Assembly: GCA_034780895.1 (NCBI GenBank)
Contig: JAUZTB010000084.1
Location: 5,044,715-5,108,714 of the forward strand
Source: Rhynchobatus australiae
Taxonomy: Eukaryota
Length of the DNA: 64,000 nt
Reading direction: 5' to 3'
The first letter of the stretch is position 1. Each line of letters starts with the position of its first letter. Under the pieces are notes generated by a model, which did no database searches, had not been told where the DNA came from, and saw only the letters and a list, made by a program, of their open reading frames with translations. Both the position numbers and the translations under genes were made by a program. This document shows positions 1 to 64,000 of the stretch, piece after piece.

Positions 1-172
1 ACACACTCCCGGGGTCAGACACAGAGTGAAGCTCCCTCTACACTGTCCCATCACACACTCCCAGGGTCAGACACAGAATGAAGCTCCCTCTACACTGTTC
101 TGTTGCACACTCCCAGGACACGGGTTAGACACAGATTGAAGTTCCCACTACACTGTCCCATCACACACAGGG
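1..172. repeat. About 52-bp minisatellite (acacactcccggggtcagacacagagtgaagctccctctacactgtcccatc)n
   Basis: 3+ tandem copies; same family at 11500-11950 and degenerate at about 29500-29700. Confidence 0.9.
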
Positions 173-264
173 TCTAGCACTACCACAGTCCTAATATTTC
201 CACTGTTAGCTAATTAAGATCTGTACTGTGATAAAAGTTTTTCTTTTGCTTTCTGCCTTACCAG

Positions 265-351
265 TAGAATTGGAAGCTCGACCTACGACCCCAGCTGTTA
301 AACTGCTGCCTCCGGAGCAGTCCATGGAGTTTGGACCATCCAAGGTCATAG
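265..351 (+). CDS. LTBP3: LTBP3 exon: end of Pro-rich hinge (VELEARPTTPAVKLLPPEQSMEFGPSKVI)
   Basis: Pyrimidine tract plus cag acceptor, G|gtaggt donor, 87 nt, open in phase 1-1; resembles the LTBP hinge end ..EIAPTQVT. Confidence 0.8.
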
Positions 352-542
352 GTAGGTAAACCTTTCCTCGCTGAATCAAATTGGAACAGAATGTGATCCA
401 TACTTGCAAGACATGCAACACCCTTATCCCCCGGTGTGCAACAAGCCCGGACACTAAAGTGATGTCCAGTGAGTTGTCCTTTTGCTTTATTTTTCATGAA
501 GTTTTTAGTTGATGGGGTTAGTGGATGTGGCCCAATGTTGTG

Positions 543-1010
543 CAAAGTCAAATTTATTGTCACATGCACAAGTCCATGTATGACAGGTGCAATGAAAAAC
601 TTGCTTGCAGCAGCATCACAGGCACATAGCATCAGGTACACAGCATTCACAAGAGAAACATAAATTAAACATAAATTATACACATAAGTACACAATTAGA
701 ACAAAAAAAGCAAAGTCCATTGTAGTGCAAAGTGGTCAAAATGTTGCTATACTGAGGTAGTGATTAGGGTTGTGCAGGTCGGTTCAAGAATCGAATGGTT
801 GAAGGGAAGTTGCTGTTCCTGAACCTGGTGGTGTGGGGACTTCAGGCTCCTGTACCCCCTGCCCGATGGTGGCTGTGAGAGATGGCACGGCCCAGATGGT
901 GAAGATCTTTGATGATGGATGTTGCCTTCTTGAGGCTGCGCCTCATGTAGATACTCCCGATGGTGGGGAGGGATGTGCCCGTGATGTATTGGGCAAAGTC
1001 CACTACTCTC
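543..1010 (-). mobile_element. Rex/Babar-type LINE 3' fragment
   Basis: Encodes QYITGTSLPTIGSIYMRRSLKKATSIIKD; tail ends catgtgacaataaa; near-identical to 25868-26340. Confidence 0.75.
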
Positions 1011-1339
1011 AAGAAGTATACCCCAGGCAAATGCTCCCTTTTGCCCTAACTGGCTGGCTCCCATTCACCTGTCACTTCCCACCACTCACTGTCCTACACT
1101 CGTCCCAGTCCAGTAACACCTCGACGTTATAATTCCCATCAATCCCTCTCTCTCCCCACCTCACTGTCTCATTCTTCCCTATCTCTAATGCCTCCACACC
1201 TCCAACCTTTCATGATTTCTGAACCAGTTCATCACTGAATTTAATGACCCAACCTTCCGGTCCCAAGTTCTGGAATTTCCTCCCTGATCCTTTCTGACTC
1301 TTTAAGATTGATTCCTGGGATTGCAGGACTTATGTAAAG

Positions 1340-2078
1340 GGAAGGTACACATTTAATGTCAGGACCCATAACAGCGTTGATGTACAGAGGGATCTTGGGG
1401 TCCAAGTCTGTAGCTCCCTGAAAGTGGCTGCACAGATCAATAGGGTAGTAATTGAAGGGTTTATGGCATGCTTGCCTTCATTAGTCGAGGCATTGATTTC
1501 AAGAGTCAGGAAGTTATGTTGCAGCTTTATAAAACTCTGGTTAAGCTACTTCTGGAATATTGCATTCAGTTCTTGTTGCCCCATTATAGGAAGTATGTGG
1601 AGGTTTTGGAGAGGGTTCAGAAGAGGTTTATCGGACACTGCCTGGATTAGAAGGCATGTGCTATCAGGAGAGGTTGGACAAACTTGAATTGTTTCCTCTG
1701 GAGAAGCGGAGACTAAGGAGAGTACTGATAGAAGTTTATAAAATTATGAGAGGCATAGGTAGAGTAGACAGTCGATATCTTTCTCCCGGTGTTGAAATGT
1801 CTAAATCTGGAGGGCGTGCATTTAAGGTGAGGGGGGAAAGTTCAAAGGAGATGTGCAGGCAACTTTTTTTGCACACAAAGTAGTGGGTGCCTGGAATGTG
1901 CTGCCAGCAGTGGTGGTGGAGGCAGATACGATAGAGGCATTTTAAGAGGCTCTGAGATAGGCACATGAACGTGTAGAGAATGGAGGGATATGGACCATGT
2001 GCAGACAGAAAGGATTAGGTGTCATCAGATTAATCTGGGCCTGTTCCTGTGCTGTACTGTTCTATGTTGTTCTATGTA
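1340..2078 (+). mobile_element. CR1 LINE 3' fragment
   Basis: RDLGVQV..MLAFISRGIDFKSQEVMLQLYKTLV..LERVQKRF, then ctgtactgttctatgtt tail. Confidence 0.85.
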
Positions 2079-2079
2079 T

Positions 2080-2515
2080 GATAAGATATCTTTATTAGTC
2101 ACATATACATCGAAACACATAGTGAAATGCATCTTTTTGCGTAGAGTGTTCTGGGGGCAGCCCGCAGGTGATGCCACGTTTCCAGCGCCAACATAGCAGG
2201 CCAACATAGCATAACTTCCTAACTGGTACGTCTTTGGAATGTGGGAGGAAACCAGAGCACCCAGAGGAAACCCACGCAGACATGGGGAGAACGTACAAAC
2301 TCNNNNNNNNNNNNNNNNNNNNNNNNNNNNNNNNNNNNNNNNNNNNNNNNNNNNNNNNNNNNNNNNNNNNNNNNNNNNNNNNNNNNNNNNNNNNNNNNNN
2401 NNAGGAAACCCACGCAGACATGGGGAGAACGTACAAACTCCTTACAGACAGCGGCCGGAATTGAACCTGGGTCACTGGCGCTGTAAAACGTTACGCTAAC
2501 TGCTACACTACCGTG
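2080..2515 (-). mobile_element. tRNA-derived V-SINE, Rex/Babar-like tail subfamily (contains a false gap with duplicated flanks)
   Basis: A/B-box head and V-core GTGGGTTTCCTC.GGGTGCTC.GGTTTCCTCCCAC. Confidence 0.85.
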
Positions 2516-2539
2516 AAGAGAGATTGGGTCAATTGAGCT

Positions 2540-3800
2540 TATATTGGCTGGAGCTGAGGAGAATGGGGGAGGATCTCATTTATATACAAAATCCCAGTGA
2601 TGCAGGAAGAATGTTCCCAATGGTGCGAACTCCCAAACCAGGGATCACAGCCTAAAGATACAGGGTGGGGAGACGAAGTGAAATTCTTTCACTCATAGAG
2701 TGGTGATCTGTGGAATTCTCTCCCACCGCAGGCAGGCAGCTCATTAAATATATTCCACAAGGAGTTAGATGGAGTTCTTATGTCTAAAGAGATCAAGGAT
2801 TATGAAGAGAAAGCAGGAATATGGGGCAGAATTTGGGTGATCAGCCATGAGCGTGTTGAATGGTGGAGCAGGTTCAATGGGCCGAGTGGACACAAGAGGA
2901 GAAGGTCACCAGGCCCCTCAAGCCTGCCCTGCAATTCAATGTGATCACGGCTCATCCACCCAAGGCCTCAGCTCTTTCTCTGTGCCAGATCCCTGCGGCC
3001 CTCAATCCCTCCAAACTTTCAAAAATCTTTCTCCATCTTAAATACTTCTAAGGATCCTGCCTCCACACCTTTCCTGGACAGGGAATTCCAGACATTCACC
3101 ACCCCTGCAAGAAGAAATTTCTATCCACCTTGTTTTTTCAATGAATGCCCCTTTATCGTGTAACTATGTCCCCTCGTTCAAGACTCTACTACTAGTGAAA
3201 CATCTTGAAATCTACCCTGTCATGTTCAGGCAGAAAATACAAAAGCCTGAAAGCACGTACCCACAGGCTCAAGGACAGCTTCCATCCCGTCATCTCATTA
3301 TGGCCCTTGCACCTTATTTGTCTGCCTGCACTGTAACTATAACACTTTATTCTGCATTCGGTTATTGCTTTTCCCAATGTATTACCCCGATGTACTGATG
3401 GGATGAAATGATCCATATGAATAGCATGCAAAACCAAGTTTTTCCACTGTACCTCAGTACATGTGACGATAATAAATTATGTCCCCTATCTCATATGTCT
3501 TTGTAAGATCACTCCTCATTCTTTTAAACTCCAAGGAATGCAGATCCAAACTGTCAACCCCCTCTTGATGGGACAACCCTTTCATCCCAGGAATTAGCCT
3601 GGAGAATCACCTTTGGACTGACTCCAATGCTACTTTATCCTTTCGTGGATAATGGGACTAAAACTGCGCACAGTACTCCAGGTGTAGACTCAATTGTTAC
3701 TAAACCTCCCTATTTCCAAACTCCAACCCCTTTCCAATAAAGACCAATATGCCATTTGGCTTCTTAAACACTTGCTGCATTTGCCTGTTAACTTTCCATG
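2540..3800. mobile_element. Decayed CR1 fragments in both orientations, with a nested Rex/Babar 3' fragment at about 3230-3478
   Basis: CR1 3'-end motifs; nested piece ends gtacatgtgacgataataaa. Confidence 0.6.
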
Positions 3801-5589
3801 GTTCGGTGTCAGGTTTTGTTTGCTCACACTCCTGAATCAGATCTTAGAAAGGAATAGCTCAGAATCCAGATGCCCAACATTCTTACCAAGTACAGTAATG
3901 GTTGTTGTACAGGAGCACGACAGCTTGGATTTATATAGCACTTTAACATAGATAACATTCTTCACAGGAGGATTATCAAAACAAAATCTGACTGCCCCAC
4001 ACTAACAGCAAAACAAAACAGAAGCATGAGTTGAGTGCTCTAACAGAATAAACATTTGTATTTTTAAATAAAGTTGAGTTGCAATTTTAAGCCTGAAGTG
4101 AAAATGCAAGCAGTGGATCAGATTCTCATCATCTCCAACAAGCAATCTGCTGGAGGAACTTGTTTGTTGTTCCAGCATCTTGTTTGTTGCTCTAGATTCC
4201 ACCATTTCCAGTCTCAACATTTCCACAATTATAGATGAGATTAATTTCAGAAACTGTATTTTACTCAAGGATTGTGTGTCGCATGTTTACGTTTGGACAC
4301 TGGTAGTCCAGTGAGGGGACCAACCCTTCTGCTTCTTCTAATGCGGTGAGATCTTAACACCCATTGGGTTAAGCAGGAAGGGGTCTTGGTTTCATCTCAT
4401 ATCCAACAGTCAGCTCCTCTGACAATGGTGCTCCTGCAATACTGCACAGTGAGACTAGCAGACAAGGCAGCGAAGAGGACACAGGCACACTCCAACATCA
4501 GCCGAGGCACAGGGTAGGAAGATCATGCTGGAACAGTGTAAAACACCAGTTATCTGCACCGGGAGCACCCTATCCAGTTCTGGATAATCTCCTCCGCAGC
4601 CCCAGGAATGGGGAGGAGATCTACGAGGTCGACGCTGGCGATGGAGAACATTCATTATGGAGAGGGAATAACCCAGGTGGAACAAAGGAAAGAACAGGCA
4701 GATTTATTTGTGGCCCATTAAATTAGGAGAGGCCTGGACAGTGAATAAGGAAGTAGGAGGGGGGCCAATTAGGAAATATAGATTTAAGTTAATGGGTAGA
4801 AAGATTGGAGGTTACTTGAGGAAAAATGTTTTCACCCAGTGAGTGGTGGGGGCCTGGAACTTAGTGCCTGAAAAAGGTGGTGGAGACATACGAGTTAGGA
4901 AGTTGTGGGCGTGCTATGTTGGTGCCGGAAGCGTGGCGACACTTGCAGGCTGCCCCCAGAACATGCTACGCCAAAGATGCATTTCACTGTGTGTTTCGAT
5001 GTACCTTGACTAATAAAGATCTTATCACATTTCAAAAATATTTGTATGAGCAATTGAGCTAAACCCCCACCCCACCAAGTCACTGACCGAGGACATCTGG
5101 GCTCACATGAAGCAGATTCTTTTTCAGTCACCATGGATTCCATGGTCTGAATGGCCAAATCCTGTACATATCTATGATTCTATAAACCTTTCTTAAAGCT
5201 TTGAGAGGGGCTTGGTGGAGCCACTTACCTTAGTAACTATGTCAAGACAAGTCTGGAGCTGCTGTGGTAAATGTTGAGCCTGTGCACACATGTTTAGGGC
5301 CTGCCTTCCAGCCAATTCCCTTCATAATAAGATTATGACCTAATTTGTAATGTTTTGGAAAATGTAACTGTGGTTGGCTCCAACATTTCATTGGGAGGGA
5401 TGCTGGCCGACAAGGAGACACTGCCACCTGGTGTTCAGATCCAGAACTGAGAACTCAGGGCACAAAACAAACAGCTTCAGTGCATAGCTAATCCCAAGAG
5501 AGCGCTCTGGAGTTGTTGGGGCTCCCCCAGATGTGTGTCAAAAGTTCAAATAAGTTATAAAGTAGAGTTTGGCACAAGCACATTTAGGG

Positions 5590-5923
5590 TGACACAGAGG
5601 CACAGCCACCATAGCCGCCGCTTCACGGCTCCAGCGACCTGGGTTCGATCCTGACCTCCGGCGCTGTCTGTGTGGAGTTTGCATGTTCTCCCTGTGAACG
5701 TGTGGGTTTCCCCCGGGTGTTCCGTTTTCCTCCCATATCCCAAAGACTTGCGGGTCGGTGGGTTAATTGGCTGCTGTGAGTTGCCCCTGGGGTGTGGGTG
5801 AAGGGTAGAACCTGGGAGGAGTTGATGGGAATGTGGGGAGAATAAAATAGAATTCGTCTAAATGGGTGCAAGATGGTCAGCATGGACTGGATGGGCTGAA
5901 GGGCCTGCTTCTGTATTGTATGA
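5590..5923 (+). mobile_element. V-SINE with CR1-type tail (HE1-like)
   Basis: B-box gggttcgatcc, V-core, tail gggctgaagggcctg..ctgtattgtatga. Confidence 0.85.
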
Positions 5924-6846
5924 TTATTAAGCAGTCATTGTAAAAGAATGTCAAGCAGGAATGTATACTACCTGCAAACAGGAACTTAAACATCATNNNN
6001 NNNNNNNNNNNNNNNNNNNNNNNNNNNNNNNNNNNNNNNNNNNNNNNNNNNNNNNNNNNNNNNNNNNNNNNNNNNNNNNNNNNNNNNNNNNNNNNNNNNN
6101 NNNNNNNNNNNNNNNNNNNNNNNNNNNNNNNNNNNNNNNNNNNNNNNNNNNNNNNNNNNNNNNNNNNNNNNNNNNNNNNNNNNNNNNNNNNNNNNNNNNN
6201 NNNNNNNNNNNNNNNNNNNNNNNNNNNNNATCAGGAATGTATTCTACCGGCAAACAGGAACTTAAACATCATACTCCCCTTAGCATAAGGATGGGGAACA
6301 GGAGAAGGCTACCCGGACTGTCTAAGATCATTGCTGATCCTCTTTCTCATTTGGAGCATCACACAAAAGACACTGGAGGAACTCAGCAGGTCAGGCAGCA
6401 TCTATGGAGGGAAATGAACATTCAACATTTTGGGCCGAGACCCTTCATCCTGATGAAGAGTCTTGACAATTCATTGTTGACTATGAATTACCCACCTATA
6501 TTTTGCCCATTTACCAGCATTTCATCCATAGCCTTCCATGGCTTGGTGATGTAAGTACTCATCTCCTCTTGTGAGAGAACTGGCCTCCACCAACCCCTTA
6601 AAAATTGCATTCCGGAGAGGGAGATGGGAGCAGTGTGAGTGAGTCGTGGAGGAAATTCTAGAGCTTAAACCCAGGAGCTGCTAATCGGCTGATTCAATGG
6701 TGAGCGAGAGGGATTGAAGTAGGTTGTGGGACTAGGGGAATGGAGGGAGGGGGGAGTTAAAGAGATGGGCACAGGCGCCACGGGGGAGTCAAGAGTGGAG
6801 CTGATGAACTGTTGACGGTAAAACGTTCCTCCTTGTTATCTTTCAG

Positions 6847-6972
6847 AAATGGACACGTGTAAAGTCGATCGAAGTATCTGTGGACACGGCGTCTGTGTTT
6901 ATGACCCCACCGGCTACACCTGCGTCTGTCACACTGGGTATCAGCTCCATCCCCACTTCAAACAGTGCGTAG
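6847..6972 (+). CDS. LTBP3: LTBP3 exon: EGF-like domain (EMDTCKVDRSICGHGVC...KQCV)
   Basis: tttcag|...G|gtgag, 126 nt, 6-Cys EGF pattern. Confidence 0.93.
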   Translation, partial: KWTRVKSIEVSVDTASVFMTPPATPASVTLGISSIPTSNSA

Positions 6973-7277
6973 GTGAGAATCAGAGAGCCTTGCGGTCCTG
7001 CACTGCCTTTCACGGGCTCAACATCCACCAGTGGGAGGGGCAGTGCTGCAGAGCTTCACGGCGTCTTAAGTATTTCTGAAGTGTAGTCCCTCTTCTTGGA
7101 AATGCAATGGTGTATCTGCACACAGCAAGCTCCCACAAACAGAAAGTTAACTGGGCTTAATAGTTAGATGATCTTTTAAGTGTGGTCAGGGATAAGTATG
7201 GACACAGGATTAACTCCTCCTTATCGATTACTTGCAGGGGAGAGGTCAGAACAACTCATCTGGAATACAGTTCCTCC

Positions 7278-7446
7278 CACAGTGCGGCGCTCCCTCCCGC
7301 AGCACGGCACTCCCACCACTGCGCTCCCTCCTCGCCACCCCTCCCACAACGCGGCACTCCCTCCTTGCTGCCCCTCCCGCAGCGCAGCACTCCCTCCACA
7401 GTGTTCCCTCCTCGCTGCCCCTCCCGCAGCGCAGCACTCCCTCACC
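7278..7446. repeat. GC-rich degenerate tandem repeat (cagcgcagcactccctc-like units)
   Basis: Repeated gcactccctc motifs, apparently expanded from a Deu-SINE segment. Confidence 0.7.
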
Positions 7447-7919
7447 ACCACCCCTCCCAAAGTGCTTTGTGCACCTTTGGTGTGAGTGCTCTCTTTCCTC
7501 AGCAGGACTTGGCAAACATCAACCCTCCGGTCAAATGCAGAACTCAGAGACAGCTTGGTATGACCATGGTGCTCACAGGAAGCCCTGTGAGGGGGTTGCT
7601 GTTGGGGAATGGTTTGCCTCTCCACTCTGAGAAGCCCCGAACCATGTGTGCAGAGTACACCTTCTTCCTCAGTAATATCCAACAGTCCCACGAGTCTCCC
7701 ATCTCACCGCGATCCTCCAATTCGGGACTCTCGATCATCCTCCAGTTCCCATCTCTTGCTGATGGCAGCTGCACCTGGAGGTCCGTCCCTGAACCCCTCT
7801 CACTCCTTCCTTAAATCCTGGGTATTGGGCTGGGCCTCTGACCAGTAACCTGGCCATCGGTTGGTGTGGGACCCTACCATAGCAGGCCAGGTTAAACATG
7901 TGTTCCTTCTCCCCACCAG

Positions 7920-8051
7920 ACGTCAATGAGTGCGACAACAACCCATGTGGGGCCAGGAAAGGCAAGTGTGTGAATTCCATCGGCACCTACACCTGCCTCT
8001 GTTACCGTGGCTACCAGTTACAGGAGCTTCCAGAAGGCAGTACCTGTGTTG
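7920..8051 (+). CDS. LTBP3: LTBP3 exon: cbEGF (DVNECDNNPCGARKGKCVNSIGTYTC...TCV)
   Basis: ccaccag|...G|gtagg, 132 nt, calcium-binding EGF consensus. Confidence 0.94.
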
Positions 8052-8615
8052 GTAGGTTGTGACTTCCACTCCTTTGTTCAGGACTCCCCTCCCTCTATCT
8101 ACACTTCTAATTGGCTTAAACACCCCNNNNNNNNNNNNNNNNNNNNNNNNNNNNNNNNNNNNNNNNNNNNNNNNNNNNNNNNNNNNNNNNNNNNNNNNNN
8201 NNNNNNNNNNNNNNNNNNNNNNNNNNNNNNNNNNNNNNNNNNNNNNNNNNNNNNNNNNNNNNNNNNNNNNNNNNNNNNNNNNNNNNNNNNNNNNNNNNNN
8301 NNNNNNNNNNNNNNNNNNNNNNNNNNNNNNNNNNNNNNNNNNNNNNNNNNNNNNNNNNNNNNNNNNNNNNNNNNNNNNNNNNNNNNNNNNNNNNNNNNNN
8401 NNNNNNNNNNNNNNNNNNNNNNNNNNNNNNNNNNNNNNNNNNNNNNNNNNNNNNNNNNNNNNNNNNNNNNNNNNNNNNNNNNNNNNNNNNNNNNNNNNNN
8501 NNNNNNNNNNNNNNNNNNNNNNNNNNNNNNNNNNNNNNNNNNNNNNNNNNNNNNNNNNNNNNNNNNNNNNNNNNNNNNNNNNNNNNNNNNNNNNNNNNNN
8601 NNNNNNNNNNNNNNN

Positions 8616-9095
8616 CGCCACCTCCCCTACCACCCCCACCCTCCCCATCCCATTCCAGACCCTCACTCCCAAAACTACAGACCCTCACTCATCTCAACCC
8701 CCCAGCCCCTCAGCCTGGACTCCCCTCCTCCCTCTTCACCTCACTACCCCGTCCCCCCAACCTTGACTCAAGACCGCACTGCGCTTATTGCCCCAGCTCC
8801 TTCCACTCGCCCCACAACCTCCCCTCCCTCTATACCCCTTCACCAGACCTTACCCCTCCACCTCTTTTCCCTCACACCCCACCCCACCCCTTCACACTGA
8901 ACCCCACCCTCCACATGTGCCGTCCCATCTCTCCAGACCCGAACTCCCTCCTTGTCCACCCATTTACCACCTCACACACCCCATCCCCCAGCCAACTCTT
9001 ACCCCCTTGACTCAAGATGGCACCATCCATATTGCTCCATCTCCTCATCCACCCCCTCTCCTCACTCTGGATCCAACTCCCTTCCTCTCCTCACC
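8616..9095. repeat. C-rich low-complexity tract (G-rich on - strand)
   Basis: Dense CCCC runs adjacent to an assembly gap. Confidence 0.75.
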
Positions 9096-9299
9096 CTGGT
9101 GGGTTAATGGGTGGATGATGATCGGCACGGACTCGGTGGGCTGAAGGGCCTGTTTCTGTGCTGTACTTCTCTATGTCTCAACTCTCTGCCACTCCACACT
9201 GTCCCACTCTCGGCCTAGCCCCTGTTGCTCTAGTCAAGCCTCCGCACCCTGGGTGTGCACACCCCTTCACTCTCTGACCACTGTCGCTGTGTGTTTCAG

Positions 9300-9526
9300 A
9301 CATCAACGAGTGNNNNNNNNNNNNNNNNNNNNNNNNNNNNNNNNNNNNNNNNNNNNNNNNNNNNNNNNNNNNNNNNNNNNNNNNNNNNNNNNNNNNNNNN
9401 NNNNNNNNNNNNAGTGCAGCGAGGCGCTGCTGTGCACCAATGGCCGATGTGTCAACACCGAGGGCTCCTTCTTCTGTCACTGCCACACGGGCTATCGACT
9501 GGTCAGTCACCAGACCGCCTGCGAAG
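9300..9526 (+). CDS. LTBP3: LTBP3 exon: cbEGF (DINECSEALLCTNGRCVNTEGSFFC...TACE), split by an artefactual 100-N gap
   Basis: tttcag| acceptor and G|gtaac donor. The gap flanks overlap by AGTG; merging them gives a 123-nt in-frame exon. Confidence 0.9.
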
Positions 9527-9682
9527 GTAACTCCCCTCCAACCCCGGCATTGCTGAGCAGTTTGGCTCAGTTGTGTCTTACCGAGACACAACGCCCGCCC
9601 ACCCTCACTGTAGTGGCCATACCTCCACTTATAACTGTGTGTGTGCACAATGCAGAGAGTGAAAAGGGAAAAAAGACTCTAC

Positions 9683-9684
<2 letters not shown>

Positions 9685-9720
<36 letters not shown>

Positions 9721-9930
9721 TGCCTATCTATTGCTGTCTGTCTGTATGAGCATGTCTGTATGTCAGCTGTCTATCTCTATGTCTGTCTGTGTGTATATGT
9801 GCTTGTGCCTGTCTATGTGTGTGCCTGTATGTGTGTATGCATTTGTATGTGTGTATGCTTGTGTGCCTGTAGGTGTTTATGCATGTGTGTGAGTGTGTAA
9901 TTGTATGTGTGTGAGAGAGTGTGTGTGTAT
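9685..9930. repeat. (TG)n microsatellite with degenerate extension
   Basis: Seen directly. Confidence 0.95.
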
Positions 9931-10477
9931 GAATCTCAGTGTCAGCTCCCACTGGATTCCAGAGAATACAAATTAACATTATTTTGTTTGGACAGTTTTT
10001 TAAGGCCATCACTAGGCTGATTATTGTCTGAGCCTAATTACTCTGAGATGAGTGACTTGTCAGTTGGAGCTGGAACAGTCAACACATTACTCAATTAGTA
10101 ACCCGGAGACCTGAATTCAAACCCTGTCACAGCAGCTGTGGAATTTACATTCAGTTAATGATCTGGGATGTTTAAAGAAAAAATAGTCTGAGTAAAACTA
10201 ATGGATGGTTGTAAAATCCCATCTGGCTGACAAAGTCTTTACCGTGTGTACACGACCCCACACCCACTAACCGCTTGGAACTCCGGCTGATGAGAGATGG
10301 ACAACTAACAGTGGGCTCACTGGTGATGTCTGTCTGGATCCCAGACAATCAATAAATGAAGGAAAAAATGGACAGCTGAGACTGAGCCATGCTGCTGTGG
10401 AGTTTGGAATCTCGGCAAGGCAGGCTTTCAGATGTGATTTCATGACAATCCAACTGCTTCACTGTCTGTAATAAAAC

Positions 10478-11040
10478 TAGAAAATGCTGGAAACGCTCAG
10501 CAGGTCAGGCAGCATCTGTGGAAGAAAAATCCTTAATCGTTGTCGTAGCTGTCAGATTCCAGATTTATTTAAGTGGCTGCAAAAAAAACTCAGCGGGTCG
10601 AGCAGGGTCTTTGGGGGGAGGGGTATCGTCGACGTTTTGGATCAAGACCCTGCCAGGACTGAGAGGGGAGATGGCCAGTGTAAAGAGCAGACGTCTGACC
10701 CACTGGCCCCTGTCTCACCCTTCCCCTTCTCCCCTCTTTATATCAGCTCTCTTCCCTCTACACTCATCAGTCTTGATGCAGGGTCGAAACATCGATAATT
10801 CCTCTCCCCCCACAGGTGCAGCAGCAGTACAGTGCAAAGTCATAAAAATCTATAAACTACAAAAATAAATAAATAGCTTTTTATATCTTTGCACTGTACT
10901 ACTGCCGCAAAACAATAAATTTCACATCATATGTAAGTGATAATAATTCTGATTCTGATTTATTCTGACCTGCTGAGTTCCTCCAGCAGTTTGTTTGTTG
11001 CTCCAGATTCCAGCATCTGCAGTCTCCTGTGTCTCCTCTT
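10478..11040. mobile_element. Penelope-associated terminal-repeat-like element in inverted arrangement
   Basis: tgctggaaacgctcagcaggtca ... tgacctgctgagttcctccagca inverted ends. Related copies at about 6360-6470, 17640-17820, 24805-24950, 38030-38105, 50600-50705 and 56610-56690. Confidence 0.6.
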
Positions 11041-11211
11041 TATCTAATTGGCTGTTGTGGGATTTGAACTCCTGTCTCCTTTCAATGGTCTAAGCCTCTG
11101 GGCACAAGTCTGGTGGTCTCACCACCAGACCAGGGTGCCAGTGGCTCTGCTTCCGATGCCTCACCTTATCCCTGGTGTCTGGGAAACATGCTGACACCCT
11201 TCTCCTTCTAG

Positions 11212-11331
11212 ATATCAATGAGTGCCTCAATCCCAGCACCTGCCCACGGGGAAAGTGCAAGAACAAGCCAGGCACATACGAGTGTGTTCCCTGTCCGGAG
11301 GGATATCGGAGTCAGGCTGGCGAATGCTTTG
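11212..11331 (+). CDS. LTBP3: LTBP3 exon: cbEGF ([40 protein letters not shown])
   Basis: ttctag|...G|gtaag, 120 nt; has the LTBP-typical C-x-x-C spacing variant. Confidence 0.94.
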
Positions 11332-11499
11332 GTAAGACATAGTTTGAGGGGGCACTCGAGGGGGAGGGTGTGACACAGTGGGACCAGGAATCTGGGGCAC
11401 TCACTGCGGAGAAAGGATTAGAGTGAGAAGTGATGGGTTGGTTTAAGCTGAATAGTAAAGCACATGAATAGGATCAGGGGATCTCCCATTACACCATCC

Positions 11500-11950
11500 T
11501 GTCTCACACTCCCAGGGTATGGATTAGCACAGGGTAAAGCTCCCTCTACCCCGTCCCATCACACAATCCCAGGGCACATGTTAGACACAGAGCAAAGATC
11601 CCTCTATCCCATCCCATCACACACTCCCGGGGTCAGACACAGTGCGAAACTCCCTCTACGCTGTCCCATCACACACTCCTGGGGTCAGACACAGAGTGAA
11701 GCTCCCTCTACACCGTCCCATCACACACTCCTGGGGTCAGACACAGGGTGAAGCTCCCTCCACACTGTCCCATCACACACTCCAGGGGGTGAGACACAGG
11801 GTGAAGATCCCTTCACACTGTCCCATCACACACTCCCAGGGCAAGGGCTAGATGCGGAGCAGAGCCCCTTCTACACTGTACCATCACACATTCCTAGGGC
11901 AGGGACTGCACTGGTTTGACACAGGGTAAAGCTCACTCCACACTGTCCCA
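11500..11950. repeat. About 52-bp minisatellite array (about 8 units), same family as 1-172
   Basis: Seen directly. Confidence 0.9.
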
Positions 11951-13300
11951 GTGGTTTACGGTTGGCACTGTGGATGGATTACTTCCAATTGAATTAATTC
12001 TGTGGAGGAGACAAAGTATTTGCTTAACTTCACTATACATATACAGATCAGTTGCTGGTTTCAGTGGCTACATTTAAATGTGACTGACCATCTGAGGTAA
12101 AACATTTCCTCTGCTCTCCAGTAAATGGACCTCTCAGGCAAAGGAGCAGCAGCGATGAATGGCTTGTTTCAATCCATACGACAAGGTGATGAAACAGTCA
12201 AAGTCTTGGCTGGGGATCAATGCAAATTCGTTGCTTTAGTAACCCGATAGTCTCAGGGCATTCAAATCAACACTTTTTCATTCCAGTGCTGAGGGCCTGG
12301 GATTCTGAGAAACCGTGTGATTCATCCTTGGTGCCAAGACAGGCCCAGACTGAGACACCAGGCTGTGCACTTCAGGAAGCTCTTAAGTAGTGAAAGCCTA
12401 GTACATGACCTCAGGCAGAAGCAATGAAGGAATTCCCTCTCTCCTGCCAGAATGTCTGCTCCACACTAACTCGTTCCAATCAGGCTAACCTCTGACCAAA
12501 CCGTGCAGGAATGGCAGCTGAACCACTGCAATGCACTTTGCCGATAATTTCATCCAGATAATTACATCACTTCATCTCAGACCCTTTTAAATTTGCTTTG
12601 GGTACTTCATCCTGTTCACTAACTGATCCCTTTGCCTTCCAAAGCTGAGGATACCTCCACAGGAGAAGAGATTTACACCCAGACAAGGTATGACTGGCAC
12701 CAGAGAAAGACCAGTCAACTTGATCTTCAATAATATCAGTGCTCTTCTCCTCCTTACGAATGACTTGCTTCTACTCTGGGTTTGAGGGTTCCACTGTGGG
12801 ATGCATACAAGGCCGATCCCGCCAAGAATGTTATTGCTACAAAACGTCCCTAAGCAGGAATCTTGTGGGATTTACCACGGACCANNNNNNNNNNNNNNNN
12901 NNNNNNNNNNNNNNNNNNNNNNNNNNNNNNNNNNNNNNNNNNNNNNNNNNNNNNNNNNNNNNNNNNNNNNNNNNNNNNNNNNNNGCGGGGGGGGGGGATT
13001 CAGGTGGGTGGAGGGAGCGTCGATGATGGGGGAGAGTGACTCCCCTCCCACAGCCCATGGACAGTCGGGGGGAGGAGAGTTGGTGAAGGGGGAGAGTCTC
13101 CTTGAGTTTCGAGAGCAGAGATATGTGGGGACACCTGACCTACTCCCTGTCCCTGCTGCTGGAGTAACTTTAAAGGGTTTGCACCCTGTGACTCTCCGAG
13201 GCTGGGTGGGAAGGGAGACAGTGAGTGGCAGATCCCAGTTGGCTGAGAACGCCATGTGTGCTCAGGTCTGCTCATCCTGGTAAAATCTGCCCTCACACAG

Positions 13301-13423
13301 ACATCAATGAGTGCCTGGAGCTGGCCCATGCCTGTCTCAATGGGGAGTGTGTCAACACGCCAGGATCCTACACTTGCCAGTGTCAGCCGGGGTACCAACT
13401 GGTGGACGGCACAAAGTGTAAAG
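13301..13423 (+). CDS. LTBP3: LTBP3 exon: cbEGF (DINECLELAHACLNGECVNTPGSYTC...TKCK)
   Basis: cacag|...G|gtaat, 123 nt. Confidence 0.94.
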
Positions 13424-13481
13424 GTAATGTCAGTGGACACAGCGACTGATTGCAGTGAGAGTCAGATCTCTGCGCCCCTCA

Positions 13482-13747
13482 CTGCAACAGTCTGACACAG
13501 CCGGCGCCCCTTGCAGCAACAGTCCGACACAGCCGGTGCCCATCGCTGCAACAGTCCGACACAGCCGGCGCCCATCACTGTAACAGTCCGACACAGCCTG
13601 CGCCCCTAGTTGTAACAGTCTGACACAGCCCGCGCTTCTCGCTGTAACAGTCTGACACAGCCCGCGCCCCTCGCTGTAACAGTCCGACACAGCCCGCGCC
13701 CCTCGCTGTAACAGTCCGACACAGCCAGTGCCCCTCGCTGTAACACT
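13482..13747. repeat. 32-bp minisatellite (gctgtaacagtccgacacagcccgcgcccctc)n, about 8 units
   Basis: gctgtaac recurs at 13641, 13673, 13705 and 13737. Confidence 0.93.
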
Positions 13748-14149
13748 GATTTACCACCTACTTTGCACATCCATTGGTACTTTCAACTATCAGGGCCCCA
13801 GGATGTAGAATCGCTTCCCTAAACCTCTGCTTCTCTCTCCTTTATTAATATTCGGTTACAAATCTCCCTTCTTGCCCATGCTTTACCTGTTCTAATGTTG
13901 CATATCACACAAAAACAGGCCATTTGGCCCCTCTGCTTCCTGCCCTACCTCATCCTCCTCCTGTTTGATCGCTTCTGCCCCTACAGCACCTCCTTCTACT
14001 CCTCTAACCCTCAGGTGTTTATTGAATGTCTCCATAACTTGGAGTTTGTGGACTGTCTCTCCCCTCCCCAGCAGGAGGGGCTGAGCTCCACCCCCTCTGG
14101 GGAAGGAAGTTCTCCTGAATCCGCCATTGTGTTTTCTCATTCGGCACAG

Positions 14150-14278
14150 ACATCAACGAGTGTGCCCTGAACCGCTCTCTGTGTGGACCAAATGGTGCCT
14201 GCAAGAATGTGGAGGGCTCTTACACCTGCGTCTGCGACACGGGCTTCATTCTGTCCCCGGATGGCTCCACTTGTGAAG
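14150..14278 (+). CDS. LTBP3: LTBP3 exon: cbEGF (DINECALNRSLCGPNGACKNVEGSYTC...STCE)
   Basis: cacag|...G|gtagg, 129 nt. Confidence 0.94.
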
Positions 14279-14559
14279 GTAGGTCACGGGAGTGGGGAAG
14301 GGCAGCAGCTGCTGGTCTACTGAGCGTCATCTACCCACACAAAGCAGGCTGTTTGCCAGCTCTCAGGGTGGGTGAGGCCAGCTCCTCTCCTCCATACAGT
14401 GACCACAGGTCCGTTAACAGCCAGCTGGATTGTCAGACAGAGCCTAAGTTCACTTCCCACATGGAGTGCTCCCTCAGTGTGGTACCAGTGGACCCATTCA
14501 CAGTGTCCCAGGCCTGTGAGCTCCATACACACAGCCTTCCCTCTGGGACCTGCATTCAG

Positions 14560-14850
14560 AGAGTCAGAACCTTTTTCTCAGAGGGGCATGCATTTAAGGT
14601 GAGAGGGGGAAAGTTTAAAGGAGATGCGTGGGGCAGGTTTCTCTACACAGAGAGCGGTGGGTGCCTGGAACAGGCTGCCAGAGCTGGTGGTGGAAGCAGA
14701 TACGCTCGAGGTGTTTTGGAGTCTGTTGGATAGACACATGAACATGCAGGGAAGGGAGGGATATGGATCACGTGCAGGCAGAAGAGATTTAGTGTAATTC
14801 AGCATCGTGTTCGTGGGCTGAAGGGCCTGCTCCTGTGTTGTACTGTTGTG
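14560..14850 (+). mobile_element. CR1 3' fragment
   Basis: Matches 1790-2060. Confidence 0.8.
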
Positions 14851-15124
14851 TCCCCTTGTCCCCATGGGGGATACTGATGGGGCAGATGTTGTCAGCAGCA
14901 CACAGGCTGATCTCTACCGGTTGCAGGAGTGTGTGGAGTTTTGGTGTCCTGCTGTCTCCCCACTTCCCTGCCTCAGGATGTCTCGAGGCTGACAGCCCAG
15001 GGTGGTTGGGCTCCTTCACCTCTTGACAGCAACTCAGCTGCGTCACTCATGCCTCCCCCAAGTTGGACCAGTGGCTTTTCTACCATGTTGGCCTTCGCTT
15101 CCCAGCCCGCACGCCCAATATTTT

Positions 15125-15390
15125 GGGACGGCACAGTGGTGCAGCAGGTAGAGCCACTGCCTCCCAGCTCCAGAGACCCGGGTTTGATCCCGGCCTCAGG
15201 GACTGTGTGTGTGTGGAGTCTGCACGTTCTCCCTGTGACTGCGTGGGTTTCCCCTGGCTGCTCCGGTTCCCTCCCACACCCCAGCGACATGCGGGGTCAG
15301 TGGGTTAATTGCCCCCTTGTGTGAGGGGTAGAATCTGAGGGGATTAGTTGATGGGAATGTGGGGAGAATAAACAAGTGGGATTAGAGTAA
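15125..15390 (+). mobile_element. V-SINE
   Basis: tRNA-like head plus V-core. Confidence 0.85.
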
Positions 15391-16860
15391 AGGGAGAGGG
15401 GAAAGATTAAAAAGGGACCAGAGGGGCAACTTCTTCACACAGAGGGTGGTGGGTGTATGGAACAGGCTGCCAGAGAAAATGGTTGAGGTGGATACAATAT
15501 CAAAAAGGACACTTGGACAGGTACATGGATAGGAAAGGTTCAGAGGGATATGGGCCAAACATGGACAAATGAGACTGGCTTAGATGGGAATCTTGGTTGG
15601 CATGGATGTGTTGGGCCAAAGGGTCTGTTTCTGTGCTGCATTACACCGTGACTCTAAGTGGATAGTCGTTGGTCAGTGAGGACTCATTCAGTTTTGGTCA
15701 CCCTGCTGTAGGAAAGATGCCATTAAGCTGGAAAGAGTGCAGAGGAGATTTACAAGGATGTTGCCGGGACTTAAGGGACTGAGTTATGGAGAGAGGTTGA
15801 GTAGGGTGGGACTTTATTCACTGGAGTCTAGCATACTGAGGGGTGATATTACAGAGGTGTATAAAATCATGAGGTGCATAGACAGAGTAAAGGCACAGTT
15901 TTTATCCCAGATTTGGGGGATCAAGAACTAGAGGACATGGGTTTAGGGTGAGAGGGAGAGATTTAATAGGAACCTGAGGGGAAAGTTTTTCACCCAGAGG
16001 GTGGTCCGTACATGGAACGAGCTTCCAGAGGAGGTGGTTGAGGCAGGAACATCAACAACATTTAAAAGTCACTTGGACAGATACATGGATGGGAAAGGTT
16101 GAGAGGGATAGGGGCCAAATGATGGCAAATGGGACTGGTTTAGATAGGAATCCTGGTCAGCATGGACCAGTCGGGCTGAAGGGCCTGTTTCGGTGCTCTG
16201 TGACTCTACAACACTACCAAGTTCCCAGCTGATGCGTCAATGAGTGGTGATTTTTTTTTTAATTTGCCCAAGTGGGAATCACATCAACCTGAATCGAACG
16301 TGAAAAATTCAGTTCAAACCTGGAACCACTGTCCATTTCACATTTACAGTTTTCAAATGTACCATCAGTTTGTAATATTAATGCTTTGGAAACAATTTAG
16401 AGAACGTTCACTCAACTAATACCTGGAATGGGTGAGCTTTCTCATGAGGAAAGGCTCGGTAAGGCTGTATCCTCTGGATTTTAGACAAGTGAAGGAGGAC
16501 TGGATTGGAGTACATAGGATCTTGAGTGGTCTTGACAAGAAGGAGGTGGCGAGGATGTTTCCTCCTGTGGGAGACTCTGGAACCAGGCCATTATTTAAAA
16601 ATAAATGAATGCACTTTAAGACAGAAATAAGGCAAAAATGCTTTTCTCAGTGGATTGCAAGTCTTTGGAATCCTTTCTCAAAGGGCACTGGTTTTTAAAT
16701 ATTTTTGAGGTAGATAGATTTGATGGAAGCAAGGAAGTGAAAGGTGACTGCAGGTGTATGGGAATGTAGAGTCGAGGTTACAAGTAGGTCAGCATGACCG
16801 TATTAAATGGCAGAGCACACCTGAGGGGACCAAGGAGCCTACGCCTGCTTCTAATTCATG
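15391..16860 (+). mobile_element. Cluster of truncated CR1 3' ends
   Basis: VQRRFTRMLPGLKGLSYGERLSRVGLYSLE..EVYKIMR and repeated CR1 tails. Confidence 0.8.
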
Positions 16861-18137
16861 TCGTTGTGTAAGTTAAGCTCCTGCCCAGAACTACGAAATT
16901 AGAAAATTACTCCACACAACTGGCGCTGGTGAGTGTGTGTGCAGATAAGTATTCTGCTTGTGTCCAGGAGATATGCTGTCAGCACCAGCTACTGATCAAA
17001 CCAGCTGAACGATTGACAGCATCAATGACTAACTCTTAAGTCCCTTTCCCATTACATTTATTTTATTGGTGTTCTGGGATCATTATGTCAGGAAAGCTAT
17101 TTACAATATGAACTGAGGATGTCAAGCAGAAGACAGTAATGTTTAACCATGGCTGAAACCACTCACAACAAATCCTGGGCATACCTGTGAAAAATTATGT
17201 ATAATAAGTTGAATGTGGGATGTATGAGGAAAATGACAATAGTCCTGTTCATAAGATGCCAATAATAAAGTGCCAGGAATAAAGAGATTGGAAAGACCCC
17301 TGTGATTTTCTTCGACATTATGATTTATACAGTTGAATTTTTCAGTGTCAATCAAAATAANNNNNNNNNNNNNNNNNNNNNNNNNNNNNNNNNNNNNNNN
17401 NNNNNNNNNNNNNNNNNNNNNNNNNNNNNNNNNNNNNNNNNNNNNNNNNNNNNNNNNNNNATCCACCGGGGGAGGGGTCAAAGGTGAGGAGAGAGAGGAA
17501 AAAAAAGAGGCTGAGAAAGGGAAGAAGAAGCATGGTGGGTGGGTGGAGGGATTACCTATCACTGTCTCTGACCTGCATCTACCTATCACCACCCTGTGCC
17601 CACCCCACCTCCCCTCTTCTGTCCACCCGTCACTGCTCTGCTTTTCCCTCCTATCTATTGTTCTTCCCCTTTTCCTATCTTCAGTCCTGAGGAAGGGTCC
17701 TGACCCAAAATGTTGACCCGCCTGCTTTTCTCCACGGACGCTGCCTGGCCTGCCGAGCTCCTCCGGCATCATCGTGTTTTTCATGTAGATTCCAGCATCT
17801 GCGGTCCTTTGTTTCTCTAGTTGAACTGCCAGAGGAAGTGGTTGAGGCAGGTACATTAACAACACTTAAAAGATACTTGGGCAGGTAAATGGATAGGAAA
17901 GGTTTAGAGGGATATGAGCCAAATGCAGGCAAATGGGACCAGCTTGGATGGGAATTTTGGTCGGCATGGACCACTTCCTGTGCTGTGTGACTATAACCCG
18001 ACACATGGGGAGCGAGGATAGAGCTGCACCCCCCGCCCCCATCTGCTCCAAGGCTGGTGTCTACTGCCAGGCCCCATGTACTATTTTGCCCACCTACTGC
18101 AGTGAGCTGACATCTTGTCTCTCTTCCCACCCTCCAG

Positions 18138-18305
18138 AACCCGAGAGGCCCGAAGGCAAGAAGGAGTGCTACCTCAGCCTCGACGACCCGATATTCTGTG
18201 ACAGCGTCCTGGCGACCAACATCACCAAGGAGGAGTGCTGCTGCTCGCTGGGAGCCGGCTGGGGGGACCTCTGTGAGATCTACCCCTGCCCCGTGCACAG
18301 TACAG
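18138..18305 (+). CDS. LTBP3: LTBP3 exon: TB3 (8-Cys) TGF-beta/LAP-binding domain
   Basis: ccag|...G|gtaag, 168 nt; [49 protein letters not shown], with the 2-residue (YP) insertion typical of LAP-binding TB domains and an NIT glycosylation sequon. Confidence 0.96.
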
Positions 18306-18379
18306 GTAAGGGCTGCAGGCACCGGGACCTGAGAGGAACCTTCTGAATGGTGGTCACCAGCACCAGATAAGAGGTATGG

Positions 18380-18600
18380 GAGCCAGTTTGTATGCAGCAA
18401 GGTCCCACAGATACCAGTTTGATAATGACCCAATGAACTGCTTTTAGTAATCGCAGGGGGAGAGTTCCTTTGCCCTCGGAGTTGTGGTTACGTTACTGCC
18501 CCACTGAAAGAGCGAAGGGACCTTGACTTGGCATCCCAGTCGAAAGGCAGCCCTCTCGTCAGTGCTGCCTGGGACTTGTGCTCTAGACGTTCTGGCGCAG
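18380..18600 (-). mobile_element. Deu-domain SINE remnant (SacSINE1-like); related copies at about 4310-4455, 24960-25080, 35530-35850 and 39200-39560
   Basis: Degenerate ..catcccagtcgaaaggcagccctctcgtcagtgctgc.. similar to the Deu core as recalled. Confidence 0.5.
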
Positions 18601-19148
18601 AGACCAGCAGGAAGGACAGCAGGCTCCCCCACCACTGAGGTGATGGAGCAGGGGAAGTAATGAGGAGGTTCAGTAGAAAGGAGATTCGGACACCCAGCAA
18701 TGGCTGTTCACTGTCCACCGGGATCTGAGAGGGAAGTAGAGGCCATTCTGTCCCTCCAGTCTGTTATACAGGCACAGGAGGAGGCCATTCAGCCCCTCCA
18801 GTCTATTCAGTCTATCCCACCGTTCCGTTGGATCTGCATCTTTGTTCTATATTCCTTCTTATTGCTTCATCTGCTCAGACTTCTGGGTGTGGGAGAGAAA
18901 TGTTTCCTGGGTTAAGAGAACAATACAGTATGCAAGAAGTCCATTCTGCCCCATGTGCCAGTGCTAGCTCTCTGAGCAACCTCATTAATGCCCACCTTAA
19001 ATCTTCACTTGGTTCCTTCAATAGTGACGACAGATTGAAGTTCTCCCCCTTTCCCTCCATGCCCAGGAGCCTAGGGATGTGTTTATAGGGCCAGCGATTT
19101 CTGCCCCGCAATGTTGAATGGTGTTTCATTCCTGTTCTCCCCTTGCAG

Positions 19149-19235
19149 CCGAATTTCACTCCCTGTGTCCGGACGGGAAGGGGTACTTGGTGAACAATGA
19201 CAATCTATTCAGCGTCGGCCTGCCGACTTACAGAG
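19149..19235 (+). CDS. LTBP3: LTBP3 exon: end of TB3 plus linker (AEFHSLCPDGKGYLVNNDNLFSVGLPTYR)
   Basis: ttgcag|...G|gtaaa, 87 nt; AEFHSLCPDGKGY is identical to human LTBP3 as recalled. Confidence 0.94.
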
Positions 19236-21046
19236 GTAAATGCACACAGTCTGGGTGCTGAGGTCTATCTCCACTGTTTGCTCTGGCACCCTCTCGGAAG
19301 CATTCAGGTGCTTGAGCCTGTTCTGTCATTCAGTTACATCACATCTCTACATTACCTGCCTGGTTTCTGCCCCAGGCCAATAGACACAACTGTCTTTCAC
19401 CTGACCGCCCCAACCTCAACAGTTGTTTCGTGGTGGGGAGGCAAATGTTCCTGATTTGATGCAACTGTCTGCCAGCTACGAGTGAACTCATCGACATCTC
19501 TGCTGCCCCGAGTCCTAACTCGTACTGATTCCCCATCCTGGGCTGTCAGACCAACACTGGCCCCAACATTTAAACTTTTCATCCTTGATTTAACACCACC
19601 ACCCTGCTCTCACCCCTGTAACCACCTGCAGTCCTACAACCCGCCAAGATCTCTGCTCCATGCCAATTCCGGCTCCTTGATTATCCGCTGATATCTGGAT
19701 TCTTTATATATTTTCCTATGACATGGAAGGAGGACATTTGGCCTATCGCATCTATGCTGACTCACTCAGCAATCCCATCCCTCATCCCCTCTCTAATTTC
19801 CATCTATTCTGCTCACAATGCTGCCACCCACTTACACCAGCAGCCGATTAACCCACCAACACCACATGTCGTTGGGATGTGGGAGGGAACCGGAGCACCC
19901 GGGGTAAATGCACGCGGTCACAGGGACAACGTGCAAACTCCACANNNNNNNNNNNNNNNNNNNNNNNNNNNNNNNNNNNNNNNNNNNNNNNNNNNNNNNN
20001 NNNNNNNNNNNNNNNNNNNNNNNNNNNNNNNNNNNNNNNNNNNNNNNNNNNNNNNNNNNNNNNNNNNNCACTCCACCACTGCCTTCCATGCTTTCAGCTT
20101 CCTGAGTCCTGACCTCCAGCCCCTAAACCTCTTCACCTCTGCATTCTCCTTAAAGGCACTTTCACTCAACCATGGTCCTAATGTCTCCCCATGGCTCAAA
20201 ATCAGTCTGTAACCCTTAGGGAACATTTACTACATTAAAGGCACTTTTTAAAGGATCTGCAATTGGGTCACTAAATCTCCATTCAGCCCAGCTGGAAAGT
20301 TTTCTGACCAGTTTCTTTATCATCCAAAATCAGTGGCTTCAACCCATTAAACTGTATCTGCCACTGCTTAGCTCCCTCAGTCTCTGAACTGTCATCTGTT
20401 GCCCTGTTTTAAGCTGGGGCCATCACCAAGCCTGGATGGGGAAAGTCTATCCCTCTGTTAATCACCTTGTTAATTAAATTACTTTGATGGTTTCAGTCCC
20501 TCTCACTGATACGTGTTGTTCCTGGTCAGGGCCCTCAGTTCAACAGTACCATCTGCCGCTCTTCACATTGGGCAGGCTGTTTAACTGTGGAGAGCATCAC
20601 AATTGAGTCTGGATCTCTTATACCGGTGGCCATTTAACCCACCAACCCCGCACGTTGTTGGGATGTGGGAGGAAACCGGAGCACCCGGGGGAAACCCACG
20701 TGGTCACAGGAAAAACATGATGGACACATTCACAAAATAAACCTCTCATACTGGACCCTGGTGTAAGAGGTCCAGACTCAACTGTGGCACAACTACTTTG
20801 ATCACACTGCCATGTGAAAGTGAGATCCAAACGCACCCTAATCAGTAGATTATGATGGATGGGTTGGAGTGGGTATGGGGCTTCCTTCCCAACCCCTCCC
20901 CAGCCCAGAGGCCTTCGTGTGGAGAGGGCAGTGAGGCTTTGGTGGAACCTTGTCCCCATTGCTCTAAGCCTCGCGGCCACCTCCTTAGAAAGGCTGGTGG
21001 CCCTCCCCATGGGAGCTAACCGAGTGCCTTTCTCCTCCTGTTGCAG

Positions 21047-21175
21047 ACATCGATGAATGCACGCTGTTTGGGCAAGAGATCTGCAAAGAGGGATTCTGCA
21101 TGAACACACAGCCCGGCTTCGAGTGCTACTGCAAGCAAGGCTACTACTACGATGGTTCACTGCTTCAGTGTCTGG
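21047..21175 (+). CDS. LTBP3: LTBP3 exon: cbEGF ([43 protein letters not shown])
   Basis: ttgcag|...G|gtgag, 129 nt. Confidence 0.95.
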
Positions 21176-22066
21176 GTGAGGACGAGCTTCAGTCCCCAGG
21201 AGTCCCTGCAGTCCCCCTCACTGCTGTGGCCCTATAGTGGGTCTCGGGCACTGTNNNNNNNNNNNNNNNNNNNNNNNNNNNNNNNNNNNNNNNNNNNNNN
21301 NNNNNNNNNNNNNNNNNNNNNNNNNNNNNNNNNNNNNNNNNNNNNNNNNNNNNNNNNNNNNNNNNNNNNNNNNNNNNNNNNNNNNNNNNNNNNNNNNNNN
21401 NNNNNNNNNNNNNNNNNNNNNNNNNNNNNNNNNNNNNNNNNNNNNNNNNNNNNNNNNNNNNNNNNNNNNNNNNNNNNNNNNNNNNNNNNNNNNNNNNNNN
21501 NNNNNNNNNNNNNNNNNNNNNNNNNNNNNNNNNNNNNNNNNNNNNNNNNNNNNNNNNNNNNNNNNNNNNNNNNNNNNNNNNNNNNNNNNNNNNNNNNNNN
21601 NNNNNNNNNNNNNNNNNNNNNNNNNNNNNNNNNNNNNNNNNNNNNNNNNNNNCCAACAGGTGGGAGAGTAAAATTCCCATGTACAGAGACGAACTGGCAG
21701 AACACAACTAAACAGGAGGTGGGCCCCCTTTATGTTCTGATATCCCAAGAGAGTAATACCTGGGCTGAGAGTTCCTTCACGTGTGGACCAGCACATCCAT
21801 GTGTTAGTGAAAGGCTGCTCAGAAAGAATGCTCATGAGGTTAACAGCTTGATAAACTCCTGGGACAGTCACAGCTTTGCTTATGGTTATTGACACCCCTG
21901 AACTGTTTCTGGTTCCAACGCAGACAAACATTGCAGCCATCTGGAGCAGAGTAAGTTTCGTCATCAGTTTTCATGCAGGCTGGTGTTAACTGAGGGAGGA
22001 GTGTTCAGTGTGGGCTGTTTGGTGGGAGTTGTTGTTGCCTGTGTGAATAACTTTGTGGTTCTGCAG

Positions 22067-22207
22067 ACGTGGACGAGTGCCAGGACGTCCAGAGCTGCCC
22101 CAATGCCAGGTGCATCAACACCAAGGGGTCCTTCACCTGTGCCTGCCTGCCACCGATGACCTTCGATACAGTGAAGAGACGTTGTGTACAGCCCATGGTT
22201 CTCAACG
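22067..22207 (+). CDS. LTBP3: LTBP3 exon: cbEGF (DVDECQDVQSCPNARCINTKGSFTC...QPMVLN)
   Basis: ctgcag|...G|gtagg, 141 nt (47 codons). Confidence 0.94.
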
Positions 22208-22311
22208 GTAGGTCCCCTGCACTTTCAGGTGAACTGCTCCCCCTCTCTTTCTCTCTCCTCCTGATCTACCCAGTCCCTCCTACACTCCTACCCCTTGCCC
22301 CTGATGGAACT

Positions 22312-22825
22312 GGAATTGGTTTATTATTGTCACTTGTACCGGGGTACAGTGTAAAACTTGTCTTGCATACCGTTCATACAGATTAATTCATTCCACAGTG
22401 CATCAAGGTAGTGCAAAGTAAAACAATATAGATTGCAGAGTAAAGTGTCACATCTACAGAGAAAGTGCAGTTCAGGTAGACAATAAGGTGCAAAGTCATA
22501 ACGTGGTAAACTGTGAGGTCAAGAGTCCATCTTATTGTACTAGGGAACCGTTCAATAGTCCTATAACAGCGGGATAGAAGCTGATCTTGAGCCTGGTGGT
22601 ACGTGCTTTCAGGCTTTTGTATCTTCTGCCCGATGGGAGGGGGGAGAAGAGAGAATGTCCGGGGAGGGTGGGGTCTTTGATTATGCTGGCTGCTTTACTG
22701 AGGCAGCGAGAAGCGTAGTCAGAGTCCATGGAGGGGAGGCAGGTTTCCGTGATGTGCTGAGATGTGTCCACAACTCTCTGCAGCTTCTTGTGGTCACAGG
22801 CAGAGCAGTTGCCGTACCAAGTCAT
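22312..22825 (-). mobile_element. Rex/Babar-type LINE 3' fragment
   Basis: KKLQRVVDTSQHITETCLPSMDS..SIIKDPTLPGHSLFSPLPSGRRYKSLKARTTRLK. Confidence 0.8.
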
Positions 22826-23404
22826 ACTTTCCAACCCAATCCACATTCCAATATCTGGGAAATCCAGCGTCAGGCGCACTTCCCCAGTTAAATCATGCCC
22901 TGATCTGCTTGGTAATTCCAGTCACTATGGTTCCCTGAGATTGTTCTATATATTGTTTTTAGTTGATTCTTTTACACTGGTTCTGAGCCACCTCAATATC
23001 AGTCACCTGAGACTTCATCCAAATGATTAACAGGATTTTTTATTTTCACCTGTTTAGCTGGAACTCCTCATCACTTTGGGGAATAATAATCTTAGTTTGT
23101 TGCATCCAATTCCACCTGGGAATTTTTAACCTTATGGAATGATGTGTGCATAGTAAATAGTGCTCTCCAGACTATTGATAATTGAGTGCTACTTTTTGAC
23201 TAAACTATTTATATTTCCCTGGGCATTGTTCATAGAAAATTCAATGTTCCACTGGTTAAACCAAGGCAGTGCCAACACAACATGAATTCAAAGCATTTTT
23301 AGCTGCAGAATGACATAGGCAGACAAACAAGCAGCAAATCATTAAGAGGATAACATCCTCTTCATCTGGCCTTGGGTGAGTTGGGAACCTGTATGAATAC
23401 AGAC

Positions 23405-23824
23405 TCTTTTCACTGCCACTCTCAGGCAGTAGGTACAGAAGCCTGAAGTACCACACGACCGGGTTCAGGAACAGCTACTTTCCTACAACCATCAGGTTCT
23501 TGAACCAAACTGCACAACCCTAACCCTACCTCAGCAACAGAGCACTACGGACCACCTCTTGCACTACATGGACTTGTGTTTTTTGCACTAATGTGTGCTT
23601 AGCCCACTGCTCTACTCTCTCTACAGTCATGACTGTGTGGCTAGACACATCTCAAATGCCATCTATAAATTCACTGATGACACCACTATAGAATATCAGA
23701 CAGCGATGAGGAGGTGTACAGGGGTGAGATAGATCAGCTGGTTGAGTGGTGTCACAACAACAACCTCGCACTCAACGTCAGCAAGACCAAGGAATTGATT
23801 GTGGACTTCAGGAAGGGGAAGTCA
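23405..23824 (+). mobile_element. Rex/Babar LINE fragments including an RT piece
   Basis: LSPLLYSLYSHDC...YKFTDDTT and WCHNNNLALNVSKTKELIVDFRK. Confidence 0.8.
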
Positions 23825-24409
23825 NNNNNNNNNNNNNNNNNNNNNNNNNNNNNNNNNNNNNNNNNNNNNNNNNNNNNNNNNNNNNNNNNNNNNNNNNNNN
23901 NNNNNNNNNNNNNNNNNNNNNNNNAAATGCATGTCCTGCAGTATTTGACATTTACTGCCATGATATTTGACAAGTACTGAGTCCTGACAACATCCTTTCT
24001 AGGTCTGGCTCTGATATTACTGTTCCCCTTGTTCTGGACTTGCGCACCAGAAGTAGTTTCACTCTTTCAAATCCATTCAGTTTCTCAAACTGACCTTTGA
24101 TATTCACAGAAACACAAATCCCTGAAGCCTCCTTGTGATTTAACCCTTTTCAGCCTGGAACCATTGAGTGATCCTACCCAAGCCTTCTGCAAAACCACCC
24201 TTGAGGTGCAGGGTCCAGACCTGATCACACATTCCCAGCTGGATATAACCAGTGCTCTGGGAAATGGAAGCATCTTTTCCCTTTTCCCTCAACCCTTCAA
24301 GTTCCCTGATATAAAGCATTTTATGGAATGAAGTGTTTGCATTTACACAATGCCTTTCACATTTTTTAAGGACAACTCAATGAACCACGTTTGTCATATA
24401 GTCACTGTT

Positions 24410-24760
24410 ACAGAATCATAGAAAGATGCAGCACAGAAGCAGGCCCTTTGGCCCATCAGGTCCATGTTGACCGTCAATCACCGATTTTTACTCCAACCCT
24501 ACCCTAACTCATTTCGTTCCCTCCACATTCCCATCAAACCCATGACTAGACTCGACCACTCACCTACACACTGAGGGGCAATTAACCTACCAACCCACAC
24601 ATTGTTGGGATGTGGGAGGAAACTGGAGCACCGGGGGGGAACCCACATGGTCACAGGGAGAACGTGCAAACCCCACACATACATAGGCAGACTGCACCAG
24701 AGGCAAGGATTGAACCGGGTTCACTGGAGCCAGGGCGCAGCGGCTGTATGAGCTATGTCA
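24410..24760 (-). mobile_element. V-SINE with CR1-type tail
   Basis: Reverse-complement V-core; further partial copies at 19730-19944 and 20620-20712. Confidence 0.8.
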
Positions 24761-25472
24761 CTCTGGCATCCAATGCATTGAATAGCAGGCTACCAATGAG
24801 CAACAACCAAACTGCTGGAGGAACTCAGCGGGTCGAGCAGCACCTGTGGAAAGGAAAGGAATTGTCAACGTTTTGGGTCAAAACCCTGCATCAGGACTGG
24901 TCAACCCACTGGATTCCTCCTGCAGATTGTTTGTTGCTCCGGATTCCAGCGGTCCACAGGGACAGGAGAAACATCCTGAAGATGCTTCATGTCCAGCTGA
25001 GAGAGTAGACAGAACCTTGGTTTATGCCTCCTCTGAAAGACCCCACCCCTGACAGTGCAACACTCCCACAACCTCCTCCCACAGGGATGAGCACTCCACA
25101 CTCTTCTCCTACACCGTACCCAGGCACTGGTTTCTGAACAACTTGTGTGCATGCTGACCCTCAGCTTCATTAGTTGTGAGTCTCCCACTGGTTAGGGAGT
25201 GTTCCACAGTCTGCGGGTCACCATGGATTCACACTTCCTCATGTTGAGCTCACAATGTCATTGTAACTTGCTGTAAAAGCTTTTCTCACCATCGGTATTC
25301 TGAACATTAATAACCAAATGTTCAAAGGAAATGGAAAATTTAATGTTAATCCACTCATCTATTTTGTGCTGGGCTTGTGTGTGAGAGATGCTTACTGCTG
25401 AAGGGGTGGGAGGGAGAGGGGAGGGCATGCTGATGCACTGACACCCCTTTCCCCTCTCCCTGTCACACACAG

Positions 25473-25634
25473 ACCGGCCGGAGATGGAACGAGACCTCTG
25501 CTGGAAGCATGTCAACAACGACTTCACGTGCAGCCACCCCATACTGGGGTATCACACCACCTTCTCGGAGTGCTGCTGCCAACACGGCCAGGCCTGGGGA
25601 CTGGACTGCCACATCTGCCCTCCCAGAATGTCAG
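25473..25634 (+). CDS. LTBP3: LTBP3 exon: TB4 domain (DRPEMERDLCWKHVNNDFTCSHPILG...CCCQHGQAWGLDCHICPPRMS)
   Basis: cacag|...G|gtgag, 162 nt, CCC motif of a TB domain. Confidence 0.95.
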
Positions 25635-25867
25635 GTGAGGCACGGTACACCCACACTGCAACATTCCTGCTGAGGGAGACAAACCGCAAATGGGGGAGAC
25701 CCTTCCTCAAGGGTCAGACTCAGGACATCTGTGTCTGTGAGCTCAGTCCCCCAGTCTCAGTCACCTCACATGCAGTGACAGGACAGGGATCTGATGTCCA
25801 CCCATACAAAGAAAGGAAAGGAAGCTCCACTGATCCCACAAGGGGCAGCAGTCACCCTTGGTGTCAG

Positions 25868-26775
25868 AGTCGAGTTTATTGTCATGTGCACCAGTACATG
25901 TGAGCACAGGTGCAGTGAAAAGCTTACTTGCAGCAGCAGCACAGGCACATAGTATCATATAAGCAGCATTCACAAGAAGGATGTAGATTAAACATAAATT
26001 ATACACAATTTTTACAAGAACACAATTAGAACAAAAAAAAACAAGGTCCATTTTAGTGCAAAGTGGTCATAGTGTTGCTAAACTGTAGTGATTAGGGTTG
26101 TGCCAGTTGGTTCAAGAACCCAGTGCCTGAAGGGAAGTAGCTGTTCTTGAACCTGGTGGTGTGAGACTTCAGACTTCTGTACCTGCTGCCCAATGGGAGC
26201 TGCAAGATGATGGCGGCCCGGATGGTGGGGATCTTTGATGATGGATGTTGCCTTCTTGAGGCAGCGCCTCCTGTAGATACTCCCAATGGCGGGGAGGGAT
26301 GTGCCCGTGATATATTGGGCTGAGTCCACTTCTCTCTGCAGCTTCTTATGTTCTTGCACATTCGAATTGCCGTACCAGACCACATTGCAACCAGTCAGGA
26401 CACTTTCGACAGCACATCTGTAGAAGTTTGTTTGAGTGTTCGGTGACAAACCGAACCTCCTTAACCTCCTAAGAAAGTTAAGATGCTGACGCACTTTCCT
26501 TGAGATTGCATCTATGTGCTGGGCCCAGGCCAGGTCATCCGATATGTTAACACCCAGGAATTTGAAGCTGCTGACTCTCTCCACCACTGATCCCCCAGTG
26601 CAGACTGGCACATATTCGCCCTCCTTCCCCTTCCTGAAGTCAACAATCAGCTCTTTCGTTTTACTGACGTTGAGTGAGAGGTTGTTGTTGCAGCACCACT
26701 CATCCAGGTGTCCTAGCTCGGTCCAGTATACTGACTCATTGCCACCTGTAATTCGTCCAACAGCTGTGGTATCCC
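25868..26775 (-). mobile_element. Rex/Babar-type LINE, about 0.9-kb 3' fragment with frameshifts
   Basis: VERVSSFKFLGVNISDDLAW..FLRRLRRFGLSP..FYRCAVESVLTGC..WYGN. Confidence 0.85.
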
Positions 26776-27162
26776 TGTAGTGTATAGGGAATAAGAAAAT
26801 TGATCTGGCTTCCTGCTGTGAGATTTATCTTAATGGAGTTTTCTGGTGATGCACCAATCATCGAATTGTGTGTCAGCACTGAAGTTGCCCCAGTGGCTGT
26901 ACTTTTCCCCTTTTGATTGAGAAGGTCCCAGGTTCAGATCCTACTCTATCAGGACACTGGGACTTGAGGAACCCAGTGGCATTCACTCTGAGGTGGATGA
27001 ACCAAGAACCAGGCACTAGCGAATGAAGGGCTTCTGGCAACGAGCTGGATCCACCTTCCTGCTGACTGACTGACCTCTCTGGGTTGGCCAAACCCAAAGG
27101 TGTTCACAAACCAACAGGCCGTGGCACTCGGTCCACTAAAACAAGGTCCTCATCTTTTACAG

Positions 27163-27270
27163 CCAACTTCCCCCACTTGTGCAACGGCACTCGGTGGGTT
27201 CCACTGCGTCCAGGACGACGGGCGGATCGGAGCAGGAGAGAGCAGATAGATACATCACAGAGCAGTGACG
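27163..27270 (+). CDS. LTBP3: LTBP3 exon: last Cys of TB4 plus basic linker (ANFPHLCNGTRWVPLRPGRRADRSRREQIDTSQSSD)
   Basis: cttttacag|...G|gtgag, 108 nt in phase 1-1; supplies the 8th TB cysteine. Confidence 0.82.
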
Positions 27271-27564
27271 GTGAGCAAGTTCTGGTGATCCCTTTCTCTC
27301 CACAGTCTCATCACGCAACAACTTGCATTGACATAGAACCTTTAAGATAGTTAAACACCCCAAGGATTCACTGGAGCAAATGGCAGTATTCAACTCCAGG
27401 GTGTGTAAGGGGATACTCCAGTCAATAATGAAAAGATTGGTCAGAGAGGGCAGTTTTAAGGAAGAGAGTCTTAAAAGGGGAGAGAGGGAGGTGGAGATGT
27501 TTACGGAGGTCAGGGATTTTCAACCTTTTACCACAGTGGCCACTTATGTCTCAACGTGTTATAG

Positions 27565-28085
27565 TTATAGAGCAATACAGCACAGATACAGGCCCTTCGG
27601 CCCAACCGGTCCATGCCGACCATGGTGTCTACCCAGCTAGTCCCAATTTCCTGCATTTAGTCCATATCCATCTAAGCCCTGCCCCTCCATGTACCTATCC
27701 AATTGCTTCTTAAATGATACTATTGTACCTGCTTCAACCACTTCCTCCGACAGCTCATTCCATATACCCACCACCCTCTGCATGAAAAAGTTGCCCCTCA
27801 GGTCCCATTTAAATCTTTCCCCTCTCATCCTAAACCTATGCCCTCTAGTTTTAGACTCCCCCTATCCTGGGGAAAAGACTGTTACTATCCACCTTATCTA
27901 TGCCTCTCATAATAAACACGTCCATAAGGTCACCCCTCATTGTCCTATGTTCCAAGGAGTAAAGACCTAGTCTGGCCAACTTCCCCCTATAACTCATGTC
28001 CTCGAGTCCTGGCAACATTCTCGTAAATCTGCACTATTTACAGTTTAATCACGTCTTTTCTATAACAAGGTGACCAAAACTGTAG
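27565..28085 (-). mobile_element. CR1 3' fragment
   Basis: RGERFKWDLRGNFFMQRVVGIWNEL. Confidence 0.85.
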
Positions 28086-29105
28086 TCTGCATCCATACAA
28101 CTTAATCCCTGTGTATCCATTTATAAAATGTTTTTATCTAACTGTGATGCAATATTTTGCAATACCTCTCATTTTTTTTGTGGATAAAGTCTATTGAGTC
28201 TGTGCTCAGCAGTACGCTGACTGGGTATGTGTGGCCTTAGATTCAGAACCACTGACCTAGGGTTATGGCATTTGAAGGCATGGTTATCAATGGTGCAAGG
28301 GTCAACACTGGGACCTCACAAGAGGACAGAATTGGAGGAGCACAGAGGACCAAAAGAATTGGAGAGCCAGGATGGTTTGGGGACATGGCAATATCCAACT
28401 GAAAACATCCCACTCCCCATTCCAAACTGTTGAGCTCCCTAAGAGTGAAAAGGAGAGTGAGATAGAGAGACAGGAAGGCAGCAATAGAAAGAAAACCAGA
28501 GATAAGGAAACAAGATAACAGAGATAGAGGGACACAGAGAAAGAAAACAGAACCTAACTGAAGAGAGCAGTAGAATCTTTTAATTTTTGTGTGCAATATT
28601 ACATTTTAACTGCAACTAAACTCCACACTGAACATTCCCGATTAACTTGTCCATCGGAGAACAGTGAGCTCCAAATCCAACTGTCCTCCAAGATAATGCG
28701 CAAGATTTTAAAAAAAATTCTGGAGGAAAGAAAAAAGCCAGAGAGGTCTGGGAATGCAAAAAGCATAAAAGGTGTGTGAAGGGAAAAATGAGGAAGAGAG
28801 CAAAAGGAGAATGGGATGGAAAAGAGGGGAAAGGGAGAGATAAAGATAATGGGAATAGGTTTTGACCTGCTACCTCTTGTAATTGCTTGCAGAAGTAGAT
28901 TCCCTATCTACACACTGTAAGAAAACTTGAACCATTAATAAACACAATATTGAGAAGAAATCTTCCCTGCCCCAAATGGTACTAAGCCCAGGTACCTTGG
29001 CCAGCTTAGTACTGAAGTAAACTACCAAAACTATCAGCAAGGTGGACCGGGGTTCAGGCATGGTCAACACCATGAAGAGTTTTAACGATTTGCTTCACTG
29101 TGCAG

Positions 29106-29222
29106 ATAACAGTTCCTACGACGACTCCGATGAGTGTTCCTGCAGGCATGGGCGTTGTGTGCGAGGACGGAGGTGTGACTGCTATAAAGGCTTTCAGTTG
29201 GACAGCAGCGGAAAGTGTCGAG
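29106..29222 (+). CDS. LTBP3: LTBP3 exon: penultimate EGF (DNSSYDDSDECSCRHGRCVRGRRCDCYKGFQLDSSGKCR)
   Basis: tgcag|...G|gtatg, 117 nt; the DSDEC-x-C pattern is LTBP3-like. Confidence 0.92.
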
Positions 29223-30693
29223 GTATGTATAAAACTGGACAACTTATAATACAGGTTTATGAAGGGAAGGGTCCCTATTTACCTCAGTTTACACAAAACA
29301 TGACATAGCAATCAGTCGACCAGAGAGAGGAATTGTAAGGTGAGATCATTAAAATGCCTGATAGAGTATTTCTATCATGAATGAAGAATATACCTTCCCC
29401 CAAACCCCTTGAAAGGCAGATACAGCAAACATTGGATACTACCTCTACACCAACCCATAAAATACTTCAGCATCCTGGGTAGAGATCGCACAGATTAAAC
29501 ACCGAGTAACAGTTCTACACTGTCCCAGCAAACATTCCCAGGGCAGGACAGCACAGGCTAGATACAGAGTAAAGCTCCCTCTACAGTGTTGAACTTCCAT
29601 GGGAACTGGTATTTTGTTATTTGAGTTTCTTCTTCATGGTCTCCAGAGCAGCAATAGCACAGGTTAGATGCAGAGTGAGGCACTCTCTACACAGGCCTCT
29701 GAAGTATTCCTGGATGAAGCAGTGCATGGGTTTGATACTTCCAGGGCAGGGCTAACAGCTTGTACACTGAGGTTCACTGGAGGCCTTCCACTGTGGGCTG
29801 GAGTGCATCCTGACAAGGAGGATAATAGTTTAAATGTTTTGTTGATACTTTGATATTGTAAAACTAAATGAACATCATCTCCAAGGCCCCTTTTAAATTT
29901 AAAGGCCAAAAAATAAATAGAGAGTCAGGTTCTTTCTTCTGACATATGTCCACTCCAGAGGCCACAGTGTGCGACAAAGCCCACGACCACCATGCTTAAA
30001 ACCTACAGAAGAGGATTTGGACTGGATCTCAAGAGTGAAAAACGATTCTCACCCCAATTGGATCAGTGGCTGTAATCTGAACAGGAAAGATTTTCCCCAT
30101 TCGCGTCACTATTGGTTTCCCTGCTACCCAAGAGTGCTAGAATGTATCGGTGCCCTAAAACCACACCAAAAGTTAGTATGAGTCTGTAGTGATGGGTTAA
30201 AAGGGAGCTCCCTGCTCCATGAGTCCCACACATTATGAGGAGACCATGGAGCCAGTGGATCACATCTATCTGCTAAATAATTCTGGACTGGAGATAGAAT
30301 CAATGAATTGTTATAGAACTGGAGGTGGCCATCAAATTATCGCCTGCTCTATGTAGAGCAACCCAGTCAGTTCTACTCCCCTGTACTTTTCCAATATCTT
30401 ACATTTATTTTCCCATGTCCCATCCAGTTCTTTTCATTAAGACCTCGTTGTCTCTGTTCTCATAATGCTTAAGAGTCAAGTTTCAGATCATCACATTTTC
30501 TGTAAAGGAAGTGCTTCTCACACCCTCCTCTTATCATTTGCTCATGATTTTAGATCGGTATCTTGTGAACCTTGAATCATTCACTAATGTGAGCAGCTTA
30601 CCTCTATCTATGCTCCCAAAACCCATAACAATCTCGAACAGTCAAATTCCCTCTCAATCTTCTTTGCTTCGAGAACTACTCCAGTCTAATATT

Positions 30694-31030
30694 GGGCAGC
30701 ACAGTGGCATAGCAAGTGGAGCTGGTGCCTTACAGTGCCAGAGACCTGGGTTCAATGCTAACCTCGGATGCTGTGTGGAGTTCACATGTTCTCCCTGTGA
30801 CCGTGTGGGTTTCCTCCCACATCCCAAAGACATGCTGGTTGGTAGGTTAATCAGCCGCTGTAAATTGCCTCAAGTGTATGTGAGTGGTATAATCTATGGA
30901 GAATTGATCAGAATGCAGGGAGAATAAACAAAAAGGGATCAATGTAGGATGACTGTAATTGGGTGGTTTAATGGTTAGTGCGGGCTCCATGGGCCAAAAG
31001 GGCACAGTTTCCGTACTGTATCTTTGTATG
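30694..31030 (+). mobile_element. V-SINE with CR1-type tail
   Basis: Head, partial V-core and tail. Confidence 0.8.
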
Positions 31031-31164
31031 AGTCTTGTAGCTAAAACTCCCTCAACTTGGAATTATTAACTTTAAGAATTTTCACCTCCCATCCTAACAC
31101 TCGCCCTCCCTCAAATATTTATAAATGGCATCATGCAGATTGTTCATTGCTGTCTGGCCCACAG

Positions 31165-31316
31165 ATATCAACGAATGTCGTGAACGGCATCACAAGGGAT
31201 CCCTCTGCAAGAACGCAAGGTGTGTGAATACCCTGGGTTCGTACCGGTGTGTCTGCTTCCAAGGCTTTGTGCCAGAACGACGCCATGGAAGATGCATGCG
31301 GCGGAAGATGAGCTAG
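31165..31316 (+). CDS. LTBP3: LTBP3 last coding exon: C-terminal cbEGF ([20 protein letters not shown]...CMRRKMS*)
   Basis: cacag| acceptor, TAG stop at 31314-31316. Confidence 0.95.
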
Positions 31317-33180
31317 ACCACAGCACAGGCACAGAACCAAAGGCAAATAAAAACTCTTGTCCATTTTTTTTTGGCTGGACAGACCCTCGAAGGAATCGTG
31401 TATCAAACAATAATATTGAAAATATTTGTTTAACTTTTGGAAAGACGTATTTAATACTCTGAAAAAAGTGCAGGGGCAAAGATGCCTTATTTTACTGTCA
31501 TTACCTTTGGTTGGTGGAACTTAGTTGTCCAATTTGTCTTTTATATTGATTGTTTAAAAAAATTGCAAACAAGATTTGACACACTCAATATGGTGGCTAT
31601 TTTGACCACATGGACTCTTTAGTCCAGAAGGCTAAACCAAAGAACTCCTGGACAGTTAATAGATGGCACCATATATTTTCATCTCCAGAACATTTGACTA
31701 GACAGCCACTTCACAATTTGAATCAAAAGGAGAATTAAAGACGTTGGCAATGTCAATATGGTGGCAACAGAGGACGTCATCAGCTGCCTTATTGAGTGTA
31801 CTATTGGTATCGTAGAGACGGAGTGGCGACTGCCTGGAGCCACCACTACAGACTGGACTGTGATGTAGATATTAATAAAGGAAATGAAGCCACTGGCCAA
31901 TCAGTAATATGCAGCTTGAAGGTACAATGGCCCAAGCAACTTTTTTGTTCAAAAGATAGATACACAAGGGGAAACGTTCAATCCACAAATCCATTGCTGT
32001 TTTTTTTGTTCAGTTGGTTGTATGCTCCCTGAAATGTTGCAGTTACACAAAGACCTATGAACTACAGGTTCTGCTCTCACTGCAGGGCAAGAATGACCTA
32101 CTCCCAACGGAGCACCAGTGTCACTTATGGAGCCATTCTGTGGTTTACAGTCAAGAGCCAAACTTCCAGCAAGATGGTGGGGAGAGCATTATGTGGATGG
32201 CAGTGACGGCTGAAGGTCAAGGAGCTCTGCATATGTACGCAAATGAACAAGGATGGGACATTTGAGGAATGAGGATTACAGGGCTATTTACTGAGGACAA
32301 AATGGGACAGTTCAAAGAACTTATTATATAGAGAATAAGAGCCAAAGGAGATAGAATGGAGCCATGAGATGGTAATCAGTGATCTATCTCCAAAATATTA
32401 GCATTCACAGCTCTGGAGCAGCACTCCCTCTATGCATTTATTGTGTTAAGTACCTGCATTGAAGAAATTTTAATAAGCTTTCATACATTAAAAAAAAACT
32501 TGCCCACCTTCTCCCGCCAATTATCTTTTCCTAATGTTTAGTTCAACTGCCAGCCCTCCAATTGCCTGCCTCCTTCCTTNNNNNCTGATGTGAGCCTTGA
32601 GAATGTTATTTGGTTACAGACGGCATTACAGTCATGCCAAAATGATACTGCAAGCACTTGCAGCCAAACACCTACATATCCTTTGCTGAAGCAGCCTCTT
32701 CAAAGCATAGACCATGCTCTCCAATGTGTGCATAATTCCAATAGGCCACTCTCCTTCCATTTTAGGTGACAATGGTTGAAAGTATAGAGTGCGAGCATAT
32801 CCTGGCAGTGCTGTAGTTGCAGACTGTTGTGGATATCCCTTGCAGCTACCTGACTGACATATCCGCATCATTCACTCTCCTGTGCTGAAGGCCACTCTAC
32901 TGTGGAGTCTGCCATCTCCATTCTCTGTCCTCCTCTCCTGAGGTGCTGGGGTACAGTCAGTCTCAGATTTCCCTAACCAAACTGCTGCAGAATGTTCATC
33001 CAACTCTGCAAGGCTATTTGACAGTGGGCAAGAATAGTGACCCTGGTGGATCTTCCCCTCCCCAATACTGTGCTGTTGGGAATGTGCTGGGATTCTACAT
33101 GGGAATATATGAGAGAAGAGAATGAGGCACAAGAGGCAACCAATCAAAATAAGAATCAAGAACAGCCTAAATGTCAAATA

Positions 33181-33186
33181 TTTATT
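33181..33186 (-). terminator. Candidate BRMS1 polyadenylation signal (AATAAA on - strand)
   Basis: About 640 nt after the stop codon, followed by a GU/U-rich downstream tract on the - strand. Confidence 0.55.
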
Positions 33187-33225
33187 TTAATAGATGTCTT
33201 TTTTTTAAAGTTTTGATAGATTTCC

Positions 33226-33231
33226 AATAAA
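33226..33231 (+). terminator. Candidate distal LTBP3 polyadenylation signal AATAAA (others at 31346 and 31874)
   Basis: AATAAA preceded by a U-rich tract. Confidence 0.4.
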
Positions 33232-33828
33232 CTTTTTATCCACGCGATCTCTATGGTTTTAGTGCTCAGGACTCCAGTATAAGGTCAGTCCATTTTTTAA
33301 AAAGTGCTGTACAATTAATTGAAGGCTGTATCCACAGACAAGCTCTACCATGTAACTGGAACCCATAAAGCACCGGCTGGATACAGGCTCCCACTGGGTC
33401 TTTTAGTCTGTGGCTAACATCGAACACAGATATGAGTCTTAGTGCAGGGTAGTCACCAAAAGAAAAACAAAGGGAAAAGTGCTAGAGTATTCTCTTGGCT
33501 TCGCTATTCATGAATCTCGCTAGTAATCTGGAGAGGAGGCACTGGGGGAATTCTGTTAATCCGGCCTCCCCAAAGCCGGGTGTTTTCCCAAAGGTTTTTT
33601 TAAACTCTGGCTGTCAGAGTGAGGATGTCATTTGCACATAGTCCTCTAACAGTGACATTGGTTTGCCAGTTTCTGTGCTTGTTATAGCAAGTTTCCACCA
33701 ATCTTCCACATAAAACCCTGGATAGAAGGTTGCTTATCAAGAAGTACTTCTCATATACAGCAATTGATATATTTTTTTTGCAATTAATAGAGCCTCCCCT
33801 TAGGGCTCCGACAGGTTAGTGTCAAAGT

Positions 33829-33946
33829 TCATGCCTTGTGGATGGAGTATTTCCCTTTCTGAAGCTGGCTGACGTACAACTTGGTTTTGCTGCCATCTGA
33901 ACGACGAAGCCAGACCTCTCCCGTGCTGACAGCAGTGATCATTGCA
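33829..33946 (-). CDS. BRMS1: BRMS1 last coding exon ([38 protein letters not shown])
   Basis: ctcttccag| acceptor, TGA stop, 118 nt; [17 protein letters not shown] motif of BRMS1L/SUDS3. Confidence 0.93.
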
Positions 33947-35262
33947 CTGGAAGAGGAGAAAGAATAGTGTCTGTCAGAAAGATGCCAAATGAGCTGATCC
34001 AGGTCTATCTAACACACCGATAGCTTGCTGTGCAAGTCCCAATTGGGTGGTTCTACCACCTGATCTCAGTGGGGCAGAAGGAGCTCTGTCCAATCCTGAA
34101 ATGTTCCAACAGAAGATGTACTCACCAGGAAGACATTGGGTTCAAGTGCCCAGTCCTGGTGGACCACAGCTCCATGAGCAGCAGAAGCTGCTACCCTCCA
34201 GAATCACTGTGCACAGTATCATCAGGGGGTGCAAATATGGATGACATCAAAATCAACCACTTGGACCCTCACTCAATGTTCAGAAGCTGGACATTGATCA
34301 GGAACAGGAAGACTGGCTAGCTTTTGTCTAGCCCAGAGATACTATTCCCAATTAATGTACTCCTATTGCCTCAGCGAGGAGGAGATAGAAGAGCAAACAG
34401 AAACACAAGGTGCCTGATTCACTCTATACTGTCTACATCCATGGCACTGTGCCAAGCTGTGCTGTAGATGGTGCACATGGCAATGTATCCAAAAGGTAGC
34501 CAGCCTAACGCTGTGCAGCTCCGAGTTTTAATAACATACTGCTAATGTAAAGACCACTACTAGAAAGAGAACAATTAGGTTGAGGAAGGGCATCTAAAAA
34601 CAAAGATTTACAAGGTGGAGTTGAGGGAGAGGAGTTCCACGGAGTGATTGAGAAAAGCTAATGGTGTACTGAAAAGGGGAATGCTGAGTGTACAGCTTTG
34701 TGCAATTGGAATGGTTGTTATGATGGGCTAACAGGAACTTGTCCACAAACATACAGCCAGAGACTCAGGAATTGTTAGTGAGGGATTTTCACCAAGGCAG
34801 AACATGAATACTGTAAGAAAGAAATGGGTCTCAAGTTTAGGCCTGGTTGTGATAAAGGCCTCCTATGATTGTTGAGCAAGGGCTAATCTCTCTGGTGAAC
34901 AGTTGGGAGCTTCAATACACACTATGGAGTGCTGAGTTAGTTAATTTCTTACTGGGTAAGAATATATCAATATATTCATTAAGTCCTAAATTAGCAAGGG
35001 TGTGCAATCAGCCAAGATTCCTGTACTGAATGCAATCCAGGTGAATCCTGGAGAAACACATGAAATGCTGCCTGAGTGAGTAAATTAGGCAAGTACAGGG
35101 TCGTTCTCAGCTCCCTCCCATGCTGATGGTGTGCGGCCTCACACTAGCAGATTTGGGCAAGATAACAGGAAACATTCCTCAAACCTATGCGTTCACAGTG
35201 TGGGTGGGAAGTGTGAGAGAGGGAAATACATAATCACTAATTCTGAGTGTAAGAATGCTTAC

Positions 35263-35389
35263 TGTGAGGGCATTTCATCCTTCATCTCCAGTACAATGCT
35301 CTGCCCTTTGGAGTACCAGTCTCCCTCGTAGAACAGTCTGCCATCTTCGCACTTGGCCATGTATAAATGCTTCTCCTGTTTAGGCAGCA
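35263..35389 (-). CDS. BRMS1: BRMS1 exon, C-terminal domain part 1 (VLPKQEKHLYMAKCEDGRLFYEGDWYSKGQSIVLEMKDEMPS)
   Basis: aacag|...CA|gtaagc, 127 nt, phase 1 to 2; similar to the BRMS1L/SUDS3 C-terminus. Confidence 0.9.
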
Positions 35390-36299
35390 CTGTTTGGGGC
35401 AGGGTTCGGTGAAGAAAAATCAGACCTGTTACAAACTCTTTATTTTTTACTTTGCAATCTTAGATTCCTTTCCATTTTTGTAAAATCCACTTTCACTACC
35501 ATGCAAAATTAGCAACCATTACAACCGAGCATTGTCTAGTGGATAGCTCCCTCCTGTCATAAGTCAGAGTTCTGTCTGTTTGAGTCCTACTCTGGGAATC
35601 TGGAGCAGCACCGAGGAAATATGGCTCCGTTGAAGGTGACATCATTCAGCTGAATACCAAAGACCCCACAACACCACCGCAAAACGGTGCAGAAGAGTTT
35701 TCCCAGGTATCTGAGCCTAACAATTTTCCCCTTAACCACCACCATGCCAAAATAATGATTGCAAGGCTTGTGTTTGTGTGGTTTTGCCCTTTGCCAACAT
35801 TTTAAAGGTACTTGAATGTGAAGTTCTTCGGAACACTTCTGAGATGTGATGGATGGCTTCCTTACCACAGACTGAAGTGATGTTCGAAATTCCCAGAGCC
35901 TAGGCTGAGCTCAATAGGCTTTTACATTTACTGAGACATACAATGGGGAGTGGCAGTGATGAATGAGCAAATCCTCTGACTGCACGTGGATGTCAGGTGG
36001 AAACTGCGTCACATTTGGCTCCGATGCTACTTTATCTTTTGCTTATATTCCACCGCTCACTGCTTGGGCCCCCACACAGAGGAATGTTACTGAGCGGGGC
36101 ATGGAGTGTGTTGAAGGGCATATCTGCCCAGTTGGCACGACGGTCACTTAGGAAATCAATATGCCCTTTATTCAGCACAATGTCAGTCTCAACCACTAAG
36201 ACAGGTGAAATGGGAAATGGAATCTGGTCGGTCTTTTTTCATGATGTGTCATTGATAATAATGACAATAAACTGCAGGCTACATGGTGATATTGATTAA

Positions 36300-37050
36300 A
36301 TGGATAAAATAGGCAGAATAAGTGGTAAATGGAACTTAATCCTGAAAAGTACGAGGTGATGCATTCTGGGAGCACTAATAAAGTTAGAATGTACACAAAT
36401 GAATGGCAGGGTCCTTGGAAGTACTGAAGAACAGAGGGACTTTGGTGTACAAGTCCAAGGATTCCTGAAGGAGACAGCACAGGTAAATAAGGTGGTTAAG
36501 ACAGCATATGAAATACTTGCCTTCATTAGCCATGGCATAGAATTTAAGAGCAGGGAGGTTATGGTACAGCTCTATAAAACATTGGTTAGACTACAGCTGT
36601 CCTCAGTTCTGGTTGCCACACAAGAAGGATGTGATTGTACTGGAGAAAGTGCAGAGAATATTCACCAGGATGTTGCAAAGTGTTTCAACTAAGAAAGACT
36701 GTATAGGCTGGGTTTTGGTTTGCTTGAGGCAGTGGAGACTGAGTGGGGGTAGGGGGGTGGGTGGGGAATAGATAGGGTAGACAATAGGAAACTCTTACCA
36801 CAGTGGAGGTGTCTAAAACTAGAGAACACAGGTTTAGGTTAAGGGGTAAGAGAATATCAGAGTGGTGTTGAAATCTGGAACACTCTGCCTGTGTGAGTGG
36901 TGAAGATAGGTATATTTAAGAAGTATCTAGCACTTGAATTGCCAAGGCATTGAAGGCTATAGATCAAGTGTTGGTAAATGGGATTAGTACAGATGGGCCC
37001 TTGATGCATACACTTGGTTGAAGTGCTTGCTTCTGAGCTGTACGACTACA
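36300..37050 (+). mobile_element. CR1 LINE fragment
   Basis: QRDFGVQV..LAFISHGIEFKSREVMVQLYKTLVR. Confidence 0.85.
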
Positions 37051-37264
37051 TGAAAGAAAAATTCTTTATTAGATATGGTGTGGGAACAACTTACCTGAGT
37101 CACTTAAGAGCTGTGCTGAAACTTTGGCCTTCTTACCATGGGTTGCTTCAGAACCTGCACCTAGGAAATAAACATATGGAGGCTAAATTATCTTGAATTA
37201 CTACCCTGATACTGAATGGTCAATTTCAGGCATTGACCGAGGCCCACTGACACCCTTCACTTAC

Positions 37265-37304
37265 CATCTGATTTTCTTTTTTGCTGACTGATGACTGCTT
37301 TCGC
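37265..37304 (-). CDS. BRMS1: BRMS1 exon (AKAVISQQKRKSD), NLS-like
   Basis: ccttgcag|...G|gtaagt, 40 nt; matches human BRMS1 ARAAVSPQKRKSD as recalled. Confidence 0.9.
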
Positions 37305-38448
37305 CTGCAAGGCAAAGAGGAGATTTACCATGTACCCACGACTTCATTTCATTCATCAGCACTGACAGACATACATCAAACACCCTCATCAGTTTCTCAG
37401 CAGGTTACAGCCACGACTGGGGTCCAACCCAGATCAAACAATCCACCAACTTAAGAAACCATAACCTGCCTTCTGCATTGTACCAATAAATCTAGCCCTC
37501 ACTCTATCTTTCCGAATTGTCTGTCTGAGAGTAAGGGAAAGCAAAATGATGCCATGGAGATCCAGTTTTCCCACAACTCACTAAGCCAGAAAAGGTCTCC
37601 TATTAAGACCAAAATGCTTTGAAAAGAGCAATGCAATTCTTGCTTCATTAACACAGTCAGCAGTCAAATAGTAACTGCTAATTCCTGGTCACCAGCTATA
37701 CCACTCTGGCTTCATACATCATCTTATAGAAAGAAACCTTCAGGCAAGTGCAGATTAGATACTGGAGTACTGCAATGAAGTTGTGGCAGAAGTCAAAAAT
37801 CTCTAGGCTCCTCACATCATCATGTATGGTGATAGTTGAGAATTTGTGTGGAAATACTGCAGGAAGGCAAGTTGCAGCAATCAAGGCTCAGCAGCAGCAG
37901 CACCTGGTAAATGCAAGTTCACCCATACCCCATGAATCAGTTAAGTCTTTGTCCTTGTCAAAGTATCTGTGACCTCTTTAAAAAAAACAAGGAAGGAAGC
38001 TGATCCTGCTGACTTAATGCTTGCAAGATAAAAAACAGGAAATGCTGGAAATACTCATGTCAGGCAACGTGTGGGGAACAGAGTTTTTTGCTTCAGATTG
38101 TTGACATTTCTTCAAAAGAAACAGTGAGCGCTGAGAATTGGAGAACGTAAGGAACTGGAGAGGCCTAGGAAAATTAGGACTGTAAGGGATTGAGAGAGCA
38201 CAGGATGTTGGAGTGGCAACTTAGTGAGGGCTTGGGACTAGAGAGAATATGGATTACCAAAACCACAAAGGGAGCAAACAAATCAAGTGGGAATAAGTGG
38301 AACAATGTGATCAAATAAGTGAGCATAAGAAAAAAGGAAAATGCTTGTGAGATTGTGAAGCACATGTAGGGAGCAAAAAACAAATGTTGATGGGGAGCAA
38401 GTGGGGAGGCTGTTATTTGAAGATAAAGTGGTTAGTAGCAGATTTTAC

Positions 38449-38513
38449 CTTTTTGATAGCAGCCCAGTCCTCCAAAATATCAATATCTCGTAACATGTAG
38501 ACAATATAAGGAC
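38449..38513 (-). CDS. BRMS1: BRMS1 exon (GPYIVYMLRDIDILEDWAAIKK), Sin3-interaction region, preceded by a U12-type intron
   Basis: Highly conserved motif; donor AAG|gtaaa; acceptor context TTCCTTAAC-ATTGGTGTAT|GT CCT; 65 nt. Confidence 0.93.
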
Positions 38514-38523
38514 ATACACCAAT

Positions 38524-38532
38524 GTTAAGGAA
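38524..38532 (-). other. U12 (minor spliceosome) branch-point sequence TTCCTTAAC
   Basis: Exact U12 branch consensus 10 nt upstream of the exon at 38513; no polypyrimidine tract or AG nearby. Confidence 0.88.
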
Positions 38533-39689
38533 TGAAGTCCATAGAAGGTTATGCCTTTATGTCTAGGAATCCTTTTGTTTTACCACACCCTGAAAAAGAG
38601 ACGTGCCCAGGAAAAGAGGACAAGTAACACCCCAAAGAATGCCAGTGAGGATCAAAATTATACCCAACCTCACATCTCAGAATTAATTAGATTCATACTT
38701 GTACTTGTTTTGCAGAAAAATAGGGCACCCAATTTGTACAAAGGAAGATGCCACTAACAACATCAGATTGCACGATGTTAACCTAGTTTTGGAAAGTGAA
38801 AGATAGTGGAGGTCAAGAAGTATGGCAAGATACTCAAAAGACTGGTGAGTAGACTGTCCTTTGATACTGAAGCAGAGGAAGTGTTAATAGTAATATGCAG
38901 GGGAAAGAGTTGAGGGTATCAGATGCAATATATATCCAATGCCACAACCAAAACTAAACTGTAGGGAACTAGAATAGCATTGACTAGCCAGCAAACATAA
39001 GGGATTGTAGAAGAGCAAGAGATGATTAGTTTGTCAGCTTTACCTGCCCCTCTGCTGGGAGAGCTTTACTCTGAGATACACCGTCATTTAATTTTTAAAA
39101 TAAATTGGAAGTTTTTGCCTGCAGGACACTAATTACTGCTACTATCAGAGAGGTCCAACACACAGTGTAGAAATTATTATTCATATCCCATCTTTTGACA
39201 CCTCTGACTTCCCAAAGTGCTTCACAGCCAATGAAATGCTTGTGAAGTGTAGCCATTGTTGCACTGTGGGGAAAATATGTCCAGTCAGTTTACATATAGC
39301 AGGCTCCCACAGCAATACAGTAATGTCTACACAGTGTTTGAGTTATACAAACTCAGGGAAAAGCATTAGCAAGGACAGCACTGGGGAGCTCCATTGTTCT
39401 TCTTCCAGTAGGGGCTGTAAGGAATTTTTATAACTACCCTAGAGGGCAGGCAGAGTTCAGTATTTCATCAGGAAGGTGGCACATTACACCCTCTCTCCTA
39501 ACGTGCTGCAAGGATTGCCCTTGATGATGTGCTCAAACACTGCACGAGAGGAGGATTGAATCTACCACCTCACTCAACTGACATGTAAAGTCTAACACAT
39601 AATTAATTATCAATTTTTCCAATCACATGAACAGACACAATCTCTGGTTCAAAAACATGGGCACTGCTGCTCCCAAGCTAACCAAGTTT

Positions 39690-41350
39690 GGTCTGTTCTC
39701 AAATTGTCTAAATATGCAAAGATGGTCTGAGGACCCTTCATTTCTTCCTTGTACAGACTCAACCACTCCTCCCCTCCACCACACTCATTCATTCTTTAAA
39801 TGAACAACAACTCCACTCACTTTCCCAAAAAGTCAAAGCTGTAGTTATAAGATTTCACATGGGCCCAAGCTATGCCCGTCTCTTTGTGGAATACATTGAA
39901 CTCTTGTTTGTCCTATTATGGCCCTCTCCCTCGACTCTTTATCCATTACATTAATATTCCCTGATTAGTACAGAACTCAAAAACGTCATCACCTTTCCGC
40001 CAACTTTCACCCTGCTCTCACTTTCACATGGTCCATATCTGATTGCTCCCCTCCTTAAAATTTCTCTCTTTATCTGTCAGGGGATAGGTTGGCTCCCAAT
40101 ATCCATTACAAATCCGCAGACTCCCACAGCTCTCTCCTCTGCTCTTGGTCCCACCCTGTCTTCTGTACNNNNNNNNNNNNNNNNNNNNNNNNNNNNNNNN
40201 NNNNNNNNNNNNNNNNNNNNNNNNNNNNNNNNNNNNNNNNNNNNNNNNNNNNNNNNNNNNNNNNNNNNNNNNNNNNNNNNNNNNNNNNNNNNNNNNNNNN
40301 NNNNNNNNNNNNNNNNNNNNNNNNNNNNNNNNNNNNNNNNNNNNNNNNNNNNNNNNNNNNNNNNNNNNNNNNNNNNNNNNNNNNNNNNNNNNNNNNNNNN
40401 NNNNNNNNNNNNNNNNNNNNNNNNNNNNNNNNNNNNNNNNNNNNNNNNNNNNNNNNNNNNNNNNNNNNNNNNNNNNNNNNNNNNNNNNNNNNNNNNNNNN
40501 NNNNNNNNNNNNNNNNNNNNNNNNNNNNNNNNNNNNNNNNNNNNNNNNNNNNNNNNNNNNNNNNNNNNNNNNNNNNNNNNNNNNNNNNNNNNNNNNNNNN
40601 NNNNNNNNNNNNNNNNNNNNNNNNNNNNNNNNNNNNNNNNNNNNNNNNNNNNNNNNNNNNNNNNNNNNNNNNNNNNNNNNNNNNNNNNNNNNNNNNNNNN
40701 NNNNNNNNNNNNNNNNNNNNNNNNNNNNNNNNNNNNNNNNNNNNNNNNNNNNNNNNNNNNNNNNNNNNNNNNNNNNNNNNNNNNNNNNNNNNNNNNNNNN
40801 NNNNNNNNNNNNNNNNNNNNNNNNNNNNNNNNNNNNNNNNNNNNNNNNNNNNNNNNNNNNNNNNNNNNNNNNNNNNNNNNNNNNNNNNNNNNNNNNNNNN
40901 NNNNNNNNNNNNNNNNNNNNNNNNNNNNNNNNNNNNNNNNNNNNNNNNNNNNNNNNNNNNNNNNNNNNNNNNNNNNNNNNNNNNNNNNNNNNNNNNNNNN
41001 NNNNNNNNNNNNNNNNNNNNNNNNNNNNNNNNNNNNNNNNNNNNNNNNNNNNNNNNNNNNNNNNNNNNNNNNNNNNNNNNNNNNNNNNNNNNNNNNNNNN
41101 NNNNNNNNNNNNNNNNNNNNNNNNNNNNNNNNNNNNNNNNNNNNNNNNNNNNNNAACTCTAACCCCCCGACCACAGTTCCTGCGAGAACCCCACTTTGTT
41201 CTCCCATTTTCTCCATCTCTGACATTTCTGCTCTGATGGAGACTTTCCACACCAGTACCTTTGAGGTGTCTTCCTTTTTCCCTAACCATACCTTCCTCTC
41301 TGCTAGTAACTGGCAGGGCCTCAAACTATGTCTCCTTGATTTCCATACAC
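39690..41350 (+). mobile_element. Penelope-like retroelement RT remnant spanning an N gap
   Basis: MGPSYARLFVEYIE and downstream decayed PLE RT-like segments on both sides of gap 40169-41154. Confidence 0.6.
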
Positions 41351-42662
41351 TTTAGAGAGACAATGGGGAAGAGATTAACAGGGAGCTGGATAGTACAGGG
41401 AAGAAATAACTTAAGGGAAGTTTTCCAGCTGTGGGATACTAGGGCTGTGAAATTGCATGGGTGTTGTAGAAGCTTATAATATGCAATTGTACATACATGC
41501 ATGCATTACATACTGTACATAGCATTTACAAAAAATACAGATTTGTCCCAGCTGCTCCCTGCCATATTTCTGCTTCACAAGATCTCACTCCCACCCCACT
41601 TCATCTCATCAGCCTACCTTTCTATTCCCTTAAACACATTTAGCTTACTTCTTATGGCACCAAGTTCCATATGGTGTGCAGATTATTGGGGGATAATATG
41701 ATAATCCAGAGCCACACATTTATGGATCTTCACAAATCGACTACTACGTGACCTGGAGTTATACTCAAAAACCACTGANNNNNNNNNNNNNNNNNNNNNN
41801 NNNNNNNNNNNNNNNNNNNNNNNNNNNNNNNNNNNNNNNNNNNNNNNNNNNNNNNNNNNNNNNNNNNNNNNNNNNNNNNNNNNNNNNNNNNNNNNNNNNN
41901 NNNNNNNNNNNNNNNNNNNNNNNNNNNNNNNNNNNNNNNNNNNNNNNNNNNNNNNNNNNNNNNNNNNNNNNNNNNNNNNNNNNNNNNNNNNNNNNNNNNN
42001 NNNACAGAAAACTATAACCCCCACTCACCCACTGGCCCCAAAAAATGACTAAATGTCCCATGAATATCTTGGACTTCATCCCTCCACTCCCATAACATTC
42101 CTGGTATTATTGCATCAAGATGCTGGTGTGTACCTGCCTCTTTGGCCAGAGTTAAGCTTTAACTGGAAACAGTGATTCAGGATTAGCCATTGGAGCTACA
42201 AAACTAGCTTCAATTCACATCTTCCAATCTTTTTCTGGTCTTTCCCAGAATTCCATACCCAAGGATCAGCCCTTCTCTGCTCTGGAGCATGGCTTTTATG
42301 CCTCAGAGCCCAGACCAGAGCAGAGAGGTGTACAAGATGTACAGTAACTTCCATTCTCCTGTTCTCAGCAATGTTGGAGCTGGTACCAGCTATGGTGCTC
42401 TGCTGGGTGAGAAAATAATCACAACAGTTGTAATCTGACCATGCATGTTCAGACTTTGGAGGAGTTTTGGAGGATTTGATTTCTGATGAACACCAATCCC
42501 TCCGCTGCACTACCTTTCCAGCACCCACTGAAGAGTGATCACATGGTCAAAATAGCAGAGTGTGTTAACAGATATGGACCCCCTACCCAGTCACTGCCAA
42601 CATCCTTAACTTAGGAGAGAAAAGATGCGTAGAATAGGAAGCAACTGCATTTGTACACTGAC

Positions 42663-42759
42663 CAGAGGTGATGTCTATACTTTGCTTGTCCTCCTCCAGT
42701 CGCTGAATTCTTTCCAACAGCTCATTCTGCATATTATCAAACAGCAGCAGCTTCTCACT
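42663..42759 (-). CDS. BRMS1: BRMS1 exon (SEKLLLFDNMQNELLERIQRLEEDKQSIDITS), coiled coil 2
   Basis: ttcag|...G|gtcag, 97 nt. Confidence 0.94.
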
Positions 42760-43357
42760 CTGAATCCACCGTGGAAATAGAGAAAGAAATTAGTCCTTTA
42801 TAAAGCAATTCGGACAGACAGCAGCTTTAAATACAGCCTCAATTGCTGGCAGAATAACTCAGTTGATTATATGGTGTGTGTGCATGTGTAGGGGACCATC
42901 CAGGTACCATCAGAAGGCAAGTGAAAGGTACTGACTTCTAGAGTAAGAGGGACAGTTGAACCTATTCTGGACCTGATCTTCATAATGTTGTTCTTTGTAC
43001 ATAAGCTGTCAGCCCCAACTCCTTTATGTGCAGTATTGTTTCATTTCTCCAAGCATTTTTTGATATTGTATTACATTGATGATGCAGAGGGAATGCAATC
43101 TAATGATGTACAGGTGGCAGCCAGCAATTGTGAAACTTCCCAGAACACAGGAGGAGGTGGAGCAGAGTGCGTTTGTTGTTGGAAGAAGAAGAAAAAAGGC
43201 AAAGTAAAATAAAAACTGAAATGTGTAATTGTCAGATGAGTTTGGGACTTCCATTTAGCTTGATCAATAAATCTTTCTCATCAATACCCTAAATAAAACA
43301 ACAATAATAAAATAGAAGAGCTTGTGGGACTTCATCCCACACTCTCTATTGCCTTAC

Positions 43358-43437
43358 CTCCAGATGTTGCCGAGCTCCTTGCAGTTCACACTCATACCTA
43401 TTTCTGATTACCTCCAAACACAGATCTTTATATACAC
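43358..43437 (-). CDS. BRMS1: BRMS1 exon (GVYKDLCLEVIRNRYECELQGARQHLE)
   Basis: gatag|...GAG|gtaag, 80 nt. Confidence 0.94.
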
Positions 43438-44039
43438 CTATCAGATGCAAAATTAGGACAAGGTTAATCTCTCCAAAAGGTGGCATGCTCAGCCCGCACA
43501 ATCACCCCAACTAACTCCATAACTCACCATCCAGCTCCGTCAATGTGTAGGGCAGTACATCTTGCACTGCCCTTCTGTCATTTGCAGAAATCCACCTGCA
43601 ATAGGCATGATGCAAATTGTCCAATTCCCACAGCATTCTCCAATTTAAGGAGTAATAGTGACAGGAGCAATTATTCAGTTTACAGAAGGACTCACTTGCA
43701 ACACTTGTACCACCTTTATGATATTCTGATTACACAGGTTGCAGTTTTCCATTTCCCCTTTTGTCATGAATATGCCCAAGTCTTGTTAGGGTTTACAGAA
43801 ATCAGTCCCTCATATCAGGTGATGCATTATTCCCTATGGTTCCAAACTTGGAGATAAAGCAGGGAGAATTACAACACAAGTGGACTAGAAACAAAATGTA
43901 AGCTAAGAATATGTAACCCATTGGAGAGGACAGAGGTGGGGTGGAGAGGGGTGGAGCCAGAGAACAAAAACAAATAAATTACAGAGTTAAGTGCCTGTAT
44001 ATCCAGTATTTAGTTTTTTTGTGGCAGGACAGAATGAGG

Positions 44040-45480
44040 CAGGCAGTGCAAGAATCCTCTGGAAGGTGTAAAAGTGGTCAAATATGGTATATTTTATAGG
44101 TAACCAAGTATAGTGGTGGAATGGTGACTAAGGTACAAAATTGAAAAGTAATTACTCAGGAGATACAAGAACTATGGATTAGTGACTATATGCAACTTTA
44201 ATTACCTGCATATTGAATGGGCTGGTGAATGTGTTGTGAGTGGAGGAATCTTGAAGGTGTTCAGGAATTTTTTTCTTGATCAATATGCTTCCTGTTCAAT
44301 AAGAAAGGAGATATTGCTGGATGGAGTTCTGGGGAATGAAATGGATTAAGCAAAGAATGTTACATTCAGGAAAAGTCCTGGGGATATCATATGGTTTAGT
44401 TATGGAGAAAGACAGAGAACGTTCCAGATTACGAATGGAGGGGGCTAAGTTCAGGCAACTGACAAGGGGTCTGGCCCAGGCAAACTGAAGTTAAAATCTA
44501 AAAGACAAAAATGTAATGCAACAATGGATGGTCTTTACAGGGGGAAAATCGCTCACGCGCTGACTAAGTATGATGGGTAAAAGATGAGATGGATCCTAGC
44601 TTGCAGATAAGTGAGACTTGAAATTACAATTTTGGTTGGCCACAATATTCCATTTCTCCAAAGAAACAGGACTGATGCCAAAGGACAAGGGATCATAAAT
44701 ACCCTTGTTCAAAAAAGGGATGAATGATAAATGTGGCAATTACAGGCCAGTCACTTTAACAACTGTGGAAGGGAAGCTTTCATAAATAATAATTTGTGGA
44801 AAACTAACTATAAATAAGCATGGACTAGCAAAGGAAAGCAGGCAGAAATGTTATAAATGACAAACCATGCCTGAATGTTTAATTTAAATTTTTTGATGGG
44901 TAGCAAGGAGTGTGTTGAGGTCAGTGCACTTGGTGTTCAGTATTTGATGAAGCACCACAAAACAGACTTATTAGCAAATCAAAATAACTATGGATAACAA
45001 GTAGCATCTGAGAAAAAATTGGTTTAGGATTAGGGGAACAGAATTTGGAATGTTTTTTGGACTGAAGGGAGATACATAATGGTGTTTCTCAAGACCTGCA
45101 CTATTTGCGATATACATTAATAGAGACTTGGAGACTTGGGGTGGGTATACAAGGGATAAATTTTAAAAATATGCAGGTGACACAAAACTTGGAAGTAAGT
45201 GTCCAATAAGAAAGACAATAAAAGATTTCAAGTGGATGTGGACAAGCTAATGGAACGGGCAGATACATGGCAGATAAAATTCTACATTAAAAGATTGGGT
45301 AGGCAGAAAAACCATGCACATTAAATATTACAGTTTTAAAGTAGGTGTAAAAACTAGATATACGAGAATGACTCTGCATAAACTTTGAAGATGGCAGTAT
45401 TGGTGAAGCATACACAATCCTGGGCTTTACAAACACAGTATAGAGCAGAGGAGCTAAGAAGTTAACTAAACTACTCTGCC
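44040..45480 (+). mobile_element. Old, heavily decayed CR1 ORF2 remnant
   Basis: Residual motifs (GNYRPVTLT; YAGDTKLG) with many indels. Confidence 0.6.
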
Positions 45481-45956
45481 CCAGCTCGGGAATATTGCGA
45501 AAGAGGATGGGAAAAATGCAACTGTTCTTTAAAGACACCAATACAGACTCAATGATTTTAAGCACCGTAACAATGGCACACTTTTTGTCACAATTTTTGA
45601 TTACACATGTTCTGTTTACAAGTAACCATTTAAGTTTGCTATGTTATAACACAGTTAAAGGTTCTAGCCATCACGTNNNNNNNNNNNNNNNNNNNNNNNN
45701 NNNNNNNNNNNNNNNNNNNNNNNNNNNNNNNNNNNNNNNNNNNNNNNNNNNNNNNNNNNNNNNNNNNNNNNNNNNNCACGTAGTTCCATGTAATGTATTC
45801 CTGAAAATTCCTTCCATGATGTCATCAGCTTAACATTAAAAAAAGGCATCAACTGGACTTGTACCTAAAATTACCCTCCCATCCCACTGACACACAGTAC
45901 ACTACAGACACCCCCATATAGTGGGTGTGAGGTTAACTCAATGATACCTCCATTAC

Positions 45957-46084
45957 CTGCTACCTCAGTTCTGATTTTCATGTTCTTCTGCAGGACAGCC
46001 AGGGGCTCCAAGTACTCAGTTGCTTTCCCTGCGATCACCTCGTCCAGTTTGGCTTCCACCTGGCTCAGTCTCTCTTTGTACAGT
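45957..46084 (-). CDS. BRMS1: BRMS1 exon ([43 protein letters not shown])
   Basis: ttttacag|...G|gtaat, 128 nt. Confidence 0.94.
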
Positions 46085-46567
46085 CTGTAAAAGAGAAGCT
46101 GTCGATTTTACCCTCTGTTCTCAATTTACTTGCTCAGAGCAAATCCTCCGCCAACCTTTACCGAACAACCTGTTAAGCTGCAGAAAGCATTTCTTTGCTG
46201 GTTTTTCGCCCTCCTTTCCTAAAGATGCTGACTCTCGTCGGGGAGTAAATTCCGCCCTCCAGTGCCTGGGCCAAGCAGCCATTCTTCGTGCATGTGCGTA
46301 GTTAGTTAGTGCTGGCTGGCTATTCAACTGTGGGCAGCATCACAGCCCATTATGAGTTTGTCCTTACCCAATCTAAAGGGAATTCCACTTTTAAAACACG
46401 ATCCAGTGACTCCTGTATGTGTGCCACACCCTAGCCTCACACATCAAGAATGGTCCCATGGGCAATGATCTAGAGAGCGTCGAAGAGTCTGTGCTCAGCA
46501 GGAAGCAATGCCTTCAGGAGAGGAGAAAACCAGAAGACATTTATTCAAAAGAAACTAATCAGCGTAC

Positions 46568-46658
46568 TGTTCTTTCAGATCCGTGAACTGCTTCTCCAGG
46601 TCTGACATCTCATCCAAGCATTCAGTGCGACGTCGCTCACAGTCCTCATCGTCCATCT
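46568..46658 (-). CDS. BRMS1: BRMS1 exon ([31 protein letters not shown]), coiled coil 1
   Basis: tttctag|...CA|gtacg, 91 nt, phase-consistent. Confidence 0.94.
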
Positions 46659-47554
46659 CTAGAAAGTGGAACATAGCCAAGATTAGACATCAGAATAAAG
46701 CAACCAGTTAGCTGCCTTACTATCTTGGTGAAATTACTTACAGTTTACAGCACAGAAACAGGTTACTTTGCCTAAGAGAGGTACACAACCCTCTGCTCAC
46801 TTTACCTGACCCTATCTCCTTATCCTTCTCCCTCTAATGTACATAACCACCTTTTCAATGCATCAACATCTTTAATAGAAATAACGAGTGAAGTGCAATT
46901 GCTGCTACATACATAGCCATTCTGTACCACTAACTTTCAGAGACAGCTGTGAGATAAGTGTCCAGTTACCTTTTTCTTGTTGATTGGTTGCGGGGGGTGG
47001 TGGAGAAGGAGGAGGAGGAGGAGGAGGAAGGGGGAGAAACAAGACTGCTCGTCTCAGAACACTGGGACAAAGGCCTTACTCTTCTTCCAAGAGCCCCATG
47101 GAATCAGTGGTAAATAGGGTTTGAATCAATATCTTTCTGTATCATCCAAATTATGTTCAAGCCCTGAAATGAACATCAAACAGATACGCACAAGAGGGCA
47201 TGTAATGACAGAGAACAGGCACATANNNNNNNNNNNNNNNNNNNNNNNNNNNNNNNNNNCACTTCCGATGCTCTGCTTCAGTTTGCAATGGGTAAAAATC
47301 TTCCTGTACTACCCTTCCAATTCCAAAATTGCTCATAATGGCCTCATTATTATGCCTTTAAAAATTTCAATCTCTGAGATATAAATATAACAGAAAAACA
47401 CCAATGATGAATGGAAAATGGAAAGTATTTTTTCAAGCAATAATTGTTTAGTTTGTTCATATCTCCCTGTTCTCTATAGTTTTAATTCCATGCCTTAAGC
47501 GTACACACACACAACCACTCAGGCTCGCACACAGGTACATCTGCACTTGCTGAC

Positions 47555-47705
47555 CTGAGCTGTCCTCGCCCTCCTCCTCAGATGCGGAGGTACTGCCACT
47601 GTCTTCATCCGAGCTTTCCTCATTCTCTGGGGAATCCTGCTCCATTTCCTCATCAGCCTTCTCCTCGTCCTTTTCTTTGTCTCTCTGCGGCTGCTGCCCA
47701 GGCAT
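47555..47705 (-). CDS. BRMS1: BRMS1 first coding exon (MPGQQPQRDKEK...EGEDSS), acidic N-terminus
   Basis: Acceptor ttttgaag|GACA-ATG (exon starts at 47709), donor G|gtcag; 151 coding nt. Confidence 0.9.
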
Positions 47706-47859
47706 TGTCCTTCAAAATAATGTAAAATCAGAACATGTGTGTCAACACATTAGATGGATAAACACACTTACACATATCACTGAAGTAACCAGCACACTAC
47801 TTAAACATAACACATCAAAGCGACTGTCTTCATTAGGACTAGATTCCAATGTTTAACAA

Positions 47860-50800
47860 TAACAGATCTGTAGCCACTTGCATTGTAGCCCACATAAAGT
47901 GATTTCTCAGTGTAGTGTAGTGACAGACTTCTACACACCAGCAAGTAAGGATCAATACTTATCTAAATGTTCAGCAGTAAAAGGAATCTACCCATCATTG
48001 TATATGCCACTATTATAACAGACCTGCACCAAGCAGGATTAAAGTCCAGTGTTATGCAGTGACAGACCTGTACCCACCTGACAGTCTTCTATCCACCAGT
48101 ACAATACATCAGTGTTATTTGGTGACAAACATGACAGACGTGTACCCAGCAGTACTGTATGTTACTGTAAGTGAAAGACAAGTAGCCAGGAGCACAAATA
48201 TTGGTGGCCAGAAGTACAATATCAGTGGGTATGGGCATATATTACTGTATATACCCTAGTTACATACAGTGACAGCATACATCCATAAATCTTGAAAAGC
48301 AACCCACAATACCAAAATGCAGTGCTGAGTCATCTGGTTTTTGGTTTATTTTTGTCACGTACCAAGGTACAGTGAAAAATTTGTCTTACAAAGCTGATAT
48401 AGAAATAAGCATTAATGAATGACCAATGTTTCCTCAGCTATTTTGATTGTTTGAGAGAAAAGTGAAATAAACTCAGCAATGGAGAGCNNNNNNNNNNNNN
48501 NNNNNNNNNNNNNNNNNNNNNNNNNNNNNNNNNNNNNNNNNNNNNNNNNNNNNNNNNNNNNNNNNNNNNNNNNNNNNNNNNNNNNNNAAAGTGAAATAAA
48601 CTCAGCAATGGAGAGCAACTGTAGAACTCCAGGCAGTTTGAGATTGATTAAACTCCAATTATGAGGATGTGTTAGGATTTGCAATTAGCTGCACTCATTA
48701 ATTAAGTTACCTTCCTCCTTAATTGATAATTATATGTAGTAGATCTACCCCCATAGTTTACTAGCTACACTCAGCACTGGGGGTCGCAAAATTGCTAGTG
48801 ACAATATCCTCTCAAGTACTTACTACCAGTCCCTTAAAAAGTATAAAAGTATGTCCTATATAATCATTGGCTGGTATAAATATTATTGCAAATATTCCAC
48901 CATGCCTGTATGTGTTCCATTACTGCTTATACAGAAGTAGTGCAACTTGTCACTAAACTGCAATGACAAAGGTACCATTATAACTGCAGGTTAACGTATT
49001 CACTTTAGTCACAAATTTGTCAATAAGTTTGGCCTGTTAATATACAATGCAGACAAAACATATAATATGTTAATACTTGATAGCATTGTGCTACATAAGA
49101 GAGATCACTGAGGTTCTCATCAAATTGAGGCATACAGACAAGGAACCTAGGGATTTGCCTGGATTACAGGAATTTCCATGGCTCATCATGTCATTGAATG
49201 AACTATGAAAATAAGAAAAAAATACCTGCATATCTAGCAGCTTTGGAAATTATTTCTGGGATGTTACATATTATCTATGAATAAGGCTGTTTAATTCATC
49301 TAATTAATTATTAATTCCCTAGACTCACTTCCAATATAACCAACACTCACTTTGCTTTGCTGAACTTAAAAAAAATCTATGGAAACACTTAATATCTGCT
49401 TTTGTGTTTCTAGCTAGCTTTCTCTCAGCAGGCACAGTAATGTAGCAGTTAGCATAATGCTATTACAGCGCCAACGACCCAGGTTTAATTCTGGCCTCCT
49501 TAAGGAGTTTGTACATTCTCCCTGTGTCTGTGTGGGTTTCCTCCAGGTGCTCCAGTTTCCTCCCACATTCCAAAGACGGATGGGTTAGGAAGCTGTGAGC
49601 ATGCTATGTTGGCACTGGAAGCGTGGTGACACTTGCAGGCTGGCTCCAGAACACTACACAAAAGATGTATTTCACTGTGCATTTCGATGTACATGAGACT
49701 AATAAAGATATCTTATCTAATCTTACCTTACCCACACCCAGCACTATACTCCCAGTATTATACAGCAAATGATCTGCATCCTAATGATCTGCTTGAGTAT
49801 AAAATTAAAACCCAACCCAAAGCTATTTCAACCACAGCTAATCTAAATATGACCCAACCTGAGAACATAACTTTTGCCATACCCAACCTGGCCATCACCA
49901 TAAATCACCGAGATAATTCTGCTCTAAGTACACAGCATGGGCTGACCAGCATTGCAGACAGGAAAAAATACACTCACTAAGTTAGTGCATTTCAGTCCAG
50001 AAGTACGGTACTGGCCCAGCCCAGTCTGACCAAGAGATTTTATCTTCCTCATGCCCAATACATGTTGAGTAGATATTGTATACAAAGATAGATCTTTATC
50101 CATCAGTACTTCAATGACACACATGAACACTAGTCCTGTACCTCAGTATTATACAACCACACACATGTACAGAAATGCATTGTATAGTGACAGATACATG
50201 CCATCCATTACTTAACAGTGTTATACTGTACAGTGTGACCAAGTGTATCAAGTAATACTTTATCCAACTTCTAGAGGTAGCCTTGTATCCACCAATAATG
50301 TTACAATGAGGCCCAATGCAAGCTTGAGGAACAAAACCTTAGCTTCCTACTGTGCACATTGCACCTTCGCAGATTCAGTATCCAATTCTTCAACTTTAGG
50401 TAACTTGCTCTTTCAGAAAGAGCAAGTTACTGACTATTAACAACACAATACACAAAGAAGCATAATATACCACTAAGAGTACTCAAACTACTCCCATTAA
50501 CCCGTTTGGCCTCACCCTATCAGAGATATTATTGTTCTACCCATCCCTCCTCCACCTCTCTGCTACTGAAAACTAACTTGTTTTTTCTTTTTCCCCAAAG
50601 GGCCCTGGACCTAAAGCATTAACTGTTTCAGGATGCTGCGTGACCTACTGAGTCTTTCCAGCAGATTCCGTTTTTATTTCAGGTTTCCAGTATCTGCAGT
50701 TTTTTTATTTTAATCCATCAAACTGTACCAATGTCATGCAATAGAACAGTACAGCACCGGAACAGACCCTTCAGCCCATGATGTTGTGCTGAACTAAATA

Positions 50801-51420
50801 AATGCCTAACTAAACTAATTCCTTCTGACTAGTCCATAACCCTCCATTCATCTCGGTACATTCATCTAAGAGCCTCCATCTTATTCATACTTGCCTCCAC
50901 TATCACCCTGGCAGCTTGTCAAACCTCAACTTACGTCCCAGTCTTCTTAGGGACCCCCTCGGGATCAAGAATGACTTGCTTCCACTAGGGTTCTGAGGTG
51001 GCTGACGAAGCCAGTATGAGAACAACAAACTCTACCACAGATGGAGCAAGGGGTACCTGATAGGGCAGGCTGTTAAGTAATTTGCAAGGTGGTGAGCACT
51101 TTTCCAATTACCCAACTGCCAAACCCATTAGGCACCTCCTGCCCTATCTGTGGAAGAGCCTGCAATTCTAACATTAACCTCATCAGGCACCTCAAAACCA
51201 GAGTGGAAACATGTCATCATTGATCCCAGGGGAATGCCTAAGAGAAAGAGCTCCAGTGTTAATCAGTGACAGACCTTACCCAGAAGTACTACAGCCATTG
51301 TTATGCTGCCAGAGGCCTGCACCCATTCTAGTGTTATAGCTTGGCAAGTGGTGCAGCCAGTGTTATTTAGTACCCACCAGATCTCAACCCCATGCATCAT
51401 ACAGTAATGTAATTTGTATG
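47860..51420. repeat. Patches of a strongly decayed tandem repeat (cagtgttatacagtgacagacctgtacccaccagta-like) in BRMS1 intron 1
   Basis: Recurrent gtgacagacctgtaccc/cagtgttat motifs at about 47860-48290, 49730-50310 and 51255-51410. Confidence 0.5.
49431..49730 (+). mobile_element. V-SINE, Rex/Babar-like tail subfamily
   Basis: Same family as 2080-2515; tail ends gatgtacatgagactaataaagatatcttatc. Confidence 0.85.
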
Positions 51421-52559
51421 GTTAGAATTCACAACTGTTGTACTTTAGATCTGCTTGCTCAATTATTCAGTGGAAGTGCTCCAACTTCTGTCAACAAATA
51501 TTTTCCTATGTCTAGTCTTACAACCCCCATGTGAGTGCCTTAAAGATCATTGCACTGTTTCTGGTCACAGATCTTTGCCAACACAGTGTATTACACACAC
51601 TCTTTACATGTCGTGTTTATAAATTTCACCCAGGCACAGTTACACAACACTGAACTCCTGCATACAACTGTGAAATTGCTCCATCTCGGGAAGAGTACTA
51701 CACCACATTCTGAAAACGGAAGTGTTTTGAAAAATATTAGGTCACAGAGACTCCATGACTAATATTTTTCAAGAAAATATTAACGTGAAATTGAATTGTA
51801 ATTTAGTTTCAGGTGCTAAACATTGACATTGATTTTAGGTCAAATGTTCTATTGCAAAACACTTCAAATTAATCAAATTGAATCAGAAGTATAAATCATT
51901 TTCAAATGCCTTCCCTATCATAAAACAGTGATAAAAGGGCATAAGTATTTCGTTGGTTATTAAGCACTTTGGGATGTTCTTAGCTGGTTTACAATATATA
52001 ATTCTTTTAAGATTAAAATATTGCAAACACATTTCAAACAAAGTGAAATAAAGTGAAACCTTTTAGGCTTCTTAAAAATTTGGAATTAAAATGCAAAGAA
52101 ATCAAAAGTGATAAATATATTGAAGTAATTTACTATCATTTTAAAGATCAAAAGCACTAAAATGTGAATCAAACTATAACACTTAAACTTGAAGAAAAAC
52201 GTAACCAGAATTCAAATCTTAAAACAACTTCAAATCTTCAAACAGTTCAAAAATTTTAGATTATTATTTTAAATGTAAACAAATCAGAAGGCTGGAATGA
52301 TTTAAAGCAAATGAAAATTTTAAAATAGAAAACTAATAATTTTATATCAATGAGTGTAATTAAGTACTTTAAATTAATTAAATTTGAATAAGTTGTATTA
52401 CATAATTTTAATTTTGAACATTTTAGTTGAATTTTAACTAGTTTTAAATTAATAACTTTAAACTTGTAGCTTTGAATTGACTTAATAAGTTTCAACTTTT
52501 TATGAATATAAAACAAAAGAACCAGCTGGAGAAAGTGAAACAAACTTGAAGCGAAGCAA

Positions 52560-53250
52560 AAGACTAGCGGGTGATCGCGCCGAAACTCGAGGCAGAAACG
52601 ATGCATCGTTAATCGTTTAAAATGAACAGTTTTAAGAAAAACGAGTTTAATCAAAGAAAGATTATAAAAGTGAAAGGGTCCAGTTTCCAAGCGGTGTGCC
52701 AAGGGCAATGCGAGGAAAATATTATCTTTGGTGGAAGAGTTTATTTAAAAATATAGAGTGAGTGTGTTTATTTTTGTTTAAGATTTAAATCCAGTTGTTA
52801 AGGGAGCCGGGCAGGGTGGTCTGCGCCTTTAAGAGTAACGGTCATTGGGCTCTGGAAGGTTCCAGGAGGCGCCGGCCTCGCTCGCGCTGCCCCAGTCACC
52901 GGCTGCGGCCGGTGGGACGGTCGTGCGTGTCAAATCGCCGTCGGTTTTTTTGTTTTAATCGCCTTTATAATATTTGTCTTTTTTTTATTAATAATTGAAT
53001 GCTTATTGCTTTATTGTTTCTGAGAGTGAGGGGAACGCAGCGTCGGTTGGCCGGAGCTTCAGCAACTTTTTTAACAACAGGAAGGAACTCGCGCTAAAAG
53101 GAGGCGGGGAGAGGAGGGCGTGGCGATGGTGACTGACAGGCTGTTCCGACCAATCGGAGAGCCGCTCCAGTCGACGAGACTCGTCAGTCCGAAGGCGGTG
53201 TGTGATGAGGAGTGTCGATAGGTCAAGATGGGATCTAGATGTTCCGCCCT
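52560..53250 (-). promoter_or_regulatory. CpG-island promoter of BRMS1 with GC boxes (53103-53123) and CCAAT box (53150-53154)
   Basis: Local CpG enrichment; GGCGGG, GGGCGTGG and CCAAT motifs just upstream of the putative exon 1. Confidence 0.7.
52900..53090 (-). other. BRMS1: Probable non-coding exon 1 of BRMS1 (transcription start approximate)
   Basis: Donor-like CCG|gtgact at 52900/52899 inside a CpG-rich region. The ATG exon has its own acceptor, so an upstream exon is required. Confidence 0.55.
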
Positions 53251-54589
53251 GAGGTGGTGCTGCCCCCTGCAGTATAGGAGGATTGGGGAAATCACTAGAT
53301 GCGCAGAAGTTTTCTGGAGTTGCAGCGTGAAGTGATGCATTGCTTTTGGTGAGGAAAAAAATTGGCAGAAGATTCAGTAACCTAGGAGATACAGATTTAG
53401 CATGTGGTAATAATTTTTTATATAACAACTTGTTAAGATTTCTCCATAGTTTAAAACTGCCTTGCAGAAAAACAGTTAGTGGGTCTAACATATTTATTGT
53501 AATCCATTTGGACTATAAGACTAAGAATGTTCTGCTGCACCTGTATAGTACTGTGGAGGTACAACTGGAGTGTGGAACTTTGATCTCCTTAAGGAAGGAT
53601 AAATCTGATTAGGAGTTTATGCATTGTGGATTCACTGCCTTGAACTCAGGGTTGAGAGATTTGACCCCAGAGGAGTGAGTTTGGAGGGTAATGACAAGAA
53701 TTAGCCTATGTACTAAAGCTTAAAAGAATAGAATTAGATCACCTTCTGTCTCCTCATTGAAATACAAGATTAGGTTGAGAGGCTGTTCCCTCACACTGGA
53801 GAGTCTAGAATTAGGTTGCACAGTCTCAGAATAAAAGTTGGACATTTAGATCTGACAAGTTTATTCCTTTAGAATTCTAATACCTGTAGATGTTAAGTCA
53901 TTGAGTACATTTAAAGTTGATGGGAAGGTTTTTGGATGTAAGGAAATGAGAGAACATAGGGATCTGGTAGGAATTGGTTTAAGGGAGTTTACCAATTTAT
54001 TTATAATGTTTTTGTGCAGATCATCGTCCATTTTTTGATGTGTTTCTTGTAAAGCGCCTTTGGGTCTTTTACTTGTGCTATATAAATGCCTGGTGTTGCC
54101 GGCTGAAAGGCTGATGATTCAATATGTTAAAATGCAAAGATTAAATATCTACATGGGCAAGCTTTCAAGGCAGCCAGTCTTGGGTGTGATCATTCAATCC
54201 TGTTTCAGATATGCCAATGTATTGTGTACTCCAACTGTCTGCTGTACTTCAAGTATTCATGAGACTATAAGCTTGCATTGATGCCAAGCTGCAAGTAGAT
54301 TGTAATGTTTCCCCAGGCTAGCAACCTTTGCACATTACAGTAGACGTAGCCTAACAGTTCACGAGTTATGGTACCGTCAACATTCAATAACCACAGCAGA
54401 CTAAATACCTTCTGATATTGCTGTGCAATGACATTTGCGCAAACCTCCAGCAATTATCATAGAATGGCTACAGCACAGAGGGAAGCCATTCTCCCCATTA
54501 TCTCTGTGCTGGCACTCATCAGACTAACTCTTTAGCTCCATCCCCAGCCTTTTGTTCGTAGCCTTGCAATTTTTTTTCTATTATAGATC

Positions 54590-55215
54590 TCAGAATCAGA
54601 TTTATTATCACTGACTGAAATGAAGAGAATTTTGTTGTTTTGCAGCAGAGGTACAGAGCAAAGACATAAAATTACTATAAATTACGAACACAAATGAATA
54701 GTGCAAAATGATGGAATAATGAGATTGGATTCATGGGCCATTCAGAAATCTGATGGCTGAGGGGAAGAAGCCATTTCTGAATCGAGTGTGGGTCAGGGCT
54801 AACACGAGGGGACATTGGAGGAAGATAAAAGGGGGATGTCGGGTAAGTTTTGTTTTACACTGAGTGGTGGGTGCTTGGAACGCACTGCCAGCAGAGGTTG
54901 TGGGGGGCAGATAAATTAGGGACATTTAGGAAACTCTTAGATAGATGAATGATATAGAAATAGGGGGCTATATGGAGGGAAGAGTTAGATAGATCTTAAG
55001 AGTAGGATAAAATGTCGGCACAGCATTATGGGCTGAAGGGCCTGTATTGTGCTGTAATGTTCTATGTTCTTTTAGTTCCTGGACTTCCTCCCTGATGGTA
55101 GTAATGAGAAGAGGGCATGTCCTGGATGGTGAGGGTTCTTAGTGATGAATGCCACCACCTTGAGGCACTGCCCCTTGAAGATGTCATTGGTGGGGTGGGT
55201 TGTCCCTATGATGGA
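54590..55215. mobile_element. Rex/Babar fragment (-) interrupted by a CR1 3' end (+, about 54800-55070)
   Basis: TRFRNGFFPSAIRFLNG on the - strand flanking a CR1 tail. Confidence 0.7.
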
Positions 55216-58200
55216 GCTGGCTGAGTAATGGAATCATTCTCTGCCATATCTGCATAACTTGGAATCTAAAAGGGCTGCCTTACAAAATCATCTGAGAAAC
55301 TTGCTTTTCTCAAAATGTAGCCTTGTGGTATCCATGATTATTACCATATCTTCTCGGGTTGTCTTGCGTTTCACCAAGATCACAAGACAAGCCATTCAGA
55401 GGAGAATGTGGGGGATCTCCAAAGGATAATTATTTATAAAGAGACAGTGTGAAGCAGGAAGAAAAATCAGTAACTATCAGGAAGTGTGTTCATCACAGCC
55501 TTCAGATTAGTGCCCTGAAGTATCTTCAAAGTGTTAAAGGAGTAAACTGTGTGATTGCTTCTTCATAGACAGTCCCTTAGGGATGGTGATAATTTGCTTC
55601 CATGACAGTTTTGTGGGTTCTGAGGTGATTAATGAATCCAATTCAGCATTCAGAGACCCTGCCACAGATGTGACAGGTGGAACTTGGCAGGGCAGGTGGG
55701 TTGATTGGATCATTGCACATTCCTTGCTGTTTGCACTTAACTTCATGTGCTCTTATTGTGTGCACACACTCAAACATGACAGCTGGAGAGTGGGATACTG
55801 GCCAACCATTCATGTCCACATTCCCTTTTGAATACTTGTAATGCAAAGGAACTCAACCAATGAAGTGAAGGAGGGAGCAGGCTCAAGAGCCAGATGCTTA
55901 GTTGGACAATTTGGCTGTATGTTACTTGTGGCAACTGCAGGATGTCCTTGTGACTCTTGTGCAGAAAGGCTGCAGAATTCCAACTGTTTACTTGCATCAA
56001 ACAGATGAGACAGAGATGCTTAGTGGGCCTCCGATTGGGCCCTTTCCTCCTTTCCATGTCTATTCTAAGATTTCTAGGTTCAGCATTGAAAAGTGGAGCA
56101 CTTGGTTATCTGGAGGTTGGAAGGTCAGATGAGTGATATGTTTTGCACTCTTAGAAATCACATGGCCCATGCATAGGGGAGTCCAGCCTGCAGAGAGTCC
56201 AAGGCTCAGAAAATATTCAGCCCAGTGCAATGGAAAAAAGACTTTTATTACTACAGTGCCTTTCACCAACTCAGGATATCTTGAGGTGGTGCCCAGTCAA
56301 TACTTCTGAAGTGTAGTCGCTGTTATAATGCAGCAACATTTTGCATACAGCAAGCTTCCTTATTCAGGGCTCGGATAATCTGTTTTAATGTGGTAAAGCA
56401 TTAATATTGGCCACAGGGTCTTTCACACCCCTCCCCTAAGAGAGTAAATGGAAGTAACATCTCACCCAAAGGATAATCGTACCAGTAGTACGGAAGAAGG
56501 ACTAGCCTACAGCCATCTGATTCAATGGATGATTCCCTTTTGAGCAGAGGATCCCAGGATGCGTACTGCTTATGGGATACATTTGGCAGTCTCGGCCAGA
56601 TTGGAAGCATAAAGAAAAAGAAACTCCAGGTGCTGAAAATCTAACAGAAAATGCTGGAATTGTTCACCAGGCTAGGCAAAATCTGTGGGGGCGGGGAGAG
56701 AGAGGAAAGAGGAGAGAGAGAGAGAGAGCCAACACTTCACGTCACTGAAATTCCATCAAAAGTGTGAGAGGTTGGGAAGTGCAACTGAACTCAAGTCCAG
56801 AACAAGCTACCTTTTTAAAACATGTTTCTTTTAATGTTGGTTATTTTTCCAATATGGCTTGTTAACTTTGTTAATCGGAAGTAATTATGTAAAACAGGAT
56901 AGAGTGTAGAGTTCTCTCAATTAAAAAAGGTTGGAAAATCACAAGTAATATGTTACCAGGCTCCATGCTAAAGTTACTTGCATATTCTTGAAGACCAATC
57001 ATAGTATCACGAGAATGTCACTACATTGCAGATGTCACTTTGGACATTAGTATCTGAATAGGCACTTTGTTTCTGAGGGTCTTTGGGACCATGTTCCCAC
57101 TGCTGTTTCCTCCTCTGGGACCCTGCTCCCACACCGCTGCCCCTTGTAAGTGCCTGTTGGAGCTCAGGAGACGGAACAAATGATCAATTTTACAAGACTA
57201 TTTTTGCATTGAATTAAATTTCTGGCATATGTAAGGCAGAGTGTTGCATAAAAATGGCCACTCAGAACTTGAGAGGGTTCTTGTTCTTGGTAACTACTGA
57301 CTAACCTGAGCTGTAACCAAGTTTGACTGGGTGTGACAGAAGAGGTTGGAGATGGAGGCAAGATTGTGACTTGAACATTAAACCAGAAGATACATGATTG
57401 ACATAAGGCTGAAATTTAAAAAACGTTCTCTCCCCTTCCTCATGCAGAATAGCAACTCCTGTGTACATTACAGCCCCATGTCTATTATGGAGAGTAACAG
57501 TCCATGTGAATGTTGCAGGGAATTGTAGCGTATTTGTGTATTGTTGAGGATAAAAGCATCCCCTATGTCCATTAGGGAATAGCAGTCCCTATGTATCCAG
57601 GAACATAAGAATTAGGAGTAGGCTGGCTGGCCCTTCACACCTGCTCCATCATTCAAGAACATAGCTGACCTTCTACCTTTTGTCTGCTTTCCTGCACTAT
57701 CTCCATATACAATGATTTCCTTAATATCCAAATATATATCAGTCTCTGTTATGACCAAACTTGATGACAGAGCCTCTACAGTCCACCAGGATAGAGAATG
57801 TTAGCTTTACCACACTCAAGAGTTAAAAAATTTCTTCTTGCTTTAGTCCTAAATCCCCTACCCCTTGATCTAGACTCCCCATTCGGGGAAACATCTGCCC
57901 TTCATCCACCATGTTGAGATCTTCGCAATGAAATTATTATCTGGCTAGAAATTCTAGTGCATCCCAATTTTATTACAGGTTGTCTCTCTCTAGTCTGGCA
58001 CTCTTGAGACTTGACTAGTGCTGGACCACAGAAATTGTCCCCAGATCATTTTGCTCTGAGCAGAAGAACTGTTCTTTCTAAGTATAGACACTCTCTGGGT
58101 CACATAAGCGTTCTGAGAACCATCCATAACCCAAAGTTTCTGAGAGTTGGAAATGCTGTCAGCTGAGATAGCAAAAGTTGCACTGGTGGGTTAATTAGTT

Positions 58201-58699
58201 ACAGATTAGTACAGATGTTAGTTAAGGATAGATCTTGATTGGAATTAATTAATGTAGATATGTACTATAGATTTAAAACATGCAGGACCACATGAGTTGC
58301 TGGATGACAGAATGCTGGGTTAGAGAGTTTCAACCTATATCACTATTGCAAGAAGACTAGGAATATTCCTCTGTAGAGGAATAAAAAAAAAATCACCTTG
58401 GGCATAACTAACTGGACATTTCACATTTTTGGCAGCAAGAAAGTACCACACAGAAGCAGGGTTAGATAGTTGCAAGTTTGATCAGGCCTATAGTAGGGCC
58501 AGTGGTAGGTGGATAAGCATTGGAGCCCAGCAGTTCAAAAGGTTAGAGGGGATGAGGAGGTTTGTGACTGGCAGTTCAGCAGGAGGATTTAGGCATTCAG
58601 TTTGGAGGGACCCAGCAGTTCAAAAGAAGGAGTGGGATTGTGAGACCAGTGGCCCTGATGTGGAAAGCCAGATAGGAGCACAAGGGTGACTCACGGCAG

Positions 58700-60490
58700 A
58701 TTGTACACGGTCAAATTTTCAGAGTGATGCAAAATGATGCAGAAATGGTCATCACACTGTAGACACTCTCCATCATGTTGGTTGGCTCAGCACCTCTGGA
58801 GTAAGTATAGCATCAAAGAAACTCCGACTAAACTGGAGTCGGTGGAAATCAGGGGGGAGAATCCTCTGCTGAGGTAAATCATCTCAGTCACAGGACATCT
58901 CTGCAGTTGGTCCTCAAGGTAGTGTCCTAGGCCCATCTACCATCAACTGCTTCATGTCTATACTTAGAAATCAAAGGCTACAAAACCATTTAACATCCCA
59001 GATATTTTACTTTAAAACCTGCACCCCAGAACCAGCTGGATCCAGCTAAGTTTTGCCAATAAAATTACAACACTGGCATCTACCTGACAATGTGAGAAAT
59101 TGCGCAAATATGTTCTGTTCACAAAAAGTAGGATGAGCCTAACCTGGCTAATGACTGCCCAATCAGTCTACTCTCAATTGTCAGCAAGTGATGGAAGGTG
59201 TCATGACAATGCAATCAAGCAGCACTTCCTCGCCAATAACCTGCTCACCGATGCTCACTTTGGGTTTTGCCAGCACCTTTCAGCTCTAGATTTCATGTTA
59301 GCCTTGATCTCAACCTGGACCAAATAGCTGAATTCCAGGGGTGAGGTGAGAGTGACTGTCCTTGACATCAAGGTTGCATTTGACTGAGTGTGGCATTAAC
59401 GTGTCATGGTAAAACTGTAGCCAAAGAGTATCAAAGAAAAATAGCCAGTAGTTAGTCATACCTCGCATAAAGGAAGATGGTTGTGGCTGAAGGGAATGAA
59501 TCATCCCAACCCCGGACATCATTGCAGGAATTCATCAGGTCAGTGTTCTAGACCTAACCATCTTCAGCTTCTTCATCCGTGACTTTCTTCTATCATAATA
59601 TCAGAAGTAGGGATGTTCATTGATAATTGCACAATGTTTAATTCTATTTGCAGCTCTTTAGCAAATGAAGCACTCCGTGCAGCATGACTTGGACACATTC
59701 AGATATTGGCTGATAGGTGGTGAGTAACATTATCACCACAAAAGTGTCAGGCAATGATCATCTCCAATGATGGAGAGTCTAACCAACTACCCTTGACGTT
59801 TAGCAGCATTACCAACCCCAAGTCCCACACCATTGACCAGAAACTCAACTGGACCAACCATATAAATACCATGTGTATGAAAATAGCTTGTAGGCTGGGT
59901 ATTTTACAGTAAATGACTCATCTCCTGACACCACAAGACCTTTTTAGCATTTACAAGACACAGCAGGAGCATGATGGAATACTCTCCTGGATAAGTACTG
60001 CATAAACAACTCTTTAAAAAGCTCAGCGCCATCCAGGATGAAACATCTTGCCTGACTGGCAATCATCCTGAACACTCATTCCCTCCACGACCGATGCATA
60101 TTGGCTGCAGTTGTGTTCCAGCTACAAAATACATTACAGTTATTCATCCAGGCTACTCCCAAGTCTACAGACTTGACCACTATGAAGGACAAAGGCAGCA
60201 GGTGCAAGGGAACATCACCTACAAATTCCCTTTAAAGTCACACACCTGACTCAGCGTTGCAAGACTGGTTGCTCCACTTCCGGTCGCCATCGCTAAACTC
60301 CCTTTGGCCTCAAGCAGGGTTACCTGGATGTCTCCTCTCGGACACCAAATCCTAGAACTCTCTCTCTAGCAGCACTGTGGGTGTACCTTTACCAAAAGGA
60401 CTAGGAATGCAAAAAGACAATACACTACTGCTGCCCTGAAGGCAATCAGGAATGGTAATAAATGCTGGTCTTGCCAGCAAAGCTTAGATG
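58700..60490 (+). mobile_element. Decayed LINE RT region (CR1/L2 group)
   Basis: Remnants of ..VHKK...PISLLSI.SKVMEG, LLTDAHFGF, VLDIKVAFD, MFIDNCT. Confidence 0.7.
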
Positions 60491-63400
60491 CTGAAAATGA
60501 AGGAGTGAAAAAGACATCGTATTTTTTCCAGGAGTAAAACACATTCTCAGTTGTGAAGGAAGATTTTACACAAATGAATATCTAGGGAACAAATATTAGC
60601 ATCTGTTGTGTATATTATAGGAAATAGGCAACTGTGTGTATATTACAGGGAACAGCAGCTCCCTTTCGTGTTTAATGGAAATAATAGACACTCTCCTCTT
60701 TAGGTAAAAGTAATTAAGTTCTAAACTTCATAATAGAAAACTCTTCCATTGAGGGACAGTAAGTTATTTAACCATGATTAGCAGCACAGCCCCACCACAG
60801 TCATATATTTTCTTCCTGAATTACGGTTAAGTAATAATGAGCCTTGAACCTCTGCTGAGAAGAGTAACTGCATCAAACTGATTTTTCACTATCTGACCTC
60901 TGCATATTGGGGAGTTGTGGTTCATCGTGATATTTCCCAATCAGAGAGTACAATGCACATCTCTCTGCACTCACTGATTTGTTGAACTCTCACTCACTCA
61001 ACTTTGGGGTAATGCTTGATACTGCCTTTAGGGGGAGCCCTGGTACAAGAGGACAGTGCAATCTCCCAAGGTGTCCTTAGACCGATGGATTCAAACCTAT
61101 CCAGGAAAACAGATGAAAATATTTTCAACCTCCCATCCCCCACTTTCCACTTGCCCTCCAATTTTCTGCCCATGGTCATGAAGATAGCAACTTGCTACGT
61201 GTCCTCTGTTCACTTGCCCAAATATATATCAGACAAATCCACAATATATTTCTAGTTTTATCCTTATCTCAGTCCATCTACTGCCGACGCCTTTCATCCT
61301 TGCTTTCATTGTCTCTAAACTAACTATTCGAACTGCATGCCTCTCCATTTTCCCACCTATTACTCTCTAGAAAATGTCAGCTCAGTTCCTTAGTATCTAA
61401 ACTCCCAAAAATCCCTTTTGTCTAGCACCCCCAACCTTGCTGACTTGCAGTCTGGACTGACAGCACCTCCCTTCTAATATAACCAACTACAGAAGGATAC
61501 ATAGAAAGGTGAGGGGGGAGGAAGATAAAGGTGATTGGAGTGAGAAATAACAGGTCTAGAATGCAGACAATGGCAGCTCAATTATGCTTAGCTCTCCCAT
61601 AATTTCACACCACAACCTTTGCATCTTGCTCAGCTCTCTAAAAAATCTTTAAAGCCTAGCTTCTTTCCATAGCACTTTTCATGACCAAGCATTCCAAACT
61701 TTTTTTCAGTTAAATGAACACTTAATGATGTGCACTCAGTATTATCAGATAGGAAAGATAGCAAGCCCATTTGCACACAGCAAGCTCCCAAAAACGTGAT
61801 TGTGGACACGGGTATTCACCCTTTGAATCTATCTGGCAGTAACTCTTGCCCTTGCTCATACCCTCTCATTGTTTTTCTCCAATGCATCCAACCACTGTCC
61901 TTTTCTAACCATGCCCCCCAGCCACATAACATGTGCAATTTGCCATCAGTGACAGATTTTAAGGAACACCCTGCAGGTTTAGGGAGGGAATTCCAGAGTT
62001 TAGAGCCTAAGTGGTTGAAGACACGGTTGGCCACTCTGGAGTGACAGAAATCGGGGACGATTGACAATCCAGACTTGGAGCAGTGCAGATTACAGAGATA
62101 ATGGTACGGCCAAGGTCTGATTTGAAAACCAAGATGGGTATTTTTTAAATAGTAGGGACCAGAAGTCTTTCTAGGTCAGTGAGCATAGTGTGAGCTAGAA
62201 ACAGCACATTGAAGGAAATCAGCAAAATATGCATTAATTTTACTGCCCAGCCAGAATTCGAGGCGGACAAACCAAGGCTCTGCTAAAGAAAGAAACGGGA
62301 TAGCACGAGCAGATTTGAACAAAAGCCAGCACTGTCCCTTTAATTAGCAGAGCTGGCCTCCCACCCCAAACCCCAGCCTCCATCTGCAGTTTGGCCTGGA
62401 GCGTCACAAGAACCATGTTACTGTCCGTTAGGCTGACACCGTCTGGTGGTGATTGTTGGGGGGGGGGAGGGGGCTGCCCAAGCCGGCACACGCTGCCAGG
62501 TCAGAGGTCGGAGCCTGAAGTGTGGCAAAAACTGTCGCAAGTGAATGAGTCTGTCCTCCGGGGACCTAACCCAGCGCGTGGCTCATCTCCCAAAGGCTTG
62601 CAGCCTGCAGTCTGTTACTGAACCTCGCCAACAATGGGCCAGCTCCTTTTAGCCAGTGTGGGTTGGGGTGGGGGATGGGAGATGGATTGAGGCTTCAGCT
62701 ACATCCATTAGTCTTAAACCCCTACCGCTTGTATTAAAGCTGCCAAGTATCCAATCGAAGCAGACAATGACTTCTGAGTGCTTTACATTTCTCATCTGAA
62801 GTGAAACCTGCCCCTTTTATTTTTGTTCGGCATCCCAGACTCTGTCAAATGGTGCCAATGAAACTTAAATCTGCATAACACAGTCACTGTACAGAGTAGT
62901 CCACGCTCACTGCTATGCTTCAAGGCAGCAACATAGAGGGAAGGCGGCATATTTTATCCTTTGCCAAAAGAGTCCCATTCTTAACAACTTGCATTTTTAC
63001 AGGGTGTCTTTAAACATTTGTATAACATTTAAAGCTACCTCTGAACCACATACAGAAATATTAGAGCAGGAAACCAAAAGTAAGTCTTAAGTCAAAGGTG
63101 GTGATGAGATTTTGGGAGAGTATTTATAGAGCGGACAGCATAGTTTCCGAATCACAGCCCTTTGAAGTTGAGCGATCTGGATGAAGGTTTAGGGAGGACT
63201 TCATAGTTTTAAAGGCTTTGGACCAAATAAATAATGATGATCTGTTTCTAGTCGCAAGAGGCTTGGGAATCAGAGAACATGGATTTAAGGTGATTAACAA
63301 AAGAATTGGAATAAAGAGACTTTTGCAGAGTGAGTTGTGGTGATATGGAATCCATTAGTTGAAAAGGAGGCAGATTTGAGTATCTTTCAAAAAGGATTTG

Positions 63401-64000
63401 GATAAATATTTGAAAGTGCAAACTTTTGCAGCAATGGAGAAGGGATTGAGGATGTTATAAACTGCATATTTCCTTCAAAGAGCCGAAAAATGTATTGGGA
63501 TGGATGGCCCCCGTTTGTTTCGTAACATTCTATAATTCTTAGATAAATGTTCACAATGGATATCTAAAAGTAGCATAAAGTTACAAATTCCAAGATTCAT
63601 CTCCTTTTGTTAAGGACCTTGAAGCAAGAAGAGAATGGGTCACGTAGGGAGGGCTAAGCACACCCCTTTGAAACATTCAGTCTTGCTGTTAACCATTAGA
63701 ATTGGTTCCTATTGAACCACCCTTTTCCTCTGACCATTCAAAGTTGAGTTTATTGTCGTATGAACAGGTGCACTGAAAAACTTGCAACAACGTCACCATG
63801 CTGACCTACATGACTACCATTCCACCAATGTATCAGATTTAGAATTCTCATCCCTGTGTTCAAATCCCTCCATTACCCTTGCTTCCCCCATGCCCTAAAT
63901 CTTCCCCAGTCTTGCAACATTTTGAGATCTCTACAGTCCTCTAGTTCTGGTCTCATGCATATTACTTGGATTTAATCACTCCACTCTTGGCAGCTGTGGG

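What the first reader, a model, noticed from the sequence alone, without database searches (positions are those of the whole stretch)
38505..38535. U12-type intron in BRMS1 ending in AT instead of AC/AG, probably via CpG decay at the splice junction
Seen: on the - strand the sequence reads TTCCTTAAC-ATTGGTGTAT|GT CCT TAT ATT GTC (G-P-Y-I-V). This is a perfect U12 branch point 10 nt before the exon, with no pyrimidine tract. The two nearest upstream AGs add 41 or 49 nt and break the frame, so the only frame-preserving 3' splice site near the branch point is AT. Known: U12 introns are mostly GT-AG or AT-AC, and AT-AT termini are rare but documented. Inference: an ancestral AC|GT junction contains a CpG, and methyl-C deamination gives exactly AT|GT. 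This may be a lineage-specific AT-AC to AT-AT shift that lowers splicing efficiency and throttles BRMS1.
Basis: partly seen in the sequence, partly recalled or inferred. Interest (0 to 1): 0.72.

Follow-up and report, generated by a model that had tools for sequence, protein, structure and literature searches.

The report
Ray minor intron ending in AT
In the BRMS1 gene of what is likely a ray, a rare-class intron ends in AT instead of AC and a relative's spliced contigs join exactly there; it likely arose from one C-to-T change, and such endings are already known in human genes.

Summary
A U12 branch point (38532-38524, - strand) lies 10 nt before the BRMS1 exon 38513-38449, and the intron ends in AT. 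It is not an assembly error: contigs of organisms A, B, C and E show no change at the AT, and spliced contigs of organism E join exactly at 38513. The ancestral state was likely AT-AC: the paralog BRMS1L in this genome, human BRMS1L and most invertebrate loci are AT-AC, and shark and turtle gene models decode to a terminal C. The donor lies in an assembly gap and was not seen. AT-AT is therefore inferred, and GT-AT is not excluded (human BRMS1 is GT-AG). CpG decay is plausible: 5 of 8 human AT-AT introns precede G, against 13 of 66 sampled AT-AC introns (p=0.018). Throttling of BRMS1 found no support. AT-AT is a known minor-intron subtype, with AT-AC/AT-AT switches documented between human and mouse. 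Verdict: real, new member of a known kind, modest interest.

The parts
38524..38532 (-). U12-type branch point sequence TTCCTTAAC; branch A 11-12 nt from the intron end
   Evidence: single copy in the window; no change listed here in organisms B, C, D, E
38514..38515 (-). 3' terminal dinucleotide AT of the minor intron (-3 base T here, C in organisms D and E)
   Evidence: spliced contigs of organism E leave the genome right after 38513
38449..38513 (-). BRMS1 coding exon 7 (G/PYIVYMLRDIDILEDWAAIKK), phase-1 start, ordinary GT donor after it
   Evidence: tblastn, splice sites, spliced contigs cover 38448-38513
41779..42003 (-). Assembly gap, one of two candidate places (the other is 40169-41154) for the missing coding exon 6 (about 93 nt) and the U12 donor
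   Evidence: gaps; residues 183-213 of relatives have no match in the window or G000; placement is inference
33829..47705 (-). BRMS1 coding region: 10 visible exons plus one missing; all other visible intron ends are GT or AG
   Evidence: 313 of 318 residues identical to Pristis pectinata P0001, 193 of 318 to skate BRMS1L P0017
38590..38591 (-). AG behind a pyrimidine tract, 76 nt upstream of the exon; possible cryptic major-class acceptor, frame-breaking; use not seen

Best explanation
This is the 3' end of an ancient minor-spliceosome intron of BRMS1 that ends in AT, likely an AT-AT intron derived from AT-AC by one C-to-T change, probably methyl-CpG decay across the AC|GT junction, and likely tolerated rather than regulatory. 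Shown: branch point, spacing, terminal AT, its presence in several related organisms, and exon joining at this exact base in organism E. From established knowledge: the minor spliceosome sets the 3' splice site mainly by distance from the branch point (optimum 11-13 nt), and an intron starting with A accepts any last base (AT-AN). Inferred: the donor is ATATCCTT; the change happened within or at the base of the rays, after the split from sharks; only the C could decay, because G>A on the other strand would turn the conserved Gly codon into Asp.
For: Junction at 38513 in X13 and X14, whose loose end codes K-K-K-K-A-A-T-V-S of the upstream exon; no such joined contig in DNA run X6 of the same organism. 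Paralog BRMS1L in G000 has a 367-nt AT-AC intron at the same codon with AC|GT. Human BRMS1L is AT-AC. Of 10 metagenome loci, 9 are BRMS1-like: 6 end in AC (AT donor seen in 4), 3 are AT-AA, none GT-AG. Gene models of two sharks read TVARPY and six turtle models read PLTCPSRPY; the Arg requires a terminal C (or A), never T or G. Window CpG observed/expected is 0.29. Human U12 AT-AT introns are followed by G in 5 of 8 cases, against 13 of 66 sampled AT-AC introns, Fisher p=0.018.
Against: The donor was never seen in this species or any ray. Human BRMS1, the ortholog, is U12 GT-AG, and a paddlefish model reads VSGILS, which decodes to a GT donor, so this intron does switch. The shark and turtle states come from decoding mis-annotated proteins, not from DNA. 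Three of 8 human AT-AT introns precede A, and the invertebrate AT-AA ends need no CpG, so the terminal base also changes without deamination. The G test is post hoc, small, and hand-tallied on 67 of the file's 228 AT_AC rows. The RNA evidence is from a relative, one study, contigs only, and the tool guessed the run type (X14 flagged 'probably DNA').
Confidence: 0.7

Rival explanations
1. The intron is GT-AT: either a GT-AG minor intron that lost its last G, or an intermediate on the path AT-AC > AT-AT > GT-AT > GT-AG.
For: Human BRMS1 is U12 GT-AG; the paddlefish model suggests a GT donor; GT-AT is a natural class with 7 human rows.
Against: The nearest outgroup with information (two sharks) and turtles decode to a terminal C, which implies an AT donor because GT-AC is disfavoured (PMC3584512). 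GT-AT would need a second change.
Confidence: 0.12
2. The AT end weakens splicing and acts as a selected throttle on BRMS1 in rays.
For: Non-canonical termini often splice with reduced efficiency (PMC3584512); the AT is kept across several related organisms.
Against: Basal retention of human AT-AT introns is not higher: median 0.074 (n=8) against 0.137 for AT-AC (n=67 rows), Mann-Whitney p=0.17 (non-random sample). Retention of T needs no selection, because T>C reversion is slow. The same intron tolerates AA in invertebrates.
Confidence: 0.1
3. This species uses another acceptor, such as the in-frame AG 27 nt into the exon or the pyrimidine-tract AG 76 nt upstream; the AT is not the main site.
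For: No RNA of this species was available; its -3 base is T where organisms D and E have C; both AGs exist.
Against: Organism E has the same AT and AGs and joins at 38513. The first 27 exon nt still encode the conserved GPYIVYMLR. The upstream AGs break the frame.
Confidence: 0.05
4. The T is a sequencing or assembly error, or a private allele.
For: The assembly is fragmented, with 15 gaps in the window.
Against: The same base is seen in contigs of organisms B, C and E from other studies.
Confidence: 0.01

Closest known systems
Human U12-type AT-AT introns (UBR3, ERCC5, KCMF1, SMC3, IK, SRSF12, TCTN1, HNRNPLL; PMC8280824 supplement file 1)
   Same: U12 branch point close to a terminal AT; five of them are also followed by G.
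   Different: Their AT donors are on record; here the donor is unseen. BRMS1 is not among them.
AT-AC/AT-AT switches between human and mouse: ERCC5, Gpaa1, Zc3hdc6, Slc9a8 (PMC1557818 Table 3)
   Same: A single terminal change between orthologs, as inferred here between sharks and rays.
   Different: Different gene and lineage; 'CpG' has 0 occurrences in that paper's main text.
Minor intron of human BRMS1 (GT-AG) and BRMS1L (AT-AC) (PMC8280824 supplements)
   Same: Same intron position (V-S-G/P-Y, phase 1) and same class.
   Different: The terminus here is AT, a state not found in print for this family in my searches.

Membership tests
U12-type (minor) intron | Conserved 5' splice site RTATCCTT | tested here: inconclusive
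   Donor falls in an assembly gap; not found in G000. Present in the paralog and invertebrate orthologs.
U12-type (minor) intron | Branch point TCCTTRAC | tested here: met
   TTCCTTAAC at 38532-38524.
U12-type (minor) intron | Branch point to 3' splice site distance about 11-13 nt, no pyrimidine tract between | tested here: met
   Branch A 11-12 nt from the end; spacer ATTGGTGTAT; optimum from PMC3584512.
U12-type (minor) intron | Position orthologous to known minor introns | tested here: met
   Same junction as human BRMS1 and BRMS1L, the G000 paralog and 9 metagenome loci.
U12-type (minor) intron | Removal depends on the U11/U12/U6atac machinery | not testable with these tools
   Needs knockdown. 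Human BRMS1 and BRMS1L introns are retained in ZRSR2-mutant cells.
AT-AT subtype (A-type, AT-AN) | 3' terminal AT used as acceptor | tested here: met
   DNA in organisms A, B, C, E; junction in organism E. No RNA for the window's species.
AT-AT subtype (A-type, AT-AN) | 5' terminal AT | tested here: inconclusive
   Not seen; inferred from outgroups.
BRMS1 (not BRMS1L) | Falls outside the BRMS1L clade; separate BRMS1L locus in the genome | tested here: met
   BRMS1L clade 100/99 excludes the chondrichthyan group; deeper forks are open (25 chosen rows, Pristis P0001 standing in for the window gene). Second locus on C1.

The most novel reading that the evidence does not exclude
Methyl-CpG decay at AC|G junctions is a main source of AT-AT minor introns in vertebrates. 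The single BRMS1 intron then forms a natural series (AT-AC in sharks and turtles, xT-AT in rays, AT-AA in two invertebrate lineages, GT-AG in human, likely major-class in teleosts) while its paralog stays AT-AC. Rays would show the first step of a subtype-switch route through a terminal T, an alternative to the usual AT-AG intermediate.
Probability: 0.3. Interest if true: 0.5.

Novelty: new member of a known kind. Interest (0 to 1): 0.3.

Why it matters
It adds a clade-wide AT-ending minor intron with spliced-contig support in a cartilaginous fish, in a gene family whose intron changes state repeatedly. That makes it a useful natural test of how AT-AC introns become GT-AG. The small human tally suggests a mutational cause (CpG) for AT-AT introns that can be tested at once on public minor-intron tables. 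It also warns annotators: this junction is mis-called in several shark and turtle gene models. It does not reveal new splicing chemistry or a shown regulatory role.

Tried and rejected
Finding the donor: Pfam PF08598 search of G000 blank, controls also blank; whole protein found neither exon 6 nor exon 8; a 32-residue piece found only the paralog; two patterns gave 0 matches. No RNA holder listed for the window's species. Contig depths in X13 (35.2 spliced, 3.5 unspliced across the acceptor) were not used as a splicing rate, since contigs cannot show RNA level and the unspliced piece may be DNA or pre-mRNA. A search for ray gene models reading through the intron end found none among 87 hits; of 240 proteins held, 220 read the normal junction, 18 an odd one and 2 lack it. 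L019 was dropped as unrelated (GC 0.63, no BRMS1 continuation). A processed pseudogene as source of the joined contigs was rejected, because DNA run X6 of the same organism gave only the intron-bearing contig. Supplements of PMC4176328: no BRMS1 or AT-AT hit in 3 files, file 1 not searched. Dietrich 2005 is not held and is known only through PMC4176328's citing passage. A bacterial promoter scan was irrelevant. Earlier scan findings: nothing bearing.

Full report
Observation. On the - strand TTCCTTAAC lies at 38532-38524, followed by 10 nt and an exon from 38513 to 38449 that codes (G)PYIVYMLRDIDILEDWAAIKK; the base pair before the exon is AT. The motif occurs once in 121,612 strand-bases of the window.

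Gene. Ten exons between 47705 and 33829 match BRMS1: 313 of 318 residues are identical to Pristis pectinata, 297 to Leucoraja and 193 to skate BRMS1L, so the genome is likely a ray's. A tree of 25 chosen proteins keeps the chondrichthyan group out of a well-supported BRMS1L clade, with deeper forks open, and G000 has a separate BRMS1L locus on C1. The exon upstream of the intron (residues 183-213) is absent from the window and was not found in G000; it likely lies in gap 41779-42003 or 40169-41154. The donor is therefore unseen.

Is the T real and used? Of 17 listed runs I laid 7. X1 matches all 801 nt but may be the assembly's source. X2 (organism B), X3 (C) and X6 (E) show no change at 38514-38515. 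X4 (D) shows none in the 40 of 56 rows printed. D and E differ at 38516, so their intron ends CAT. In X13 and X14 (organism E, one study, guessed to be RNA) one contig each covers 38448-38513 exactly and then continues with letters coding the upstream exon on one side and the next exon on the other. The DNA run X6 of the same organism has only the intron-bearing contig. So in a relative about 6% divergent the AT is the acceptor. No RNA was listed for the window's own species.

Ancestral state. The paralog BRMS1L in G000 has a 367-nt intron at the same codon with an ATATCCTT donor, the same branch point and AC|GT. In the supplements of PMC8280824, human BRMS1L and SUDS3 are AT-AC and human BRMS1 is U12 GT-AG. 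A pattern scan of metagenome contigs, which fixed the branch point and exon but not the terminus, gave 10 loci. Nine are BRMS1-like, likely invertebrate host DNA: six end in AC (AT donor seen in L020, L021, L025, L026; not in L024, L027) and three are AT-AA (L022 and L023 alike, L028). Some are repeats of one organism, so this is about three AC and two AA lineages. Among 240 proteins held, models of two sharks (Mustelus, 4 isoforms; Cetorhinus) read TVARPY and six turtle models read PLTCPSRPY. These look like shifted junctions that translate the last intron bases; the Arg is possible only with a terminal C, or A if the exon began GA or GG, never T or G. The Ala matches the GCA seen in organisms D and E. 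This decoding is inference from annotations. Against a simple picture, a paddlefish model reads VSGILS, which decodes to a GT donor. Parsimony gives AT-AC in the shark-ray ancestor and one C>T change in rays; I put AT-AT at about 85% and GT-AT at about 12%.

Mechanism. Minor introns lack a pyrimidine tract and set the acceptor by distance from the branch point, optimum 11-13 nt (PMC3584512, passages). A 5' A splices to any last base, preferring C (PMC4176328, passage citing Dietrich 2005; the original is not held). The AT here lies at that distance. AC|GT is a CpG, the window is CpG-depleted (o/e 0.29), and decay on the other strand would change Gly to Asp, so only the intron's C is free to change (inference). 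As a side test I tallied the first exon base in human U12 introns from PMC8280824 file 1: G in 5 of 8 AT-AT rows (a ninth row, in the U2 sheet, dropped) against 13 of 66 AT-AC rows (67 read of the file's 228 AT_AC rows, one duplicate acceptor dropped), p=0.018. This is small and post hoc, and 3 of 8 AT-AT introns precede A, so CpG is not required.

Throttle. In the same rows basal retention was 0.074 (median, n=8) for AT-AT and 0.137 (n=67) for AT-AC, p=0.17; the rows are ordered by disease response and are not a random sample. The review notes that non-canonical ends often splice less well, so a small cost is possible, but nothing here shows regulation.

What is known. AT-AT numbers 6 human and 6 mouse introns, with AT-AC/AT-AT switches in ERCC5, Gpaa1, Zc3hdc6 and Slc9a8 (PMC1557818, tables and passages). 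It is the second commonest non-canonical end in animals (PMC10639083, passages). Subtype switches are thought to precede conversion to the major class (PMC2831892, passages). Also seen: PMC7367187 passages, PMC3728624 one passage, PMC8280824 passages. Seven library searches (listings only) showed no paper on an AT-ending BRMS1 intron or on CpG decay as the origin of AT-AT introns. The library lacks most subscription papers, and I did not see the supplements or database of PMC10639083, which covers over 3000 genomes and may already list this intron.

Verdict. A real, spliced, clade-wide non-canonical minor-intron end; new member of a known kind. The donor and any effect on expression remain open. 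Interest 0.3.

Noticed in passing
L025, 1504, 1450, 1396 and 1342 nt upstream of the acceptor: The U12 donor motif is repeated four times at 54-nt spacing, a tandem duplication that gives three extra minor-class donors inside the intron.
   Followed up: no
L022, L023, L028: The orthologous intron is AT-AA in two apparently separate invertebrate lineages.
   Followed up: partly
proteins P0172, P0174, P0178, P0168: Teleost BRMS1 read-through models show a GTAA-like donor or a pyrimidine-rich stretch before Gly, suggesting conversion of this intron to the major class; inferred from peptides only.
   Followed up: no
window 62431-62565 (-): The translation resembles the N-terminal extension of Chiloscyllium model P0010, so a 5' exon of BRMS1 likely lies here, about 15 kb upstream of the start codon.
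   Followed up: no
window 45948-45956 (-): A second GT 9 nt into intron 3 would add three residues (G-N-G), as in Pristis isoform P0127.
   Followed up: no
window 38709-38762: A short interspersed repeat piece inside the intron, hit by several unrelated contigs in all four runs.
   Followed up: no
proteins P0132, P0133, P0134, P0191, P0192: Shark models with TVARPY may be mis-annotations or real in-frame major-class splicing a few bases upstream at both ends; Mustelus has both forms annotated.
   Followed up: partly
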